Below are positions 1 through 64,000 of a stretch of 64,000 nucleotides of DNA, piece by piece; positions within the stretch are counted from its first letter, which is position 1; each line of letters opens with the position of its first letter. A model generated the notes under the pieces. That model saw nothing but the letters and a program-made list of their open reading frames with translations, was not told where the DNA came from and did no database searches. A program made the translations under genes and the position numbers. The DNA is taken from NCBI GenBank assembly GCA_036280655.1, contig DASUQI010000010.1:13104-77103 (forward strand), in the 5' to 3' direction. This stretch comes from Actinomycetota bacterium (GTDB lineage Bacteria; Actinomycetota; UBA4738; HRBIN12).

Positions 1-175
1 CACGTCGTGAGCATGCGCGCGGGACGTTTCAGACCTGTTTCGTCCCTCGTCCGGGGACCCAAGCCGGGCGGGCCTGTAAGCCAACCGAAACGCCCGCGCA
101 ACCCAACCGAAAGCATCGCCGCCGATGGTGCCTCCCGGAGAGGTCGGAGCGGATCCGGCCGGAAGGGAGGAGGAG

Positions 176-1468
176 ATGAGGAGCCCACGATCCATCCGGG
201 CGGTCGGGGCCATCGCGGCAGCGGCGCTCGTCTTCGTCGCCGCCGCGGCGGGCTACAGCCCGAAGAGCGGAGACGTCGCACGCGCAGCGCTGCCGAACGA
301 GGTCTCGAAGTGGAACGAGATCGCCCAGAACACGGTCCTGGCGCAGGCGCCCAACGCCTCCGCGCCACCCGCCGCGTTCGTCTTCATGGCGATGGTGCAG
401 GGCTCGGTGTACGGCGCTGTCAACGCGATCGACCGCGAGCATCGACCGTACCTCGTGATGGAGCGGGCCGACCCCGATGCCTCGAAGGAGGCGGCCGTGG
501 CGACCGCGGCGTTCCGTGTCCTGGACACGGTCTTCCCGGCACAGCACGCCGCGCTCCAGGCCGCGTACGACGGCTCGCTCGGAGCCATCCCGGACGGACC
601 GATGAAGGACGCCGGGATCGCCGTCGGTGCGGAGGCGGCCACCGCCATGCTCGCCGAGGGGCACGACGGACGATCCGGTCCGATCCCGCCGCTCCCCCCG
701 CAGGGGCCGGGGTTCTGGGAGCCGCTGCTGACAGGTGGCGGCGTGCCGATCCTCGATCCGAGCCCGTGGGTGGCCCTCGCGGAACCGTTCCTGGTCAAGA
801 GTTCGTCGCAGTTCCGCACGGACGGTCCGTACGCGCTCACCAGCGACGAGTACGCCGCGGACTTCAACGAGGTCAAGGCACTCGGCGACGTGGACAGTGC
901 CGTCCGGACGGCCGAACAAACCCACATCGCCATCTTCTGGCAGAGCAATCCCGCCGCGACGTGGAACAGCGTGGCGCGACGCCTGGCTGGGGAACAGGAG
1001 CTCGACATCACGGAGAGCGCCGTCCTGTTCGGGTTGCTCAACCTGAGTGCCGCGGACGCGTCCATCAACTGTTGGAACGACAAGTACCACTACGGGTTCT
1101 GGCGGCCGATCGCGGCGATCCGCGAGGCCGACACCGACGGCAACCCGGCGACGGAACCGGACCCGACCTGGGCACCGTTCTTCCTGCCGCCCTATCCCGA
1201 TCACCCGTCGGGAGCCAACTGCTTCGGAGCATCGAGCCTCAGCGCATTGAAGGCGTACTTCGGCGACGAGACCCCCTTCTACGTGACGAGCGCTCAGTTC
1301 CCCGGTGAGCAGCGTCCGTTCGAGCGGTTCTCCGATGCGATCAGCGAGATCATCGAGGCTCGCATCTGGGGAGGCCTGCACTTCCGCAACGCGGACGTGC
1401 AGGGGGCGACGCTCGGCAAGCAGGTCGTCCGCTACGCGAAGCTGCACTACTTCCAGCCGATGAACTGA
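176..1468 (+). CDS. Secreted PAP2-superfamily / vanadium-dependent haloperoxidase-like protein
   Basis: N-terminal signal-like segment MRSPRSIRAVGAIAAAALVFVAAAAG. PAP2/haloperoxidase motifs KYHYGFWRPIAAIR (K..RP), YPDHPSGA (PSG), RIWGGLHFRNAD (R..G.H...D). An RBS ggaagggaggagg precedes ATG 176; the alternative start at 125 extends the N-terminus. Confidence 0.6.
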   Translation: MRSPRSIRAVGAIAAAALVFVAAAAGYSPKSGDVARAALPNEVSKWNEIAQNTVLAQAPNASAPPAAFVFMAMVQGSVYGAVNAIDREHRPYLVMERADPDASKEAAVATAAFRVLDTVFPAQHAALQAAYDGSLGAIPDGPMKDAGIAVGAEAATAMLAEGHDGRSGPIPPLPPQGPGFWEPLLTGGGVPILDPSPWVALAEPFLVKSSSQFRTDGPYALTSDEYAADFNEVKALGDVDSAVRTAEQTHIAIFWQSNPAATWNSVARRLAGEQELDITESAVLFGLLNLSAADASINCWNDKYHYGFWRPIAAIREADTDGNPATEPDPTWAPFFLPPYPDHPSGANCFGASSLSALKAYFGDETPFYVTSAQFPGEQRPFERFSDAISEIIEARIWGGLHFRNADVQGATLGKQVVRYAKLHYFQPMN

Positions 1469-1532
1469 GGATGTGCTTGCGAGGGGGCCGCGACACGTGG
1501 TCTCCTCGCGGCGCTCCCAGTCCCGGCGCTGA

Positions 1533-2048
1533 TCAGAAGGGCTCGAAGCCCGCGCGGACGAGCATCGCGCGGACCTCGCGCTCCTCGTGCCCGCGATCCA
1601 CGAGCTCCTTGTAGATGCGGACCGCCGCGAGCGAACGCCCGCACCGCGGGCAGAACAGGAAGTGGTGCTCGGCCGGCGTCTCGCACCACGGGCACCTCGT
1701 GATCTCGACGCGGTGGTCGGGCTCGAGCCCCGTGTCGGCGAGCGCGTCGATGTACCCCTTGCCGTAGTCCCACTGGATGTACTCGGCCTCGCGCACCTCG
1801 AACGCCGGCTCGTGCATCCGGGGTTCGCCTGTCTTCAACATGTGCTCGAGGTTCTCGCGCAGAAGCTCCCACTCGTAGAAGTGGTTCTCGCCGCAGTCCG
1901 GGCACGCGATCACGACGCCCTTCACGCCCTGCTGCTGGAACACGGTGCGCATCCCGCCGAGGTCGTCGAGGTCGGCGCGGATGTCGTCCTCCTCCCCGGG
2001 CTCGGGGCCGAAGGTCTCCTGTTCGTCGTCGCCGGTGGGCTCTTCCAT
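1533..2048 (-). CDS. Hypothetical zinc-ribbon protein (four CxxC pairs), translationally coupled to PIG-L deacetylase
   Basis: The real start is MEEPTGDDEQ, whose ATG overlaps the PIG-L TGA stop (ATGA at 2046-2050). CPDCG...CPWC...CPRCG motifs are present. The upstream part of the listed 387-aa ORF is R/G-rich junk. Confidence 0.6.
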   Translation of the reverse strand: MEEPTGDDEQETFGPEPGEEDDIRADLDDLGGMRTVFQQQGVKGVVIACPDCGENHFYEWELLRENLEHMLKTGEPRMHEPAFEVREAEYIQWDYGKGYIDALADTGLEPDHRVEITRCPWCETPAEHHFLFCPRCGRSLAAVRIYKELVDRGHEEREVRAMLVRAGFEPF

Positions 2049-2752
2049 CAGTCCACGTCCTCGTCTCGGAGGTCGAACGCCTTGAAGCCCTCCGCGAGCT
2101 CGTGGCCCGACTGCTCGCCCACCTCGCGGGCGGCCTCGCGCACCCACTCCTCGGCGTCCTCGACGCCCTGCGAGACGTGCTTGCGGAGCGCCTCGAGCTT
2201 CGTCTCGATCGTCTTCGTGATGTCGACGAAGGTATCGGCGTCGGCCGACGAGAGCCAGAGGTTCGGCACCTCGAACGGCTCGCGTCCCTCCTCGAGCAGC
2301 TCGGGGAACTGCGGACGGCTCGGCGCGTCGGGCATCACCGCGCAGAGCGCGAGCAGGCCGGCCTGCTTGTGATCCCAGTGGTTGATGTACCGCCTCTTGA
2401 CCCACAGCTGCGACGGGTCCGGCGCGACGATCACCTCGGGCCTGACCTTGCGGACGACCCGGCACACGTCCCGCCGCGTGTCGAGGTTCACCTCCAGCTC
2501 GCCGTCGCGGTAGCCGAGGAAGCTGAGGCTCCGCACGCCGAGGACCTCGGCGGCCGCGCGCTGCTCGGCCTCGCGGATCGGGATCAGGCCCTCGCGCGTG
2601 ACGCCGGGATCGTTCGAGCCGGCCGAGCCGTCCGTGACGATGCAGTAGTGGACGTCGGTCCCCTCCTTCGCCCACGCCGCGATCGTCCCGCCGCACATGA
2701 ACTCGGCGTCGTCCGGGTGGGCGAAGATGACGAGCGCGCTCGCGAACCCCAC
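2048..2752 (-). CDS. PIG-L family (LmbE-like) N-acetylglucosaminyl deacetylase, paralog 1
   Basis: AHPDDAE motif near the N-terminus (VIFAHPDDAEFMCGG); about 234 aa, typical of MshB/Mca/BshB-type deacetylases. Confidence 0.8.
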   Translation of the reverse strand: MGFASALVIFAHPDDAEFMCGGTIAAWAKEGTDVHYCIVTDGSAGSNDPGVTREGLIPIREAEQRAAAEVLGVRSLSFLGYRDGELEVNLDTRRDVCRVVRKVRPEVIVAPDPSQLWVKRRYINHWDHKQAGLLALCAVMPDAPSRPQFPELLEEGREPFEVPNLWLSSADADTFVDITKTIETKLEALRKHVSQGVEDAEEWVREAAREVGEQSGHELAEGFKAFDLRDEDVD

Positions 2753-2911
2753 GAAGCCAGGGTACCGGCTGCCGAAAGCTCCGTGGAGGGGCGCTTGCGG
2801 CGGGCCCGGCCGGGGGGCTCGATACCGCCCGTGGACGGGAGCGCCGTCGTCAGCGGAATCAACGTCCTCCTCGTCAGCGCGATCTGGCTCATGGTGGGGT
2901 TCAGCGTGTTC

Positions 2912-4150
2912 TCATCCTATGGGGTCGTCGCGCGCTTCTTTCTGGCCCTCGGCGCATGGCTCACGCTGCTCGTTCGGGTTCCGGGCGGGCGTCGTCTCGG
3001 CCGCCGGGCGTGGGTCCGAAGGCCCGAGGGATATGCCGCGGCGTCGAAGCAGCTCGTGGTACTCGGATCGGCGCTCAAAGGTGTCGCGCAGCTGCTCGCC
3101 GAGGGCATCGACGAACTGATCCCGGTACGCCGTATCTACGAGGATCGTCACCGCGTAGTACAGGCCTGCGAACGCCGCCACACCTGTGGCTACCCTGACC
3201 AGCTCCCAGGTCACTTGCACGCGCTCGCCGAACCAGGCGATCTCCCAGATGACGGAGTTCGTGTGCAAGAGCCACGCGCCGCGCACATCGGAGGAAACGA
3301 GCAGGGTGCCGAGCAGGACATAGAAGAGCCACACCGCCGCGCTCACGAACAGCACCTGCAACGATTCGCTGATCAGTGCAACGGCTGCGAGGTTCAAGCG
3401 CTCGCGACGGCGGAGGGGCACATCGCCCACCTGTGAGTCGGCCTGCACTTCACGGACGACCCCGGGAAGTCGCACGGAGAGGAAGCCGAAGCCAAGCACA
3501 ACGAAAGTTCCGATCGCAGTCCAGTACGTCGCGGATCCCGTCGTCGTGAACACCTGCCAGATCTCCGTGGTGAAGAACATGACCAGCGAGAAGAACAGCA
3601 GGAGCGGTACGGTTCGGACGAGCACTGCGACCGAGGCGCCGAGCTGCCCGAAGAACCTGATACCCACCCATCGCACGATCGAGATGAGCCCGAATCCGAC
3701 CACGAGGTAGGCGAGGCCGACGAGCGCAGCGTTCACCAGGATCGTGTTGACGCCGAAGACGAACTGGCCACTGAAGGCTATGGGGAGCAACGCGGGCAAC
3801 ACGATGAACGCGACGAGCTCTGGGGTGCCCACACGCCGAGGGATCGACCAGAACGGACGCCCTCGCACGACGTTCAGCACGCCGAAACCACCGAGCAGGA
3901 CGGCCGCCCCGCCGAGCGCGAGCAGCAGGTTGGTCGTCCAGCTCGCCTCGATATCGAGCGCGTTGACGATCTCGATCACGAAGATCAATGCGAGGAACGG
4001 GCTGGCGCGCGTGAAGATGTCCTCGGTCACGGAGAGGTCGACGATCAAGTTCGGCAGGCCGTCGCGACGGAACCCTCGTTCGAGCTCACGGATGCGTTCT
4101 GTTCCCTCGTCCACCGAGGAATCGAACCACAGCCCACGCTGCGAGTTCAT
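2912..4150 (-). CDS. Polytopic integral membrane protein, hypothetical
   Basis: About 10 hydrophobic helices (e.g. FLALIFVIEIVNAL, LVGLAYLVVGFGLISIV, LLLFFSLVMFFTT). Local GC is lower than its surroundings. The C-terminal ~45 aa are low-complexity and the true 3' end is uncertain. Confidence 0.55.
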   Translation of the reverse strand: MNSQRGLWFDSSVDEGTERIRELERGFRRDGLPNLIVDLSVTEDIFTRASPFLALIFVIEIVNALDIEASWTTNLLLALGGAAVLLGGFGVLNVVRGRPFWSIPRRVGTPELVAFIVLPALLPIAFSGQFVFGVNTILVNAALVGLAYLVVGFGLISIVRWVGIRFFGQLGASVAVLVRTVPLLLFFSLVMFFTTEIWQVFTTTGSATYWTAIGTFVVLGFGFLSVRLPGVVREVQADSQVGDVPLRRRERLNLAAVALISESLQVLFVSAAVWLFYVLLGTLLVSSDVRGAWLLHTNSVIWEIAWFGERVQVTWELVRVATGVAAFAGLYYAVTILVDTAYRDQFVDALGEQLRDTFERRSEYHELLRRRGISLGPSDPRPAAETTPARNPNEQREPCAEGQKEARDDPIG

Positions 4151-4246
4151 CGAGCGGCTCGCCCAACAACTGCAGGACGCGTTCCGCGAGCGCGCCGAGT
4201 ACCTGCGGCCGCTCGCGGCGCGGGACGAACGCGTCGCCTCGAACGT

Positions 4247-5575
4247 CTAGGCGTCGTCCCGGCGAAGCGCCACGAGCCGGAGACCGCCACGCGGCCGCAA
4301 GGTAACCACCGGCTGGAGCCCGGGCGGCTCGCCCGAGACGGTGCGGAACCGCCAGCCTCTCGCCAGGGTGGCGAGCACGAGGGTCCCCTCCATCAGCGCG
4401 AACGGCTCCCCGATGCACCGGCGCGGTCCGCCGCCGAACGGGACGTACGCGAACCGCGATCCCTCGGGCCGGTCGGCGAGCCACCGCTCGGGTCGGAAAG
4501 ACTCGACGTCCGGCCACCACCGCTCGTCGTGGTGCAGCAGCCACGGCGCGACGACGACGACGGAGCCGCTCGGGATCGTGAACTCCCCAGCCCGGTGATC
4601 CGCGACGGCGGTCCGGCCGATCGCCCAGGCGGGCGGGCGGAACCGGATCGCCTCGTCGAGCACCGCTCGCGTGTAGGCAAGCCGAGGGATGTCCTCGACG
4701 GTCGGCTCGCCGCCGAGCGCGTCGACCTCCTCGTGCAGCTTCGCCTCGGCGTCGGGGTTCAGCGAGAGCAGCCACCACGTCCATGTGAGCGCGATCGACG
4801 TCGTCTCGTGGCCGGCGAGGAACAACGTGAGCGCCTCGTCGCGCACCTGCTCGTCGCTCATGCCGACGCCGTCCTCGTTCGCACGCAGGAGCAGCGAGAG
4901 CAGGTCGTCCCCGCCCGCGCCGGTCGCGCGGCGCTCGGCGATCATCTCGGCGATCACGGCGTTGAGGTCGGACTCAACGCGGCGGAAGCGGCGCATCGTC
5001 GGCGAGGGCATCCGCGTCAGCAGCCGGAACAGCGGCGAGTAGACGCGGTCGAACATCCCGAGGGTGTCGGTGAGCGCGCGACGGACGATCGCGCTCCGCT
5101 CCTCATCGACGTCGGCGCCGAACAGCGTCTCGCCGACGACCGAGAGCGTGAGCGCGGACATCTGCGCGTGGACGTCCATCTCCTGACCGTCGTGCCACCG
5201 TTCGGCGGTTCGGGTCGCGCCGCGCACCATCGCGCCGGCGTAGGACGCGATGCGGTCGTGGTGGAACATCGGCTGGATCAGCCGGCGCTGCTTCTTATGA
5301 TGCTCGCCCTCGCTCGTGAGCAGCGACTCGCCGAGCAGCATCTTTGCCGCCTGGATCGTCGGACCCTTGTGGAACGCCCGGTGGTCCGTGACGAACACGT
5401 CCCGGACGAGATCCGGATGGTTGAGGAGGAACGCGTCCCGGCCCGGAACGCGCACGCGGACGAGGTCGCCGTAGGTCGCGAGCTCCTCGAGCAGCCCGAT
5501 CGGGTCGCGGCGGAACTTCCGGAGCGCGGCCAGGCGGGACCACGCGGGGCCGGGAGGAGCCGAGACCGTCCTCAC
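4247..5575 (-). CDS. Cytochrome P450
   Basis: Heme-binding loop FGGGPRRCIGEPFA, I-helix AGHETTS, EAIRFRPP (ExxR/PERF region), and an N-terminal PPGP hinge. I trimmed the start to GTG at 5573-5575 (VRTVSAPPGP...); the 176 R-rich codons upstream in the track ORF are not protein-like. Confidence 0.85.
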   Translation of the reverse strand: MRTVSAPPGPAWSRLAALRKFRRDPIGLLEELATYGDLVRVRVPGRDAFLLNHPDLVRDVFVTDHRAFHKGPTIQAAKMLLGESLLTSEGEHHKKQRRLIQPMFHHDRIASYAGAMVRGATRTAERWHDGQEMDVHAQMSALTLSVVGETLFGADVDEERSAIVRRALTDTLGMFDRVYSPLFRLLTRMPSPTMRRFRRVESDLNAVIAEMIAERRATGAGGDDLLSLLLRANEDGVGMSDEQVRDEALTLFLAGHETTSIALTWTWWLLSLNPDAEAKLHEEVDALGGEPTVEDIPRLAYTRAVLDEAIRFRPPAWAIGRTAVADHRAGEFTIPSGSVVVVAPWLLHHDERWWPDVESFRPERWLADRPEGSRFAYVPFGGGPRRCIGEPFALMEGTLVLATLARGWRFRTVSGEPPGLQPVVTLRPRGGLRLVALRRDDA

Positions 5576-5625
5576 CCGGCCATCATCGGGCAGTCCCGCG
5601 GGCCTGGCCACGTACCCTGTGGCGC

Positions 5626-6555
5626 ATGTCCGATCTCCCCGAGGGCTACTCGATCCGTCCCGCGACGAGCGACGACGTCGACCCGGTCGCCGACGCGCTC
5701 GCGGCCGAAGACCTCGCTGCGACGGGCGCGGTCTTCTACGACGCGGACTTCGTCCGAGCCGTGTGGTCCGTGCTCGACCTGCCGAACGACACGTGGGTGA
5801 TCGAGGCGCCCGGCGGCCGCGTGATCGGGCACGCGAACGTCGGCCGTGAGGGCGGAGACGTCGCGGAGGCCTGGGGCATCGTGCACCCGGGGCATCGCGG
5901 CCTGGGGATCGGGTCGCGGCTGCTCGACCTCGTCGACGAACGGGCTGCGGCGCTCCTTCCCCGAGGCGGACGGCTCCAACAGGCCGTCGGTGACACGGAT
6001 CTCGTTGCCGCCGGGATGCTGCAGACACGTGGCTTCGACCGCGTCCGTTCGTTCCGGCACATGGAGATCGAACTCGAAGCCGGCCCGCCGTCGCCCGATC
6101 CACCCGCGGGGATCGAGATCCGAGAGATCGATCCCGAACGGGACTTGCCTACGGTCCATTCGGTCGTCGACGAAGGGTTCCGCGGCGAATGGGGATACCA
6201 GGAGAGCCCGTTCGAAGAGTGGCGTGCTCGCAACGTCGAGGACCGCGACTTCGACCCCGGCCTCTGGTTGCTCGCGAGCGAAGACGGCGAGCCGGTCGGC
6301 GCGCTGACCGGCGTGATGTCCGGCGACCGCGGATGGGTCCTCGAACTCGCCGTTCGATCGCGGTGGCGCGGTCGCGGCGTGGGGTCGGCGATGCTCCGCC
6401 GCTCGTTCGCGTCCTTCGCCGAGAGGGGCCTGCCGCGCGTGATGCTCAACGTCGACTCGGAGAACCCGACCGGCGCGGTCGGCGTGTACGAACGTGCCGG
6501 GATGCGCGCCGTTCGGAGCTGGGACGTCTACGAGCGGACGCTGCCGGCGTCCTGA
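5626..6555 (+). CDS. Tandem-GNAT N-acetyltransferase (MshD-like, mycothiol synthase-type architecture)
   Basis: Two GNAT acetyl-CoA-binding cores (HPGHRGLGIGSRLL and RSRWRGRGVGSAML) in a 309-aa protein, which is the MshD-like two-domain layout. Divergent from the P450 gene. Confidence 0.75.
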   Translation: MSDLPEGYSIRPATSDDVDPVADALAAEDLAATGAVFYDADFVRAVWSVLDLPNDTWVIEAPGGRVIGHANVGREGGDVAEAWGIVHPGHRGLGIGSRLLDLVDERAAALLPRGGRLQQAVGDTDLVAAGMLQTRGFDRVRSFRHMEIELEAGPPSPDPPAGIEIREIDPERDLPTVHSVVDEGFRGEWGYQESPFEEWRARNVEDRDFDPGLWLLASEDGEPVGALTGVMSGDRGWVLELAVRSRWRGRGVGSAMLRRSFASFAERGLPRVMLNVDSENPTGAVGVYERAGMRAVRSWDVYERTLPAS

Positions 6556-6558
6556 GGT

Positions 6559-7116
6559 TCAGCTCGCCGGTCGATAGGCGAGCCGCACCACGCCAGAGCC
6601 GAACGTCGTCGCGCCGATCAGCTCGAGACGCACCGGTCCCACACCGTCGAAGATCCGCGGGCCGGCCGGCCATAGCGCCGGACTCACCCAGAACCAGAAT
6701 TCGTCGATAAGGCCCTGGTCGATGAGGGCCTGGGTGAGCTCGCCTGCGCCGACGGCGACGAGCGTTCGGTCGTGGCTGTCCTTGAGGGCGGCCACGCTCC
6801 TGGACAGATCGCCTTCCAACAGGGTCGCGTTCCACTCCAACGGCGCGCGCAGGGTCCGAGACGCCACGTACTTGGGCATGCTGTTCATCTGATCCGCGAA
6901 GACCCCCAGGCCCGGGGCGTCGGTCAGCGTTGGCCAGACCGCCGCGAGACCCTCGTAGGTCTTGCGCCCCAAAACCATCGCGTCCGCCGAGAGGAACTGC
7001 TCGAGCGACACCTGATTGCTGTCGGCGTCGAGCACCAGCCATCCATCGGGCTCCGGCACCGGCGCCTCGAACGCGCCGTTCACGCTCATGGCGTTGTTGA
7101 CGACCAATCGTCCCAT
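6559..7116 (-). CDS. Dihydrofolate reductase family protein (RibD C-terminal-domain-like)
   Basis: Motifs typical of the bacterial YwjB/RibD-C reductase family: MSVNGAFE..., LVLGRKTYEG..., GAGELTQALIDQGLIDEFWFWVSP. Confidence 0.7.
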   Translation of the reverse strand: MGRLVVNNAMSVNGAFEAPVPEPDGWLVLDADSNQVSLEQFLSADAMVLGRKTYEGLAAVWPTLTDAPGLGVFADQMNSMPKYVASRTLRAPLEWNATLLEGDLSRSVAALKDSHDRTLVAVGAGELTQALIDQGLIDEFWFWVSPALWPAGPRIFDGVGPVRLELIGATTFGSGVVRLAYRPAS

Positions 7117-7174
7117 CGGAGTCCTCCTCGTCCTCGAGCGGGGCGTGGTCCGCCCTCGCGATCCCGGTTCCCCT

Positions 7175-7507
7175 TTACTCCGGATCGTCGAACCGTACGG
7201 ACGCCAGCTGCACCTCGGCCCGCTCGATGCATCCGGCGAGCCACTCGGCCTCCTGGGGTCCCCGCTCGTCCTCCCGGGGAAAGGCGAACTGGTTCAGCGT
7301 CTCGTCCGAGCCGAACTGGATCCCCTTCGTCGCCAGGTACTCCCCCACCGCGAACTCCCACGAGAACAGCGCGGTGCCGTCGCCGAACGCCTGCACCGTG
7401 TAGGTGAGGAAGCGGTTCGGGCTCGCCATGAAGACATCGACGCCTCGCGGGGTTCGACCGGTGCTGCGCGAGAACCCATAGCGACCGAGCGCCTGCTCGA
7501 AGTCCAC
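7175..7507 (-). CDS. Hypothetical protein
   Basis: 110-aa ORF with balanced composition (not R/P-rich), 9 bp downstream of rmuC on the same strand. Confidence 0.45.
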   Translation of the reverse strand: MDFEQALGRYGFSRSTGRTPRGVDVFMASPNRFLTYTVQAFGDGTALFSWEFAVGEYLATKGIQFGSDETLNQFAFPREDERGPQEAEWLAGCIERAEVQLASVRFDDPE

Positions 7508-7516
7508 GCGCCGAGC

Positions 7517-8503
7517 CTACTCGGACGCGATCACCTCCAGGTGCGGGACGTCGCCCGGCACCGGGACCGCCGCGGTCCGGCCGCGTGCGACGGAGCCTCG
7601 CGCCATGCCGAGGTTCGAGCGCAGGTCGTCCGTGCCGTTGTTCACCATCGTCGCCGCCTTCGCGATCTTGTTCTCGAGCACCGACTCCATCGCGTCGAGC
7701 AGCGAGGACACCTCGGCGAGCGCCACCTGCGCGTCGCCGGCGTCGCCGAACCGTCCCGCGAGGCTGTAGAGGAACAGGAGCACCGGCATCGCGGTCGAAT
7801 ACGGGACCACCACAACGCCGCGGGCGAACGCGTCCGCATGCGCCCGACGAAGGACGCCGTACGCCGCGTCGGGCACCGCGGCGACCGCGACCGGCGCGGT
7901 GAGCGCCGGATCGAGGTACTGCGCGACCTCGCGCGCGCGGATCGTCACCTGGCGCTCGACCTCGCGGGCCCGGGTCTCGCGCTCGTCCGGATCGGTCGCG
8001 ACCTCGAGCGCCTCGAGCTCGGCGAGCGCCGTCCACTTCGAGTCGATCGGCAGGCGCCGCCCGTCGGGCAGCAGCAGCCCGAACTCGACCACTCGGCCGT
8101 TCACCCGGAGATCCGTCACGAGCAGCCCCGGCGGCAGCTGCGCGAGGTGCTCGCGAAGGACGTTCTCGCCCCCGCGACCCCGCGATCCGCCGCCCGCCAG
8201 GACCGAGGACAGTCGGCGCACGACCTCCCACGACTCGCGCTCGCGCACCTGACGCTCCTCCTCGCGGACGGCGAGCGTCTCGAGCGCGCGCCGCGCGCCC
8301 GCCAGCTCCGTCCGGACCTGCTCGGCCGAGCCGTCGCGCACGGCCGCCGAGTCGGCGAGCCGCCGCAGCTCGGCCGCCTGGAGCTCGAGCCGGTCCTCCA
8401 CGCGCGTCGACGAGCCCTCCGGCTGCCGGCGCAGCACGACGAAGGCGGCGCCCATGCCGAGCCCGAGCACCAACCCCACCACGATCCACGTGAACGCCGT
8501 CAT
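7517..8503 (-). CDS. rmuC: DNA recombination protein RmuC
   Basis: N-terminal TM (MTAFTWIVVGLVLGLGMGAAFVVL), a coiled-coil, and the RmuC core (LPIDSKWTALAE...YLDP...VP). Start set at ATG 8501-8503, which has a ggaggagg RBS. Confidence 0.7.
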   Translation of the reverse strand: MTAFTWIVVGLVLGLGMGAAFVVLRRQPEGSSTRVEDRLELQAAELRRLADSAAVRDGSAEQVRTELAGARRALETLAVREEERQVRERESWEVVRRLSSVLAGGGSRGRGGENVLREHLAQLPPGLLVTDLRVNGRVVEFGLLLPDGRRLPIDSKWTALAELEALEVATDPDERETRAREVERQVTIRAREVAQYLDPALTAPVAVAAVPDAAYGVLRRAHADAFARGVVVVPYSTAMPVLLFLYSLAGRFGDAGDAQVALAEVSSLLDAMESVLENKIAKAATMVNNGTDDLRSNLGMARGSVARGRTAAVPVPGDVPHLEVIASE

Positions 8504-8569
8504 CAGCACCTCCTCCGGGGCCGCGCCGAGCGTACGGAGGGGGTCTGACACGGCGGGTACGATGCCCGC

Positions 8570-9655
8570 GTGACGCCCCCCGAGATCCCGCTCCTCCGCC
8601 TTTCGGGCACGCACCGCGACGTCGGCGAGCAGCTCGGCCTCCTGCGCGGCAGGTCTTTAGCGCGCGCGGCCGCGTTCAAGGACCGGCCGATCCCCGAGGG
8701 CCGGACGCGCCGGGAGCAGCTCGCGCTCGCCGACCGCTACCGAGAGGTCACCCGCGCCGCGTACCCCTGGTACCTCGACGAGGTCGAGGGCGCCGCGGAG
8801 GCGGCCGAGGTCGACCCCCTCGCGCTGTTCGCGACCGTGATCGAGGAGATCTGGTATGTGCCGTACGCGCGCCGGCTCGAAGGACGTTGCACGGACCTCG
8901 TCGCGGGCCCGCCGGCGACGGCCGACGGCCACGTGATCGTCGCGCACAACAACGACGTCACGCGCTCGTACCAGGAGGGGCTCGTCGCGATCGAGTGGAC
9001 GATCCCGGACGAGCCGCGGGTCCTCACGATCTCGAACGACCTGTGGCTGTCGTGCGGCTGGAACGACGCCGGGATCACGATGGCCGGCAACGAGCTCGCG
9101 CCGCTCGACGAGCGGATCGGGATCCCGCGGATGATCCAGTACCGCTCGATGCTTCGGCAGCCCACGATGGAACGCGCGGTCGGCGAGGCGCTCCGCCACG
9201 ACCGCGCCTCCTCCTACAACCAGGTCCTCGTGTCCGCGGACGAGGTCGTGAACGTCGAGGGCTCGGCCACCGACGCCGAGCTCACGACGCTCGACGAGCG
9301 CGGGCACCTCGTCCACACGAACCACTACGTGTGCGAACGCATGCTGCGCTACGAGGGCGACCACGACTACGTCCCGCATTCGAACCGCCGCTACGAGCGC
9401 GCCGCCGAGCTCCTCGGCTCGACCGAGCCCGACTCGGTCAGCATAGAGACGATGCGCGGGTTCCTCTCGGATCACGAGGGCGCGCCCGACAGCCTCTGCC
9501 GCCACCCCGAGCTCCACGGCGGCGAGGGCTCGGCGACGGTCTTCTGGTGGATCTCGGACGTGACCGACCTGCGGCTCGAGTTCGGCCGCGGGAACCCGTG
9601 CGACTCGGTCGCCCAGTCCTACGGGTTCCCGGAGGCGGCGGAGACGGCCGCCTGA
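8570..9655 (+). CDS. Peptidase C45 family (acyl-CoA:6-aminopenicillanic-acid acyltransferase-like Ntn hydrolase)
   Basis: Candidate Cys nucleophile after the propeptide (EGRCTDLVAG) and C45-like blocks (VIVAHNNDV, HTNHY). About 360 aa. Confidence 0.65.
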   Translation: MTPPEIPLLRLSGTHRDVGEQLGLLRGRSLARAAAFKDRPIPEGRTRREQLALADRYREVTRAAYPWYLDEVEGAAEAAEVDPLALFATVIEEIWYVPYARRLEGRCTDLVAGPPATADGHVIVAHNNDVTRSYQEGLVAIEWTIPDEPRVLTISNDLWLSCGWNDAGITMAGNELAPLDERIGIPRMIQYRSMLRQPTMERAVGEALRHDRASSYNQVLVSADEVVNVEGSATDAELTTLDERGHLVHTNHYVCERMLRYEGDHDYVPHSNRRYERAAELLGSTEPDSVSIETMRGFLSDHEGAPDSLCRHPELHGGEGSATVFWWISDVTDLRLEFGRGNPCDSVAQSYGFPEAAETAA

Positions 9656-9662
9656 GCCTGCG

Positions 9663-9678
9663 GGTAGGCTTGCCCGTC
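9663..9678 (+). promoter_or_regulatory. 16-nt motif GGTAGGCTTGCCCGTC with TAGGCT -10-like hexamer (copy 1, upstream of tldD)
   Basis: Exact 16-nt repeat of 44013-44028. TAGGCT fits the actinobacterial TANNNT -10 consensus. Confidence 0.4.
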
Positions 9679-9715
9679 CGCTGACTGCTCCCCATCGAGG
9701 AAGGACGACAGCCCG

Positions 9716-11158
9716 ATGCTCGACGTCGCGAAGCAGGCGGTCGAGGCCGCGATGGCGGCCGGCGCCGACTACGCCGACGGCCGCATCGTCGCCGAGGACA
9801 CCGAATCCCTCACCGTCAGGAACCAGGAGATGGAGGGGATCGACCGCGCCACCTCCGAGGGTCTCGGCATCCGCGTCCTCGTGAACGGTTACTGGGGGTT
9901 CGCCGCGACCGCCCGCCGCGAGCCCGAGGAGATCGACCGTGCCGCGCGGCTCGCCGTCGAGATCGCCACGGCCGCCTCCCGCCTGCCGATGGAGCCGGTG
10001 CGCCTCGCCGAGGTCGAGCCCGCCACGGGCACGTGGCACTCGCCGATGCAGGAGGACCCGTTCAACGTCCCGCTCGAGGAGAAGGTGTCGCTGCTCATGG
10101 AGGCGACCCGGCGGATGCAATCGGTGCAGGGGCTGGCGTTCGCCGAGGGCGGCATCGACCTGTTCCGCCGCCGGACCGTCCTCGCCACGAGCGAGGGCAC
10201 GGCCATCGACCAGACGACGGTCCAGTCGGGCGCCGGCATCGAGGCGACCGCGACGGCCGAGGGCGAGCTCCAGCGCCGGTCGTTCCCGAACTCGTTCCGC
10301 GGCCACATCTCGGCGGCGGGGTGGGAGCACATCCAGCGGCTGGGGCTGATCGAGGAGGCCGAGCGCACCGCGACCGAAGCGGTTGAGCTCCTGTCGGCGA
10401 AGGACTGCCCCAGCGAGGTCACGACGCTCGTGATCGACTCCGGCCAGGTCGAGCTCCAGATCCACGAGTCGATCGGGCACCCCGTCGAGCTCGATCGCGT
10501 GCTCGGGATGGAGGAGGCGTACGCGGGCTCCTCGTTCGTGAAGCCCGACGACCGAGGGAAGCTGCGGTACGCGAGCCCGCTCGTCTCGATCACGGCCGAC
10601 GCGACGCTCTCCGGAGGCCTCGGGTCGTTCGGCTGGGACGACGAGGGGGTGCCGGCGCAGCGGATGCCGATCATCGAGGACGGCGTGTTCCAGAACTTCA
10701 TCTCGAGCCGCGAGACCGCGAGCGTCCTCGGCCTCCCGTCCTCGGGCGCGATGCGCGCCGACGGGTGGGCGCACTACCCGCTGATCCGCATGACGAACAT
10801 CTCGATCGAGCCGCGCGAGGGGTCGCTCGCCGACATCCTCGGCGATACGAAGGACGGCGTGTTCATGAGCACGAACACGTCGTGGTCGATCGACGACCAC
10901 CGCGTGAACTTCCAGTTCGGCTGCGAGATCGCATGGCGCATCAAGGACGGCAAGCTCACCGAGATGTACCGGAACCCGAACTACACCGGGATCACGACCG
11001 AGTTCTGGGGATCATGCGACGCGGTCGGCGGCCGGGAGGAGTGGACCGTCTGGGGCACGCCGAACTGCGGCAAGGGCCAGCCCGGGCAGGTCGCGCGCGT
11101 CGGGCACGGCGCGTCGCCGGCGCGGTTCCGGAACGTGCAGCTCGGGGTGAGGGGATGA
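9716..11158 (+). CDS. tldD: Metalloprotease TldD
   Basis: HESIGH zinc motif and characteristic TldD blocks (LVNGYWGFAAT, GSSFVKPDD). 480 aa. Confidence 0.85.
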   Translation: MLDVAKQAVEAAMAAGADYADGRIVAEDTESLTVRNQEMEGIDRATSEGLGIRVLVNGYWGFAATARREPEEIDRAARLAVEIATAASRLPMEPVRLAEVEPATGTWHSPMQEDPFNVPLEEKVSLLMEATRRMQSVQGLAFAEGGIDLFRRRTVLATSEGTAIDQTTVQSGAGIEATATAEGELQRRSFPNSFRGHISAAGWEHIQRLGLIEEAERTATEAVELLSAKDCPSEVTTLVIDSGQVELQIHESIGHPVELDRVLGMEEAYAGSSFVKPDDRGKLRYASPLVSITADATLSGGLGSFGWDDEGVPAQRMPIIEDGVFQNFISSRETASVLGLPSSGAMRADGWAHYPLIRMTNISIEPREGSLADILGDTKDGVFMSTNTSWSIDDHRVNFQFGCEIAWRIKDGKLTEMYRNPNYTGITTEFWGSCDAVGGREEWTVWGTPNCGKGQPGQVARVGHGASPARFRNVQLGVRG

Positions 11159-11177
11159 CGTTCCAGGTGCGCCGCTG

Positions 11178-12527
11178 ATGCCGGGGATGATCGGACCCGA
11201 CGAGGCGCGCCGCGTCGCGGACGCCGCGCTCAGCCTGCCGGACGCCGACGGCGTCGAGGTTCTGTTCATGCACGAGTGGGGCGGGCTCACGCGGTTCGCC
11301 TCGAGCTCTATCCACCAGAGCACCCACCGCGAGGACACCGGCGTGAGCGTCCGCGTGATCAAGGAGAACCGGATCGGCGTCGCGTCGACGAACGACTTCA
11401 CGATCGAGGGAGCGCGCCGGGCGGCCGACCACGCGCTCGAGATGGCGAACGTCGTCGCGCCCGATGCCTTGTTCCCCGGGCTCGCCCCGCAGGCCGAGGT
11501 CCCGGGGGTCGACCTGTACGACGAGGCCACGGCCTCGGCGACCCCCGCGTTCCGCGCCGACGGGGTCGCCGACCTCGTCGCGCAGTGCCCGGAGGGGTTC
11601 ACGGCCGCGGGAGCGTTCGAGACGATCGCGAGCGAGGTGGCGGTCGCCAACACCGAGGGGCAGTTCTGCTGGTCGCCCTCGACGATGGCGTCGATCAACA
11701 CAGTCGTGAGCGGCGGCGAGGGCGGCCACGGGTTCGCCGAGGTGTTCGAGTCCGCGACGTCGGACGTCGACCCGGTCGCGATCGGCAAACGCGCCGCGAG
11801 CAAGGCCGTCGACTCGCAGTCGCCGAGGGACATCGAGGCGGGGCGGTATCCCGTCGTGCTCGAGCCCGCGGCGGTTTCGACGCTCGTGGGGTTCCTCGCG
11901 TGGATCGGGTTCGGCGGGCGGTCGCTCGCCGAGGGGCGCTCGTGCTTCTCGGGCAAGGAGGGGCAGCGGGTGGCCGCGGGCGACGTCTCGATCTACGACG
12001 ACGCGAGGGCTCGCGGAACGCTCGGGCTGCCGTTCGACTTCGAGGGCGTGCCGCGGTCGCGCGTCGATCTGATCAAGGACGGGACGTTCCTCGGCGGCGT
12101 CTACGACCTTCGGACCGCGAAGCAGGCCGGGATGAGAACGACGGGGCACGCGCTCCCGCCGCCGAACCCGGAGGGACCGTTCCCGTTGAACCTGTTCATG
12201 GAGCCGGGCGATGCGAGCGTCGAGGAGATGATCGCGAGGACCGAGCGGGGGCTGCTCGTCACGCGGTTCCACTACACGAACGTCGTCCACCCGATCGAGT
12301 CGACGATCACGGGCATGACGCGCGACGGGACGTTCCTGATCGAGAACGGCGAGATCGCGCACCCGGTGAAGAACCTGCGGTTCACCCAGTCGATCGTCGA
12401 GGCGCTCACGGGCACCGAGATGATCGGACGCGACACCGAGCTCGCGAGCGAGTTCTTCTTCTCGGCGAGCAGGGTGCCGGCGCTCAAGGTGGCGTCGTTC
12501 AACTTCAGCGGCCGGTCGGACCACTAG
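11178..12527 (+). CDS. pmbA: TldE/PmbA (TldD/PmbA-family peptidase partner)
   Basis: Homologous fold to the adjacent TldD but lacking HExxxH; sits 19 bp downstream of tldD. Confidence 0.8.
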   Translation: MPGMIGPDEARRVADAALSLPDADGVEVLFMHEWGGLTRFASSSIHQSTHREDTGVSVRVIKENRIGVASTNDFTIEGARRAADHALEMANVVAPDALFPGLAPQAEVPGVDLYDEATASATPAFRADGVADLVAQCPEGFTAAGAFETIASEVAVANTEGQFCWSPSTMASINTVVSGGEGGHGFAEVFESATSDVDPVAIGKRAASKAVDSQSPRDIEAGRYPVVLEPAAVSTLVGFLAWIGFGGRSLAEGRSCFSGKEGQRVAAGDVSIYDDARARGTLGLPFDFEGVPRSRVDLIKDGTFLGGVYDLRTAKQAGMRTTGHALPPPNPEGPFPLNLFMEPGDASVEEMIARTERGLLVTRFHYTNVVHPIESTITGMTRDGTFLIENGEIAHPVKNLRFTQSIVEALTGTEMIGRDTELASEFFFSASRVPALKVASFNFSGRSDH

Positions 12528-12720
12528 GACGGGGTAGCCCGGTCCGGAGTCGCTCGGAGCATGTCCACTATGGGGAACTCGGTTCCACGATGTGGAATAC
12601 GTCCTCGGGCCTCTCTGCCCGACTCGGCCGCCCCGGCTCCCCCACGCATCGACGCCCGGGGGGAGCCCCGCTCGCCGGCGGGATAGACTGGGTGCCCACT
12701 TCCCGACGGAGGTACCGACG

Positions 12721-13173
12721 ATGCAGGTCAGGGACATCATGCACGCCGACGTGAAGACCGCCGCGCCCGATGATTCGTTCGAACGCGTGGCCAACGTGCT
12801 CCGGGAGCACAGCATCTCCTCCGTGGTGGTCCTCGAGGGCGGCAAGCTCGCCGGCATCGTGACCGAGCGCGACCTCGTGAACCTCGTTGCCGAGGGCGGC
12901 GACCCCAAGACCACGAAGGTCGCCGAGCGCATGACGACGGACCTCGACACCGTCGACCCGAAGACCGACATCGCCGAGGCCGCCGATCACATGGCGCGGC
13001 TCAAGATCCGCCACCTGCCCGTCGTGCAGGAGGGCGAGCTCGCCGGGATCATCTCGATCCGCGACCTGACGAACTGGGCCGTCCACGAGCTCACGTCGGG
13101 GCACGAACTCCCCGACCTCGAACGCAGCCACACGGCACTCTCGGCCGCGGCCGAGGTCAACCGGGCTCAATAG
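12721..13173 (+). CDS. CBS-pair domain protein
   Basis: Two CBS motifs (VANVLREHSISSVVVLEGGKLAGIVTERDL and MARLKIRHLPVVQEGELAGIISIRDL). Start trimmed to ATG 12721, preceded by ggagg. Confidence 0.7.
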   Translation: MQVRDIMHADVKTAAPDDSFERVANVLREHSISSVVVLEGGKLAGIVTERDLVNLVAEGGDPKTTKVAERMTTDLDTVDPKTDIAEAADHMARLKIRHLPVVQEGELAGIISIRDLTNWAVHELTSGHELPDLERSHTALSAAAEVNRAQ

Positions 13174-14623
13174 GTTCGGATCCCGGCTCGGCGGGCTTCG
13201 CCGCTCGCTTCGAACGCGACGTCGTCGACTTCGTACTCGTCGACTTCGAACGCGAAGTCGACGCACGTTTCGAACGCGAGCTCGTCGCACGCGGTTTCGA
13301 GCCGGTGCTCGTCGACCCGTCCGGCGACCGTGCCCCCGCCGCGCGTTCGAACGGCAGTCGCGGGTTCTGCAACGACCCGAGCTGCGCGAGGTCGCGGGGG
13401 AACAGCAGCGCCACCGTCCAATCCGCGGCGATCTTCGCCTTCCGCGTGAGCGTCGGCATCGCCCACAGGTGGTACGTGCGGTGCGCGAACCACGCGGCGA
13501 ACCCCCGCAGCCGCAGGCCGAAGATCATCGCGACGCCCTTGTACCGGCCGAGCGAACACACCGCGCCGATCCCCCGGTAGTCGAACGGTTCGGGCCGCTG
13601 TCCTTCGAGCGCGGCGATCAGGTTCTTGGCGAGGCGCTTGCCCTCGCGAAGCCCGTGCTGCGCGGTCGGCGGGTTCGGCTGGCCGGTCCGGAGCTCCGGG
13701 ATCGCGGCCGCGTCGCCGGCCGCCCACGCGTCGTCCAGGCCCTCGACGCGCAGGTACGCGTCGGTCCGGATGCGGCCCGTCTGGTCGACGGGGAAACCGG
13801 ACTCCGCGGCGAGCGGCGACGGCTTGACCCCCGCCGTCCACACGAGCGTGTCCGCGTCGAACGACTGACCGTCGGAGAGCTCGATGTGTCCCCCGACCGC
13901 GGACTCGAGCCGCGTGTTCAGTAGGATCTCGATGCCGCGCTCGCGAAGCACCTCGTCCGCGTACCCCGCGAGGTCCTCCCCCAGCTCCGGCAGGATCGCC
14001 CCCGCCGCCTCCACGACCGCCCACCGCATCTCCGATGCGGAGAGGTCCGGATAGCTCTTGAGCGCGTCGCGCGCGAGGTCCTCGAGCTCGCCGAGCGCCT
14101 CGACCCCGGCGAACCCGCCGCCGACGAACACGAACGTGAGCGCCGCCCGCCGGCGTGCGGGGTCGTCGGTCTCGGCCGCGACGTCGAGCCGGGACAGCAC
14201 GCGGTTGCGGAGCCAGATCGCCTCCTGCACGGTCTTGAAGCCGACGCCGTGCTCGGCGAGGCCCGGGATCGGGAGCACGCGGGCCCACGAGCCGGGCGCG
14301 AGCACGACGATGTCGTACGGGAGCTCGGTCGTGCTGCCGTCGGCGAGCACCACCCGGGCGGACTTCGCCACGTGGTCGACGCGTTCGATCTCGCCGATCA
14401 CCACCTCGCATCGGCGCAGAACGTGTCGGAGGGGCACGACGACGGCGCGCGGGTCGATCGTCCCCGACGCCACCTCGGGCAGGAACGGCTGGTACTGCAT
14501 GAAGTTCTCCGGATTGACCACGGTCACGCGGTAGCCGAGGTCGAGGGCCCGCCGAAGGTGCATCGCCGCGTAGAGGCCGGCGAAGCCGGCGCCGACCACG
14601 AGGATCCGCTTGCGCGCCATCAC
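13157..14623 (-). CDS. ndh: Type II NADH dehydrogenase (NDH-2) with basic S/T/K/R-rich C-terminal tail
   Basis: Dinucleotide-binding motifs RILVVGAGFAGL and FVFVGGGFAGVE. The C-terminal ~50 aa (RSKRASTSRSKSTSTKSTTSRSKRAAKPAEP) are encoded by an imperfect tandem repeat. Confidence 0.85.
   Translation of the reverse strand: MMARKRILVVGAGFAGLYAAMHLRRALDLGYRVTVVNPENFMQYQPFLPEVASGTIDPRAVVVPLRHVLRRCEVVIGEIERVDHVAKSARVVLADGSTTELPYDIVVLAPGSWARVLPIPGLAEHGVGFKTVQEAIWLRNRVLSRLDVAAETDDPARRRAALTFVFVGGGFAGVEALGELEDLARDALKSYPDLSASEMRWAVVEAAGAILPELGEDLAGYADEVLRERGIEILLNTRLESAVGGHIELSDGQSFDADTLVWTAGVKPSPLAAESGFPVDQTGRIRTDAYLRVEGLDDAWAAGDAAAIPELRTGQPNPPTAQHGLREGKRLAKNLIAALEGQRPEPFDYRGIGAVCSLGRYKGVAMIFGLRLRGFAAWFAHRTYHLWAMPTLTRKAKIAADWTVALLFPRDLAQLGSLQNPRLPFERAAGARSPDGSTSTGSKPRATSSRSKRASTSRSKSTSTKSTTSRSKRAAKPAEPGSEPIEPG
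13190..13300. repeat. Imperfect intragenic tandem repeat (TTCGAACGCGA-containing units) encoding the basic tail of NDH-2
   Basis: TTCGAACGCGA recurs three times at roughly 33-36-nt spacing with related flanks (cgtcgtcgacttcg / agtcgacgcacg / gctcgtcgcacg). Confidence 0.45.
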
Positions 14624-14893
14624 CTCGATGCTACGCGGCGGTCGGTGTGGTCACGAAAACGACCTCCGCGGCCCGCTCCAAAGGCTCCTTGTTCGCAGTC
14701 ATACGGAGGAAGGCATTCGCCGGCGCGTTACTCTCTCGATGTGGAGCGCAGACCCCGACGACGGTGACTCCGGTCACGTTTCAAGAACGTACATAGCCGC
14801 CGACATTCCGACGGCGTAGCCACGCGTCCTGATGAACTCGTTGGAGTTCGGGTTGTCAGTGCGGATCGTTGTCCCGCACGACGGCGCCGATCG

Positions 14894-15478
14894 TCAGTCC
14901 GCGCAGCAGGCGAACCACCAGTCTTGCTCGCCCTCGACGGGCGTAAGCGTCACGATTCCCGCAGACCCCGGCGAGCGCGTGCCCTCGGGGTTGTACTCCA
15001 GCGACCACGACGTCGCGAAGGGCGCGCCGTGGGTGGACATGAAAAAGGCCCACGTGAGGCGGCCACCACTCAAGAACGTGCCACCGACCCGCTCGATGGA
15101 GGTCCCGGACGCCGCCAGGGCGGCCTTGATCAGCTGGTGGTCGGCGCGCGCAACGTCGTCGAACTGGACCGCTCGGTCAGTGAAGCCACCGCAGTCCTCG
15201 GGGTCTCCGTCGAAGAAATCGCCGCGCGGGTAGGTGAGGATGGCGCATCCGGCCGCGTCCATGAAGTACTCGACCTTCAGGTCCTCGAGGACGGGCAGGA
15301 CTGTGGCCTTGAGGCGCCCGATCTGTTCGGCCTTCTCGGCCTCCGACGGCAGATCGCCGCGGATCACTCGCAAAAGGAGGAGGCCCCCGACCGCGGCCAC
15401 AACGAGGACGATGACGACGGTGCCGAGCCTGGTCCTGGGCAGCCTCAAGAACCTGGGCTTCACCGGCCCTGAACCCAT
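14894..15478 (-). CDS. Hypothetical secreted/membrane-anchored protein
   Basis: N-terminal TM anchor (LGTVVIVLVVAAVGGLLLL), balanced composition, C-terminal CC pair. Confidence 0.45.
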   Translation of the reverse strand: MGSGPVKPRFLRLPRTRLGTVVIVLVVAAVGGLLLLRVIRGDLPSEAEKAEQIGRLKATVLPVLEDLKVEYFMDAAGCAILTYPRGDFFDGDPEDCGGFTDRAVQFDDVARADHQLIKAALAASGTSIERVGGTFLSGGRLTWAFFMSTHGAPFATSWSLEYNPEGTRSPGSAGIVTLTPVEGEQDWWFACCAD

Positions 15479-15651
15479 GAGAGCCTACGATCGACCGAGA
15501 ACACACTACGCCGGCACCGGCACGCTGACGAGCTCGTGGGCGTCGCGTGCGCGCGAGACCGGCCTTCGCCCGAGTCAGCGGGGGAATGGGCGCGTCACGC
15601 CGGTGACGCTACCCATGCATGAGCTTCCCGATCGGCGGCCAAGCGCCGCGT

Positions 15652-16485
15652 TCAGCGAACGGCGGCGCCGCGGAGCTCGTCGAACGCCTCGGGGCGGCAG
15701 AGCGACGTGCCGAGCCGCACCGGCTCGTACCGCGTCCCGTGGCAGTCCGAGCCGCCGGTCGCCACGAGCCCGAGCTCGCCCGCCAGCGCTCGGTACTGGT
15801 CCACCTGTTCGGGGAGGTGGTCCGGGTGGTCCACTTCGAGCCCGCGCATCCCGGCGGCCGCCATGCGTTTGATCAGCTCGACCGGGACCGAGGTCTGGTC
15901 GCCCCACATGCCCGGGTGCGCGAGCACGCACACGCCGCCCGCGCCGAGGATCAGCGCGACCGCGTCCACCGGGTCGAGCGCGTGCTTCGGCACGTGGCCG
16001 GGCCGGCCGTCGCCGAGGTAGACGTCGAACGCCTCCTTCTCGGTCGCGACCGCCCCGATCTCGACCATCGCCTGCGCGACGTGCGGCCGGACGATCGTGG
16101 CGCCGTTCGCGATCCGCTGCACGCGCTCGAACTCGATCGGCACGCCGAGCGCCCGGAGCTTCTCGACCATGAGCTCCCCACGGCGGAACCGCTCGTCGCC
16201 CAGCCGCGAGAGCTCGGCCTGCAGCCCCTCGTTCGCCGGGTCCATCCAGTAGCAGAGGACGTGGACGCTTGTGGCCTCGTGCTCCGCGGAGAGCTCGATC
16301 CCGGGCACGACCTCGACGCCGAGCTCGGCCCCGGTCGCGAGCGCCTCGTCGAGCCCGTCGGTCGTGTCGTGGTCGGTGAGCGCGACGACGTCGAGGTCGC
16401 GTTCTGATGCGAGCCGGACGACCTCGGCCGGGGCGAACGTCCCGTCCGAGCGGTTCGAGTGCGCGTGCAGGTCGATGCGCGGCAT
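15652..16485 (-). CDS. PHP-domain metal-dependent phosphoesterase
   Basis: IDLHAHS N-terminal metal site, LTDHD, further His/Asp ligands. About 277 aa, TrpH/YciV-like. Confidence 0.75.
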   Translation of the reverse strand: MPRIDLHAHSNRSDGTFAPAEVVRLASERDLDVVALTDHDTTDGLDEALATGAELGVEVVPGIELSAEHEATSVHVLCYWMDPANEGLQAELSRLGDERFRRGELMVEKLRALGVPIEFERVQRIANGATIVRPHVAQAMVEIGAVATEKEAFDVYLGDGRPGHVPKHALDPVDAVALILGAGGVCVLAHPGMWGDQTSVPVELIKRMAAAGMRGLEVDHPDHLPEQVDQYRALAGELGLVATGGSDCHGTRYEPVRLGTSLCRPEAFDELRGAAVR

Positions 16486-16535
16486 GACGGCCCATGCTCG
16501 CAGACGGCCCGTACGCCGTCACCGCGAACGACGAC

Positions 16536-17552
16536 TCAGGTCACCGCGACGAAGGACCGCGTGATCTCGGCGACCGTCGGAGCCCCGGCGAGCGACATCG
16601 CGTTCTCGAGCTCATCGCGAAGGATCCGCAGCACCGAGACGACGCCCTCCTCGCCGTCCACCGCGAGCCCCCAGGCTATGGCGCGGCCGACCAGCACCGC
16701 CGACGCGCCGAGCGCGAGCGCGATGAACGCGTCCGTGCCTCGCCGGATGCCGCCGTCCACGAGCACCGGGACCCTGCCGCCCACGGCCTCGACGATCTCG
16801 GGCAGCACGGTGATCGTGGCGGCCACGTGGTCGAGTTGCCGCGCTCCGTGGTTCGAGACGACGATGCCGTCGGCGCCCGCGTCGACCGCGAGCGAAGCGT
16901 CCTCGGCGGTCATGATGCCCTTCACGAGCAGCGGGAGCGGCGCGTGCTCGCGGACCCACGCGAGGTCGTCCCACGTGATCTTCGCATCGAACACGAGCTC
17001 GTCGTGCGGCAGGCCCACCGGCACGTCGAAGTCGTGCCGCGTGTCGCGGTGGCGGAGCCCGATCACCGGGAGGTCGACCGTGAAGCACACGGCCTGGAAC
17101 CCCGCGACGGCGACGCGCTTGAGCATCTCGGCCGTGTACTCGCGGTCGGTGAACACGTACAGCTGCCACCACTTCGGCGCGTCGCTCGCGGCCGCGACCT
17201 CCTCGAGCCGGTCGCGCACGGTGCTCGAGACGACCATGACCGTGCCGGCCCGGGAGACGGCGCGCGCCGTCGCGCTCTCGCCGTCCGGGTGCGCGAGCTG
17301 CTGGTAGGCCCACGGCGCCACGAGGATCGGCATCGCGAGCCGCGTGCCGAACAGCTCGACGCCGAGGTCCGGCGGATGGACGCCGGTGAGCATCCGTGGG
17401 CGGATCACCCACCGGTCGAAGGCGCGGCGGTTCTCCGCCAGGGTCCACTCGTCCCCCGCGCCGCCGGCGTAGAAGTCGTAGACGTCGGGAGGAAGCCGTT
17501 CGCGCGCGACGGGCTCGAAGTCGTCCACCGTGAGGAGCAGCGGGTCGCCCAC
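16536..17552 (-). CDS. FMN-dependent alpha-hydroxy-acid dehydrogenase (L-lactate/glycolate oxidase family)
   Basis: SNHGARQLD active-site block and VLVDGGIRRGTD FMN-binding block. 338 aa. Confidence 0.85.
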   Translation of the reverse strand: MGDPLLLTVDDFEPVARERLPPDVYDFYAGGAGDEWTLAENRRAFDRWVIRPRMLTGVHPPDLGVELFGTRLAMPILVAPWAYQQLAHPDGESATARAVSRAGTVMVVSSTVRDRLEEVAAASDAPKWWQLYVFTDREYTAEMLKRVAVAGFQAVCFTVDLPVIGLRHRDTRHDFDVPVGLPHDELVFDAKITWDDLAWVREHAPLPLLVKGIMTAEDASLAVDAGADGIVVSNHGARQLDHVAATITVLPEIVEAVGGRVPVLVDGGIRRGTDAFIALALGASAVLVGRAIAWGLAVDGEEGVVSVLRILRDELENAMSLAGAPTVAEITRSFVAVT

Positions 17553-17569
17553 GGCCGAACCCTAATCGA

Positions 17570-18373
17570 CTAGAGCTGCGAGGGCGGCACGGCGGTCGGC
17601 ACCACGGTCTCGGCCCCGATGACGCGGAAGAAGCCGTCCTCGAACACGATCGTCTGCAACAGGAACGACGGCGGGCAGCACGCGGGCTCGCCGCCCGGGT
17701 ACTGCGCCGAGTACTCGAGGATCGCGCCGCCCGAGATCACGACCGAGCCCCGGTCCGACGGGTCCGGGTGGGCGAGCACCTCCGGCACTGCGTCCTGACC
17801 GTAGCCGACGATGTCGTAGTCGAGCCGCAGCAGGTCCCCGACGCCGCGGAAGCCCACGAGCAGCTCGTCGACCCCGTCGCCGGTGAGGTCGGCCGCGAGC
17901 ACGTTCACGTCCGACCAGCGCTCGCCGGTCGGGTCGGACGCCTGCAGCCACTCGACCCACCCGCCCGCATCGGGCACGAACGTGAAGATCCGCACGCCGA
18001 ACGCGGGCGTGCCGGTCGCCGTCGCGCTCTGCTGCACCACCCAGACCACCCGCTGCCCGCCGACCAGCACCTCGCCGCACTCGCCGAGCACCCCCGGTTC
18101 GATCAGCGACTGACACGCGACCGTTGAGGGGACCGCGACGACCGGCCGGTCGCCCTCGCGGAGCACCCGCCCCTGGGTCCCGATCGCCGGCGCCTGTTCC
18201 GGCGGCGGGGTCTCGACCACGGTACCCGTCGGGCTCGGCGAGGCGGTCGGCGAAGGCGCCGGCGCCGCGAGCGGCTCGTCCTCGGCGCTCCCCACCAGGA
18301 ACCCCACGGCGAAGCCGAGCACGGCGAGCCCGATCGCGCCCACGATCACGTAGGGACGGAGCCGCGGGTCCAC
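17570..18373 (-). CDS. Hypothetical membrane-anchored extracytoplasmic protein
   Basis: N-terminal TM (YVIVGAIGLAVLGFAVGFLVG) followed by a Pro/Ser/Thr linker and a globular domain. It sits 17 bp upstream of the dehydrogenase. Confidence 0.5.
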   Translation of the reverse strand: MDPRLRPYVIVGAIGLAVLGFAVGFLVGSAEDEPLAAPAPSPTASPSPTGTVVETPPPEQAPAIGTQGRVLREGDRPVVAVPSTVACQSLIEPGVLGECGEVLVGGQRVVWVVQQSATATGTPAFGVRIFTFVPDAGGWVEWLQASDPTGERWSDVNVLAADLTGDGVDELLVGFRGVGDLLRLDYDIVGYGQDAVPEVLAHPDPSDRGSVVISGGAILEYSAQYPGGEPACCPPSFLLQTIVFEDGFFRVIGAETVVPTAVPPSQL

Positions 18374-18472
18374 AGCCGGACGCTACGAGACGGGCCGTGC
18401 CCGAACAAGCGCATCGACGACACCACGAACCACGCCGGGCGCGGCCGAGGCCACTGCTACGATGCGCTTCGG

Positions 18473-19060
18473 GTGCCCTCCTCCGCCGACCTTCGAGCCG
18501 CAGCGTTCCTGAAGGTCGTGACGTGGGCCCGGGTGGCCCTCGTCCCGGTGATCCTCGCGCTGATCCTCGCCGGCCCCGAGAAGCAGGACGCGTTCACGTT
18601 CGCCGCGGTCCTGTTCGCGATCGCCGCGCTCACCGACTTCTTCGACGGGCTGCTCGCGCGGCGGTGGGCGCAGGTGAGCGTGTTCGGCAACTTCCTCGAC
18701 ACGACGGCCGACAAGCTCCTCGTCTCGGGCGCGCTGATCGGCCTGCTCGTCGTCGACCGCGTGTCGCCGTGGATCGCGCTCATCATCATCGGCCGCGAGG
18801 TCCTCATCATCGGGCTGAAGGGCGCCGTCGCCTCCACGGGCGACCTCGTGCAGCCGTCGATCTGGGGCAAGCTGAAGGCGAACGTGCAGTTCCTCGCGGT
18901 GCTGCTCGCGATCTGGAGGCCGGGCCAGCCGGTCGGCGAGTACTACCTCGACCAGTACGTCATGGTCGCAGCCGCCGTGATCACCGTGCTCTCGGGCGCC
19001 GAGTACGTCGTGCGGTTCCGCGGCGCGATCACCAGGGGCGAGCGCACGCCCGCCGAGTGA
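18473..19060 (+). CDS. pgsA: CDP-alcohol phosphatidyltransferase (phosphatidylglycerophosphate synthase-like)
   Basis: DFFDGLLARR ... DKLLV signature of the CDP-OH phosphotransferase family; multi-TM. Confidence 0.75.
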   Translation: MPSSADLRAAAFLKVVTWARVALVPVILALILAGPEKQDAFTFAAVLFAIAALTDFFDGLLARRWAQVSVFGNFLDTTADKLLVSGALIGLLVVDRVSPWIALIIIGREVLIIGLKGAVASTGDLVQPSIWGKLKANVQFLAVLLAIWRPGQPVGEYYLDQYVMVAAAVITVLSGAEYVVRFRGAITRGERTPAE

Positions 19061-20067
19061 GCGGACCCGTCCTCGTCACCGGCGGCAGCGGCGTCGTCGG
19101 CCGCGCGCTGATCGGCCGGCTCGTCGCCGACGGGCGCGAGGTTCGCGGGCTCGCGCGTTCGGAGGAGTCCGCCCGAACCGTCGGGTTGCTGGGCGCCGAG
19201 GTCGTCCGCGGCGACGTCCTCGAGCCCGCCTCCCTCCGCGTCGCGGCCGAGGGATGCACGACGATCTTCCACGTCGCCGGGGTCAACGCGATGTGCCTCC
19301 ACGACCCCCGGCCCATGATGCGCGCGAACGTCGAGGGCTCGGCGAACGCCGTGCACGCCGCCGCCGAGGCCGGCGTCGAACGCGTCGTCTACACCTCCTC
19401 TTCCTCCGCGATCGGCGAGTCGCCGGGCACCGTCGGCCACGAGGACTCACCGCACCGCGGGTGGTACCTCTCCGAGTACGAGCGCTCGAAGCACCTCGCC
19501 GAACGCCGCGTCTTCGAGCTCGCCGCGGAGCTCGGCGTCCGGGTCGTCGCCGTGAACCCCGCCTCGGTGCAGGGACCCGGCCGGGCCACGGGTTCGGCGC
19601 GGCTGCTGCTCGACGTCGTGAACGGGAAGCTCCCGCTGCTCGTCGAGACCACGATCTCGCTCGTCGACATCGGCGACTGCTCCGAGGGCCACCTGCTCGC
19701 CGAGTCGCGCGGCACCCCGGGCGAGCGCTACCTGCTCTCGGGCTCGACGATCACGACCCGGGAAGCCGTCGAGCTCCTCGAGCAGCTCTGGGGCCTGCGC
19801 CGGGATGTCCGGTTCGGCCCGCCCTGGCTCGCGAAGGCCGGCGGCGCGGTGATCGGCACCGGGGCCAGGCTCCTCCGCCGCGACGCGCCGGTCTGCCCCG
19901 AGGCCGTCCGAACCCTCCTGCACGGCCACCGCTACGACGGCTCGAAAGCCACGCGCGAGCTCGGCCTCCGCTACACGCCGCTCGAGGTCACGCTGCTGCG
20001 GACGCTCGAGTGGTGCGCGGCCCAGGGCCTCGTCCGCCCTGGGCGAGGCCGGCGGGCGCGAACATAG
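19057..20067 (+). CDS. NAD-dependent epimerase/dehydratase (SDR family)
   Basis: VLVTGGSGVVGRAL Rossmann motif and a YERSK catalytic Y..K. The GTG start overlaps the pgsA TGA (GTGA at 19057-19060). Confidence 0.8.
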   Translation: MSGPVLVTGGSGVVGRALIGRLVADGREVRGLARSEESARTVGLLGAEVVRGDVLEPASLRVAAEGCTTIFHVAGVNAMCLHDPRPMMRANVEGSANAVHAAAEAGVERVVYTSSSSAIGESPGTVGHEDSPHRGWYLSEYERSKHLAERRVFELAAELGVRVVAVNPASVQGPGRATGSARLLLDVVNGKLPLLVETTISLVDIGDCSEGHLLAESRGTPGERYLLSGSTITTREAVELLEQLWGLRRDVRFGPPWLAKAGGAVIGTGARLLRRDAPVCPEAVRTLLHGHRYDGSKATRELGLRYTPLEVTLLRTLEWCAAQGLVRPGRGRRART

Positions 20068-20076
20068 GATGGTCCC

Positions 20077-21090
20077 GTGACCGCCCCGGAGGCCGCGACC
20101 GAGGAACGCCCCGACCGCAACCTCGCGCTCGAGCTCGTGCGCGTGACCGAGGCGGCCGCGCTCGCCGCCGGCCGATGGGTCGGGCGCGGCGACAAGATCG
20201 CCGCCGACCAGGCCGCCGTCGACGCGATGCGGCTGATGATCGACACGGTCTCGATGGACGGCGTCGTCGTGATCGGCGAGGGCGAGAAGGACGAGGCGCC
20301 GATGCTCTACAACGGCGAGGCCGTCGGCACCGGCGACGGCCCGGGCTGCGACGTCGCGGTCGACCCGATCGACGGCACCCGCCTCACCTCGGTCGGCCAG
20401 CCGAACGCCCTGTCCGTGATCGCGCTCGCCGAACGCGGCTCGATGTTCTTCCCCGGCGCCGCCGTCTACATGGAGAAGGTCGCAACCGGCCCCGAGGCGG
20501 CCGACGCGATCGACATCACCGCGCCGCCGGAGGAGAACGTCCGGCTCGTCGCGAAGGCGAAGGGCATCCGGCCCGAGGAGATCGGCGTCGTGATCCTCGA
20601 CCGCGACCGCCACGCCGAGATGATCAAGCGCGTCCGAGAGGTCGGCGCGCGGGTGCACCTCATCACCGACGGCGACGTCGCCGGGGCGATCTCGGCCGCG
20701 ACGACCCGTCGCTCGGGGCTCGACCTGCTCCTGGGGATCGGCGGCACGCCGGAGGGAGTCGTGGCGGCGGCCGCGCTGAAGTGCCTCGGCGGTGCGATCC
20801 AGGGCCGGCTGTTCCCGCGCAACGACGACGAGCGGCAGCAGCTGCTCGACGGCGGGTTCGACATCGGGCGGGTGCTGACGACCGACGACCTCGTCGCGGG
20901 CGACCACGTCTTCTTCGCGGCGACCGGGGTCACCGACGGCGCGCTCCTCCAGGGCGTGAAGTATTGGCCGGACGGCGCGACGACGTACTCGATGGTGATG
21001 CGGTCGCGTTCGGGGACCGTTCGGATCATCGAGGCCGAGCATCGGTTCGAGAAGCTCGAGCGCTTCTCGCGGATCTCGTACCGGCGCTAG
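20077..21090 (+). CDS. glpX: Fructose-1,6-bisphosphatase class II
   Basis: GlpX family blocks ([28 protein letters not shown]); it sits 9 bp after the epimerase gene. Confidence 0.85.
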
Positions 21091-21680
21091 CCGGAGCGCT
21101 TCCGGACCACGCGCCAGGCGATCGGCACGAGCCCCGCGGCCGCGAACAGCTTCAGCGTGTCGCCGACGACGAACGGCGCGAGGCCGATTTCGAGCGCCTC
21201 GCCGAGCGACACGTCGAGCGCCTGCATGAGCCACGGGATCGCGACCGCGTACAGGACGACCTCGCCGATGAACATCGCCCCGATCGCGGTCCGGATCGAC
21301 CGGTCCCATCCGCGTTGTGCGAGGGCGCCGACGACCGCCGCCGAGAGGACGAACCCCCACAGGTAGCCGCCGGTGACTGCCGACAGGCGGAGGAACTCCA
21401 CGCCCGAGTCACCGCCCGAGTAGAACGGCAGACCGAGCGCGCCCTGCGCCAGATACAGCAGCATCGAGACCCCGCCGAGCCCGGCTCCGAGCGAGGCGCC
21501 GACCAACAGGACGCCGAGCGTCTGACCGGTGATCGGCACCGGTGTGAACGGCAGCTTGATCTCGAACTGCGCGAGCGCCGCCACCAGCCAGCTCCCGGCG
21601 AACGCGAGCAGCACGCGCCATGCGACGTTCGACCGGACGCCGGAGGGGGATGCCGCGATCGCGAGCGTCGTCGAACTCAT
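21087..21680 (-). CDS. bioY: Biotin transporter BioY
   Basis: About 197 aa, 5-6 TM, and BioY-like blocks ([18 protein letters not shown]). Its start overlaps the stop of the upstream small HTH gene. Confidence 0.75.
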
Positions 21681-21895
21681 GCCATCGCCGACCGATACAC
21701 GCCGGTGCCCTCCTTCTCGAGGATGCCCGATCGTACGCCTTCGGCGAGCGCGGACAGCAGAGCCTTGCGAACATCCGGGGTCTCGAAGGGATCCAGATAC
21801 CCGCGCCGGAGCGCGAGGTCCTGGATCTTCGTCCAGTGCAGCGGCTCCCCCTCCTCCTCGAGGACCTTCACCGCCGCCTCGAGCGGCTCCATCAC
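21677..21895 (-). CDS. Small winged-helix protein (HARE-HTH-like)
   Basis: 72 aa. LHWTKIQDLALRRGYL...GVYRS resembles the HARE-HTH/RpoE-delta N-terminal fold. It overlaps the LLM stop upstream and the bioY start downstream. Confidence 0.5.
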   Translation of the reverse strand: MMEPLEAAVKVLEEEGEPLHWTKIQDLALRRGYLDPFETPDVRKALLSALAEGVRSGILEKEGTGVYRSAMA

Positions 21896-22899
21896 AGTTC
21901 ACGCGCGGCCGGAAGCACCGTCCCGGCGAGCACGTCGAGCATCGACGGATCCGGCAGCGCGAACCACACCGGCGCCGCGCACACGATCAGCTCGCTCACG
22001 CCGAGCGCCGCGAACGCGCCGATCCGTTCGAGCACCTGATCCGGCATCCCGACCAAGCCGTCCTCCAGCAACGCCTCGAGCGGCGTCGACTCGACCACAC
22101 CCGACGGCAGCCGCTCCTCGATCAGCTCGTACCGGCGCTTCACGTCGGCCTCGTCCTCGCCGACGACCGTGAACAGCCCGAGCGAGAGCCGGAACCCCTC
22201 CGGGTCGCGCCCCTCGCGTTCGCACGCCTCGCGCGCCGCGGCCGCCCGCGCCGCGTAGTCCTCGGGCGTCCACCGCCACACCGTGTTCCAGCCGTCGGCG
22301 TGCCGCGCCGCGATCCGGAGCAGCCGCGGCCCGCCCTTGCCCCCGACGAGCAGCGGCGGCCCCGGCTCCTGCACCGGGCGCGGGTGGTTGTACGCCTCCT
22401 TGAGCTCGAACCGCCCTCCCTCGAACGTCACGGGCTCGGGCCCGTTCAGCGCGCGGAGGTACGCGAGGGTGTCCTCGAGCAGCGCGAACCGCTCCCCCAC
22501 GTTCCCGAACTGGTAGCCGAACGCCTCGTACTCCTCCTCGAACCAGCCCGCGCCGATGCCGAGCTCGAGCCGGCCGTCCGAGAGGCGGTCGATCGCCGTC
22601 GCCGACTTCGCGAGGATCGCCGGATGACGGAAGCCGGCCGAAAGCACGAGCGTGCCGAGCCGGACGCGCTCGGTGAGCGGGGCGAGCGACGCGAGCGTGG
22701 CGAGCGGCTCGAGCGCCCCGTACCGCGTCGGCCCGCCGCCGTACCGCTCGAGCGTCGAGAAGAAGTGGTCGGACACCCACAGGCTCTCGAACCCCAGCTG
22801 CTCCGCCCGCACCGCGACCTCGGCCACGGCGTCGAACCGGATCGGGTCCACGCCCGGGAGCGAGAAGTCGTACTGCGGGAGCGCGAGACCGATCCGCAC
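21892..22899 (-). CDS. LLM-class (luciferase-like) F420-dependent oxidoreductase
   Basis: TIM-barrel LLM blocks (ESLWVSDHF, GIGAGW). 335 aa. Confidence 0.8.
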   Translation of the reverse strand: MRIGLALPQYDFSLPGVDPIRFDAVAEVAVRAEQLGFESLWVSDHFFSTLERYGGGPTRYGALEPLATLASLAPLTERVRLGTLVLSAGFRHPAILAKSATAIDRLSDGRLELGIGAGWFEEEYEAFGYQFGNVGERFALLEDTLAYLRALNGPEPVTFEGGRFELKEAYNHPRPVQEPGPPLLVGGKGGPRLLRIAARHADGWNTVWRWTPEDYAARAAAAREACEREGRDPEGFRLSLGLFTVVGEDEADVKRRYELIEERLPSGVVESTPLEALLEDGLVGMPDQVLERIGAFAALGVSELIVCAAPVWFALPDPSMLDVLAGTVLPAAREL

Positions 22900-22901
22900 G
22901 C

Positions 22902-24251
22902 CTACAGGAACCGCAGGACGTCGGCCGGCCCGGCCACCTCGGTGCCGGCCGGGAACTGGATCCCCGACGGAAGTTTCAGCCGCGGGTACACCGCGACCTC
23001 GTCGGCGAGGTGGACGCCCGGGTACACGACGACCTCGTCACCGAGCGCGACGAACCGCTCGATCGTCGTCGGGTTGAACGGCTCCGATCGGATCTCCGTC
23101 ATCGAGCCGATCACGGCGTCGGACAGGTGCGCCGAGGGCCCGACGATCGCGCCGTCCCGGATCTGCGAGCGCTCGATCCACGCGTCGCGCTGCACTTCGA
23201 TGTCGTCGTCGAGGTTCGAGTCGCTGATCCGGACGCCCGGGTGGATCTCGCAGAACCGGCCGATCCGTACCGCCGGGCCGATCCGGACCGAGCCGTCGGA
23301 GATCTTCTCGGCGAGCGTGGTGCCGCTCGTCGAGTCGCGCATCGCGAGCGACTCGGGCGCGATCCAGACGTTGCGTTCGGCGTCGAACGGCGGCCCGAGC
23401 AGCCGGTCCATCGCCTCGAACGACCCGCGCAGCACCTGCACCATCGTCTGCAGGTAGTCCTGGGCGTTCCCGAGGTCGCCGATCGCGCGCACCGGATACA
23501 CGTGCACCGGGTAGCCGTTGCCGACGAGCCACGGCAGGAAGTCCTTGCCGAAGTCGAGCCGTTCGGTGCGCAGGCGTTCGACGTCCGGGCTCGTCGCGAT
23601 CTCGCGGATCTTCGGCGTGTCGAGCAGGTAGAAGCCCGCGTTCGTCATGAGCGGGAGCCGCCGGAACTCCTCCTCGGTCTCGGCCTGGAAGTAGTCGCGG
23701 AGCTCCTCGAGCGTCGGCTTCTCGACGAAAACCTGGATCCGGTCCTCGTCGTTGGCGACGAGGACGCCGTACTTCTCGGCCACCTCGTCGGGCTCGCGCA
23801 CCATCGCCGCGATCGTCGCGACGGCGCCGGTCCGCTGGTGCGCCTCGAGCATCGGTGCGAGGTCGAAGTCGATCACGGAGTCGGTCGGGAACACGAGCGC
23901 CGTCTGCGAGATGTCCCAGTGCTCGATCATCCGGAGCGCCGAGTCCGCGCTGCCGGTCGAGAGCGAGTCGTACTTCACCGGCGAGTACCTCACGTCGACG
24001 CCGAAGCCCTCGCCGTACCCGATCATCACCTTGATCTGGTAGCGGTTCTCCTTGCCGTGGGCGATCACGTAGTAGTCCTTGATCCCCTCGCTCGACAGGA
24101 TCTGGATCACCCAGCGGATCAGGCGGCGGCCGAGGAACGACATCGCGGCCTTCGAGCGCAGGTAGCCGGGCGCCTTGAGCGTGAGCGGGCGGGCCCGGAC
24201 CCCCTGACCGCCCGCGAGACCGATCCCGACGACCTCGGACACCTCGGCCAT
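22902..24251 (-). CDS. Sugar-phosphate nucleotidyltransferase with C-terminal left-handed beta-helix
   Basis: GLAGGQGVRARPLT (a GGxGxRLxPLT-like NTP-transferase signature) plus a hexapeptide-repeat C-terminus. Start trimmed to ATG 24249-24251 (MAEVSEVVG...). Confidence 0.7.
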   Translation of the reverse strand: MAEVSEVVGIGLAGGQGVRARPLTLKAPGYLRSKAAMSFLGRRLIRWVIQILSSEGIKDYYVIAHGKENRYQIKVMIGYGEGFGVDVRYSPVKYDSLSTGSADSALRMIEHWDISQTALVFPTDSVIDFDLAPMLEAHQRTGAVATIAAMVREPDEVAEKYGVLVANDEDRIQVFVEKPTLEELRDYFQAETEEEFRRLPLMTNAGFYLLDTPKIREIATSPDVERLRTERLDFGKDFLPWLVGNGYPVHVYPVRAIGDLGNAQDYLQTMVQVLRGSFEAMDRLLGPPFDAERNVWIAPESLAMRDSTSGTTLAEKISDGSVRIGPAVRIGRFCEIHPGVRISDSNLDDDIEVQRDAWIERSQIRDGAIVGPSAHLSDAVIGSMTEIRSEPFNPTTIERFVALGDEVVVYPGVHLADEVAVYPRLKLPSGIQFPAGTEVAGPADVLRFL

Positions 24252-24310
24252 GACCTCGCCATGATATGGGGCTTCGCTCCAGGTCATCGTTCGACACGAG
24301 GAGGCAGGCC

Positions 24311-25345
24311 ATGCAGGTGCAACCGTGGGGACGGGCGTTCGAGGGGCGCATCGACGAGCTCGAGATCGAGAGCGAGGTCCTGAAGGGCAACGTGCTCGGC
24401 GATCCGCACGTCCGGCCGCTCTGGGTCTACACGCCGCCGGGCTATGACGACGAGCCGGGCCGCCGGTACCCGAGTGTGTACATCATCCAGGGGTTGACCG
24501 GGCAGCTCGACATGTGGCGCAACCGCGAGCCGTTCCGCCACAACTTCCCCGAGAACACCGACGCGCTGTTCGCGTCCGGCGAAGCGCCGCCGGCGATCGT
24601 CGTGTTCGTCGACTGCTGGACCTCGCTCGGCGGGAGCCAGTTCCTGAACTCGCCGGGCACCGGCCGCTACCAGGACTTCCTGTGCGACGAGACGGTCGCG
24701 TTCGTCGACGAACGGTACCGCACGATCGCCGACCGGGACCACCGAGGCATCCAGGGCAAGTCGAGCGGCGGCTACGGCGCTTTCGTGGTTCCGATGATGC
24801 GGCCCGACGTGTTCGGGGCGCTCGCATCGCACGCCGGCGACGCGCTGTTCGAGGCGTGTTACCTGCCCGGCTTCCCGGCAACGGTCCGCGCGCTGCGCGA
24901 GCACTACGGCGGCTCGTACGAGCGGTTCTGGGAGGACTTCCGCTCGCGTCCGGCGATGACGAAGAAGGACGACGACAACCTGCTGAACGACTGGTGCATG
25001 GCCGCGTGCTACTCGGCCGACGAGGACGGGACCGTGCGGCTGCCGTTCGACACGGAGACCGGGGTGCTGATCGACGAGGTCTGGGAGCGCTGGCTCGCGG
25101 TCGACCCGGTGCGGATGGTGCCGGAGCACGCGGACGATCTGCGTTCGATGCGCGGGATCTGGATCGACGCCGGCACGCGGGACGAGTGGTACCTCGACAA
25201 CGGCGCGGTCGCGGTCTCGAAGCAGCTCGAGGCGATCGACGTGGAGCACACCCTCGAGCTGTTCGACGCCGGGCACATGGCGATCGGGTACCGGTACCCG
25301 CGCTCGCTCGCGTTCCTCGCCGGGGTGCTTTCGGCTGCGGCGTGA
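24311..25345 (+). CDS. Esterase (putative esterase / enterochelin-esterase-like alpha/beta hydrolase)
   Basis: GKSSGGYGA nucleophile elbow (GxSxG). Start trimmed to ATG 24311, preceded by gaggaggcagg. Confidence 0.7.
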   Translation: MQVQPWGRAFEGRIDELEIESEVLKGNVLGDPHVRPLWVYTPPGYDDEPGRRYPSVYIIQGLTGQLDMWRNREPFRHNFPENTDALFASGEAPPAIVVFVDCWTSLGGSQFLNSPGTGRYQDFLCDETVAFVDERYRTIADRDHRGIQGKSSGGYGAFVVPMMRPDVFGALASHAGDALFEACYLPGFPATVRALREHYGGSYERFWEDFRSRPAMTKKDDDNLLNDWCMAACYSADEDGTVRLPFDTETGVLIDEVWERWLAVDPVRMVPEHADDLRSMRGIWIDAGTRDEWYLDNGAVAVSKQLEAIDVEHTLELFDAGHMAIGYRYPRSLAFLAGVLSAAA

Positions 25346-25378
25346 CGAAGGCGAAAGGCGATCGCGTCCGGCGAACCC

Positions 25379-25966
25379 CTACGCGCTCGTCCGGCCGCGT
25401 CGCCTGACCAGGAGCGCCATCCGGGACGCGATCGCCACCAGCATCGCGAGTCCGATGGGTTGCCAGAGGCTTGTCGCGGATACCAGCGTCTGTGTCGGAT
25501 CCGGTTCTCCCGGTCGAGAAGTGGCCTGAGCGGGCGAGGCCCCGCTGTGTGTGACAACCAACCTTTCCGTTGACGAGATCACCGAATCCGATCCAGCACC
25601 CCTTGCCGCCCTTGCCGGGTGGACAGACCCACACGTGGTACCGGCCGCTTGACATCCGTGGCACGTTGAAGACGACGCTGACCGCGTAGGTTTCCCCAAC
25701 CTCGGTCTTGTCCGGCAGCTGCTGGCCGATCCGCGCTCGCCAACAGATGGTGCGCCGGGCAGCAGGTAGCAGTACCAGAGTGGCCCGCTCCGAACGAGGT
25801 AGACGGCGTACGGTCCGTCCTCGGGTTGCCCGCTGCCTGGCCACGTCTCCACGACCGCGTGGGCCACGGCCCGATCGCCGGGTTCGTAGGAGTCTTGTTC
25901 GATTCGCAACGAGGAGCCCTTCGCCCACGCATGTGGAGACATCAGGCTCACGAGGAGGACAACCAT
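25379..25966 (-). CDS. Hypothetical secreted protein with C-terminal hydrophobic anchor and basic tail
   Basis: Signal peptide MVVLLVSLMSPHAWA, an S/T-rich middle, and a C-terminal IGLAMLVAIASRMALLVRRRGR (TM plus RRR). It lies in a locally lower-GC segment. The reading frame is uncertain; a second partly overlapping ORF (25579..25932) in another frame suggests possible decay. Confidence 0.35.
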   Translation of the reverse strand: MVVLLVSLMSPHAWAKGSSLRIEQDSYEPGDRAVAHAVVETWPGSGQPEDGPYAVYLVRSGPLWYCYLLPGAPSVGERGSASSCRTRPRLGKPTRSASSSTCHGCQAAGTTCGSVHPARAARGAGSDSVISSTERLVVTHSGASPAQATSRPGEPDPTQTLVSATSLWQPIGLAMLVAIASRMALLVRRRGRTSA

Positions 25967-26118
25967 CGCAACGCCTCGAGTGCCCTCTGGGCATCGAAAA
26001 GGTGACCCTCCCAGCTACCCTCCGGTTCCAGCCCCGCGAGCGACGGTGTACGCCAAAGAACGTTCGTCCGCGGTCTGGGAGACTGGCTGACCGCCCGCAT
26101 ACGGAGGACGTGACGCCC

Positions 26119-27123
26119 ATGAGCCAGACCACCGACCCGATCCCCCCGCCCCCGCCGTCCGCACCGGTCGAGCCGACCGAGCCGCCGAAGCGCCGAGGCG
26201 GGGTCGTCGCCGTCGCGATCGGCGTGGCCCTCGCGCTCGTCGCCGGGGTTGCGATCTTCGCGCTCACCCGCAGCGACACCGCCGAGGCCCAGCCGCTCGC
26301 GCTCGCGTTCGAGCAGGGACAGAGCCAGACCTACGAGATCGACCAGACGATCGACGCCGAGATCGCCTCGGACGTGTTCGGCAGCGAGTCGATCTCGATG
26401 GACGTCTCGCAGGTGGTGGGCTGGGAGGTCACCTCGGTCGATGGGGAGGGCAACGCGACGATCGAGGTCACGGTCTCCGAGGTCTCGGGTTCGGTGAACG
26501 GCCAGCCGATCCCCACTGACGCCGCGTCCACGCCGCCGGTCGAGATCGTGATCGCGCCGGACGGCCGCGTCATCTCGGCCGGTGGGCTCGCGCTCGGCGG
26601 CGCCGGGCAGACCCAGGGCTTCGGCTTTCCCGGGATGGGCCAGCTCACGCCGATCCTGCCGGACGCCGGCGAGAAGGTCTCGGTCGGCGACACGTGGGAG
26701 AAGGAGTTCTCGCAGGACTTCCCGTTCGGCGAGGGCACGATCGACTTCTCGGCCACGAGCACGTACGAGCGCGACGAAGAGGTGAACGGCCGGACGGCCG
26801 CGGTGATCGTCACCGACCTGATCGTCCCGCTCGACTTCACGCTCAGCTTCTCCGACCTGCTCGAGACGCTCGGTCCCGAGCTCGCCGGGGCGACCGGCGC
26901 GGGCCAGCTCGAGGCGCTCGAGGACGCCTCGATCGCCTACGGTGGCCAGGGCGCGTTCACGCAGACGAGCTTCGTGGACCTCGACGCCAAGGAGCTGCTC
27001 CGCACCCAGAGCGAGGGGACGTTCGACATCGCGATGGAGTTCTCGGGCATCCCCGGCGTCGAGAGCGCGGGGACGATCGACTTCACCGGAGACTTCACCC
27101 AAGATCTCGAGCTGCAGTCCTGA
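26119..27123 (+). CDS. Hypothetical membrane-anchored extracellular protein
   Basis: Start ATG 26119 after acggagga. Pro-rich N-terminus, one TM (GVVAVAIGVALALVAGVAIFAL), then an acidic T/S/G-rich domain. Confidence 0.55.
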   Translation: MSQTTDPIPPPPPSAPVEPTEPPKRRGGVVAVAIGVALALVAGVAIFALTRSDTAEAQPLALAFEQGQSQTYEIDQTIDAEIASDVFGSESISMDVSQVVGWEVTSVDGEGNATIEVTVSEVSGSVNGQPIPTDAASTPPVEIVIAPDGRVISAGGLALGGAGQTQGFGFPGMGQLTPILPDAGEKVSVGDTWEKEFSQDFPFGEGTIDFSATSTYERDEEVNGRTAAVIVTDLIVPLDFTLSFSDLLETLGPELAGATGAGQLEALEDASIAYGGQGAFTQTSFVDLDAKELLRTQSEGTFDIAMEFSGIPGVESAGTIDFTGDFTQDLELQS

Positions 27124-27132
27124 CGCGACCGG

Positions 27133-27909
27133 TTACGGGGTCTGGTCGACCGTTCCGGTGAGCACGACCTCGCCGGCAGCGTCGAGCACCGTCACCGTCG
27201 AGTAGCCGGTGAGCGGCTGCGTCTGGAACTGACGGAAGACCTCGGCGCCGCCGTCGGAATCGAGTTCGGCGATGCGGCCGGCGCGGAGCACCTGACCGGC
27301 GTCGTTCGAAAGCTGCACGCGGTACGGGAGACGGTCCGGGTCGTCGCTCAGGCCGTTGGCGATCACGATCACGAAGTCGAGCATCGTGGGCGAGACGAGC
27401 TGCAGGACGGCCGCGCCTCCGGTGCCCCCGGCGGCGGGCGCGAGCTGACCGAGCCGCGCCCCCTCGTTGCTCGAGATCTCCTCGCCGGGAATCACCTGCG
27501 ACAGCACCACCTGGAACCGCTCGAGGGCGCGGGCCCGATCGCGTTCGGCCTGCTCCGCTCTGTCCGCGAACCGGTCGGCGCGACCCGCCATGACCGCGCC
27601 CCAGCCGAGGCTCGCCACCGCGACCATCGCGGCGACGATCGCGGCCGCCGCGGTTCTCGCGCGGCGGGGGGTGCCGGAGCCGCCGGCGACCCGCCGGACG
27701 CGGTCCACGACGCGCTCGTTCAGTCCCTGCGGGACCGATGCGGGAGTGAGCGAGTACGCGAGGATCGCGGCCGCCTGGCCGAGGTCCGAGGCCTCCTTGC
27801 GGCACCCGGCGCACCACTGGAGATGTCGCTCAACCTCTTTGCGGTCTTCGGGGGTGATCGTGTCTACCGCGAGCTCCGGAAGGAGCTCGCGGACCTCCAG
27901 GCAGGTCAC
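27133..27909 (-). CDS. Anti-sigma factor (zinc-finger ZAS-type N-terminus, single TM)
   Basis: HLQWCAGCR (HxxxCxxC) motif and a TM segment (AAAIVAAMVAVASLGWGAV). Its start overlaps the sigma gene stop (27906-27909). Confidence 0.7.
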   Translation of the reverse strand: MTCLEVRELLPELAVDTITPEDRKEVERHLQWCAGCRKEASDLGQAAAILAYSLTPASVPQGLNERVVDRVRRVAGGSGTPRRARTAAAAIVAAMVAVASLGWGAVMAGRADRFADRAEQAERDRARALERFQVVLSQVIPGEEISSNEGARLGQLAPAAGGTGGAAVLQLVSPTMLDFVIVIANGLSDDPDRLPYRVQLSNDAGQVLRAGRIAELDSDGGAEVFRQFQTQPLTGYSTVTVLDAAGEVVLTGTVDQTP

Positions 27910-28478
27910 GGCCGTTCCTTGTCCTGGTTCGCCCGTCGAACCTTGATGAGGGCGGTGCGGAGCCGCGTCTTGACGGTTCCGAGCGGCGTTCCGTCCGCCT
28001 CGGCGATCTCGCGGGCCGTGAAGCCGCCGAAGTACGCACGGGCGAGCAGCCGTTTCTCGGCATCGGACAGGGTCTCGAGCGCGCGGATCGCCGCGTCGCG
28101 CTCGATCAGCGGTTCGTCCTCGTCGGCCCCGATCACCTCGGGTACCTCGTCGACGAGCACGAGCTGCGGACGGGTGGCGCCGGTCTCGCGGCGCAGCCGG
28201 TCGACCGCCAGGTTATGGGCGATCGTCATGAGCCACGTTGACAGGCGTCCCCGGGAGGGGTCGAACCGCGCGGCCTTGCGCCACGCCGCGACGAAGACGT
28301 CCTGGGTCAATTCCTCCGCCGCCTCCGCGCTCCCGAGCAGCCGGAGGCCGAGCGTGAAGATCGGCCGCGCGTACCGCGCGTAGAGCGTTCGAACGGCCTC
28401 TTCGTTCCCGGCAAGGAGCGCCTCCACCAGCTGCTGCTCCTCGCGGGCGAGGAGCGGTCCGTCGGGGCGAGTGCTCAC
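27906..28478 (-). CDS. ECF (sigma-70 family) RNA polymerase sigma factor
   Basis: Region 2 (RLLGSAEAAEELTQDVFVAAWR) and region 4 HTH (TAREIAEADGTPLGTVKTRL). Confidence 0.85.
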   Translation of the reverse strand: MSTRPDGPLLAREEQQLVEALLAGNEEAVRTLYARYARPIFTLGLRLLGSAEAAEELTQDVFVAAWRKAARFDPSRGRLSTWLMTIAHNLAVDRLRRETGATRPQLVLVDEVPEVIGADEDEPLIERDAAIRALETLSDAEKRLLARAYFGGFTAREIAEADGTPLGTVKTRLRTALIKVRRANQDKERP

Positions 28479-28616
28479 CCGTCTCCTTCCCGGTATACGG
28501 CCGACGCGCGGCCGCGAGTTTTCTGCTGGACCTTCGTCATCATGCCATGCCTGTGGGCCATCCGGCCCTCGGACATCTGACCTGATTCGTCGCTGTCGGA
28601 CGTTCGGCCTGCGGTT

Positions 28617-29270
28617 TCAGTGCCCGTTCGACGAGAAATGCATGTAGTCCTTCGCTGAGGTCCAGTTCCCGCCCCACCCCCATCCGATCCGCCGGAACGC
28701 CCGAACGACCGCGTCCCCACGCACGACCATCCCCGGCCGGACGTCGGACCGGTCCACGTAGCGGCGGCCTCGGAGGGGGCGGACGTAGGAGCCGTCGACG
28801 TAGGGGTTCTCGACCGGGTTGAGGTCGATCGCTCGCCCGTAGGCGTGCTGGGACCAGGTCGTGGTCCCACGCACGTACCGGCAGTTGAACGCCGAGGTGT
28901 TGTCGTGGCGCATGGACGCCCGGTCGTCGGCGTCGAAGCTGTCGACGAGCCGGACCCGGTGGACCGCGAACCCCACCCGGTAGAGGCGCCGGAACACGCC
29001 GAGGGCCTCGTCGGCCCACCGGCGGTGCACGACGAGTCGGCCCCGCTGCGCCGTGCCGTCGAACCCGACGTAGGTCACCCGCACCTGCCGGAGGTTCCGG
29101 AGCGACACGGGACATCCCGGGCGCCACGAGGAGCCCGTCATCCACTCACGTGTCTCGCGGTCGAGCCGCGTCACCGAACCGGAGAAGGGGGGCAACTCCC
29201 CGGCGAGCGCGGGGATGGCCGAGGCGCCGAGCAACACGAGGAGCGCGACGCCGACGGCCGTGACCCGCAT
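28617..29270 (-). CDS. Peptidase M15 family (VanY/D-Ala-D-Ala carboxypeptidase-like), secreted
   Basis: Signal peptide, then HAYGRAIDLNP and DYMHFS zinc-ligand blocks typical of M15. Confidence 0.75.
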   Translation of the reverse strand: MRVTAVGVALLVLLGASAIPALAGELPPFSGSVTRLDRETREWMTGSSWRPGCPVSLRNLRQVRVTYVGFDGTAQRGRLVVHRRWADEALGVFRRLYRVGFAVHRVRLVDSFDADDRASMRHDNTSAFNCRYVRGTTTWSQHAYGRAIDLNPVENPYVDGSYVRPLRGRRYVDRSDVRPGMVVRGDAVVRAFRRIGWGWGGNWTSAKDYMHFSSNGH

Positions 29271-29333
29271 CGTGGGGAGGCTACCCCGGGCCGCCTGCCG
29301 CGAACCGCGACCGGTGCGATGATTCGAGGTGAG

Positions 29334-30674
29334 ATGAACGTGCGTCAGCGGCGCCTCCTCGCGCCGGCAGGGCTGGCGATGGCGGCGCTCGGCCTGCTCG
29401 CGCCGGGCGCTTCGGGCCAGGCCGCGACGCCCACGGTGGTCGAGCTCCGGATCGACGGCGTCGTCGACCCCTTCATCGCGAACTACGTCGAGGGCGGGAT
29501 CTCGTCGGCCGCCGACGAGGACGCCGCCGCCGTGCTGATCACGCTCGACACGCCGGGCGGGCTCGACTCCTCGATGCGCGAGATCACCCAGGCGATCCTG
29601 AACTCAGAGATCCCGGTGATCGGCTACGTGTCGCCGCAGGGCGCCCGGGCCGCGTCGGCGGGCACCTTCATCCTGCTCTCGACGAACATCGCGGCGATGG
29701 CGCCCGCGACGAACGTCGGCGCGGCGCAGCCGGTCGGCCTCTCGGGCGCCGTGGCATCGGAGAAGGCGGTGAACGACGCGGCCGAGTACATCGTGAGCAT
29801 CGCCGAGCAGCGCGACCGGAACGCCGAGTGGGCCGAATCGGCGGTCCGCGACGCCGAGAGCGTCTCCGCCGAGCAGGCACTCGAGCTCGGCGTGATCGAC
29901 CTCATCGCGTCCGACGTCCCGACGCTGCTCCGGGACGTCGACGGGACGACGGTCGACGTCGCCGGCGACGAGACCGTGACGCTCGACCTCACCGGCGCGA
30001 CGGTGCAGCAGGAGGACCTCGGCGCGTTCGCCGGCTTCCTGCACGGGCTGCTCGATCCGAACCTCGCGTTCCTGTTCTTCTGGCTCGGCCTCGCGCTGAT
30101 CGTCGCCGAGTTCTTCATCCCCGGCGGGGTGGCCGGGACGCTCGGCGTGCTGATGCTCGTGTCCTCGCTCGTGGCGCTCGGGATGCTACCGGTGCAGCTG
30201 ATCGGGGTCGTGCTGCTGGTCGCGTCGGTCGTGTTCTTCGTGCTCGAGCTCCTGCATCCGGGCGTCGGGTTGCCGGCGATCGCCGGCGTGATCTCGCTCG
30301 TGCTGGGAGGCCTGTTCCTGTTCGACACGTCGGTGCCGGGCGTCTCGGTGTCGTGGCTCGTGATCGTGCCCGTCGCGGGGTTCGCCGTCCTGTTCTTCCT
30401 CATCGTCGTCCGCAAGGCGATGCAGCTCCGGCACTGGGAGGTCACGACCCGGGACGAGCAGCTCGTCGGCGCCGAGGGGACCGTCGTGCAGACGCTCGAC
30501 CCGACCGGCGTCGTGAAGGTCGCGGCCGAGGAGTGGTCGGCCCGCACGGTCCGCGGGACGCCCCGCCGCGGCGACAAGGTGCGTGTCGTGAGGATGGAGG
30601 GGCTCACCCTGGAGGTCGAGCCCGTCGAGACGCCGGCGACGGCGTCCGTTGAAGGAGATCGGAGGGAACCGTGA
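29334..30674 (+). CDS. NfeD-family membrane-bound serine protease
   Basis: Signal/TM, a ClpP-like domain (TPGGLDSS), multi-TM middle, and a C-terminal OB-fold. Start ATG 29334 follows gaggtgag; the in-frame ATG 29319 is the alternative. Confidence 0.8.
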   Translation: MNVRQRRLLAPAGLAMAALGLLAPGASGQAATPTVVELRIDGVVDPFIANYVEGGISSAADEDAAAVLITLDTPGGLDSSMREITQAILNSEIPVIGYVSPQGARAASAGTFILLSTNIAAMAPATNVGAAQPVGLSGAVASEKAVNDAAEYIVSIAEQRDRNAEWAESAVRDAESVSAEQALELGVIDLIASDVPTLLRDVDGTTVDVAGDETVTLDLTGATVQQEDLGAFAGFLHGLLDPNLAFLFFWLGLALIVAEFFIPGGVAGTLGVLMLVSSLVALGMLPVQLIGVVLLVASVVFFVLELLHPGVGLPAIAGVISLVLGGLFLFDTSVPGVSVSWLVIVPVAGFAVLFFLIVVRKAMQLRHWEVTTRDEQLVGAEGTVVQTLDPTGVVKVAAEEWSARTVRGTPRRGDKVRVVRMEGLTLEVEPVETPATASVEGDRREP

Positions 30675-31552
30675 TCCCGTTGGCGATCGGCGTCGGCGTC
30701 GTGTTGCTGCTGCTCGTTCTGATCCTGCCCCAGGCGCTCCGGATCGTCCGCGAGTACCAGCGCCTGATGGTGTTCCGCCTGGGCCGTGCGATCGGCGCGA
30801 AGGGGCCGGGGCTCGTCTTCCTGATCCCGTTCATCGACAGGGGCGTGATGGTCGACCTGCGCGAGCTCTACCTCGAGATCCCCCACCAGACCGCGATCAC
30901 CGAGGACAACGCGACCATCTCCATCGACTTCATCGTGTTCTACCGCGTGGTCGACGCCGCGATGTCCGTGATCGAGGTCGGCAACTTCGCCGGCGCGGCG
31001 CAGAACATCGCGTCGACGACGCTGCGTTCGGTGGTCGGCGACATGAACCTCGACGAGGTGCTCGCCAAGCGCGAGGCGATGAACGAGATCCTGCGGGTGA
31101 AGCTCGACGAGGTGACCGAGCGCTGGGGCGTCAAGGTCACGAACGTCGAGATCCGCGAGATCATCCCGCCACCGGCGATCCAGGACGCGATGACCCGGCA
31201 GATGTCGGCCGAGCGCAACCGGCGCGCCGTCGTCACCGAGGCCGAGGGCACGAAGCAGGCCGCGATCACCGTGGCCGAGGGCAACAAGGCCTCCGCGATC
31301 CTGAACGCCGAGGGCGACCGCCAGGCCGCGATCCTCCGGGCCGAGGGGTTCGCGCTCGCGCTCACGAAGATCTACGAGTCGGCGTCCGGCGTCGACGCGA
31401 AGACGATGAGTCTGCAGTACCTCGAGGCGCTGAAGCAGATCGGCCAGTCGGCGTCGACGAAGTTCGTGATCCCGATGGAGTTCACGCAGCTGCTCTCGGG
31501 GCTGTCCGGGTTCGCGGAACGCAGCTTCGGCGACGGCAAGGGGAGCGCGTAG
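30671..31552 (+). CDS. SPFH/band-7 (stomatin-like) protein
   Basis: Classic NfeD-stomatin pair. Its GTG start overlaps the NfeD TGA (GTGA). SPFH core (IPHQTAITEDNATISIDFIVFYRV) and a coiled-coil tail. Confidence 0.85.
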   Translation: MIPLAIGVGVVLLLLVLILPQALRIVREYQRLMVFRLGRAIGAKGPGLVFLIPFIDRGVMVDLRELYLEIPHQTAITEDNATISIDFIVFYRVVDAAMSVIEVGNFAGAAQNIASTTLRSVVGDMNLDEVLAKREAMNEILRVKLDEVTERWGVKVTNVEIREIIPPPAIQDAMTRQMSAERNRRAVVTEAEGTKQAAITVAEGNKASAILNAEGDRQAAILRAEGFALALTKIYESASGVDAKTMSLQYLEALKQIGQSASTKFVIPMEFTQLLSGLSGFAERSFGDGKGSA

Positions 31553-31562
31553 GACCTCCCTC

Positions 31563-31591
31563 GGAACCCACGGCCCCCGCGCGGTGTAGAG
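31563..31591 (+). promoter_or_regulatory. ECF-sigma-type promoter GGAACC-N17-GTAGAG (autoregulatory, leaderless into sigma gene)
   Basis: GGAACC at 31563-31568, a 17-nt spacer, GTAGAG at 31586-31591; ATG of the ECF sigma gene at 31596. Identical architecture to the copy at 32943-32971. Confidence 0.6.
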
Positions 31592-31595
31592 CGGG

Positions 31596-32174
31596 ATGAC
31601 CGACCGAGTGGAGGGCCGTCCACTGGAGGACGTCGACCTTGCCCGTCTCGCGCGGGACGGTGACGTCCACGCCTACGGCGAGCTCGTGGAGCGGTACCGG
31701 GAGGTGGCGTTCCGAACGGCATGGCTGATCACCCGGAGCACGGCGGACGCGGAGGATGCCGCGCAGGAGGCCTTCGTGAAGGCCTTCTACGCGCTGGGGC
31801 GCTTCCGGGCCGGGGAGGCGTTCCGCCCGTGGGTCCTGCGCATCGTCGCGAACGAGGCGAAGAACCGCCGGCGCTCCGCGGGTCGCCGCGAGCGCCTTGC
31901 TCTGCGCGTCGCCGGCGAGCGCGGTCCGGGGGACGCGGCCCCGTCCCCCGAGACCGCGGCGGTCGAGGTCGAGCGGCGCGAAGACCTGCTGGCCGCGCTC
32001 GAACAGCTGCCGGAGCGCGACCGACTGGTGGTCGCGTACCGGTACCTGCTCGAGCTCTCAGAGTCCGAGACCGCCGAGGCGCTCGGGGTGCGGCCCGGGA
32101 CCGTGAAGTCGCGCCTGTCGCGGGCGCTCGGACGCTTGCGGACGGAGATGGACGCGGAGGCCTCGGATGGGTGA
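31596..32174 (+). CDS. ECF sigma factor (autoregulated, leaderless)
   Basis: Regions 2 and 4 (DAEDAAQEAFVKAF; SETAEALGVRPGTVKSRLSRA). A GGAACC-N17-GTAGAG promoter ends 4 nt before the ATG. Confidence 0.85.
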   Translation: MTDRVEGRPLEDVDLARLARDGDVHAYGELVERYREVAFRTAWLITRSTADAEDAAQEAFVKAFYALGRFRAGEAFRPWVLRIVANEAKNRRRSAGRRERLALRVAGERGPGDAAPSPETAAVEVERREDLLAALEQLPERDRLVVAYRYLLELSESETAEALGVRPGTVKSRLSRALGRLRTEMDAEASDG

Positions 32175-32937
32175 GGAGCGGAACATGAGCGAGGAGCGGC
32201 TGGTCGCGGCGCTCGCCGCGCTTGGGCCGGAGATCGCGTACCCGCCCACGCCCGCCCTCGTCCCCGCGGTCACGGCCCGACTCAGCGCGCCCCAGGCTCG
32301 AAGGCCGGTCGCTCCGGGTCGCGCGCGCTGGACCCGCCGGCGCATGCTCGTGCTCGTGGCCGTCGGCGTGCTCGCCGCCCTCGCGATCGCGGCGGCGGCC
32401 CGCCTCGCGATCGGCGCGTTCGAGGTCCGCGAGCAGCCGGCTTCGACGCCGAGCCCCTCGCAGTCGCCGGTGCAGCCCGGCGTGCTCGGCGAACCGGTGC
32501 CGCCGGAGGACGCGGCCGAGGCCGCGGGGTTCGAGCCCGCGCTGCCCGAGGGACCGCCGCCCGACGAGGTCTACGTGGTCGACAGTCCGTTCGGCGACCC
32601 GGGGCTCCTGTACGTGTGGATGCCGAGCGAGACCTACCCCCAGATCCCCGGGTCCGAGTGGGGCATGGTGCTGATGGCGTTCCAGGGCGACGCCGAGACC
32701 GTGATCAAGTACGTGGAGCGCTTCGAGGACGTCGAGGGGACCTCCGTCGAGGGCCGGTCGGCCTACTGGGTCGACGTGCCGCACGTGGTCGAGATCGAGA
32801 CCGAGGCCGGGTTCGAGACGTTCGCCGTGCGGGGCAACGTGCTCGTCTGGGAGGGCGAGGACGGTATCTCCTACCGGATGGAGACTGCGCTCGGCCTGGT
32901 CGAGGCGCTCGAGCTCGCGAGCTCCGCGACACGGTGA
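32167..32937 (+). CDS. Putative cognate anti-sigma factor / membrane protein with extracytoplasmic domain
   Basis: Overlaps the sigma gene 3' end; single TM (MLVLVAVGVLAALAIAAAARLAI), Pro-rich linker, C-terminal globular domain. Confidence 0.5.
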   Translation: MGEERNMSEERLVAALAALGPEIAYPPTPALVPAVTARLSAPQARRPVAPGRARWTRRRMLVLVAVGVLAALAIAAAARLAIGAFEVREQPASTPSPSQSPVQPGVLGEPVPPEDAAEAAGFEPALPEGPPPDEVYVVDSPFGDPGLLYVWMPSETYPQIPGSEWGMVLMAFQGDAETVIKYVERFEDVEGTSVEGRSAYWVDVPHVVEIETEAGFETFAVRGNVLVWEGEDGISYRMETALGLVEALELASSATR

Positions 32938-32942
32938 CCCGG

Positions 32943-32971
32943 GGAACCTCGCCGTTCCGGGCGGTGTAGAG
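32943..32971 (+). promoter_or_regulatory. Second copy of ECF-type promoter GGAACC-N17-GTAGAG upstream of cupredoxin-cupredoxin-TolB-like operon
   Basis: GGAACC 32943-32948, 17-nt spacer, GTAGAG 32966-32971. The 11-mer GCGGTGTAGAG is shared with the first copy. An RBS ggaaggaggg follows before ATG 33002. Confidence 0.6.
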
Positions 32972-33001
32972 GTTTCGACGCACGGACGGAAGGAGGGCTC
33001 C

Positions 33002-33565
33002 ATGACCCGTCGGATCGGGATCGCGCTCGCCGCGACGTTCCTGGTCGTCCTGCTCGTGCCCGCCGCCCCAGCGATCGCGGGCGGAGGCTGCCACACGGGC
33101 CCCACGCAGGGCGAAGGCGACACCGTCGAGCTCAAGGATGCGTGCTTCACCCCGTCGAACCTGTCGATCGACCCGGGCGAGTCGGTCACGTTCGTGAACC
33201 TTGACGACATCACCCACAACGTCGGCGGCGGCGGGTGGGGGTACTTCGAGGACATGTCGCAGGGCGACACCTTCACGGCCACGTTCGACGAGGCCGGGAC
33301 GTACCCGTACGCCTGCTCGTACCACCCGGGCATGACCGGCGCGGTCATCGTCGGCGGCGGCACCGGCGTGGGGAGCGGCGAGGCCATCACGGTCGATGCG
33401 TTCGAACAGCCCCAACCGTCGCCCGTGGTCGAGGTGCGGACGGTGTCCGAGCCCTCGAGCGGCACCACGGTGGCGATCGGCTGGCTCGCCGGCGCCGTGA
33501 TCGGCGTGGCGCTCGGGTTCGGGATCGCCGCGCTCGTGCGGCGGAACGCGCGGCCCATCGCGTAG
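33002..33565 (+). CDS. Membrane-anchored cupredoxin (type-1 blue copper protein), paralog 1
   Basis: Signal peptide, T1Cu ligand set His (ITHNV) ... Cys-x2-His-x2-Met (YACSYHPGM), C-terminal TM (IGWLAGAVIGVALGFGIAALV). An ECF-type promoter lies upstream. Confidence 0.7.
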   Translation: MTRRIGIALAATFLVVLLVPAAPAIAGGGCHTGPTQGEGDTVELKDACFTPSNLSIDPGESVTFVNLDDITHNVGGGGWGYFEDMSQGDTFTATFDEAGTYPYACSYHPGMTGAVIVGGGTGVGSGEAITVDAFEQPQPSPVVEVRTVSEPSSGTTVAIGWLAGAVIGVALGFGIAALVRRNARPIA

Positions 33566-33646
33566 GGAACGCCTCACAGGAGGAACGCTCGTCGGGAACC
33601 GCGACCCCCTCCGCCCGGTCTGCTCGGGTGGACCGGCGGAGAAGGG

Positions 33647-34252
33647 GTGGCGATGGTCCGGCGAGCGTTCCTCACCCTCGTGCTGAGCGGGATCGCGCTG
33701 GCGATCCCGGTGCCCGCCTCGGCGGGCGGCGGCGGGTGCTCCGAGGTCACCGAGGGCACCGGCACGACCGTCGAGATGCTCTACGCTTGCCTGACGCCGA
33801 CCCTGTTGCGCGTCCAGCCCGGCGAGACCGTCACGTTCGTGAACCGCGACGAGTTCCGGCACGTGATCTCGGGCTCCGGCTACGCCTGGAGCAGCGACGG
33901 GAACATGAAACCCGGCGAGGCGTTCACCGCGACGTTCCGCAACGACGGGGTGTACCCGTACCAGTGCTTCCTGCACCCCGGCATGGCGGGCGCCGTGATC
34001 GTGGGCGACGCAACCGGTCCCGGCGCCGCGGACCGAGGTGGCGTGTTCGTGGCTCCGTTCGAGGTCGAACAGCAGCCCCCCGAGGTCGTCTACGTGACCC
34101 GGGCGCCCCAACCGGGTGCGACGTCGACGTCATCCGGATCGCCGGTTGCGCTTGTCGGCGGCATCCTGGTCGGCGTCGCGGTCGGGGCGATCGTGACGCT
34201 CGGTGTGCGGAGCTCGGCCGCGCGGCGCCGCATGAGAGACGTGACGACCTGA
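33647..34252 (+). CDS. Membrane-anchored cupredoxin, paralog 2
   Basis: Same architecture as paralog 1: FRHVI ... YQCFLHPGM, and a C-terminal TM (LVGGILVGVAVGAIVTLGV). Confidence 0.7.
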   Translation: MAMVRRAFLTLVLSGIALAIPVPASAGGGGCSEVTEGTGTTVEMLYACLTPTLLRVQPGETVTFVNRDEFRHVISGSGYAWSSDGNMKPGEAFTATFRNDGVYPYQCFLHPGMAGAVIVGDATGPGAADRGGVFVAPFEVEQQPPEVVYVTRAPQPGATSTSSGSPVALVGGILVGVAVGAIVTLGVRSSAARRRMRDVTT

Positions 34253-36063
34253 TGGCGACCCGCGCGACCTCCCTCCCCTTCCCCAGGGTCCGGCGCCGGC
34301 ACGTCCGCGTTCGGCACCCGGCGCCGGTGGTCGGCGTCCTCCTCGTGCTCGTGTCGGTGGCCTCGCTCGCGACCGCGCTCGGCAGGCTGCCGGTCGAGGC
34401 CTCCCCTCCGCGCGCCGAACAGGTTGCAGGGCTCGCCGCGCTGCGGCCACCCGCGTCGCTCGACACGATCCCCGGGATCGAGGAGGCGGCGTGGCCGAGG
34501 AGCCGGTATCCGGTGGGCGGCTTCGCGTTCGTCCGGTGCACGAACCTGTGGACGGCCCACGCCGACGGCTCCGCGCCTCGTCGCATCCTGACGATGCCGG
34601 GCATCTCGTCGCCGACCTTCTCCCCCGATGGACGGACGATCGCGTTCCTCGCCGCGGGAACGGCCGGGACCGAGATCTGGCTCGCGGCGGCCGACGGCTC
34701 GGTCGCGCGGCGGCTCGGGACGATCGCGGTGGACGGCGAACCGGTCCTGACGAACGTCGGCCCGCTCGCGTGGTCGCCGGACGGCACCCGGCTCGCGTTC
34801 TCGCTGATGCCGGCCGCCCTGCGCGGCGGCACGCCGAGCCACTGGGCTCTGCGGCTGGACGCCGGGATGTTCGACCCGATCGGCGAGGGCGGCGACGAAC
34901 CCGTCTGGCTCGGCCGCCAGGTCCTCGTGGCCGGGCGGGACGGCGGCGGGGTGGACAACCTCTGGGGCGACCGGTGGACCGCACGACGGCTGTCGAAGCT
35001 CGGGGACGTCGAGGCGCTCGCGTTCGCGCCGGGCTGGTGGGCCTGGGAGTGGGAGAAGCAGACGGCGGTGCTCGCCGACGACGGCGACGAGCTCGCGCTC
35101 TCCTGGCAGAAGCGGCCGTGGGGCGTCGGCTCCGATCTCGAGACGGCCCCGCCCGCCGGATACGCGTTCGACCCGGGCAGCGGGCTCGCGATCCTGCAGC
35201 ACGGGACCGTCGCCGTGACGCTCCTCGACCCATCGGGCGAACGCGATCTCGGGCTCTTCGACCCGAGCTCGTTCACGTGGGAGACGCTGGACTACGCGTG
35301 GGACGCGGCCGGGAGCCCGGCCCCGGCGGTCGTCGGCTCCATCGAGGAGCAGCGCGCGGTCGAGCTCGCGCGCGACGTGCTCTGGAGCCTCGGACGGCCG
35401 GATCGGGTCCAAGCCGACCTGCTGCTCGCCGAGCCGCTGGATCCGGGCCTCATCCCGTTCGCGCACGTCGGCTCCGCGATCGACGACGCGGTGCGCGAGG
35501 GCGATGCGTGGACGATCCCCGCGCACACCTATGGCCGGATGGGCGCCGCGATCGGTACCCGCGACGTAACGGTGACGGTTCAGGGGGTGGACGGACGGCT
35601 CGCGGCGACGCTCGCGGCGGCCGGTCCGATCGTCCGCCTCCGAACCGTGGACGACGCGGCCCGCTTCCTCGAACGCGTCCTCACCGTCCCGGTGATCGCC
35701 CCCGCGGGGCTCCCCGAGGGCACCCGACTCGCGTCGCGCTGGGCGGTCGAGGCCTGGTCGTGGCGGGGTAGGACGACCGGGTCGCTGCACGTCGTCGCGC
35801 CCGGGATCGGCCGGCTCGACTTCTTCTACGGGGACGGAGGGCTCGGCTGCGGCGCGTACCCGGTGCCGCTCGAGCTCGGGACCGGGACCCAGGCGATCGT
35901 CCAGGACCCCGAGATGAGCGACGGCTACAACGCGATCGCCTGGCCCGCGGCGCCGAAGGACTCGAGCGGTCCCTTCGGCATCTCGGCGAACACCTCGACC
36001 GAGACGCTCGTCGCGATCGCGACCGCGATGGATGCCTCGAGGCGCTCGACCCGGTCAGACTAG
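34252..36063 (+). CDS. TolB-like beta-propeller (PD40/WD40-like) periplasmic protein with N-terminal TM
   Basis: The ATG overlaps the cupredoxin-2 stop. PD40 repeats (SPTFSPDGRTIAF, LAWSPDGTRLAF). 603 aa. Confidence 0.65.
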   Translation: MATRATSLPFPRVRRRHVRVRHPAPVVGVLLVLVSVASLATALGRLPVEASPPRAEQVAGLAALRPPASLDTIPGIEEAAWPRSRYPVGGFAFVRCTNLWTAHADGSAPRRILTMPGISSPTFSPDGRTIAFLAAGTAGTEIWLAAADGSVARRLGTIAVDGEPVLTNVGPLAWSPDGTRLAFSLMPAALRGGTPSHWALRLDAGMFDPIGEGGDEPVWLGRQVLVAGRDGGGVDNLWGDRWTARRLSKLGDVEALAFAPGWWAWEWEKQTAVLADDGDELALSWQKRPWGVGSDLETAPPAGYAFDPGSGLAILQHGTVAVTLLDPSGERDLGLFDPSSFTWETLDYAWDAAGSPAPAVVGSIEEQRAVELARDVLWSLGRPDRVQADLLLAEPLDPGLIPFAHVGSAIDDAVREGDAWTIPAHTYGRMGAAIGTRDVTVTVQGVDGRLAATLAAAGPIVRLRTVDDAARFLERVLTVPVIAPAGLPEGTRLASRWAVEAWSWRGRTTGSLHVVAPGIGRLDFFYGDGGLGCGAYPVPLELGTGTQAIVQDPEMSDGYNAIAWPAAPKDSSGPFGISANTSTETLVAIATAMDASRRSTRSD

Positions 36064-36685
36064 GCCGGCAGCGGGATCCGCGCCTGCTGGAGCTGCAGCG
36101 TGAAGTCGTGCGGGTTCGAGCTTGCGCCGAGGGCCGCCTCGACCGAGACCTTCCCGGCCTTCACGAGACCGAGCAGGCTCTGGTCGAACGTGCTCAGCAC
36201 GAGGCCGCGCGGCTCGTCGGCAAGCTGGCTGATCACGTCGGGCAGCCCCATCTCGTCGAAACCCGGGCCGCCGAACCGCAGCTTGCGAGCACCGCCGAGT
36301 ACGAGCCGCGCTGCCGGAACGCGTTCACCCGGAACCGACCGACGCCCGCGAGCGAGTACGCGAAGTCGATCTCGCCCGATGTCTCGAGCCGCTCACGCCG
36401 TTCGGGCGGGACGATCGCCTCGACGATCGTGGTCGCCTCGTCGTTGCCGAGCGGCGCGTGGTCGAGCGGGATCAGCGCGCCCGCGTCGCGGATCTTCGGC
36501 GGCGTGCCGACCTTGATGTGCAGGTCCGAGGCCTCGCGGCGGACGACCTCAGCGAGCCACGCATCGAACTCGTCGAGCACGGTCTGGCCGGGTCGTTCGT
36601 GGATCTCGGCGAGGTGGACGGTGTCACGGTCGTGAGCCTGATGCTGGGTCGGGCCGTCGCCCTCGGGCCGGTCTGGTTCGATCAT
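36060..36685 (-). pseudogene. pilT: pilT (type IV pilus retraction ATPase) remnant - internally deleted and frameshifted
   Basis: ORF 36233..36685 encodes the PilT N-domain (ASDLHIKVGTPPKIR ... GEIDFAYSLAGVGRFRVNAFRQRGSYSAV). ORF 36060..36251, in another frame, encodes the segment just before Walker A (GLPDVISQLADEPRGLVL) fused directly to the PilT C-terminus (STFDQSLLGLVKAGKVS...). The ~180-aa ATPase core (Walker A/B, His box) is absent. Confidence 0.7.
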
Positions 36686-36765
36686 GCCCTGTCCTCCTCA
36701 CCCGGGTCAGCTCGTGCGGTAGGTCTATCGGACGACCCGGGGGCCTCCCTGAGCGGGGAGCCCGA

Positions 36766-37446
36766 TCAGGCGCGGCGGGCCGAGAACCTGCAGGTCGCGC
36801 GCTCGGTGAGGGGCGCGAACTCCTTCAGCTCGAGCGGCGGCGAAAGCGCCCCCAGCATCCCCTCGAGGAGGCCCTTGTGGACTGCGCACACGAGCTCGCG
36901 ATGGTCCTCGAGCAGCTCGCGGAACGGGCAGTCGCGGAGCGTGACCTCGACGGCACCCCCGTCCTCGCGGCGGAACCGCGGATCGAACCCGGCGGAGGCC
37001 ATCGCCTCCTGCAGCACGGCGAGGTTGTGGCGCGCCGCAGCACGCGTCCCCGGCTTCGGGCCACCGCGGATCGCGAGGTAGCGTCCCCACTCCTTCGCGA
37101 GGTCGGCGGCGCGGGTCCGCGACCTCGCGCCCGCGGCGAGGCCGGCGAGGATCTCGGCGAGCAGGCGGAAGTCGCGGTTCTCGCGTTCGGCAGTCTCGAG
37201 CGCGACGTAGAGCGTCTGCGGCCGGCCGACCGAGCTCCCCCGCCGGATCTCGCGCCGGACCAGCCCGGCCTCCTCGAGCCGTCGCAGGTGCGGGCGGAGC
37301 GTGTTCGGATGCAGCGAGAGCCGCGTGGCGAGCTCGCGGACGGACACGGCGCGTCCCGACAGGCCGAGGTACCGATACAGGCGGAAGCGCGTGTCGTCGG
37401 CGAGTGCCTTGTGGATCTCGAGCGCGGTGGCCTCACGCGTGGGCAT
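36766..37446 (-). CDS. HTH transcriptional regulator (ArsR-like winged helix plus C-terminal domain)
   Basis: N-terminal wHTH (IHKALADDTRFRLYRYL...SVRELATRLSLHPNTLRPHLRRLEEAGLV). Divergent from mrp; the palindrome GGCGTCGACGCC lies in the shared promoter region. Confidence 0.65.
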   Translation of the reverse strand: MPTREATALEIHKALADDTRFRLYRYLGLSGRAVSVRELATRLSLHPNTLRPHLRRLEEAGLVRREIRRGSSVGRPQTLYVALETAERENRDFRLLAEILAGLAAGARSRTRAADLAKEWGRYLAIRGGPKPGTRAAARHNLAVLQEAMASAGFDPRFRREDGGAVEVTLRDCPFRELLEDHRELVCAVHKGLLEGMLGALSPPLELKEFAPLTERATCRFSARRA

Positions 37447-37477
37447 CGCGGGCTCCGAGCACGTGCGGCCGAACGGA

Positions 37478-37489
37478 GGCGTCGACGCC
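37478..37489. promoter_or_regulatory. Perfect 12-bp palindrome GGCGTCGACGCC in divergent ArsR-like regulator / mrp promoter region (candidate operator)
   Basis: ggcgtc|gacgcc is exact, positioned about 30 bp upstream of the regulator's start codon. Confidence 0.4.
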
Positions 37490-37576
37490 TACCGACGCCC
37501 CGCGTACCATGGGAGTAAGCACGGTCCGCACCGTGGGAATCAGGATAATCCCGCTCGAACCAGGGAGGTCACCCCG

Positions 37577-38731
37577 TTGGTCACCGAGGACCAGGTCAGA
37601 CAGGCCCTCCGAGGCGTCATGGACCCCGAGATCGGCCGCCCGATCGAGGACCTCGGCATGCTGCGCGGGATCCAGATCGAGGAGGGCGGGCTCGTCCGTG
37701 TGCACGTCCTCATCACGATCGAGGGCTGCCCGCTCAAGGACCGGATCACGAGCGACGTGACCGCGGCGCTCGCGCCGATCGAGGGCGTCGAAAACGTCGA
37801 GGTCGCGCTCGCGCCGATGAGCGAAGAGCAGCGCGCCTCCCTCGTCGCGACGCTCCGGGGCGGCGAGGCGCAGCCCCAGCAGCAGAAGACGTTCTTCGCG
37901 GGCTCCGACACGACGGTGATCGCTGTCGCCTCGGGCAAGGGCGGCGTCGGCAAGTCGAGCGTCACGGTGAACCTCGCGTGCGCGCTCGCCGCCGAGGGCC
38001 ACCGCGTGGGGGTGCTCGACGCCGACGTCTGGGGGTTCAGCGTCCCGCGGATGATGGGCGTGACCGGCAAGCCGGTCGGGTTCAACGACATGATCCTGCC
38101 GCTCGAGTCGCACGGCGTGAAGGTGATCTCGATGGGGTTCTTCGTCCCCGAGGAGACGCCGGTGATCTGGCGCGGCCCGATGCTCCACAAGGCGATCGAG
38201 CAGTTCCTCGGCGACGTCTACTGGGGCGAACTCGACTTCCTGCTCTGCGACCTCCCGCCCGGCACCGGCGACGTCTCGATCAGCCTCGCGTCGTTCCTGC
38301 CGGGCGCGACGATGCTCGTCGTCACGACCCCGCAGGAGGCGGCGCGCAAGGTGGCCGAACGCGCGGGCAAGATGGCCGAGCGGACGAACCTCCGGCCGAT
38401 CGGCGTGATCGAGAACATGTCGTGGTACGTCTGCCCGCACTGCGGCGAACGCGAGTTTATCTTCGGGACCGGTGGCGGCGACGAGGCGGCCGAGACCCTC
38501 GGCGTGCCGCTCCTCGCGCAGGTGCCGCTGGTCACCGAGCTCCGCGACGGCGGCGACCGCGGCAAGCCGATCGTGGTGAACGATCCCGACGGGCCTGCGA
38601 GCGTGGCGCTCCGCGACGCGGCCCGGAAGATCGCGCAGGAGACGCGGTCGAAGGTTCGCAAGCCGCTGCCGCTGATGGCCAAGCCCGGCGCGCCCGTCAC
38701 CGCCGGTGGGCACCACGGCCACGCCCACTGA
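37577..38731 (+). CDS. apbC: Mrp/ApbC/NBP35-family Fe-S cluster carrier ATPase
   Basis: DUF59-like N-domain, Walker A (ASGKGGVGKSSVT), CxxC (CPHCGE). TTG start at 37577 lies 8 nt after cagggagg. Confidence 0.85.
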   Translation: MVTEDQVRQALRGVMDPEIGRPIEDLGMLRGIQIEEGGLVRVHVLITIEGCPLKDRITSDVTAALAPIEGVENVEVALAPMSEEQRASLVATLRGGEAQPQQQKTFFAGSDTTVIAVASGKGGVGKSSVTVNLACALAAEGHRVGVLDADVWGFSVPRMMGVTGKPVGFNDMILPLESHGVKVISMGFFVPEETPVIWRGPMLHKAIEQFLGDVYWGELDFLLCDLPPGTGDVSISLASFLPGATMLVVTTPQEAARKVAERAGKMAERTNLRPIGVIENMSWYVCPHCGEREFIFGTGGGDEAAETLGVPLLAQVPLVTELRDGGDRGKPIVVNDPDGPASVALRDAARKIAQETRSKVRKPLPLMAKPGAPVTAGGHHGHAH

Positions 38732-39156
38732 TCGACGTTCCCCAGGCGGCAAGGAGGTCCCCGCCGGGCCCGAGGCGCGGTTCGCGTGCGCCTGGTGCGG
38801 CGCGACCGCCGCGATCGTCCGCGCCGTCCCGGCCGGTCACCGCGTGGGCTTCGACCGGCCGTCGGGCTCGGACACGTACGCGCAAGACGGCGTCTACGTC
38901 CGGTTCCTCGGAGAGCAGTGGACGGCGGTGGAGGATCCCGACGTACCGGCGACTGACCACGGTGCTCGCCGCGCCCGACGTCGATGCCTCGGCCCTCTGG
39001 GCCGGGTTCCCGGCGCTGGCGCGCTTCCGGTGCCCGGCGTGCGAGAGGTGCTACTGCGCCGCGCACTGGGTCGAGGTGCCGGTCTTCGACGATGGGTTCT
39101 ACGACTTCACGACGGGGACCTGCCCGCGGGGCCACGAGGCGATGATCGACGACTGA
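38706..39156 (+). pseudogene. Zinc-ribbon protein gene, apparently frameshifted (two CxxC halves in different frames)
   Basis: Frame A (from 38706) encodes ...ARFACAWCGATAAIV...YVRFLGEQWTAVEDPD. A different frame from ~38940 encodes ...ALARFRCPACERCYCAAHWVEVPVFDDGFYDFTTGTCPRGHEAMIDD and ends at 39156. The switch is near 38935-38950. It could equally be a sequencing error, or only the second half may be the real gene. Confidence 0.3.
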
Positions 39157-39159
39157 GGG

Positions 39160-40110
39160 CTATGGCTCGGAGAGCTCCTCCGTCTGCGGGCCGACGTCCC
39201 CCTCGGCGGGACGGCCGCCCTCGGGTCCCCTCGGTCGCATCGCCCAGATGATCAGCGTGACGATGCAGACGATCGACACGGTCAGTCCCGTCCACTGGCT
39301 CCCGGTGAGGCCGAAGACCTGTTTGTCGACGCGCAGGAAATCCTCGACGACGCGGACGAGTCCGTAGATCGCGCCGAACGTGAGCGTGAGGACCCCGAGC
39401 CGCCGCGGCTGCCGCGACATCGCGTACAGGATCAGGAACAGCACGGTCGCGAGGAACATGTCGTAGAGCGCGGTCTGGTGGACGCCGACGCCGGTCGAGA
39501 GCACCTGGCCCGACGCCGAGGTCAGCGTCGCGTTCGCGTGCGAGATCGTGAGGACCTGGCCCTGCTCCAGGGTCGTCCGGCAGGTGTCGGCGACGCACGA
39601 GAACCCCGCCGGCGTGCCGCCCTCGTATTGGAACGCGAGGAGCCAGCTCGTCGGCTTGCCGAAGTGGTCCCCGATGATCAGGTCGCCGATCCGGCCGAAC
39701 GCGATCCCGAACGCGAGACCGATCACCGCGCCGTCCATCACCTGGAAGAACGACAGGTGGAACTTGCGCATGATCGGGATGTTGATGAGCACCGCGCCCG
39801 CGATCCCGCCGAGGAGCGTGAGCCCCCCGTTCCACAGCGCGAGCATGTCCCCGATGCCGTCGAACTCGGAGAAGTGGCCGATCACGTAGAACAGCCGAGC
39901 GCCGATGATCGTCCCGATCAGCGCCCAGAACACCATCGTGTTGATCTGGTCGACCGTGACGCCGCGCTTCGGCCCCTCGTGCTGAAGGATCCACGCGCCG
40001 AACAGGAACCCGACCGCGATGCCGATCCCGTGCGGGCTGATCGCGAAGTCTCCGAACAGGTGGATGCGGTCGAGGACGGGCCAGCCGATCGAAGCGAGCA
40101 CGCCGCTCAC
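39160..40110 (-). CDS. lgt: Prolipoprotein diacylglyceryl transferase
   Basis: Lgt blocks (GARLFYV, GGLTLLGG, GRIGDLIIGDHFGKPT). Start trimmed to GTG 40108-40110; the 65 upstream codons in the track ORF are R/S/T/P-rich junk. Confidence 0.8.
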   Translation of the reverse strand: MSGVLASIGWPVLDRIHLFGDFAISPHGIGIAVGFLFGAWILQHEGPKRGVTVDQINTMVFWALIGTIIGARLFYVIGHFSEFDGIGDMLALWNGGLTLLGGIAGAVLINIPIMRKFHLSFFQVMDGAVIGLAFGIAFGRIGDLIIGDHFGKPTSWLLAFQYEGGTPAGFSCVADTCRTTLEQGQVLTISHANATLTSASGQVLSTGVGVHQTALYDMFLATVLFLILYAMSRQPRRLGVLTLTFGAIYGLVRVVEDFLRVDKQVFGLTGSQWTGLTVSIVCIVTLIIWAMRPRGPEGGRPAEGDVGPQTEELSEP

Positions 40111-40120
40111 GTGGCCGAGT

Positions 40121-40705
40121 CTATCGGCGCTCGTCGAACAGGGAGGCGACGGCCCGTCCGAGCAGCAGCCCGCCGGCGACGTCCGCCGGGTAGTGGACGC
40201 CGAGGTACGGTCGGGACGCGCCAACCGCGCCGGCCAGCGCGTCGAGTCCGAGCCGCGCCGAGGCGCTCGCCTCGAGCTCGTCGGCGGCCACCGTCGTGAA
40301 GGCAAGCAGGACGGCCGGGTGGGTGCTCGGCCAGGAGGAGCCGTTCGGCCGCGCGATGCGGCGGTTGGTGCCCTCGGGATCGGCGTCCGACGGGCGCGGA
40401 CGGTCGAACACCCGCTTCAGGCCCTGGCCGGCGAGCCAGGCGATCCCGGCGGCAGCCATCCCTCGCGCCGCGGCCCTCCGGCGGCCCGAGGCGGCGAGCA
40501 CCGCCGCGGCGCCGGCCGACGCCCAGATCGAGCCCAGCTCCGTGATCCCGCCGAAGACCCGGTCGGTCGCCGGCCCCCGGTCGCGGTTCGCGGCGCGGAA
40601 GGCCTCCTCGTCGAGCTCGCGGCCGCGCCCGGCCGAGCTCCACGCACCGACCGCGAGCGCCCCGCCGACGAGGGCGGCAGCTCGGACCACCGAGCGAGCG
40701 TTCAT
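40121..40705 (-). CDS. PAP2-family lipid phosphatase
   Basis: KRVFDRPRP (KxxxxxxRP), SSWPSTH (PSGH-like), GVHYPADV (HxxxD) - the tripartite PAP2 signature. Immediately upstream of lgt. Confidence 0.7.
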   Translation of the reverse strand: MNARSVVRAAALVGGALAVGAWSSAGRGRELDEEAFRAANRDRGPATDRVFGGITELGSIWASAGAAAVLAASGRRRAAARGMAAAGIAWLAGQGLKRVFDRPRPSDADPEGTNRRIARPNGSSWPSTHPAVLLAFTTVAADELEASASARLGLDALAGAVGASRPYLGVHYPADVAGGLLLGRAVASLFDERR

Positions 40706-40796
40706 CCGGTGGATGATGCGAGGATACGGGCGTCCGTGTCACGCGGGTGCGTCGGCGCGACGCTCCCGGTGAACCGAGCGAGCGAAGGAGCGGGCG

Positions 40797-41117
40797 ATGC
40801 GCAGGGAGGACGACTCGGAACCTCGGGGCGAGCGGAACGACCCCGGGGGAGGCCGCAGCCAGCCGATCGAGGAGCCGCCCCCGAGCATCACCCCCCGACG
40901 GGTCGTGATCGTGCTCCTCGCGATCCTGCTGCTGATCTTCGCGGTCGTGAACTTCGACCCCGTGAACGTGAACTTCCTCGCGTTCGACACCGACGCGCGC
41001 CTGTTCACCGTGATCGTGGTCTCGGCCGCGCTCGGGTTCGCGATCGGCTACTTCGTCGGCCGGCCGAGCCGGGAGGAACGGCGAATCCTGCGGCGGCGCG
41101 ACCGACGGGGCGACTAG
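40797..41117 (+). CDS. Small membrane protein, DUF1049/LapA-like
   Basis: VVIVLLAILLLIFAVVNFDPVNVNFLAFDTDARLFTVIVVSAALGFAIGYFVG - a two-helix LapA-like core with a charged tail. Confidence 0.6.
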   Translation: MRREDDSEPRGERNDPGGGRSQPIEEPPPSITPRRVVIVLLAILLLIFAVVNFDPVNVNFLAFDTDARLFTVIVVSAALGFAIGYFVGRPSREERRILRRRDRRGD

Positions 41118-41581
41118 CGGGGGTCACCTCCGCGGTATCGCTCCTCGATCTCCTGCTTCTGCGCGAGCGTCCCGTGGCGGAGCGCGAGGTGCGCGCCGCC
41201 GAAGCGCCCGAGGCTCCGCGCCGCGAGCTCGCCGAGCGGACCGCCGCGGAACCGATAGTCGATCACGTGTTCCAGCAGGCTCCGGTCGCCGGCGAGCGCC
41301 TCGACCGACGACGTCACGGTGGCGTCGAGCAACCCCGTGAGCCGGATCTTCGAGCGGTGCGGCGGGTCCCATTCGAGCACCTCTCCCTCGACGGTCGAGC
41401 GGAACGCCATGAAGCGCATCTCGGTCGTGTAGTGGGTGCCCTCGTGGAGGCCATCGGCCGGCACGCCGTCGACCCGGACGATGTGTCGGTCCCAGTGCGG
41501 CAGGTTCCGCGGGTCCGAGATCACCTCCCAGACCTCCTCGGGCGGCGCGTCGATCACGATGTCGAACTCGACGAGCGTCAT
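41114..41581 (-). CDS. SRPBCC (START/Bet v1-like, polyketide cyclase-type) protein
   Basis: 155 aa; MTLVEFDIVIDAPPEEVWEVISDPRNLPHWD is typical of SRPBCC. Its start overlaps the upstream gene's stop. Confidence 0.7.
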   Translation of the reverse strand: MTLVEFDIVIDAPPEEVWEVISDPRNLPHWDRHIVRVDGVPADGLHEGTHYTTEMRFMAFRSTVEGEVLEWDPPHRSKIRLTGLLDATVTSSVEALAGDRSLLEHVIDYRFRGGPLGELAARSLGRFGGAHLALRHGTLAQKQEIEERYRGGDPR

Positions 41582-42534
41582 CCCAGCGTCACCGTCCCGG
41601 AGTCCCAGCCCCGCCACCAGACGAGGCGTTCGGCGTCGATGCCGACGACGGCGGCCGACGCCGGGTCCGCGCCCGCCGCCCGAGCGAGTCTCACCACGGA
41701 CCGCAGGCCGGACTCGAGCGCGCCCGGGATGGCGGTGCGTCCCAGCCCGCAGATCATCGTCCCTACCATCTCTCGCGCGCGCCAGGACGAGGGACGGTCG
41801 ACGCAGAGCGCGGCCGGGGCAACCGGCCCAGCGCCGGCGGCCGTGACCACCTCGGCGTTGAGGACCGCGTAGACCCCAGGGCCCTCGAGCACCCATCTCG
41901 CGGGCAGGACGACCGGGCCGTCGTCGGTCGCGAGCGCGAGCGCGCCGGGCCCGGCGTCGCCGAGCGCGCCGGCGAGCCGAGGCTCGAGCGCGTCGAACAC
42001 TCCCGCCCCGGCCTTCGGCACGCGGAAACGCTCGACCCCGTCCCCCTCGTCGCCCCACTCCCCCCACGCGCTCGCGATGCGATCGCCCTCGATCACCGCC
42101 GAACGCTCGATCCGAAGCTCCGCGAACACGCGGCCCGGCGGCGTCCACGCGAGCGGCACGTGGTTCGCGTCTACGGCGTAGCCGGCGAAGAACCTGGCGT
42201 TCTTCCGCGTGTACCTCGCGGCGGCGAGCGCGATCACCGGGCTCTCGCGGAACGACCGACCCCAGCTCTCGGGATCGAGGAGGTCGTAGGTCGCCGCGGT
42301 CCCGGTGAAGATCGCCGCACGCTCCCCCACGCGGACCAGTCCGGCCACGCGAGGATCATGCGCCCACGCACTCGCCTTCACCGAGCCGCGCGACGTCGTC
42401 ACCCACACGCGGTCGCCGGCCTCGGCGAACACCATCGGCGTCACGTGCGGCCCGAACCGCGTGGACGTCGCCACGTGACAGAAGGAACCCTGCGCGAGCA
42501 GCTCGCGGACCGGCGCGGGGACCGGATCGCTCAC
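41578..42534 (-). CDS. Tandem split-barrel (pyridoxamine-5'-phosphate-oxidase-like / F420-dependent reductase-like) protein
   Basis: Two PPOX-like halves (GSFCHVATSTRFGPHVTPMVF...; ALATDDGPVVLPARWVL...). The GTG start overlaps the CPBP stop (GTGA at 42531-42534). About 590 R-rich upstream codons in the track ORF are rejected. Confidence 0.65.
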   Translation of the reverse strand: MSDPVPAPVRELLAQGSFCHVATSTRFGPHVTPMVFAEAGDRVWVTTSRGSVKASAWAHDPRVAGLVRVGERAAIFTGTAATYDLLDPESWGRSFRESPVIALAAARYTRKNARFFAGYAVDANHVPLAWTPPGRVFAELRIERSAVIEGDRIASAWGEWGDEGDGVERFRVPKAGAGVFDALEPRLAGALGDAGPGALALATDDGPVVLPARWVLEGPGVYAVLNAEVVTAAGAGPVAPAALCVDRPSSWRAREMVGTMICGLGRTAIPGALESGLRSVVRLARAAGADPASAAVVGIDAERLVWWRGWDSGTVTLG

Positions 42535-43154
42535 GCGGACGGTTCCGCCTCGCGCACCACCGGCACGGCGATCATCAGACCCGTCCACAGGACGTGGCAC
42601 GCGAGCGGCGCGAGGATCCCGCCGCTCCACCACGCGAGCGCCACCCACACCCCGCCGCCGACGATCGCCCCCGCCGCGATCGCCAGGTTCGCGCTCGGCA
42701 GGTTCGCGAGCACGAACGCGAGCCACGCGAGGACGGGAGCCCACCCGCTGCCGTCGAGCGCCTTCGTGAGCTCCCCCTGGAACAGCCCGCGCCAGAACAA
42801 CTCCTCCCCCGGCACGGAGATCGCGATCGAGAGCAGCAGGGCCGCCACGAGCGAGAGCCCGCCCTGCTTCCGGTACATCTCGACCGAGTGGCGGCGGAAC
42901 GTCTCCCACCGGCCGATGATCAGGATCGCTTCCCGCGTGGCCACGTACAGCGCGAGCCCGGCGGCGAGGCCGAGGGTGAGCGACACGATCGCGCTCACAT
43001 CGGGCGACCACGCCGGCGGCCCCAGCAGGAGCGCGGTGACCCCCATCGCGCCGAGGACCGGCGGCATCGTCTTCCAGATGTTCCGGCCGCGGGCGACGAG
43101 GCTCCACGCGACCATCTCCGCGAGGAGCCCGGCCACCATCGCGACGGCTTCCAT
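42531..43154 (-). CDS. CPBP-family intramembrane metalloprotease (CAAX protease/Abi-like)
   Basis: EELFWRGLFQ (EExxxR motif 1) and further TM helices with FxxxH-like elements. 207 aa, multi-TM. Confidence 0.75.
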   Translation of the reverse strand: MEAVAMVAGLLAEMVAWSLVARGRNIWKTMPPVLGAMGVTALLLGPPAWSPDVSAIVSLTLGLAAGLALYVATREAILIIGRWETFRRHSVEMYRKQGGLSLVAALLLSIAISVPGEELFWRGLFQGELTKALDGSGWAPVLAWLAFVLANLPSANLAIAAGAIVGGGVWVALAWWSGGILAPLACHVLWTGLMIAVPVVREAEPSA

Positions 43155-43157
43155 CGG

Positions 43158-43913
43158 TCAGGGGAGGAACGCGACCTTCGCGGCGAACTCGGCCGTGAGC
43201 GCGGTGATGACGGCGAGGTAGAAGAAGCCGGTCGCGGCCTGGACCGCGGACGACCGCGTGCCCTTCAGCGTCGCGCGGATCATCACGGCGATCAGCGCCG
43301 TGGCGCCCACCATCCCGAGCGCGATCCACGACGCGAGCCCCGCCGAGGTGAGCAGCGGGTTGAAGTCCGACGACGCCTCGGTCGGCCCGAACCCGCCGAG
43401 AATCAGCGCCACGGCCTCGAGGCCGACACCGACGAACAGGAAGTTCGTGAAGCGGTTGATCGGCGCGCGCGTGAGTCCCCGGTCGGTGAGGTACCAGTGG
43501 CCGAGCAGCAGCCCGGCGAACACCGCGCCGAGGAAGGCCGCGCCGGCGAGCAGCTGGAGGAACGCGACCGCCCACGACCCCTCGGCGGTTGCGGCCATCG
43601 CGGCGAGCACTGCGATCGAGACCGGGACCGAGGCGATCCCGACGACCCGGGCGGCCGCGTGGCGCTTCGCGAACATCAGCGCCACCCACACGAGGACGAC
43701 GAGCGAGAGCGCGGCGGAGAGCCCGACCGACCACGCGCCGGCGTCGCTCCCCACGGTCGCCCCGGCCGCCGCAGCACCCCACGTCGCGAGCGACAGCGCG
43801 AGGAGGATCGAGCCCGTGAGCGTGAAGAACCCGCGCTTGACCTCGTTCCACAACGGGGTGAGGAACAACAGGACGAGGCCGCCCGCGACCGTCTCCGCGA
43901 GCACCAGGGCCAT
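43158..43913 (-). CDS. Hypothetical polytopic membrane protein (first gene of 4-gene coupled operon)
   Basis: Start trimmed to ATG 43911-43913 (MALVLAETVAGG...). About 7 TM helices, no recognisable motifs. Confidence 0.5.
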   Translation of the reverse strand: MALVLAETVAGGLVLLFLTPLWNEVKRGFFTLTGSILLALSLATWGAAAAGATVGSDAGAWSVGLSAALSLVVLVWVALMFAKRHAAARVVGIASVPVSIAVLAAMAATAEGSWAVAFLQLLAGAAFLGAVFAGLLLGHWYLTDRGLTRAPINRFTNFLFVGVGLEAVALILGGFGPTEASSDFNPLLTSAGLASWIALGMVGATALIAVMIRATLKGTRSSAVQAATGFFYLAVITALTAEFAAKVAFLP

Positions 43914-44012
43914 CACGCCGGCGGGGCCCGTCACTCGCCCACCCACACGCCCGTCATCGCGGGCCAGCCTACCCGCGCCGACGTGTTCGGCCGCACGTTC
44001 GGACCGCGCGCC

Positions 44013-44028
44013 GGTAGGCTTGCCCGTC
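44013..44028 (+). promoter_or_regulatory. 16-nt motif GGTAGGCTTGCCCGTC (copy 2, upstream of methyltransferase; near-leaderless)
   Basis: Exact repeat of copy 1; ATG 44031 follows 2 nt after the motif. A third TAGGCT (47115-47120) sits 8 nt before the GTG of the cupin gene. Confidence 0.4.
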
Positions 44029-44030
44029 AC

Positions 44031-44822
44031 ATGGACGACTGGCGCTCCTACGACGCGGTGGCCGAGACCTACGCGCGGGTCCACGCGCCCCGCCTCGCCG
44101 AGCCCGCCCACGACCTCGTGGAGATCGCGGACGTGCGCGAGGGATGGCGGGTCCTGGACGTCGGGACCGGCACCGGCGTAGCGGCGATCGCGGCCGGGAA
44201 GGCCGGCGCCAGGGCCATCGGCATCGACGAGGCGCAGGAGATGCTCCGCGAGGCCCGCGCCGCCGACGTCGGGCTGCGCCTCGCGGCGGCCGAGGCGATC
44301 GACCTGCCGTTCCGCGACGGGTCGTTCGACGCGGTGCTCGCGAACTTCGTGATCGCGCACTTCGCGAAGTACAAGACGGCCCTGTACGACATGCTCCGCG
44401 TGACGCGGTCGGGCGGCCGGCTCGCCGTCACCGCGTGGGCCGACGGCGCCGACGACCTCACCCGCACCTGGCTCGAGCTCGTGGAGTCGGTCGTCCCGCG
44501 CGAGGTGCTCCAGCCGGCGATGGACGAGCGACTCCCCTGGCGCGAACGCTTTCGGCAACGCGCGCCGCTCGAAGAGGCGCTGATGGAGGCGGGGGTCCGT
44601 CACGTCCGGACCGAGACGCGGAAGTACCGGTTCCAGTACTCGCTCGACGAGTACCTCGAGGGCCTGGGGACGTGGGCGACCGGTCGCTTCGTGCGCTCGA
44701 TGCTCGGCGAGCAGGCGTTCGCCGCGTTCCTCCAGCGGGCGCGCGCGGTGTTCGCCGAGCGGTTCGCCGACCCCGTGAACGACTTCCGCGAGGTGCTGTT
44801 CGCCTCCGGGACGAAGCCCTAG
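44031..44822 (+). CDS. Class I SAM-dependent methyltransferase
   Basis: Motif I (VLDVGTGTGVAAIAAG) and post-I/II blocks. ATG 44031 lies 11 nt downstream of the TAGGCT hexamer. Confidence 0.8.
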   Translation: MDDWRSYDAVAETYARVHAPRLAEPAHDLVEIADVREGWRVLDVGTGTGVAAIAAGKAGARAIGIDEAQEMLREARAADVGLRLAAAEAIDLPFRDGSFDAVLANFVIAHFAKYKTALYDMLRVTRSGGRLAVTAWADGADDLTRTWLELVESVVPREVLQPAMDERLPWRERFRQRAPLEEALMEAGVRHVRTETRKYRFQYSLDEYLEGLGTWATGRFVRSMLGEQAFAAFLQRARAVFAERFADPVNDFREVLFASGTKP

Positions 44823-45523
44823 GACAGGTCCAGCCGCCGGAACGACTCGGCGTGCCGAACGCCGATCCTGCTCCCCGCCTCCTCGGCCTCCTTCGGGATC
44901 CACTCCTCGAAGTAGCCGAGCATCCCGCCCGCCACCTGGCTCTCGTGCTTGGCGAGCGCGGCGAGCTTGGTCTCGAGGTGTCCGGTTACGTCCTCGAGGT
45001 GGTTCGGCTCGTTCGTGAGCCCGAGCCACAGGTCGGTGACCTGGTGCGCCTGGAGACCCTGGACGAGGTGCTCGGGGAAGAAGTGCGGGTTGCCGGCGCC
45101 GGGGAAGATCGAGTCGACCGCGATCTCACCCGCGGTGCGATGGTCGGCGTGGTTCACGTAGCGGTCGTCGAGGAACCACGCGGTCGGGTCGCAGGAGACC
45201 AGCGTCGAGGGGCGGAGCTCGCGGATCGCGCTCACGACGTCGCGGCGAATCTGGGGGCTGTTCTCGAGCTCGCCGTCGCGCACACCGAGGACCCTCGTCT
45301 CCCGGACGCCGAGCACCTCGGCGGCGGCGATGGTCTCGCGCTCGCGCGTTTCCGCGAGCTCCGCCGGGTCGACCGAGGCGTCGCTCGACCCACGGTCGCC
45401 GTTCGTCAGGACGAGCAGGTGCACCGTGCGCCCGGCCGCGCACCACTTCGCGATCGTGCCGCCGGCCGTGATCTCGGCGTCGTCCGGATGCGCGAAGACC
45501 GCGAGGACCGGGCCGTCGCTCAC
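44819..45523 (-). CDS. PIG-L family (LmbE-like) deacetylase, paralog 2
   Basis: VFAHPDDAEITAGG; 234 aa; same family as 2048..2752. Confidence 0.8.
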   Translation of the reverse strand: MSDGPVLAVFAHPDDAEITAGGTIAKWCAAGRTVHLLVLTNGDRGSSDASVDPAELAETRERETIAAAEVLGVRETRVLGVRDGELENSPQIRRDVVSAIRELRPSTLVSCDPTAWFLDDRYVNHADHRTAGEIAVDSIFPGAGNPHFFPEHLVQGLQAHQVTDLWLGLTNEPNHLEDVTGHLETKLAALAKHESQVAGGMLGYFEEWIPKEAEEAGSRIGVRHAESFRRLDLS

Positions 45524-45539
45524 GGTCGGCGCCGGATCC

Positions 45540-47048
<1,509 letters not shown>

Positions 47049-47127
47049 CGGGGACTCCTTGTCTCGGGGCCGAAGCCGAAGTCTATCGGCGGCCGGCAGG
47101 TGACGCCCGGGCGATAGGCTTCGCGCC

Positions 47128-47466
47128 GTGGACGCCCGAGACCTTCGCGACCTCGTCCGCTTCGACGAGGACGGCCCGCATCACGAGGACCTGTTCGAGT
47201 CCGACCACCTGTGGTCCGAGGTCGTGTGCCTCGATCGCAACCAGAGCGTCGGGACGATCCACGACAAGGACTCGGACGCGCTCGTCCTCGTCGTGACCGG
47301 CCGCGTCGTCGCCCAGGTCAACCGCGGGCGCAAGCGGCTCGAGCAGTGGGAGGCGGCGCTCGTGCCCGCCGGATCCGACCTCTCGATCACGAACGCCACC
47401 GAGGACCCCTCGGTCGTGCTGCTGGTCGCGGCGCCCCCGCCGGTCAGTCGCGCGGTCGGCGAGTAG
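47128..47466 (+). CDS. Cupin-domain protein (small)
   Basis: 112 aa, balanced composition. GTG start 8 nt after a TAGGCT hexamer. Its 3' end overlaps the convergent transporter gene by about 20 nt. Confidence 0.45.
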   Translation: MDARDLRDLVRFDEDGPHHEDLFESDHLWSEVVCLDRNQSVGTIHDKDSDALVLVVTGRVVAQVNRGRKRLEQWEAALVPAGSDLSITNATEDPSVVLLVAAPPPVSRAVGE

Positions 47467-48832
47467 CCGCCCGCGAGAGCAGCGCCGCCACGCCGAACGC
47501 GACGAGGAAGCTCGGGATGCTCGCGCCGAGTCGCGAGTCGAACAGCGGGAACGGCAGGCCGAGCGCCCCGAACGCGTCGCCGAGCACATCTACCCAGCCG
47601 TCGGGTCCCGTCGGCACGCTCCACTGGTAGACGACAAAGCCGAGTACCCACGGCACGAACGCGGGCCACCGCACCCCGCTCCGCTCGAACAGCGCGGCCT
47701 CCCCGTAGCGGCCGCGGCAGCGCACGAAGTAGTCGGCGAGTAGGACCGCGGCGAGCGGCACGAACACCGACCCGATCAGGAACAGGAACGTCTCGTAGCG
47801 CTCGACCGTGAAGGCGAGCGCGAGGATGAGGCCGACCGTGCCCACGATCAGGATCAGCGGCGCCTGGCGCGCCTTGGGCGCGACGTTCCGCGCCGAGACC
47901 GCGGCCGAGTAGATGTCGGCGAACGCGTTGTCGCTCTCGCCGACGAGGAGCGCGAGCAGCACGATCCCGCCCCCGGCGAGGAACACGATCCCGCCGCCGA
48001 TCCCCACGGCGTCCGCGCCCACCCCGGTCACGAGCACGAGCAGTGCGCCGAGCGCGTAGAACCACGCGTTGCCGACCGCGTAGCCGGCGTACGTCCCGAT
48101 CGCGGCCCGCGAGCCCGGCCGCGCGAACCGGCTATAGTCGGCGGCGAGCGGCAGCCACGAGATCGGCATCACGATCACGAGGTCGACGGCGAGCCAGAAC
48201 GGCAGACCGCCCGCGGCCGGCGTCTCCCAGATCGCCCACCCACTCCCGGCCCGCAGCACGTCGACCGTGATCCACACGGCCGCGCCGAGCAACACGTAGA
48301 TCCCGAACCGCTGGAGCCAGCGTCGAACGACGAAGACCGGCCCGCCGAGCGCGAGCGCGGTGCACACGACGGCGACGACGACGATCCAGAACGCGCGGGA
48401 CCCGAACCCGAACAGGCGCTCCGACGCGACGCTCGCGACCTCGCCCATCGCCCAGAACTCGACCGCCGTCCACCCGACGAGCTGCACGACGTTGATCACC
48501 GACGGGACGAACGAGCCACGCTCCCCCAGGACCGGCCGGAGCAAGACCATCGTCGGCACGCCCTCGCGCTGGCCGGCGAGCGCGACGAGCGCGAGCGGGA
48601 CGCACCCGATCAGCGACCCCACCGCGATCGCGAGCAGCGCCTGCGGCGGCCCGAGCGCGGGCACGAGCAGCGCGCCGGTCACCATCACGAGCAGGCCGAT
48701 CGATAGGTCGAACCACAGGATCGCCGCGTCGAGGCCGCCGAGTCGCCGTTCTGCGACGGGGATCGGGCGGAGGCCGGGCGCGGCGTCCTCGCGCCCGAGG
48801 ATCCGCTCGATGCGTTGCGTGACGCTCGCCAC
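47444..48832 (-). CDS. NCS1-family nucleobase/cytosine/allantoin:cation symporter
   Basis: 12-TM permease with NCS1/CodB-like blocks (WFDLSIGLLVMVTGALLVP ... NAFADIYSAAVS). Confidence 0.8.
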   Translation of the reverse strand: MASVTQRIERILGREDAAPGLRPIPVAERRLGGLDAAILWFDLSIGLLVMVTGALLVPALGPPQALLAIAVGSLIGCVPLALVALAGQREGVPTMVLLRPVLGERGSFVPSVINVVQLVGWTAVEFWAMGEVASVASERLFGFGSRAFWIVVVAVVCTALALGGPVFVVRRWLQRFGIYVLLGAAVWITVDVLRAGSGWAIWETPAAGGLPFWLAVDLVIVMPISWLPLAADYSRFARPGSRAAIGTYAGYAVGNAWFYALGALLVLVTGVGADAVGIGGGIVFLAGGGIVLLALLVGESDNAFADIYSAAVSARNVAPKARQAPLILIVGTVGLILALAFTVERYETFLFLIGSVFVPLAAVLLADYFVRCRGRYGEAALFERSGVRWPAFVPWVLGFVVYQWSVPTGPDGWVDVLGDAFGALGLPFPLFDSRLGASIPSFLVAFGVAALLSRAATRRPRD

Positions 48833-48840
48833 GGGTGCTC

Positions 48841-48888
48841 CCTCCGCCGGTCTGAACCGGTTCAGGTTCCAAGGGTCGCCGGCGGAGG
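48841..48888. promoter_or_regulatory. Nested inverted repeat / stem-loop in 5' region of NCS1 transporter gene
   Basis: Outer 10-bp arms cctccgccgg / ccggcggagg (48841-48850 / 48879-48888) enclose a perfect 14-bp palindrome ctgaaccggttcag (48852-48865), about 10-50 nt upstream of the transporter start (48832, minus strand). Confidence 0.4.
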
Positions 48889-48968
48889 ATCGTGTCAGCC
48901 GGCCTCTCAGCCCGTGCCCCGGACTCCCCTGCTTCGGGTCCGATGGTACCGCCCGCTACGATGCCCGG

Positions 48969-49484
48969 ATGACGACACGCGACGAGGCGATCCGGCTCCT
49001 GGAAGACCAGCACGCGGAGGTCGCGGCACTGCTCGCCGAGCTCGACACTTCAGCCTTCGAGCGGCGCGGCACGATCGGCGGCGGCGAGTGGTCGGCGAAG
49101 GACCTCGCCGCGCATCTCGGCGCGTGGGAGGGGTTCGTGCTCGAGGTGCTCGAGGCGTTCGGCCGCGGCGAGCGACCCGCGTTCGAGGACGAGTTCCTCG
49201 AGCCGGGGGCGACCGACCGGCTCAACGCCCGCGAGGAGCGACGGTTCCTCGACGCCCCGGCCGACGAGGTCCTGGCGAGGTTCGAGGACCTGCACCGCAG
49301 CGTGGTCGGCGTGATCGGGTCGATGTCCGACGACGGATGGGCGGCCGCATACCCGTACGACCCGGACGACGCGACGATCGGCGACCGGGTGGGCTCGCTC
49401 CTCGGCTCGGACGACGGCCGGTTCCGCCACGCGTCGGCGCACCTGCCCGACCTCCGCGACTACGTCGGCTCGATCAGCCGCTGA
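48969..49484 (+). CDS. DinB/ClbS-like four-helix-bundle protein (DUF1706-like)
   Basis: GEWSAKDLAAHLGAWEGFVLEVLEAF - a DinB_2/ClbS-type metal-binding helix pair. 171 aa. Confidence 0.55.
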   Translation: MTTRDEAIRLLEDQHAEVAALLAELDTSAFERRGTIGGGEWSAKDLAAHLGAWEGFVLEVLEAFGRGERPAFEDEFLEPGATDRLNAREERRFLDAPADEVLARFEDLHRSVVGVIGSMSDDGWAAAYPYDPDDATIGDRVGSLLGSDDGRFRHASAHLPDLRDYVGSISR

Positions 49485-49897
49485 AGGTTCGCGAGCCCCG
49501 AGCGCATCAGCCGCTTCATGAACGGCCGGTAGACCCAGAGCGCGAGCTCACCGAGGAGCGGGATCGGCATCGACAGCTCCTCCGTCCAGGTGAAGCGCGT
49601 GCCCGCCGCCTCGGGCTCGAACCACCACGTGCCGACGCCGCGGACGAACCCGCGATGGGTCATCTCGAGCCGGCGCGGCGGGTCCCACGCCGTCACCTCG
49701 AGCTGCTCGGTGAACGTCGAGACGCCGAGGACACGGTTGCGAACCTCGATCCGAGCGCCCACGCCTTCGCGTTCGGGCGTGACGACCCGGACCCAGACCG
49801 CGTCGCGGATCCACTCCGGCTGCTCCTCCCATCGGATCGCGAACGCCCATGCGGCGCCGGCCGGCACGGGGAGCGCGACCGACGCCTCGACCTGCAC
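49460..49897 (-). CDS. SRPBCC (polyketide cyclase/dehydrase-like) protein, second copy
   Basis: 145 aa, Bet v1-like pattern (WEEQPEWIRDAVWVRVV...). Confidence 0.7.
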   Translation of the reverse strand: MQVEASVALPVPAGAAWAFAIRWEEQPEWIRDAVWVRVVTPEREGVGARIEVRNRVLGVSTFTEQLEVTAWDPPRRLEMTHRGFVRGVGTWWFEPEAAGTRFTWTEELSMPIPLLGELALWVYRPFMKRLMRSGLANLQRLIEPT

Positions 49898-49920
49898 GGG
49901 TCAGGACCCGGACGGCATGG

Positions 49921-51147
49921 CTACAGGCCGGACCCATCGCCGCGCAGCGCACGACGCGACGGCAACGTCTCGCGGATCGAGACCACGAGACCGAGCGCGA
50001 CCACGGCGGGGATCGCGTTGACGAGGAACGCGCCGGTGAACCCGAACGCGTTCGCGGACCATCCGGCCACGAGCGGACCGATCACGAACCCCAGGTCGCC
50101 AGAGAACCGGAACACGGCGACCGCCGTCCCCTTCAGCTCCTGCGGCGTGACGTCCGAGAGCATCGGCGCGGGGGGGACACCCGCGTAGCCGCTCGCGACC
50201 CCGAGCAACCCCATCGCGATCATGAACATGAGCGGCGTCGAGGCGAGGCCGAACACCGCCGTGATCGCGGCCAGTCCCGCGAGCGCGGGGATCAGCACGG
50301 CGCGTCGGCCGCGGTGGTCGGTCGCATGGCCCGCCGGGTACAGCGTGACGAGCTCGGTCGCCGTCGCGATCGCGAGGCCGAGACCGACGCCGCCGAGCGT
50401 GAGCATGAGGTTCGGGTCCTCGGTCCCGAACAGCGGCACCAGCGTCTGGAAGAGCGCGCCGATCATCCACAGGTAGACGAGGTTCACGAACAGGACCGTC
50501 ACGAGCGGCCGGCCCCACGGGAGCCGCCGCAGACCGCCCTTGCGGACCTCGTGCTCGTGGCGCGGCGGGTCGTGGAGCGTCCGCCAGAACAGGAGGGCGG
50601 CGACGAAGCACGCCCCCGCGTAGACGTACAGCGGAGTCTCGAGCTCGAACGCGTTCGCGATCACCCCACCGAGCGGCCCGCCGGCGATGAAGCCGAGGTT
50701 GAACGACGCGTAGAACACGCTCATCGCCCGCCCCGAGTTCTCCGGCGGGATCGTACGGAGCAGGAACGAGAGCAGGGCGGCGAAGAACAGGGCCGACCCG
50801 ATCCCGCCGAGCGCGCGGAACAGGACGAGCAGCGGGAAGGTCGGCGCCATCGCCGCCGCCACGGACGAGACGCCCACCCACACCGACCCGAGCACCGTCA
50901 TCGCGCGCTCGCCGTAGCGATCGATGAACTTGCCGACGAACGGGTCGGCGACGAGCCGCGCGAACGAGAACGCGGAGATCAGCAGGCCGACGGCGTCGTA
51001 GCCGACGCCGAAGCTGCGCGCGTAGTTGGGCAGGACCGGGGCGAGGATGCCGAACCCCAGCATGACCACGAAGGTCCCGAGCATGGCGGCCCGGATCTCG
51101 GGAAGCCGGAGGATGCCCCGGATCCCCAACTCCTCCGTCTTCGCCAC
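49921..51147 (-). CDS. MFS transporter
   Basis: 12 TM and an MFS motif A-like loop (GKFIDRYGERAM). Start is uncertain: GTG 51145-51147 avoids overlap with hutI; ATG 51229-51231 (MKVQRAM) is the alternative. Confidence 0.7.
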   Translation of the reverse strand: MAKTEELGIRGILRLPEIRAAMLGTFVVMLGFGILAPVLPNYARSFGVGYDAVGLLISAFSFARLVADPFVGKFIDRYGERAMTVLGSVWVGVSSVAAAMAPTFPLLVLFRALGGIGSALFFAALLSFLLRTIPPENSGRAMSVFYASFNLGFIAGGPLGGVIANAFELETPLYVYAGACFVAALLFWRTLHDPPRHEHEVRKGGLRRLPWGRPLVTVLFVNLVYLWMIGALFQTLVPLFGTEDPNLMLTLGGVGLGLAIATATELVTLYPAGHATDHRGRRAVLIPALAGLAAITAVFGLASTPLMFMIAMGLLGVASGYAGVPPAPMLSDVTPQELKGTAVAVFRFSGDLGFVIGPLVAGWSANAFGFTGAFLVNAIPAVVALGLVVSIRETLPSRRALRGDGSGL

Positions 51148-51207
51148 GGCGGTCAGTCTACGGACCGTCGCCGATGGTCCCGTCGAGTGGCCGGCTTCGC
51201 GGTTGCG

Positions 51208-52461
51208 ATGCATCGCTCGCTGCACTTTCATGACGCCGTGCCCGATCCGACGAGCGGCGCCGTCGCCGCGACGAGCCTCATCACACCGGGCTCGGACGTC
51301 GTGCGCGGCGACGGGCGGTGGCCTCGCGAGGAGGTCGAGCAGGCCGTCGCATGGGAGGACGGCGTCATCACGTACGTGGGACCGGCCGACGGGCTCACGA
51401 GCGTCGATTCCGAGTGGTTCGAGGGCTGCACGATCGCGCCGGGGTTCGTCGACTGCCACACGCACCTGCCGTTCGTCGGGTGGCGCGCGGACGAGTTCGA
51501 GGCGCGCCTGTCCGGCGCGACGTACCGGGACCTCCATGGCGAGGGCGGCATCGGCCGGAGCGCCCGGCTGTTCGCCGAGGCGAGCGACGACGAGGTGCTC
51601 GCGTTCTGCCGGCCGCTCGTGCGGGAGATGGCGGATCTCGGGACGACGACGCTCGAGCTCAAGACCGGGTATGGCCTGTCCGTCGAGGGCGAGCTGCGGC
51701 AGGCACGGCTCGCCCGGCGGCTCGCCGAGGAGGCGCCGCAGACGTGCGTCGTGACGCTGCTCGCGTGCCACGCGGTGCCGAAGGGCATGGATCGCCGGGA
51801 TTGGGTCCGCGCCGCCTGCGACGAGCTGATCCCGGCCGCGGTCTCGGAGGCCCTCGTCGATGGCGTCGACGTCTACGTCGAGGACATCGCGTTCACGCTC
51901 GAGGACCTGACCGAGGTCGCCCGCAGCGCTGCGGAGCACGGGCTGCCGATCCGGTGCCACGCCGACCAGCTCGGAGCGTCGGGGGCGGCGGAGGCGGCGG
52001 TCGCGCTCGGCGCCCGGAGCGCCGACCACCTCAACCACGTCTCAGAGAGGGGGATCGCGGCACTCGGCGGCGCGCCGGGGACGGTGGCGGTGCTCCTGCC
52101 CACCTCGACCCTGTTCCTGCGGGCCTCGCCGCCCGACGCCCGGGGGCTCATCGAGGCGGGCGCGACGGTCGCATTCGCCACGGACTGCAACCCCGGGACG
52201 TCGCCGATCGTCTCCGTTCCCGAGGTGATCGCGATCGGGTGCTCGATGTACGGGCTCACGCCGGCCGAGGCGCTCGCGGCAACCACGGTGAACGCCGCGG
52301 CGGCGCTCGGCCTCGCCGGGAACCGGGGTACGCTTTCGGTGGGCGCGCCCGCCGACCTGTTGATCCTCGACGCGGACGCCTTCCGGCAGGTGCCGTACCG
52401 GCCGGGACACGGCCCGGTGCTGCGCACGTTCGCGAACGGGGAAAGGGTGGGAGGTCGGTGA
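51208..52461 (+). CDS. hutI: Imidazolonepropionase
   Basis: Amidohydrolase fold with HutI blocks (GFVDCHTHLPF, RCHADQLGASGAAE, ATDCNPGTSP). The start could be a few codons either side of ATG 51208. Confidence 0.85.
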   Translation: MHRSLHFHDAVPDPTSGAVAATSLITPGSDVVRGDGRWPREEVEQAVAWEDGVITYVGPADGLTSVDSEWFEGCTIAPGFVDCHTHLPFVGWRADEFEARLSGATYRDLHGEGGIGRSARLFAEASDDEVLAFCRPLVREMADLGTTTLELKTGYGLSVEGELRQARLARRLAEEAPQTCVVTLLACHAVPKGMDRRDWVRAACDELIPAAVSEALVDGVDVYVEDIAFTLEDLTEVARSAAEHGLPIRCHADQLGASGAAEAAVALGARSADHLNHVSERGIAALGGAPGTVAVLLPTSTLFLRASPPDARGLIEAGATVAFATDCNPGTSPIVSVPEVIAIGCSMYGLTPAEALAATTVNAAAALGLAGNRGTLSVGAPADLLILDADAFRQVPYRPGHGPVLRTFANGERVGGR

Positions 52462-53618
52462 GGAAGGCGTCGCCGCTCGTGCTGGCCGCGGCGCTGTTCG
52501 GCGCGCTCGCGCCGGCGACGGCTGCGGCGCAGACCGGCCCGAGCCTCACGCTCGCGGCCTCAGACGGCTCCATCAGGTTCGGCGAACAGGTGGTGCTGTC
52601 CGGCTCGCTCTCGCACGCGAGCGGCGGCGAGGCGATCGAGATCCTCGACGGCTCGGCGGCCGTCGTCGCGACCGTCACCGCGGCGCCGAACGGGTCGTTC
52701 GAGGCGACGATCGAACCCGACGGGACCGGCGACTACGTGGCGGCGTTCGGGGGCGCCCAGAGCGAGCCGGTGACCGTTCGCGTCCGGGCGGTCGTCTCGG
52801 TCCGGATGTCGAACGTGCGGCTGTTCGACGTGGTGAAGGTCCGAGGCGACGTCCAGCCCGCACGGCCGGGAGAGCGGGTCGAGGTGAGGCTCGTGCTCGG
52901 CGACCGCGTGATCGACGCGAAGGGCGCGGCGATGGGCGCGGCGGGCGGGTTCTCCGTCCAGTTCGAGGTCCCGAAGCCGGGACGGTATCGGGCGAAGGCC
53001 TCGTTCGAGAGCGAGGACCTGCGTCGCGGGAGCGACACCTCGCGGTCGGACGTCACACCGCTCCCCTCGCTGAACTCGGGAGACCGGGGAACCTTCGTCC
53101 GCCTGCTCGAGTCGCGGCTCGTCGAGCTCGACTACCGGCTTGCGGGTGCGACGGACGGGAGCTATGACTTCCGCACCGCGGACGCCGTCGTCGCGTTCCA
53201 CAAGGTCCAGGGGATGGCTCGATCGTTCGCCGTCTCTTCGGCGACCTGGCGTCGCCTCGCCGAGCCACGCCGGCCGCAGCCGAGGAGGACCTGGGAGGGA
53301 TTCCACGTCGAGGTCGACCAGACGCGGCAGGTGCTCTACCTGGTTCGGGACGGCGAGATCGACGACGTCCTACACGTCTCGACGGGGGCGAACGGCGCGA
53401 CCCGCGACGGCTCGTTCCGCGTGCACCGCAAGCTCGCGGGGTTCAGCCCGAACCACCTGTACTACCCGAGCTACTTCGACGGGCTGCGCGCGCTCCACGG
53501 CTGGACCGAGGTGCCGACGTACCCGGCGAGCCACGGCTGCGTCCGGATCCCGTACTGGAACGCGAGGTGGATCTACGCGCGCGTCGACTACGGGGACCGC
53601 GTCGTCGTCTACCACTGA
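52458..53618 (+). CDS. L,D-transpeptidase (YkuD domain) with N-terminal Ig-like domains, secreted
   Basis: Signal peptide (LVLAAALFGALAPATAAAQ). Catalytic HGWTEVPTYPASHGCVRIP. The GTG start overlaps the hutI TGA (GTGA). Confidence 0.75.
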   Translation: MRKASPLVLAAALFGALAPATAAAQTGPSLTLAASDGSIRFGEQVVLSGSLSHASGGEAIEILDGSAAVVATVTAAPNGSFEATIEPDGTGDYVAAFGGAQSEPVTVRVRAVVSVRMSNVRLFDVVKVRGDVQPARPGERVEVRLVLGDRVIDAKGAAMGAAGGFSVQFEVPKPGRYRAKASFESEDLRRGSDTSRSDVTPLPSLNSGDRGTFVRLLESRLVELDYRLAGATDGSYDFRTADAVVAFHKVQGMARSFAVSSATWRRLAEPRRPQPRRTWEGFHVEVDQTRQVLYLVRDGEIDDVLHVSTGANGATRDGSFRVHRKLAGFSPNHLYYPSYFDGLRALHGWTEVPTYPASHGCVRIPYWNARWIYARVDYGDRVVVYH

Positions 53619-53638
53619 CGCCGAACGGCACGGGGTCG

Positions 53639-53989
53639 CTACATCGACTCGTAGGGCGTGAACAGCGCCGGGACGTCGTTCTCGGCGAGCTTCGCTCGCA
53701 GCTCTGCGCTCGGCTCACCGAGGATCTCGCCGTGCACCACCGTGACCGTCGCGAGGACCGCCTCGGACAGGTCGGCGAGATTCGCGGCGTGCTCGATGGC
53801 CGCCTCGGAGTCCCGGTACCGCTCGATGATGACGCATTCGGTCCGGTCGTCGTTCATGTAGGTGTCGTACTGCAGGGTTCCGGGCTCCTTGGCCCGCACG
53901 ATCTCCATCGCCTGAGCGGACAAGCGCTCGAACTCGTCGCGCTTGCCTTCGAGGAACCTGAATCGAGCGATACCCACGAGCTCACCCAC
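53639..53989 (-). CDS. Antibiotic-biosynthesis-monooxygenase (ABM) family protein
   Basis: 116 aa with a ferredoxin-like ABM pattern (IARFRFLEGKRDEFERL...TECVIIERYRDSEAAIEH). Confidence 0.7.
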   Translation of the reverse strand: MGELVGIARFRFLEGKRDEFERLSAQAMEIVRAKEPGTLQYDTYMNDDRTECVIIERYRDSEAAIEHAANLADLSEAVLATVTVVHGEILGEPSAELRAKLAENDVPALFTPYESM

Positions 53990-54077
53990 GGCTCACCCCC
54001 TGACGTCTCGGCCTCTCATCCCTGCGCGTTACCCCGGCCCGGTCGCCTCGATGCAGCGTGATCCGCGGAGAGAGCAC

Positions 54078-55604
54078 CTAGCCGAGCGACCCGGTCGTTC
54101 CCTCGACGGCCGCGAGGATCGCCCCGGTCCGAACGAGATCCACGGCCCGGTCGATGTCCGGCCCGAGCTCCCGGTCCTCGTCGAGGAACCTCACACGTTG
54201 GCGGACCGCGTCACGAGCCGCCTTCGTCGCCGCCGCCGGCTCGAGCGGCAACCGGAGATCGAGCGCCTGTGTTGCGACGAGCGCCTCGAGCGCGATCACG
54301 ACCTCGGCGTTCGCGACCACCTCCCGAGCGTGGCGCGCCGCCGTCATCCCCATGCTCACGTGGTCCTCCTGCCCGGCGCTCGAGCCGATCGAGTCGACGG
54401 ATGCGGGGTGCGCGAGCGTCTTGCATTCGGACACGAGCGACGCCGCCGTGTACTGCACGAGCATGAACCCGGAGTTCAGCCCGCTCTCCTCGACGAGGAA
54501 CGCCGGCAGCCCGTTGTTCCTGGCCGGGTCGAGCAGCCGGTAGAGGCGTCGTTCGGCGATGCTCGCGAGCGGGACGAGCGCGGCCGCGAGCGCGTCGAGC
54601 GCCACCGCGACCGGCTGCCCGTGGAAGTTCCCACCCGAGAGGACCTCGTCGTCGTCCGCGAAGACGATCGGGTTGTCCGAGACCGCGTTCGACTCCACCT
54701 CGAGGACGCCGCGCGCGAACCGCAGGACCTCGCGGGTCGCGCCGTTCACCTGCGGCGAGCACCGGAGCGAGTACGCGTCTTGTACGAGGTGCTCGCTCTC
54801 GCGATGCGACGCGACGATCGGGCTGCCGGCGAGCAGCCGGCGGAGGTTCACGGCCGACGCGACCACGCCGGGATGCGGTCGGAGCGACGTGAGCCGCTCG
54901 TCGAACACGGCGTCCGACCCCAGCGCCGCCTCGACGCTCATCGCGGCCGTCACGTCGGCGGTCCGCACGAGCCGTTCGGCACGGTCGGCGGCGAGGATCC
55001 CGACGGCGAGCATCCCCTGGGTCCCGTTCACGAGCGCGAGCCCCTCCTTGGCACCGAGCTCGACCGGCTCGAGGCCGGCGTTCGCGAGCGCGTCGGCGGC
55101 CGGGACGGGCTCGCCGTCGACAAGCAGCTCTCCCGCGCCGAGGAGCGGGAGCGCGAGGTTCGCGAGCGGCGCGAGGTCGCCGGAGGCGCCGAGCGATCCC
55201 TGCTCGGGCACGACCGGGACGAGGTCGCGGTTCAGCATCTCGACCATGCGCTCGACGATCAGCTCGCGCACGCCCGAGTGCCCAAGCGCGAGCACGTGCG
55301 CGCGGAGCAGCAGCATCGCGCGCGCCTCTTCCTTCGAAAGGGGGCGGCCGACCGCGGTCGCGTGCGATCGCACGATCCCGGCCTGGAGCACGTCGGCCTG
55401 GTGCGGCTCGATGCGAACGTTCGCGAGCGACCCGAACCCCGTCGTCACGCCGTAGACGGTCGCGTAGGACGCGACGGCGCGTTCGACGACGTCGCGGGCG
55501 GCCGAGATCCGATCCCTCGCGCTCGACGGGAGTTCGACATCGGCGCCGCGAGCGACCGCCACGACGTCCTCGAGCGTGAGGGGCTCCCCCACCCGGACCG
55601 GCAC
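54078..55604 (-). CDS. hutH: Histidine ammonia-lyase
   Basis: MIO-forming GSLGASGDL (Ala-Ser-Gly) motif; 508 aa. Confidence 0.9.
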   Translation of the reverse strand: MPVRVGEPLTLEDVVAVARGADVELPSSARDRISAARDVVERAVASYATVYGVTTGFGSLANVRIEPHQADVLQAGIVRSHATAVGRPLSKEEARAMLLLRAHVLALGHSGVRELIVERMVEMLNRDLVPVVPEQGSLGASGDLAPLANLALPLLGAGELLVDGEPVPAADALANAGLEPVELGAKEGLALVNGTQGMLAVGILAADRAERLVRTADVTAAMSVEAALGSDAVFDERLTSLRPHPGVVASAVNLRRLLAGSPIVASHRESEHLVQDAYSLRCSPQVNGATREVLRFARGVLEVESNAVSDNPIVFADDDEVLSGGNFHGQPVAVALDALAAALVPLASIAERRLYRLLDPARNNGLPAFLVEESGLNSGFMLVQYTAASLVSECKTLAHPASVDSIGSSAGQEDHVSMGMTAARHAREVVANAEVVIALEALVATQALDLRLPLEPAAATKAARDAVRQRVRFLDEDRELGPDIDRAVDLVRTGAILAAVEGTTGSLG

Positions 55605-55668
55605 GGCGCAAGGCTACGGAGCGCGTCTCCCCCCGGCAAACCACGCCGGAGGGCTACGCTGGCCGGGC

Positions 55669-56244
55669 ATGTCGAACCCGTGGGAGCACCTCGACCCGGA
55701 GCCGAGGCCCGAAGGCGAGCGGGCCTCCGAGGACGAGCCCGGCGGCGAACCCGAAGACGCCCCGAGCCCCGCCCCGGGTTGGTCGCCCAAGCCGCGGACG
55801 CAGCGTCCAGCGCCGGCGAAGCGTCGCGGCGAACCGGGCGCGACGAAGGCCTTCCTTCGCGGCGCGACGAAGCGGTGCCCGCGCTGCGGGGCCGGAGGCC
55901 TGTTCTCGAGCTGGTTCAGGATCCGCGAGAAGTGCTCCCGCTGCGGACTGCGGCTCGAACGCGAGGAGGGCGGCTTCCTCGGCGCGATCACGCTGAACTA
56001 CATCGCAACGGCGGTCGCCTGGGTCGCGCTGCTCGTGATCTGGCTGATCGTCGACCTGCCCGACCTGCACGTCGCGGCGCTCACGATCGCCTCGCTGGCC
56101 GTCGCGGTGCTCGTGCCGCTGCTCTTCTGGCCCTTCTCGAAGACGATCTGGTCCGCCGTCGACTACCTGATCTACCGGACGAGCCCCGACTACGGCTCAC
56201 GGGAGGCCGCCGACCGCGCGAGCGGCAACGGCGGCCGTCACTGA
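55669..56244 (+). CDS. DUF983-like zinc-ribbon membrane protein
   Basis: CPRCGAGGLFSSWFRIREKCSRCG zinc ribbon followed by two TM helices. Convergent with hutU. Confidence 0.55.
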   Translation: MSNPWEHLDPEPRPEGERASEDEPGGEPEDAPSPAPGWSPKPRTQRPAPAKRRGEPGATKAFLRGATKRCPRCGAGGLFSSWFRIREKCSRCGLRLEREEGGFLGAITLNYIATAVAWVALLVIWLIVDLPDLHVAALTIASLAVAVLVPLLFWPFSKTIWSAVDYLIYRTSPDYGSREAADRASGNGGRH

Positions 56245-56245
56245 G

Positions 56246-57904
56246 CTACTCGCGCCAGGGCAGCCGGACGCCGCGGTCGGCCGCCACCGCGAGCGCCTCG
56301 TCGTAGCCGGCGTCCGCGTGGCGGATGACGCCGGTCCCCGGGTCGGTCGTGAGGACGCGCTCGAGACGCCCCGCGGCATTCTCGGTGCCGTCGGCCACGA
56401 CCACCATCCCCGCGTGGATCGAGTACCCGATCCCGACGCCGCCGCCGTGATGCACGCTCACCCAGTGCGCGCCGGCCGCCGTGTTGAGCAGCGCGTTCAG
56501 GATCGGCCAGTCGGCGATCGCATCCGAGCCGTCCTTCATCGCCTCGGTCTCCCGGTACGGCGACGCCACGCTCCCGCTGTCGAGGTGGTCGCGGCCGATC
56601 ACGATCGGCGCCGAGAGCTCGCCGCTCGCCACCATCTCGTTGAAGCGCAGCCCGGCCTTCGAACGCTCGCCGTAGCCGAGCCAGCAGATCCGCGCCGGCA
56701 GGCCCTGGTACGCGACCCGGTCCTCGGCGAGCTCGAGCCATCGCTGCAGCCGCTCGCTCTCGGGGAAGAGCTCGGCCACCGCCCGGTCGGTCTTCGCGAT
56801 GTCCTCGGCGTCACCGGAAAGCGCCGCCCACCGGAACGGCCCCTTGCCCTCGCAGAACATCGGCCGGACGAAGGCCGGCACGAACCCCGGGTACGCGTAC
56901 GCACGCTCGTGCGACAGGCCGCCGGCCTCGGCGCCCGCCCGCAGGTTGTTGCCGTAGTCGAACGCGACCGCACCGCCCTCGAGGAAGCCGACGATCGCCT
57001 CGACGTGCTTCGCCATCGACGCGAACGCGCGCCGCTCGTACTCGGCCGGAGTGTCCTCGCGAAGCTTCGCCGCGTCGTCGAGCGAGAGCCCGTCGGGCAC
57101 GTAGCCGCCGAGCGGATCGTGCGCGCTCGTCTGGTCGGTGACGAGGTCCGGCGCGAAGCCGCGCGCGAGCAACGTCGGGAGCACCTCGGCGCAGTTGCCG
57201 ACGAGCCCGATCGAGACGGCCTCCTTCGCGACGCGAGCCTCCTCCACCCACCGCAGCGCCTCGTCGAGTTCGTCGGTCTCGCGGTCCAGGTATCTGGTCT
57301 TGATGCGGCGTTCGATGCGGGCGGGATCGACCTCGACGCACAGCACGACGCCGCCGTTCATCGTCACGGCGAGCGGCTGCGCACCGCCCATCCCGCCGAG
57401 CCCGCCGGTCAGCGTCACGGTCCCGGCGAGCGAGCCGCCGAACCGCTGCGACGCGGCCTCGGCGAACGTCTCGTACGTGCCTTGCAGGATCCCCTGGGTC
57501 CCGATGTAGATCCACGAGCCCGCCGTCATCTGCCCGTACATCGTGAGCCCGGCGTGCTCCAGATCGCGGAAGGTGTCCCAGTCCGCCCACTTCGGGACCA
57601 GCATCGAGTTCGAGATCAGGACCCGCGGCGCCATCTCGTGCGTCCGGAACACGCCGACCGGCTTGCCCGACTGGACGAGCATCGTCTCGTCGTCGTCGAG
57701 TCCCCGGAGCGTCCGCACGATCGCGTCGAAGGCCTCCCACGACCGCGCCGCCCGGCCCGTCCCTCCGTAGACCACGAGGTCCTGCGGCCGTTCGGCGACG
57801 TCCGGGTCCAGGTTGTTCATCAGCATCCGGAGCGCCGCCTCCTGCGGCCAGGAACGGCAGGAGAGCGTCGTGCCTCGGGGCGCCCGGACCTCGCGCACGC
57901 TCAC
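56246..57904 (-). CDS. hutU: Urocanate hydratase
   Basis: 552 aa with highly characteristic urocanase blocks ([22 protein letters not shown]-binding). Confidence 0.9.
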
Positions 57905-57944
57905 GCTCGCGATGATAGTGCGGACCGTGGCGAGGGATGCCGGG

Positions 57945-58376
57945 TCAGGCGGGGCGGCCGGCCCGCGCCGGCCGCGCCAAGACCTCTCGGATGCGCTCGA
58001 GGAGCGCCGGCGGGTCGAACGGCTTCACGAGATACTCGTCCGCGCCCACGGCGAAGCCCTCGAGCTTGCCCTCCGACAGCCCGCGGGCGGTCAGCAGGAT
58101 CACCTTGGTGGCCGCGGTGCGTTCGTCGTTCCGGAGCCGCCGGGTGAGCTCGAAGCCGTCCACGGTCGGCATCATCACGTCGGCGACCACGAGGTCGGGA
58201 CGGCGCTCGAGCGCGAGCTCCAGCGCCGCCGCCCCGTTCCGGGCCGTCCGCACCTCGAACCCCGCCGCCGTGAGCTCGATCTGGAGTAACCGGGCGATGA
58301 AGGGGTCGTCGTCGACGACGAGCAGCGACGTCGCCGGCTCGTCCGCGGGCAGGACGGGAGCTCCCTGGGTATCCAC
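57945..58376 (-). CDS. Single-domain response regulator (CheY-like receiver)
   Basis: LLVVDDDP, ...[10 protein letters not shown] (phospho-acceptor Asp), KVILLTA, YLVKPF. The GTG start at 58374-58376 is uncertain. Confidence 0.7.
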
Positions 58377-58496
58377 GGGATGACCATCGGCACGTTCGGG
58401 CGGGCGGTGGAGCCGCCACTCGACGACACCCGGAGAACGGCCGCGACGGTTCGTGGGAGGATGTGCCCGCCTGAAGGATCGTCGGGGAGGCGCGCG

Positions 58497-59864
58497 GTGG
58501 AAGTGCTCGATTCGTTCCTGGACGCGGTGGGCGACACGCCGCTGGTCCGCCTCCGAAACGTCTCCCGGGGCGTGAACCCGACCCTGCTGGCCAAGCTCGA
58601 GATGCTGAACCCCGGCGGCAGCGTGAAGGACCGCATCGGCCTTCGGATGATCGAGGCGGCCGAACGCGACGGTCGGCTGCAGCCGGGCGGGACGATCGTC
58701 GAGCCGACCTCGGGCAACACCGGTCACGGGCTCGCGATCGCGGCCGCGGTCCGCGGCTACCGCTGCATCTTCGTGATGCCGGACAAGATGAGCCAGGAGA
58801 AGATCTCGCTCCTGCGCGCGTACGGGGCCGAGGTCGTGATCTGCCCGACCGCCGTGCCGCCCGAGTCGCCCGAGTCCTACTACCGGGTCGCCGACCGCCT
58901 GACCGAGGAGATCCCCGGAGCCTTCCAGCCGAACCAGTACATGAACCCCGAGAACCCCGAGGCGCACTACGCGACCACGGGCCCCGAGATCTGGCGGCAG
59001 ACCGACGGCGAGATCGACGTGTTCGTCGCCGGCGTCGGGACCGGCGGGACGATCACCGGCGCGGCGCGGTACCTGAAGGAGCAGAACCCCGACCTCCTCG
59101 TGGTCGGCGCCGACCCCGAGGGCTCGATCTACTCGGGCAACGTGCACCCGTACCTCACCGAAGGGATCGGCGAGGACTTCTGGCCGGCGACGTTCGACCC
59201 TGGACTCGTCGATCGGTACGTGCGCGTGACCGACCGCGACGCGTTCCGCATGGCGAGAAGGATCACCCGCGAGGAGGGCATCCTCGTCGGCTCGTCGTCG
59301 GGGACCGCGGTCGTCGCGGCGCTCGAGGTCGCGTCCGAGCTCCCCGAGGACGCGACGATCGTCGTGATCCTGCCCGACACGGGCCGCAACTACCTCTCGA
59401 AGGCCTTCTCGGACACCTGGCTGATCCAGTACGGGCTCATGGAGCGGCCCGAGATGATCCGCGTCGAGGAGGTCCTGTCGGCCAAGCGGGGCGAGGTCCC
59501 GCCGCTCGTCACGGTGAAGGCGCACGACAAGGTCCGCCAGGCGATCGACGTGCTGCAGGAGTTCGGGATCTCGCAGGCCCCGGTCGTGCGCGAGCCCGGG
59601 ATGGACGTCGCGCAGTTCGTCGGCGCGGTCCACGAGAACGCGCTGCTCGACCGGATCTTCCGCGACCCCGACGCCCTCCAGGCCGACGTGGCCGAGGTCA
59701 TGGGGCCGCCGATCGGCATGGTCGAGTTCGACGCGCCGATCGAGCTCGCGTTCGAGACGTTGCAGCACGGTCCCGCCGTCCTTCTCGAGAAGGCCGGGCA
59801 GGTCCTCGGGGTCCTCACCCGGAGCGACCTGCTCGAGTTCCTCGCGCATCGTTCCCGCGTCTGA
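58497..59864 (+). CDS. cbs: Cystathionine beta-synthase (PLP domain plus C-terminal CBS pair)
   Basis: PLP lysine block (LNPGGSVKDRIG), GNTG, and a C-terminal Bateman domain. GTG 58497 lies 6 nt after ggggagg. Confidence 0.85.
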   Translation: MEVLDSFLDAVGDTPLVRLRNVSRGVNPTLLAKLEMLNPGGSVKDRIGLRMIEAAERDGRLQPGGTIVEPTSGNTGHGLAIAAAVRGYRCIFVMPDKMSQEKISLLRAYGAEVVICPTAVPPESPESYYRVADRLTEEIPGAFQPNQYMNPENPEAHYATTGPEIWRQTDGEIDVFVAGVGTGGTITGAARYLKEQNPDLLVVGADPEGSIYSGNVHPYLTEGIGEDFWPATFDPGLVDRYVRVTDRDAFRMARRITREEGILVGSSSGTAVVAALEVASELPEDATIVVILPDTGRNYLSKAFSDTWLIQYGLMERPEMIRVEEVLSAKRGEVPPLVTVKAHDKVRQAIDVLQEFGISQAPVVREPGMDVAQFVGAVHENALLDRIFRDPDALQADVAEVMGPPIGMVEFDAPIELAFETLQHGPAVLLEKAGQVLGVLTRSDLLEFLAHRSRV

Positions 59865-59865
59865 G

Positions 59866-60714
59866 GTGCGAGCGCTCGGGATCGACGTCGGGGTTCGCAA
59901 GGGGCTCGACCTCGTCCTGCTGGACGCGGACCGTACCGTGGTCGACACGGCTCGGCACGTGCTCGTAGACGACCTCCCGAAGCTCGTGCCGGACTTCCGT
60001 CCCGACGTCGTGGCGATCGACGCGCCGCCGGGGTGGGCGAGCGCCGGCCGATCGCGCCTGACCGAACGCGAGCTGCGGTGGTTCGGCATCCAATGCTTCA
60101 ACACGCCCTCGGACTCGCGGATGGCCGAGCATCCGTTCTACGAGTGGATGACGATCGGCTTCGCGGCGTTCGCGGCGATCGACGAGCCGTTCCCCCGCTA
60201 CCGGGGCGGCTCCGTGAAGGGCACGGCGGTCGAGGTCTTCCCGCACGCGAGCGCGGTCGTGCTCGCCGGCTGCCTGCCGCCCAAGGGCCCGAGCCCGCAC
60301 GCGTGGCGCCGCAGCGTCCTACGCGAGCGCGGCATGGACGTCTCGGGACTGCGCTCAGGCGACCAGGTCGACGCGGCCCTCGCGGCGCTCACCGGGCTGT
60401 ACGCGCTCGAGCGGCGCTTCAGCGCTCCCGGCGACCCGAAGGAGGGACAGATCGTGGTGCCATCGGCCACGCTACCGGCGCGGCCGTATCGGCGCGGCGA
60501 GTCGCCGAAGCCCGAGCGGCGGCAGCCAGCGCTCCCCGGCCTCGCCGCGTGCGGGTGCGGCGACCCGTCGTGCACGGCGCTCACCGCGCGGGAGTTCGCG
60601 CCGGGCCACGATGCGAAGCGGAAGTCGGCGCTGTGGGGGCTGGCGCGTTCGGGACAGGAGGCGGTCGACGAGCTGCAGCGGCGCGGCTGGGCGATCCCGC
60701 CGGAGATGCGATGA
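59866..60714 (+). CDS. DUF429-domain protein (predicted RNase H-like fold)
   Basis: MRALGIDVG...AIDAPPG is typical of DUF429. The GTG sits 1 nt after the cbs stop, and the protein's stop overlaps the next gene's ATG. Confidence 0.6.
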   Translation: MRALGIDVGVRKGLDLVLLDADRTVVDTARHVLVDDLPKLVPDFRPDVVAIDAPPGWASAGRSRLTERELRWFGIQCFNTPSDSRMAEHPFYEWMTIGFAAFAAIDEPFPRYRGGSVKGTAVEVFPHASAVVLAGCLPPKGPSPHAWRRSVLRERGMDVSGLRSGDQVDAALAALTGLYALERRFSAPGDPKEGQIVVPSATLPARPYRRGESPKPERRQPALPGLAACGCGDPSCTALTAREFAPGHDAKRKSALWGLARSGQEAVDELQRRGWAIPPEMR

Positions 60715-61865
60715 GCGACGAGCGGCGCGACGACGGCGAGCTGCGGTTCGAGACGCGCGCGATCCACGTCGGGCAGGACCCGGAGGCCGAGTTCGGCTCC
60801 GTGAACGTCCCGATCTACCAGACGTCCACGTTCGCGCAGCCGGCGGTCGGAAAGCCGAAGGCGTGGGACTACGCGCGGGCCGGCAACCCGACCCGCGAGG
60901 CGCTGCAGCAGGTGCTCGCGTCGCTCGAGGGCGGGGCTCGGGCGCTGTGCTTCTCGAGCGGGCTCGGCGCGACGACGACGCTGCTGCTCACGCTCAAGCC
61001 GGGCGATCACGTGTTGATCTCGGACGACGTGTACGGTGGGACGTACCGGCTACTCTCGCGCGTGATGGACTCGTGGGGGCTCGAGTTCGACGTGGTCGAC
61101 ATGACGGACCTCATCGCGTGCCGCGCCGCCGTTCGGGAGGGCACGGCGCTCCTGTGGGTCGAGTCCCCTACGAACCCGTTCCTGAAGGTGATCGACATCG
61201 CCGCCCTCGCGGATCTCGCACACCAGGCGGGGGCGCGGTGTGTCGTGGACAACACGTTCGCGACGCCGTACCTACAGCGGCCGCTCGAGCTCGGCGCCGA
61301 CGTGGTGCTGCACTCGATGACGAAGTACCTCGGCGGGCATTCGGACCTGATCGGCGGCGCGCTCGTCGCGAACGACGCCGAGCTGATCGAACGACTGACG
61401 TTCCTCGTGAACGCGGCCGGCGCGGTCCCAGGCCCGATGGACTGCTACCTCGCGCTGCGCGGCGTGAAGACGCTCGCGCTGCGGATGGACGCGCACTGCC
61501 GCGGCGCGAGGCAGATCGCGGAGTTCCTCCAGGGCCACCCGAAGGTCGCGAAGGTGCACTACCCCGGCCTGCCGGGCCACCCGGGGTTCGAGGTCGCGGT
61601 GCGGCAGATGAAGGACTTCGGCGGGATGGTGAGCTTCGAGGTCGGGAGCCGGGACGAGGCGATCCGGGTGGTCGAGTCGACGAAGCTGTTCTTCCTGGCC
61701 GAGTCGCTCGGCGGCGTAGAGTCGCTGATCGAACTCCCCGGTCCGATGACGCACGCGAGCGTCTCGGGCTCACCGATCGAGGTGCCCGAGACGCTGATCC
61801 GGCTCTCGGTCGGGATCGAGCACCCGGACGACCTCGTGGTGGATCTCGAGCAGGCGCTCGGTTAG
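60711..61865 (+). CDS. Cystathionine gamma-lyase/gamma-synthase family (Cys/Met-metabolism PLP enzyme)
   Basis: PLP-lysine block (HSMTKYLGGHSD) and the Cys/Met PLP family fold. ATGA overlap with the DUF429 gene. Confidence 0.85.
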   Translation: MSDERRDDGELRFETRAIHVGQDPEAEFGSVNVPIYQTSTFAQPAVGKPKAWDYARAGNPTREALQQVLASLEGGARALCFSSGLGATTTLLLTLKPGDHVLISDDVYGGTYRLLSRVMDSWGLEFDVVDMTDLIACRAAVREGTALLWVESPTNPFLKVIDIAALADLAHQAGARCVVDNTFATPYLQRPLELGADVVLHSMTKYLGGHSDLIGGALVANDAELIERLTFLVNAAGAVPGPMDCYLALRGVKTLALRMDAHCRGARQIAEFLQGHPKVAKVHYPGLPGHPGFEVAVRQMKDFGGMVSFEVGSRDEAIRVVESTKLFFLAESLGGVESLIELPGPMTHASVSGSPIEVPETLIRLSVGIEHPDDLVVDLEQALG

Positions 61866-61886
61866 AGCCCCACTTGCATCACGGCC

Positions 61887-64000
61887 TCACGCGGCCTCGC
61901 ACGTCTCCGTGCGGAGGTACTGACGGCACTCCTCGGTCGTGAGCTCTCGCGTCACGTTCTCGCGCCCGATGCGCAACAGATCATCGATGTCCATCGCCCA
62001 CACGCGCACGAGGCCGAGACCGTGGGACGCGAGCATCCTCCCGTCGGGACTGAAGGCGACCCCGCAGACGGCCCGGGTGTGCCCCCGGAGGACGAGGATG
62101 CTCTTCCCGGAGTCCGCGTCGTACACGCGAACCGCGCCGTCGTCTCCTCCGACCGCGACCAGCGAGCCGTCGGGACTGAAGGCAAGGGAGCACGTGAATG
62201 GCGTGCCACCGAGCAACTGCGACACGCGCTCATGTGTCTCGAGGTCCCAAACCTCAGGTACGTCGGTGCGTCCCACAAGCACCACTCGGGCACCGTCGGC
62301 GTCGAACGCGAACGGGCGGTCCGAGCGGGCAGGGATCTCGCCGACGATTGTTCGGCGTCGCCAATCTCGGAGCACGAGCTTGGGGCCGGTCGCCCCTGCG
62401 CTGACGACACCAAGCAAGCGGCCGTCCGGGCTGAAGCGTGTCCCCCACGCGTCCCGGCCCGTGCCGAACGATCGGATCGTTCTGCCCTCACGGTCGACGA
62501 TCGTCGTGCCGGGCGTTCCCATGAACGAGCCTCTGCCGTCGACGAACCGCGACATCGCCAGAAGTTTCCCGTCAGGGCTCCAACCCGCGTACTGGCCCTC
62601 GAGCGAGCCTGCATTCAACCGCCCGAACAGTCGTTCTCCGCTCGGAACGTCCCAGGTCGAGATCCCGGCCGTGTACTCGGGGATCGCGATCGACCGGCCG
62701 TCCGCGCTCACATGGAGCCGATGCTCCCGGACGTCGGGACCGAACCTCCGAAGCGGTCGCCCGGTCGCCTGATTCCACTCCGTGAGCCGTCGATCGGCAT
62801 CCACAGCCAGGAGGTGTCCGTTCGGAAGGAACGCCACGTCGCCGAAATGAAGCCCGGCCGGCAGGTTCGCCCACTCGGCGTCCCCCTGCGTTCCCGCGTC
62901 CCAGATAGCGACCGACGCCCCGTGGTACGCCGTGGCCGACACCCTCGACCCGTCTGGCGAGATGGCGACGTCCCCGACGTCTTCACGGGTCGCGAGCGAC
63001 CGGAGCCAGAAGACCGGCTCGACGCTGGCGCGGTCGACCTCCCACACCGCTCCAACCGTCACCAGCCGGGTGGAATCGAGGCTCCACTCGACCTGATGGC
63101 TGGGACCTCGGAAGGATGTGGCACGGATCGTCCCCGTGCCCGCATGCCAGATGTCCAGGGCGCTGGCGGACACCGTCGCGAGGGCCTTCCCGTCCGGACT
63201 CCACGCCACGGACCCGATCGGGTACGTCGTGACCGACTTGGTGCTCGAAGAGATCCGGCCGAAGCGATCCTCGCCGGTCACGACGTCGACCACGCGTACC
63301 TTGCCGTTATGCGGCGTGTCGACGAACGCGATCCACCGACCGTCGGGGCTGAGCGAGGTGTCCTTGGCGCCGAACGGAAGCGTCGTCGTCGTCCGGCCGG
63401 TCCGAGCTTCCACCACACGGATCGTCTTCTCGTCACCCCACGAGGCCGACACGAGTGTCCCGTCCCCGTCGAAGGACACGCCGGACACGCGTCCCGCCCC
63501 CCTGACCGTGGAGACGGGCTCGCCGGTCGCCGGGTCCCAGAGCCTCAGCGTGCCATCGTTTCCGGCGGTCGCCAGCAGGTCGCCGTCGGCGCTGAACGCG
63601 ACGTCCCTGATGATTCGCGGATGAGCGCGGAACGTCAGGACGGGCTCGCCGGACGAGGAATCCCGGATGTCGATGACGCCCGGCTCGTCCGCGACCTGAG
63701 CTGCGAAGACTCCAGCGCTGCTCATCGCGATGGGTGGCCCGACGCCCGGCACCGTCTCGTCGATCCGTGACGCAGTGATCGCGCGGTGGAGCGCGTCCCG
63801 TGCCTCCGGCGACACCGAGCCGTCGATCGATCTGGTGACCTTCACGGCCTCGATCGCAAGCAGGACGCTTCGCTCCGGGTCCTCCTCGAGGTTGGCGATC
63901 GCCGCGGCGGCGAGCTCCCTCGCCCGGGCAACACGCGCCTCGCGCTCCGCCCGGTCGCTCTGGCTCGTCGCGACGATCGTGAGCGATCCGGCGACGAGGG
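61887..64000 (-). CDS. Large WD40-repeat protein, 5' end beyond window (partial)
   Basis: At least 12 WD40-like repeats (ATAGNDGTLRLWD, AVGGDDGAVRVYD ...). The frame stays open with protein-like sequence (..ARARELAAAAIANLEEDPERSVLLAIEAV..) upstream of the track's GTG 63845 up to the window edge, so the N-terminal domain is probably outside the window. Confidence 0.65.
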   Translation of the reverse strand, partial: LVAGSLTIVATSQSDRAEREARVARARELAAAAIANLEEDPERSVLLAIEAVKVTRSIDGSVSPEARDALHRAITASRIDETVPGVGPPIAMSSAGVFAAQVADEPGVIDIRDSSSGEPVLTFRAHPRIIRDVAFSADGDLLATAGNDGTLRLWDPATGEPVSTVRGAGRVSGVSFDGDGTLVSASWGDEKTIRVVEARTGRTTTTLPFGAKDTSLSPDGRWIAFVDTPHNGKVRVVDVVTGEDRFGRISSSTKSVTTYPIGSVAWSPDGKALATVSASALDIWHAGTGTIRATSFRGPSHQVEWSLDSTRLVTVGAVWEVDRASVEPVFWLRSLATREDVGDVAISPDGSRVSATAYHGASVAIWDAGTQGDAEWANLPAGLHFGDVAFLPNGHLLAVDADRRLTEWNQATGRPLRRFGPDVREHRLHVSADGRSIAIPEYTAGISTWDVPSGERLFGRLNAGSLEGQYAGWSPDGKLLAMSRFVDGRGSFMGTPGTTIVDREGRTIRSFGTGRDAWGTRFSPDGRLLGVVSAGATGPKLVLRDWRRRTIVGEIPARSDRPFAFDADGARVVLVGRTDVPEVWDLETHERVSQLLGGTPFTCSLAFSPDGSLVAVGGDDGAVRVYDADSGKSILVLRGHTRAVCGVAFSPDGRMLASHGLGLVRVWAMDIDDLLRIGRENVTRELTTEECRQYLRTETCEAA

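Follow-up and report, generated by a model that had tools for sequence, protein, structure and literature searches.

Does an ECF sigma gene that has the same promoter-like motif in front of itself and behind its neighbour control a fixed set of copper genes, or something smaller? The sequence-only reading of this locus had proposed the former. We examined the locus in the window (the whole 64 kb stretch of DNA that was analysed) and in related genomes. Our preferred explanation, to which we give a probability of about 0.8, is that the locus is a compact ECF sigma/anti-sigma module whose regulon has two promoters, and in which the second cupredoxin gene and the propeller gene are later additions. 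The features are as follows.

31563-31591, + strand: P1, putative autoregulatory promoter of the sigma gene; -35 element GGAACC (31563-31568), -10 region GGTGTA (31583-31588) with core TGTA
31596-32174, + strand: ECF (group 4) sigma factor, 192 aa; Pfam Sigma70_r2, Sigma70_r4_2 and Sigma70_ECF
32167-32937, + strand: single-pass membrane protein, presumed anti-sigma factor, 256 aa (250 aa from an alternative start at 32185)
32943-32971, + strand: P2, second copy of the P1-type putative promoter; GGAACC (32943-32948), GGTGTA (32963-32968)
33002-33565, + strand: cupredoxin 1, predicted amicyanin-like type-1 copper protein; Pfam Copper-bind (46.6 bits) and Cupredoxin_1
33595-33623, + strand: P3, promoter-like element GGAACC-N17-GTCTGC (alternatively GGAACC-N15-CGGTC), in the 81-nt gap before cupredoxin 2
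33647-34252, + strand: cupredoxin 2, lineage-specific paralogue of cupredoxin 1; Pfam Copper-bind (27.6 bits); 199 aa from an alternative start at 33653
34252-36063, + strand: PD40 protein, 603 aa, membrane-anchored, accessory; TolB-like six-bladed beta-propeller
Upstream of the sigma gene: NfeD and SPFH genes
Upstream of the sigma gene: a second sigma gene with a zf-HC2 anti-sigma gene

Gene calling confirmed all the genes listed; the last two entries had been described before as NfeD/SPFH and a second ZAS-type sigma/anti-sigma pair.

The repeated motif in the window and in related loci

The 64 kb window has exactly two copies of GGAACC-N17-GTAGAG, at 31563-31591 and 32943-32971. Both are on the + strand, and they have the 11-mer GCGGTGTAGAG in common. 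Allowing one mismatch on both strands still returned just these two, and the relaxed pattern GGAAC-N16-KBGTA gave the same two matches and no others in the window. Shuffling of the window gave an expectation of 0.10 matches, and two matches were reached in 0 of 100 shuffles. The motif scan thus bore out the duplicated, identically spaced element described earlier.

The same pair was found in orthologous loci. Among the metagenomic orthologs, whose anti-sigma proteins are just 46-86% identical, P1 and P2 both persist in register. P1 is kept wherever the contig reaches the site. P2 follows the anti-sigma stop and precedes the cupredoxin start in 17/17 loci examined (the -35 element of L017 reads GAGAACC), and further genome loci have it as well. 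Conservation is concentrated in two blocks, GGAACC and (C)GGTGTA. In the metagenomic orthologs GGAACC and CGGTGTA are retained except for small variants in two loci, and the 13-nt spacer between them varies in sequence and is fixed in length. The motif is missing from L028 and L029, two loci without the sigma module. This in-register conservation around a variable spacer supports the earlier claim that the two copies are promoters for the adjacent ECF sigma factor. The co-occurrence of motif and sigma gene suggests that this sigma factor would be the one to read P1 and P2.

The sigma protein was then used to find 80 loci in species-representative genomes, covering 681,664 nt. The sigma strands of these loci hold 86 strict matches to the motif, and the opposite strands hold none. 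In 52/78 loci a strict match falls no more than 130 nt upstream of the sigma match, and relaxed (T/C)GTA variants were present in 15 more; in about 11 of the 78 the motif was not found, and these are mostly the most distant loci or ones where the protein match starts well inside the gene. Related sigma genes with the same upstream motif come from Actinomycetota, Chloroflexota and Dormibacterota, and by its sequence matches the family is widespread, not rare. In 25 of the 65 loci whose sequence runs far enough downstream, a second copy stands directly 3' of the anti-sigma gene; the ORF behind this copy has, where callable, a signal-peptide-like hydrophobic N-terminus.

The sequence-only reading took the -10 element as GTAGAG, and as a hint of an uncommon ECF group. 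This suggestion did not hold. The -10 core of the motif family is (T/C)GTA and resembles the CGTA type of sigma-W, and relatives occur in at least three phyla. In B. subtilis, ECF sigma factors use an AAC -35 element with a CGT-type -10 element, and CGTA is the selective -10 element of the autoregulatory promoter (PMC5758882).

The sigma gene, its start codon and the anti-sigma candidate

The sigma protein has the sigma-2 and sigma-4 regions and no region 3 or 1.1, as expected for ECF (group 4), its 192 aa are close to the usual length of about 200, and an AAC-containing putative promoter (GGAACC-N16-TGTA) stands upstream of its own operon. It scored 54 bits with Sigma70_r2, 60 bits with Sigma70_r4_2, 22.5 bits with Sigma70_ECF (cut-off 21.1) and 102.8 bits with the NCBIfam model TIGR02937, sigma70-ECF (cut-off 42.9). 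NCBIfam returned generic ECF matches alone. The protein is below every equivalog and subfamily cut-off, the best sub-threshold models being PRK11922 (121 versus 204) and SigE-fam_strep (116 versus 141.55). Among solved structures, E. coli sigma-E and B. subtilis SigW come closest.

CorE-type sigma factors have a C-terminal Cys-rich metal-sensing extension and no anti-sigma factor. A copper-sensing ECF factor of this type was considered and rejected: the sigma protein ends about 7 residues after region 4, its alignment holds no conserved Cys, and the locus does encode a candidate anti-sigma protein of the membrane.

The sigma ATG at 31596 comes 4 nt after the end of P1 and 7 nt after the GTA of the -10 element. 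No ribosome-binding site precedes this codon, so the transcript is probably leaderless. The geometry holds across the family. The first in-frame start codon lies 7 nt after GTA in the window's clade, with a mode of 10 nt, and within 24 nt in 57/58 loci, therefore rarely leaving space for a ribosome-binding site. The earlier claim of a leaderless, autoregulated sigma transcript stood in its geometry, and the position of the transcription start would follow from the placing of the motif. P1 can be regarded as a well-supported autoregulatory promoter with no or almost no space for a leader.

The window's sigma gene could also start at GTG 31608.

A somewhat unlikely alternative is that the sigma mRNA is not leaderless. 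Either translation starts at this conserved GTG (Val5), after a leader of some 12 nt that has no ribosome-binding site, or the gene is served mainly by read-through from NfeD/SPFH. The majority of distant relatives have the start of the sigma ORF at the equivalent GTGGAGGGCCG. At the conserved ATG position L021 and L037 have no start codon and must use a GTG 19 nt after GTA, which gives a short leader. In favour of read-through, the SPFH gene ends just 43 nt upstream of the sigma gene on the same strand. Against the GTG start, an ATG or GTG is located exactly 7 nt after GTA in 10/11 readable metagenomic loci (9 nt in L023) and in L030-L034, and the peptide MTDR is conserved, within a conserved N-terminus MTDRVEGRPL; neither candidate codon is preceded by a ribosome-binding site.

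The membrane protein gene overlaps the sigma gene by 8 nt, and the synteny of an overlapping single-pass membrane gene downstream of sigma is conserved in relatives. The protein's short cytoplasmic N-terminus consists of two helices and is followed by a membrane helix (approximately residues 57-82) and then by an extracytoplasmic domain of the RseB/MucB fold (LolA-like half-barrel, DUF4367-type). It is itself below every Pfam threshold, and the anti-sigma model NF052375 matched it weakly (E 4e-4, 20 bits, cut-off 100). Fold and layout fit the earlier proposal that it is the anti-sigma factor; given the short cytoplasmic part and the weak model match, its binding to the sigma factor is a tentative prediction. 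The same proposal made its outer part a copper/redox sensor. In the ortholog alignment this domain has no conserved Cys or Met, a single conserved His and no conserved metal ligands; direct copper/redox sensing is therefore unsupported.

The genes behind the second copy

P2 ends 30 nt before the ATG of cupredoxin 1 (33002), and this putative leader contains an AGGAGG ribosome-binding site. Cupredoxin 1 has an N-terminal signal peptide (with RR), the mature N-terminus GGGCH and a C-terminal membrane anchor, and the solved chains nearest to it are those of a type-1 copper domain protein (5fc9), plastocyanin and amicyanin. Cupredoxin 2 is about 44% identical to it, with the same ligand set and C-terminal anchor. 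Both exceed the Pfam Copper-bind cut-off of 21.2 bits. The His + Cys-x2-His-x2-Met ligands are present in all cupredoxin 1 orthologs whose sequence extends that far, and in 3/3 cupredoxin 2 sequences. Two paralogous membrane-anchored cupredoxins with these ligands had been claimed before, and the orthologs agree; by domain and ligands both are type-1 (blue) copper proteins, with copper binding predicted. The PD40 protein likewise has the N-terminal helix and TolB-like propeller ascribed to it, followed by two more beta-rich C-terminal domains that are unassigned. The locus contains no methylamine dehydrogenase, nitrite reductase or oxidase partner gene.

Contrary to what had been stated, the three genes do not all overlap. 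The cupredoxin 2 stop and the PD40 start share 1 nt (TGATG), whereas 81 nt separate the two cupredoxin genes. P3 is located in this gap, and its -10 type differs from that of P1 and P2. L025, L026 and L027 have it ahead of cupredoxin 2, and L018 and L028 have it ahead of PD40. It is a separate, older promoter-like element before cupredoxin 2 and PD40, with a putative promoter role. No terminator was found between cupredoxins 1 and 2, so read-through from P2 may extend to cupredoxin 2 and PD40.

What follows cupredoxin 1 differs from one orthologous locus to another. Cupredoxin 1 stands alone in L022 and L023, with cupredoxin 2 in L025 and with PD40 in L018. Cupredoxin 2 is present in L025, L026, L027 and the P0002 contig and missing from L022, L023 and L018. 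L028 has a PD40 gene at the corresponding position and no sigma, anti-sigma or cupredoxin gene at the locus. The triad of two cupredoxins and PD40 is not a fixed partner of the sigma/anti-sigma pair: judged by gene content, the conserved unit is sigma, anti-sigma and one cupredoxin, and cupredoxin 2 and PD40 are accessory genes, missing from many orthologous loci.

These observations bear on the earlier proposal that the second copy drives a fixed cupredoxin-cupredoxin-TolB-like operon, as a self-contained copper/redox regulon with an extracytoplasmic copper/redox sensor. The copy does stand ahead of three genes on one strand, with a 1-nt overlap between the last two, no terminator-like site among the three and full type-1 copper ligand sets in both cupredoxins. 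We nevertheless consider this reading quite improbable. The genes after cupredoxin 1 differ in L022/L023, L025, L018 and L028, the 81-nt gap holds its own conserved element, and the sensor domain is without conserved Cys or Met. Moreover, in sister clades the same sigma, anti-sigma and promoter precede genes for YtkA-like proteins or propeller lipoproteins in which no copper-binding domain can be recognised.

It is hardly credible that the motif serves some unrelated DNA-binding regulator as its operator, or that it acts at the RNA level. The case for this is one of principle, without direct evidence, that a conserved bipartite element could bind a regulator. But the two blocks show neither dyad nor direct-repeat symmetry; block 1 is the ECF hallmark GGAAC, and block 2, at a spacing typical of ECF promoters, has the CGTA-like TGTA at its end (PMC5758882). 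The matches are strictly strand-specific, the motif is always just upstream of a start codon and moves with the sigma gene across three phyla, and Rfam gave no match in the region.

The proposed switch and known systems

In the two-promoter module that we prefer, the co-transcribed single-pass anti-sigma factor would hold the sigma factor at the membrane, with its RseB/MucB-like domain outside the cell membrane. An envelope signal would inactivate the anti-sigma factor and free the sigma factor, which may then direct RNA polymerase to P1 and P2, near-identical elements of the form GGAACC-N16-TGTA. P1 would give positive autoregulation through a transcript with no or almost no leader, and P2 a leadered mRNA for cupredoxin 1, the membrane-tethered blue copper protein. 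Cupredoxin 2 and the propeller protein were presumably added later behind P3 (GGAACC-N17-GTC), which could be read by the same sigma factor or by another ECF sigma factor; alternatively, P2 read-through may reach both genes. On this account the locus is an ordinary but cleanly built bacterial stress switch.

A wider and more speculative reading, which we think unlikely, is that this three-phylum sigma family, with its own promoter of no or nearly no leader, uses an anti-sigma-fused RseB-like lipid/lipoprotein sensor to switch on a single dedicated exported protein, here the blue copper protein, and that the exported target might be a ligand that resets the sensor. If true, envelope-integrity sensing would be coupled to electron transfer, or to the handling of copper, on the outside of the cell membrane.

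B. subtilis sigma-W/RsiW (ECF01) and other autoregulated ECF operons share with the window a sigma factor of regions 2 and 4 only. They also share a single-pass anti-sigma gene co-transcribed with sigma, and an autoregulatory promoter with an AAC -35 and a (C)GTA-type -10 element that recurs before targets (PMC5758882). In contrast to those systems, the window has GGAACC as its -35 element and TGTA, as part of GGTGTA, as its -10 element, its putative promoter directly adjoins the start codon, the visible regulon is a single neighbouring gene, and the outer domain of the anti-sigma candidate is RseB-like. The similarity to SigW is at the family level only (phmmer E 5.5e-18; NCBIfam SigW model 92 bits, cut-off 209).

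In E. coli sigma-E/RseA/RseB and P. aeruginosa AlgU/MucA/MucB, the RseB-type part is a separate periplasmic protein, whereas in the window it is fused to the anti-sigma candidate, with about 9% identity to MucB and RseB. No rseB, rseC or degS/rseP-type genes are near the window's locus, and its closest matching genome assemblies are uncultured Actinomycetota, unlike the hosts of those systems. DUF4367 (PF14285) proteins have the N-terminal segment, membrane helix and outer-domain layout in common with the anti-sigma candidate. Its distant relatives pass the Pfam cut-off, whereas the window protein stays below it, and the function of DUF4367 is itself without experimental basis.

The PD40 protein was compared with TolB of Tol-Pal, and this identity was rejected (30 bits with the full-length TolB model, cut-off 343). 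Where TolB has its N-domain, the PD40 protein has an N-terminal membrane helix; it also has about 240 extra C-terminal residues, and no tol-pal genes are near it. The cupredoxins share with amicyanin and plastocyanin the cupredoxin fold, the His + Cys-x2-His-x2-Met loop and the amicyanin loop length. They differ in the C-terminal anchor, the conserved N-terminal GGGCH with its extra Cys and, as the placing of P2 suggests, control by a dedicated ECF sigma factor. In conclusion, the locus is of a known kind, the autoregulated ECF sigma/anti-sigma switch, and the window adds a new member to it.

A duplicated putative promoter at the sigma factor locus

The locus reads on one strand from an ECF sigma gene to the gene of a TolB-like propeller protein (the PD40 protein).

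Elements of the locus (positions in the window, all on the + strand)
31563-31591: P1, first copy of GGAACC-N17-GTAGAG
31596-32174: ECF sigma factor, 192 aa, with Sigma70_r2, r4_2 and ECF domains
32167-32937: presumed anti-sigma factor, 256 aa, with a weak match to an NCBIfam anti-sigma model
32943-32971: P2, second copy of GGAACC-N17-GTAGAG
33002-33565: cupredoxin 1, Pfam Copper-bind above threshold
33595-33623: P3, promoter-like GGAACC-N17-GTCTGC, a third ECF-type element, located in the 81 nt between the two cupredoxin genes
33647-34252: cupredoxin 2, likewise above the Pfam Copper-bind threshold and sharing about 44% identity with cupredoxin 1
34252-36063: PD40 protein, 603 aa, whose start shares one base with the cupredoxin 2 stop

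The sigma factor matched the generic ECF superfamily only and scored below every named NCBIfam equivalog; its nearest solved structures are E. coli sigma-E and B. subtilis SigW. Its gene overlaps the anti-sigma gene by 8 nt, and an alternative anti-sigma ATG at 32185 likewise has a ribosome-binding site. The sequence-only reading had described the genes behind P2 as overlapping one another. This is true of cupredoxin 2 and the PD40 gene but not of the two cupredoxins, which are separated by the gap that holds P3. The upstream neighbours that it named were all found (NfeD, an SPFH protein, and a SigK-like sigma with a zf-HC2 anti-sigma), together with an M15 peptidase gene. On the other side, next to the PD40 gene, lies the remnant of a pilT-like secretion ATPase gene (36063-36685, - strand). 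Its alignable parts are limited to residues 1-124, 125-176 (in another frame) and 342-385, which leaves the gene without its ATPase core; intact orthologs have 382-429 aa. A TPP riboswitch was also detected in the window at 48822-48940 (- strand; Rfam RF00059, 56.5 bits, above the gathering score).

The identical spacing of P1 and P2 was borne out by our searches. With one mismatch allowed, the motif matched only twice on both strands of the 64 kb, compared with a mean of 0.10 matches in dinucleotide-preserving shuffles (n = 100), none of which reached two. The relaxed form GGAAC-N16-KBGTA returned the same two sites only. P1 ends 4 nt before the sigma ATG (31596), and P2 ends 30 nt before the cupredoxin 1 ATG (33002), which is preceded by AGGAGG. 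The G+C content around the motifs and genes is about 70-76%. Base composition is uniform across the region and thus gives no sign of recent foreign DNA. Neither intrinsic terminators nor sigma-70 promoters were detected on the + strand of 31300-36400, and no Rfam match was obtained in the region.

About 120 close homologs of the anti-sigma factor were found, and those with a source name came from Actinomycetota metagenome bins. Fifteen metagenomic loci were recovered through the anti-sigma protein, and further loci by exact-protein look-up. The sigma, anti-sigma and cupredoxin 1 orthologs are adjacent in all recovered loci, as far as the contig reaches. As the sequence-only reading had expected of a genuine motif pair, both copies are kept in register across anti-sigma identities of 46-86%: GGAACC and CGGTGTAGA(G/C) stand on either side of 13 variable bases. 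One copy is placed 4 nt ahead of the sigma start codon (ATG in most loci, GTG in L010 and L022), and the other between the anti-sigma stop and the cupredoxin start. Two loci deviate, L017 with GAACC at both -35 sites and L023 with small variants upstream of its sigma gene. No motif copy was found in L028 and L029, two loci without the sigma module. Constant blocks around a variable spacer of fixed length are, as read from these alignments, a classic bipartite promoter footprint. In another relative (L027:4832-6220, on a 1.0 Mb contig), the first 500 nt of the anti-sigma region are uncalled and the remainder is called together with cupredoxin 1 as one 295-aa product. The probable cause is a frameshift or a misassembly in that metagenome bin.

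The sigma family and the start of its transcript

When a genome scan was seeded with the anti-sigma protein by itself, no relative was retrieved, and the first alignment of anti-sigma sequences varied too much to be used as a seed. The sigma alignment succeeded as the query of a degenerate-peptide scan of species-representative genomes, which yielded 80 loci with sigma identities of 38-90%. They belong to Actinomycetota (including Gaiellaceae, Solirubrobacterales and Thermoleophilaceae), Candidatus Dormiibacterota, Chloroflexota and Thermomicrobiales, with a few bins labelled as other phyla. The sigma family is common in uncultured soil lineages of Actinomycetota, Dormibacterota and Chloroflexota, and it may already be catalogued in the ECF Hub.

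Over the 681,664 nt of these loci, the strict motif GGAAC-N15-GGTGTA occurred 86 times on the sigma strand and not once on the other strand. In 52 of 78 loci it stood no more than 130 nt ahead of the sigma match, and 15 more carried the variants GGCGTA, GCTGTA, TTGGTA or GTTGTA, with (T/C)GTA as the common core. Strict and variant loci together therefore leave GGAAC(C) and GTA as the invariant parts, and the -10 core TGTA is placed 16 nt after GGAACC. In B. subtilis, ECF sigmas have an AAC -35 and a CGT -10 in common, with CGTA acting as the selective -10 at the promoter by which sigW regulates itself (PMC5758882). Given these elements, GGAACC-N16-(T/C)GTA differs only slightly from an ECF promoter type that is well known and is not exotic, and the earlier suggestion that GTAGAG, as a -10 other than the most common one, could point to an uncommon ECF group was not supported.

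In 58 genome loci we measured how far the first in-frame sigma start codon lies from the A of GTA. This distance is 7 nt in the window's clade, where the N-terminal peptide MTDRVEGRPL is conserved. The mode is 10 nt (17 loci), and the distance was at most 12 nt in 38 and at most 24 nt in 57 of the 58 loci. Transcription from ECF promoters usually begins several bases after the -10, so the 5' end would coincide with the start codon or lie only a few bases from it, with no space for a ribosome-binding site. L021 and L037 have no start codon at the usual position, and a GTG 12 nt further on must serve. These observations make a leaderless sigma transcript likely for the window.

The presumed anti-sigma factor and the predicted exported targets

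The window's anti-sigma protein had no Pfam match, and the Pfam cut-off of DUF4367 was reached by 3 of 10 sampled distant members of its profile family. The profile, compared with 1.84 billion cluster representatives, found 3611 clusters at E ≤ 1e-3; the best 150 of these are mostly 240-290 aa and match nearly the whole profile. In the AlphaFold model built with 31 homologs (mean pLDDT 78, above 90 in most of the outer domain), two short helices at the N-terminus are followed by a membrane helix (57-82), a linker that is disordered and rich in Pro and Ser, and a beta-rich outer domain that closes with a helix. One His but no Cys or Met is invariant across the family. Nothing indicative of a metal site was observed. 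Copper or redox sensing by the extracytoplasmic sensor of the sequence-only reading therefore found no support; from the RseB-like fold of the model, the ligand may be hydrophobic or a peptide and the signal a general one from the envelope. Our literature search found nothing specific that links DUF4367 with anti-sigma factors.

The copper ligands proposed for the cupredoxins proved to be conserved. The upstream His and the Cys-x2-His-x2-Met loop, which has the length of the amicyanin loop, are kept in the cupredoxin 1 orthologs (where the sequence reaches) and in all three cupredoxin 2 proteins. Both cupredoxins have an RR-containing signal peptide, a second conserved Cys and a C-terminal membrane helix. 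The mature N-terminus is GGGCH in cupredoxin 1 and GGGGC, without His, in cupredoxin 2. In the cupredoxin 1 orthologs of L009-L038 the second Cys lies in DAC[F/P]TP, and together with GGGCH it could form a disulfide or a second metal site.

Among the 65 loci with enough downstream sequence, 25 have a second motif copy right after the anti-sigma gene. This copy precedes a cupredoxin of the present type in 10 loci, to which L030 can be added (its contig ends just past the motif). In 7 loci it precedes a small protein starting with GGWA, which has weak YtkA-like similarity and usually a C-terminal anchor. In another 7 the gene behind it encodes a probable beta-propeller lipoprotein, about 415 aa long, whose PD40/WD40-type matches are faint; L065 has two small lipoproteins behind such a copy. 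Behind the second copy of a Thermomicrobiales locus (L069:6435-7650), a YtkA-like GGWA domain is fused to a C-terminal cupredoxin, a fusion that ties together the two commonest target types of the family. This survey gives a family plan of sigma, anti-sigma and one adjoining exported target behind a copy of the sigma's own promoter. Family members thus appear usually to control one adjacent exported protein, and in the window's clade the predicted target is the cupredoxin. Nothing specific was found in the literature linking ECF sigmas with cupredoxins.

The second cupredoxin, the PD40 gene and the proposed circuit

Gene content behind the anti-sigma gene varies among relatives.

Gene content in loci from other genomes and metagenomes
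L022 (2.77 Mb contig) and L023: after the anti-sigma gene, cupredoxin 1 only, then an intact pilT-like gene
L025: after the anti-sigma gene, cupredoxins 1 and 2
L026: after the anti-sigma gene, cupredoxins 1 and 2, then the start of a downstream ORF at the contig end
L018: after the anti-sigma gene, cupredoxin 1 and PD40
P0002 contig and L027: after the anti-sigma gene, cupredoxin 1, cupredoxin 2 and PD40
L028: PD40 between the SPFH and pilT genes, with sigma, anti-sigma and cupredoxin absent at the locus

Constant co-occurrence of a cupredoxin-cupredoxin-PD40 triad with the sigma/anti-sigma pair, which the sequence-only reading had put forward as a check, fails in L022, L023, L025, L018 and L028, and by gene content cupredoxin 2 and the PD40 protein are accessory. 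Conserved copies of P3 stand upstream of cupredoxin 2 in three loci (L025, L026 and L027) and upstream of PD40 in two (L018 and L028). P3 seems to have been the PD40 promoter at first, cupredoxin 2 having been inserted after it. At equal spacing its -10 four-mer is GGTC, whereas that of P1 and P2 is TGTA, which parallels CGTC versus CGTA in B. subtilis (PMC5758882).

We also attempted to assign P3 to the neighbouring zf-HC2-paired sigma, and no P3-type motif was present upstream of that sigma gene. The SigK-like sigma gene (27906-28478) and its zf-HC2 anti-sigma gene (27133-27909) have their own conserved blocks, GGCATGGCATGATG and CGTCGGCCGTATACCGGGAAGGAGACGG, in the upstream region 28479-28620 (- strand); these recur across loci and are unrelated to the P1/P2 motif.

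The PD40 protein has invariant Cys96 and Cys533. Its last 240 residues (about 365-603; 35350-36063) form two confidently folded beta-rich domains, to which the structure search, dominated by the propeller, assigned no family. A relation of this C-terminus to the anti-sigma outer domain was dropped, as BLASTP gave no significant match.

The following circuit is proposed. Sigma and anti-sigma, whose genes overlap, would be co-translated from a single transcript, and the anti-sigma would hold sigma at the membrane, as synteny and architecture suggest. By analogy with RseA/RseB and RsiW, sigma may be freed by an envelope signal at the RseB-like domain or by proteolysis of the anti-sigma. The freed sigma would read P1 and P2, consistent with their co-occurrence, strand specificity and ECF-type geometry. 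Activity at P1 would supply more sigma from a transcript with no or almost no leader, and activity at P2 a membrane-tethered blue copper protein, whose ligand set points to a role outside the membrane as electron carrier or in copper handling.

GGAACC-N16-(T/C)GTA offers a clean, phylogenetically footprinted promoter for an ECF family whose Actinomycetota carriers include Gaiellaceae and Solirubrobacterales, and the compact sigma/anti-sigma/promoter set might be tried as an orthogonal expression switch. The link between an RseB-like fused sensor and expression of a tethered blue copper protein is a testable lead on the role of cupredoxins in these organisms.

In conclusion, autoregulated ECF sigma/anti-sigma pairs that have a target gene next to them are textbook systems, and no new kind of regulatory mechanism is revealed here. 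The novelty lies in description: the exact promoter footprint of a widespread ECF family of uncultured lineages, the placement of this promoter against the start codon family-wide, an RseB-like domain fused to the anti-sigma factor, and a blue copper protein as the apparent dedicated target in one clade.

Follow-up and report, generated by a model that had tools for sequence, protein, structure and literature searches.

Positions 36060-36685, on the minus strand of the window (the whole 64,000-nucleotide stretch of DNA that was analysed), very probably represent a solitary ATPase gene of the PilT/PilU family that has become a non-functional pseudogene in the lineage to which the window belongs; this is the best explanation of the evidence as a whole. 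The original prediction of a pilT relic with a deleted ATPase core and a frameshift is borne out by translation, by the TIGR01420 profile, by the PilT of Thermus thermophilus (PDB 5fl3), and by alignment to L008, an intact ortholog from a close relative. The features of the locus, from the upstream regulator to the convergent downstream gene, are as follows.

36766..37446, minus strand: HTH_20 (ArsR-like) regulator, 226 aa, same-strand upstream neighbour and anchor of the locus (Pfam HTH_20, E 3e-14)
36693..36698, minus strand: Shine-Dalgarno-like GGAGGA, 7 nt 5' of the ATG at 36685 (found by reading; putative role)
36060..36685, minus strand: very probable pseudogene remnant of pilT, from the ATG to the former stop codon (TIGR01420 positions 2-128 and 314-343)
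36233..36685, minus strand: ORF A, 150 aa, comprising the PilT N-terminal domain (aa 1-133) and a 17-aa out-of-frame tail that ends at TGA
36287..36288, minus strand: 1-nt deletion (-1 frameshift), GTGCTCCGC to GTGCTCGC (alignment column 436)
36197..36286, minus strand: linker just before Walker A, RKLRFGGPGFDEMGLPDVISQLADEPRGLV, out of frame with ORF A (TIGR01420 positions ~101-128 once repaired)
36196..36197, minus strand: junction of the 561-nt deletion, GGCCTCGTGC / TGAGCACG, with 1-nt microhomology (DNA alignment)
36060..36251, minus strand: ORF B, 63 aa, in a different frame from ORF A (three-frame translation)
36060..36196, minus strand: C-terminal remnant STFDQSLLGLVKAGKVSVEAALGASSNPHDFTLQLQQARIPLPA and stop (aligned to L008 PilT and 5fl3)
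34252..36063, plus strand: PD40 / Tricorn_N-like beta-propeller protein, 603 aa, convergent downstream neighbour (Pfam PD40, E 8e-11)

Lesions in the Remnant

Three-frame translation of the minus strand gives, in ORF A, the reading MIEPD...ASDLHIKVGTPPKIR...GRFRVNAFRQRGSYSAVL followed by out-of-frame sequence and, in a second frame, RKLRFGGPGFDEMGLPDVISQLADEPRGLVL joined straight to STFDQSLLGLVKAGKVS...PLPA and the stop codon, which overlaps that of the convergent PD40 gene. An intact N-terminal PilT domain followed by a shift of frame is therefore present as first described (ORF A, TIGR01420 positions 2-100). The third-position G+C content (GC3) of ORF A is 0.88. The Shine-Dalgarno-like GGAGGA is also kept in L008 (GGTGAGGAGGACA); with this strong site and an ATG surviving in the window, a 150-aa polypeptide could still be made. 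A scan of 35900-37600 for a consensus promoter or terminator found none, a result that is uninformative at the 71% G+C of the window.

The reference for the lesions is L008 (MAG MFD05454.bin.2.5, CAWAWO01), which came from a scan of species-representative genomes and whose regulator and Mrp are, respectively, 92% and 88% identical to those of the window. At the equivalent position, L008 carries pilT as an uninterrupted ORF of 388 aa flanked by the ArsR/HTH_20 regulator and the PD40 gene, which is the arrangement (an intact pilT between the regulator and a TolB-like gene) that had been suggested as worth seeking in a relative. Its product scores 440.5 bits over profile positions 2-343 of TIGR01420, the NCBIfam model for PilT/PilU (curated cut-off, 319.1 bits), and can be aligned over its whole length with PilT proteins of known structure (E 1e-103 to 5fl3).

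In the DNA alignment, the remnant is colinear with the L008 gene (L008:6764-7930) except for a 561-nt gap and a 1-nt gap. The first lesion takes out precisely 561 nt, or 187 codons, equivalent to residues ~158-344 of L008 PilT, and on plus-strand coordinates its junction lies at 36196/36197; the Walker A, Asp box, Walker B, and His box motifs all fall within the lost segment, so the reading that Walker A and Walker B are absent holds. The direct joining of the segment preceding Walker A to the C-terminal helix region was likewise read correctly; the deletion, estimated at ~180 aa, amounts to 187 codons. The C-terminal remnant beyond the junction is 91% identical to L008 PilT residues 344-388 and aligns to residues 324-363 of 5fl3. 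The second lesion, at 36287/36288, is the loss of a single C from GTGCT[C]CGC, which splits the gene into the 150-aa and 63-aa ORFs. That C (alignment column 436) is present in L008 and in alleles L001, L002, and L090-L094 described below, and is missing in the window and in alleles L087-L089.

Membership in the PilT/PilU Family

Judged from sequence, the ancestral gene is a bona fide member of the PilT/PilU family. ORF A matches TIGR01420 positions 2-100 (E 2.2e-21, 76.5 bits) and ORF B positions 314-343 (E 3e-4, 20 bits). Conceptual repair, in which one base is restored, yields a 208-aa sequence that matches positions 2-128 (E 2.7e-33) with 115.6 bits, well under the family cut-off, and that aligns to residues 16-139 and 324-363 of the Thermus protein. 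The N-terminal PAS-like domain, with its SDLH...G.PP and GRFR.N.F.QRG blocks, is present. The Walker A P-loop (GPTGSGKT), which a sister allele (L001) keeps as GPTGAGKT, is absent from the window, where alignment columns 528-1088 are missing; the Asp box, Walker B (DVILIGEMRD), and His box (GHLVLSTLHT) are absent as well, and TIGR01420 positions 129-313 have no match.

The window copy lacks an uninterrupted reading frame, and it occupies the position, directly after the HTH_20 regulator, at which intact family members stand in ~47 species including L008. Because its score is under the family cut-off and it has no catalytic motif, we regard the window copy as a relic and not as a member. Mapping onto a PilT profile, as had been proposed, worked with TIGR01420 and failed with Pfam T2SSE, which detected neither fragment at E<=0.1; the T2SSE model mainly spans the deleted core, and TIGR01420 and the PDB sequences were therefore used.

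Decay among Closely Related Alleles

A protein search and contig look-ups recovered ten further assemblies of the locus, made from different samples with different assemblers, and the resulting eleven alleles (the window and these ten) share 97-99.7% nucleotide identity. If the lesions were artefacts, the genome would contain an intact pilT, with a mis-join accounting for the deletion and a homopolymer error for the frameshift. The frameshift does fall in a CC dinucleotide, and split genes abound in certain related assemblies built from long reads, L003 being one. Even so, an artefact is extremely improbable. The 561-nt junction recurs unchanged in three independent assemblies (L002, L088, and L089), as does the -1 frameshift in L087-L089; both lesions are present in short-read assemblies of separate runs (L088, L089), with L087 sharing the -1 and L002 the junction. 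Moreover, when the window is compared with L001, the 5.8 kb of coding sequence on either side, reaching from the regulator as far as Band7, has no indels, against three indel events inside the ~0.7-kb remnant. The recurrence of the same junction and the same -1 in independent assemblies, together with the indel-free flanks, establishes that the lesions are genuine and excludes assembly error.

The alleles fall into two groups. Group A (the window, L002, and L087-L089) has the 561-nt deletion, to which the window adds its -1 frameshift; L087-L089 carry the window's -1 and a second -1 near codon 12, and L002 does not have the window's -1 but has lost 3 nt and carries a -1/+1 pair by which ASDLHIKVGTPP is scrambled. 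Group B (L001 and L090-L094) has a frameshifting deletion of 368 nt that is nested within the 561 nt, and it retains coding for LVTGPTGAGKTTTLAAMIEHLNHTRQSHI and EILVNTGRIAERISDADKTTEIFDVIADGGYYEM. All members of group B have a -1 at GGG-TTC, and some have an extra 3-nt deletion, a further -1 (at about codon 72 in L090), an ATG>AAG change in the start codon (lost in L091 and L092), or a CAG>TAG change. Frameshifts occur at five or more sites across the eleven alleles, none of which (0/11) has a clean ORF, and the species yielded no allele in which the gene is intact.

Substitutions are less informative than these lesions. For the remnant, pN/pS stands at 0.52-0.69, compared with 0.14 for the flanks, the remnant figure coming from only 5-9 substitutions per pair; with three synonymous and five non-synonymous substitutions, the raised ratio is non-significant by itself. 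Among the changes are a nonsense codon and, within the conserved SDLH motif, D>N. In a relative-rate test, divergence of the N-domain from L008 was about that expected from the flanks, with no clear excess, which suggests that inactivation was recent, dates it no more closely than that, and shows no trace of a long period of neutral evolution. The case for a pseudogene therefore rests on the indels, the nonsense mutation, and the start-codon mutations, from which we infer that the remnant has no function.

The original prediction allowed that the 150-aa N-domain might be retained as a standalone protein, and a related possibility is an in-frame mini-PilT composed of the N-domain and the C-terminal helices; such a protein might, for instance, act as a modulator of some other hexameric ATPase of the secretion type. 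The window keeps the ATG and the GGAGGA ribosome-binding site, its N-domain frame is unbroken, the length of the large deletion is divisible by three as a mini-protein predicts (an outcome with a 1 in 3 chance in any case), and 150-aa versions have been called in several metagenomes (P0002, P0003). The allele series nevertheless largely refutes retention of this kind, which we consider very unlikely. The N-domain is itself broken in alleles that are 97-99.7% identical (L002, L087-L089, L090, L091, L092), by frameshifts and by ATG>AAG; the window and L001/L093 encode products that terminate after different frameshifts, so that their equal length of 150 aa is coincidental; and the sister species L007 lacks the whole gene, including the ribosome-binding site. 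An in-frame form of 207/208 aa that is free of other lesions was found in none of the eleven alleles.

Function by programmed frameshifting, or as an RNA or DNA element with a regulatory or structural role, has no specific support, and we give it next to no credence. A product read through the frameshift would still be without every ATPase motif, the position of the frameshift varies between alleles, and the segment is dispensable in L007; no conserved slippery site or RNA structure was seen across the alleles. A non-functional pseudogene remains the preferred reading of the segment.

Genomic Context and Repeated Loss among Relatives

The statement that the window has no other pilus genes is confirmed. 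In the genes of 1-58 kb, Pfam searches detected no member of the T2SSE, T2SSF, PilM/N/O, secretin, pilin, or prepilin-peptidase families, and none was recognized in the last three genes (58.5-64 kb), which were judged by eye only. The genes of 1-58 kb are metabolic and housekeeping genes, including hut, PmbA/TldD, GlpX, P450, ECF sigma factors, NfeD/Band7, Lgt, and Mrp. Likewise, no second T2SSE-family ATPase or other pilus gene was found within +/-6 kb in 86 related loci, and the intact pilT is equally solitary in ~47 related species. The missing pil neighbours are thus the ancestral layout and no sign of the loss of a cluster, and they lend no support to the original suggestion that twitching or competence machinery was lost in this lineage.

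With an alignment of the HTH_20 regulator as query, the locus was recovered from 80 species-level MAGs, all of uncultured Actinomycetota and many from soil surveys. The conserved order is PAP2-Lgt-Mrp(-)-regulator(+)-[pilT(+)]-[PD40(-)]-[cupredoxins]-anti-sigma-sigma-Band7-NfeD, in which the PD40 gene is found in some lineages only (the window, L001, L007, L008, L018, and L030). The regulator is 63-94% identical in the 80 species genomes, with or without pilT, and so is not a dedicated regulator of pilT. A 64-aa Cys-rich ORF between Mrp and Lgt was considered as a possible remnant of two extra genes that L001 has there, and was rejected for want of similarity.

A full-length, single-frame pilT directly follows the regulator at 42 of 84 loci and is intact up to the end of the contig at five more; it was scored as absent at 27 (including L015, which has a tiny 3' stub) and as a remnant at six, and the remaining four loci are uninformative, being at contig ends. 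The lesions take several forms. In L004, pilT is frameshifted and its last 119 codons are gone; L015 and L016 have ~35 C-terminal codons left, with different end points; and L057 has only a mid-gene fragment. In L007, L009, L018, L024, and L037 the regulator abuts the next gene and pilT is gone. The loss in L007 (DATFEU01), the closest species representative, extends from ~30 nt 5' of the start to just beyond the stop and takes in the ribosome-binding site.

Roughly ten independent losses or truncations of pilT have occurred in the clade, a count based on pilT-bearing neighbours in the tree and on differing lesion end points, without formal reconstruction. L003, whose assembly is rich in errors, distorts the midpoint root of the tree (neighbour joining, Mrp and regulator). 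Assembly error probably also explains the split pilT of L003, in which Mrp, Lgt, Band7, and NfeD are split as well. A deep clade of 18 species without pilT comes on top of this count and may never have had the gene.

A solitary PilT-family ATPase beside an HTH_20 regulator could be an accessory, conditionally dispensable ATPase that works with some other partner and is not a classical retraction motor. We put this forward as a speculation that is rather unlikely to be correct; if true, it would explain both the absence of pilus neighbours and the ~10 losses, and the window remnant would be one snapshot of turnover. A variant in which the surviving N-domain peptide interferes with a related hexameric ATPase is less likely.

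Proposed Course of Decay

The ancestral state in this clade of uncultured soil Actinomycetota would have been a solitary gene for a hexameric ATPase of the PilT/PilU family, directly 3' of the HTH_20 regulator, whose product may have retracted a type IV pilus. Inactivation in the lineage of the window appears to have been fairly recent, later than the split from the species of L008. The ATPase core may have been lost in two steps, the 368-nt frameshifting deletion that survives in the sister alleles coming first and a flanking deletion of 193 nt second. The sizes add up (193 + 368 = 561) and leave two possible histories. One, with the 368-nt loss in a common ancestor and the 193-nt loss in group A, is more parsimonious, and the order of events given here is that which it implies; in the other, which is possible, groups A and B lost the core independently, group A in a single step of 561 nt. 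In the two-step history as we propose it, the 1-nt deletion would have followed the loss of the core, the remnant would now be unconstrained, with separate strains gathering separate lesions, and the endpoint would be complete excision, as in a sister species.

Taken alone, an inactivated pilT from an uncultured actinobacterium of soil is of little weight. The value of the locus, which is modest, lies in a natural series of decay, within one population and among ~80 species, whose stages run from the intact gene through an inner deletion that shifts the frame, a larger one that encloses it, small indels, loss of the start, and 3' or internal stubs to excision. There is also a caveat for annotation: several public assemblies list the 150-aa ORF as a hypothetical protein, and it merits a flag as a pseudogene fragment. 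Any bearing on surface motility or DNA uptake depends on the rest of the type IV pilus system in the genome.

Comparison with Known Systems

The N-domain and the last ~45 residues of the remnant align residue for residue with the PilT/PilU retraction ATPases of type IVa pili (PDB 5fl3; Geobacter, 5zfq/6ojx; Aquifex, 2ewv; and Pseudomonas aeruginosa, 3jvu). Unlike these proteins, the window copy is frameshifted and is without the 187 codons that hold the motifs, and the intact pilT of the clade is solitary, beside a regulator and outside any pil operon.

In Francisella tularensis type B, pilT is a pseudogene by virtue of a single point mutation that creates a stop codon, and other Tfp genes are known (PMC2941502). 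The two cases are alike in that each is a natural, lineage-specific inactivation of pilT with a functional copy in close relatives (PMC2941502). In contrast to that single point mutation, the window locus combines a large deletion of the core with frameshifts, is represented by many alleles, and belongs to a gene that has been lost repeatedly across species.

Stepwise decay followed by excision under a deletional bias is the textbook fate of bacterial pseudogenes. The locus does not differ in principle from this generic course; inactivation, small indels, nested deletions, and excision are all visible here across alleles and species, in a series that is unusually complete. No new mechanism is needed, and what is seen is ordinary gene decay, unusually well documented.

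Genes Adjoining the pilT Remnant

The pilT remnant lies between two genes:

34252–36063 (+), PD40/Tricorn_N-like beta-propeller gene, adjoining the remnant
36766–37446 (−), HTH_20 regulator, neighbor of the remnant

The C-terminal half of the regulator is conserved and is kept in 80 of 80 species, with or without pilT. Its invariant Cys and His residues (RDCPF...LVCxxH...TC), together with a weak V4R-domain match (E 0.008), suggest that this half may be a ligand- or metal-sensing domain. The PD40 gene is limited to some lineages (the window, L001, L007, L008, L018, and L030). Compared with L001, the same locus from another assembly, it shows 3 synonymous and 8 non-synonymous differences, giving a pN/pS of about 1.0; the remaining flanking genes have values of 0.06–0.38 in the same comparison. 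Selection on the PD40 gene may be relaxed or diversifying; alternatively, the gene may have been acquired recently.

Variation along the Locus

Along the locus, the window and L001 diverge in a mosaic pattern. Across the region compared (window 37463–40690 and L001 2200–6960), nucleotide identity is 88.8% for PAP2, 94.0% for Lgt, and 97.1% for Mrp; from the regulator through Band7 it is 99.2%–99.7%. This mosaic suggests a recombination boundary close to Mrp. The spacer between Lgt and Mrp differs among strains (window 38732–39160; L001 3770–5690). That of L001 holds two additional genes, found in none of the other loci compared, whose apparently secreted products of 272 and 206 aa have no Pfam match. 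The window insert, which has no similarity to that of L001, contains an ORF absent from all other loci compared:

38962–39156, Cys/His-rich ORF, 64 aa (CPACERCYC...CPRGH), Lgt-Mrp spacer

Elsewhere in the window, two stretches of approximately 0.6–0.8 kb each (25345–26110 and 48832–49460) are without a confidently coding ORF by GC3 criteria, and the following product has no Pfam match at E ≤ 1e-4:

2912–4150 (−), multi-pass membrane protein, 412 aa

The cupredoxin/anti-sigma/ECF-sigma module 3′ of pilT varies among the syntenic loci of related species (L007–L086). It is carried by the window's relatives and is missing from many species, in which the order is regulator-pilT-Band7; at L056 and L069 it has moved upstream.

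Other Frameshifted pilT Copies

Split genes are numerous on the 130-kb contig of L003, a related locus (ENA ERZ1370068 contig_6605), and include Mrp, Lgt, PAP2, Band7, NfeD, and pilT. The contig looks like an uncorrected long-read assembly, and its "frameshifted pilT" proteins (P0007) are therefore best left out of any tally of pseudogenes. Three other pilT relatives with 56%–62% identity (P0013, P0066, and P0080), from contigs as long as 67 kb, are cut by frameshifts just before or after Walker A; these may be assembly errors or may represent more independent pilT pseudogenes.
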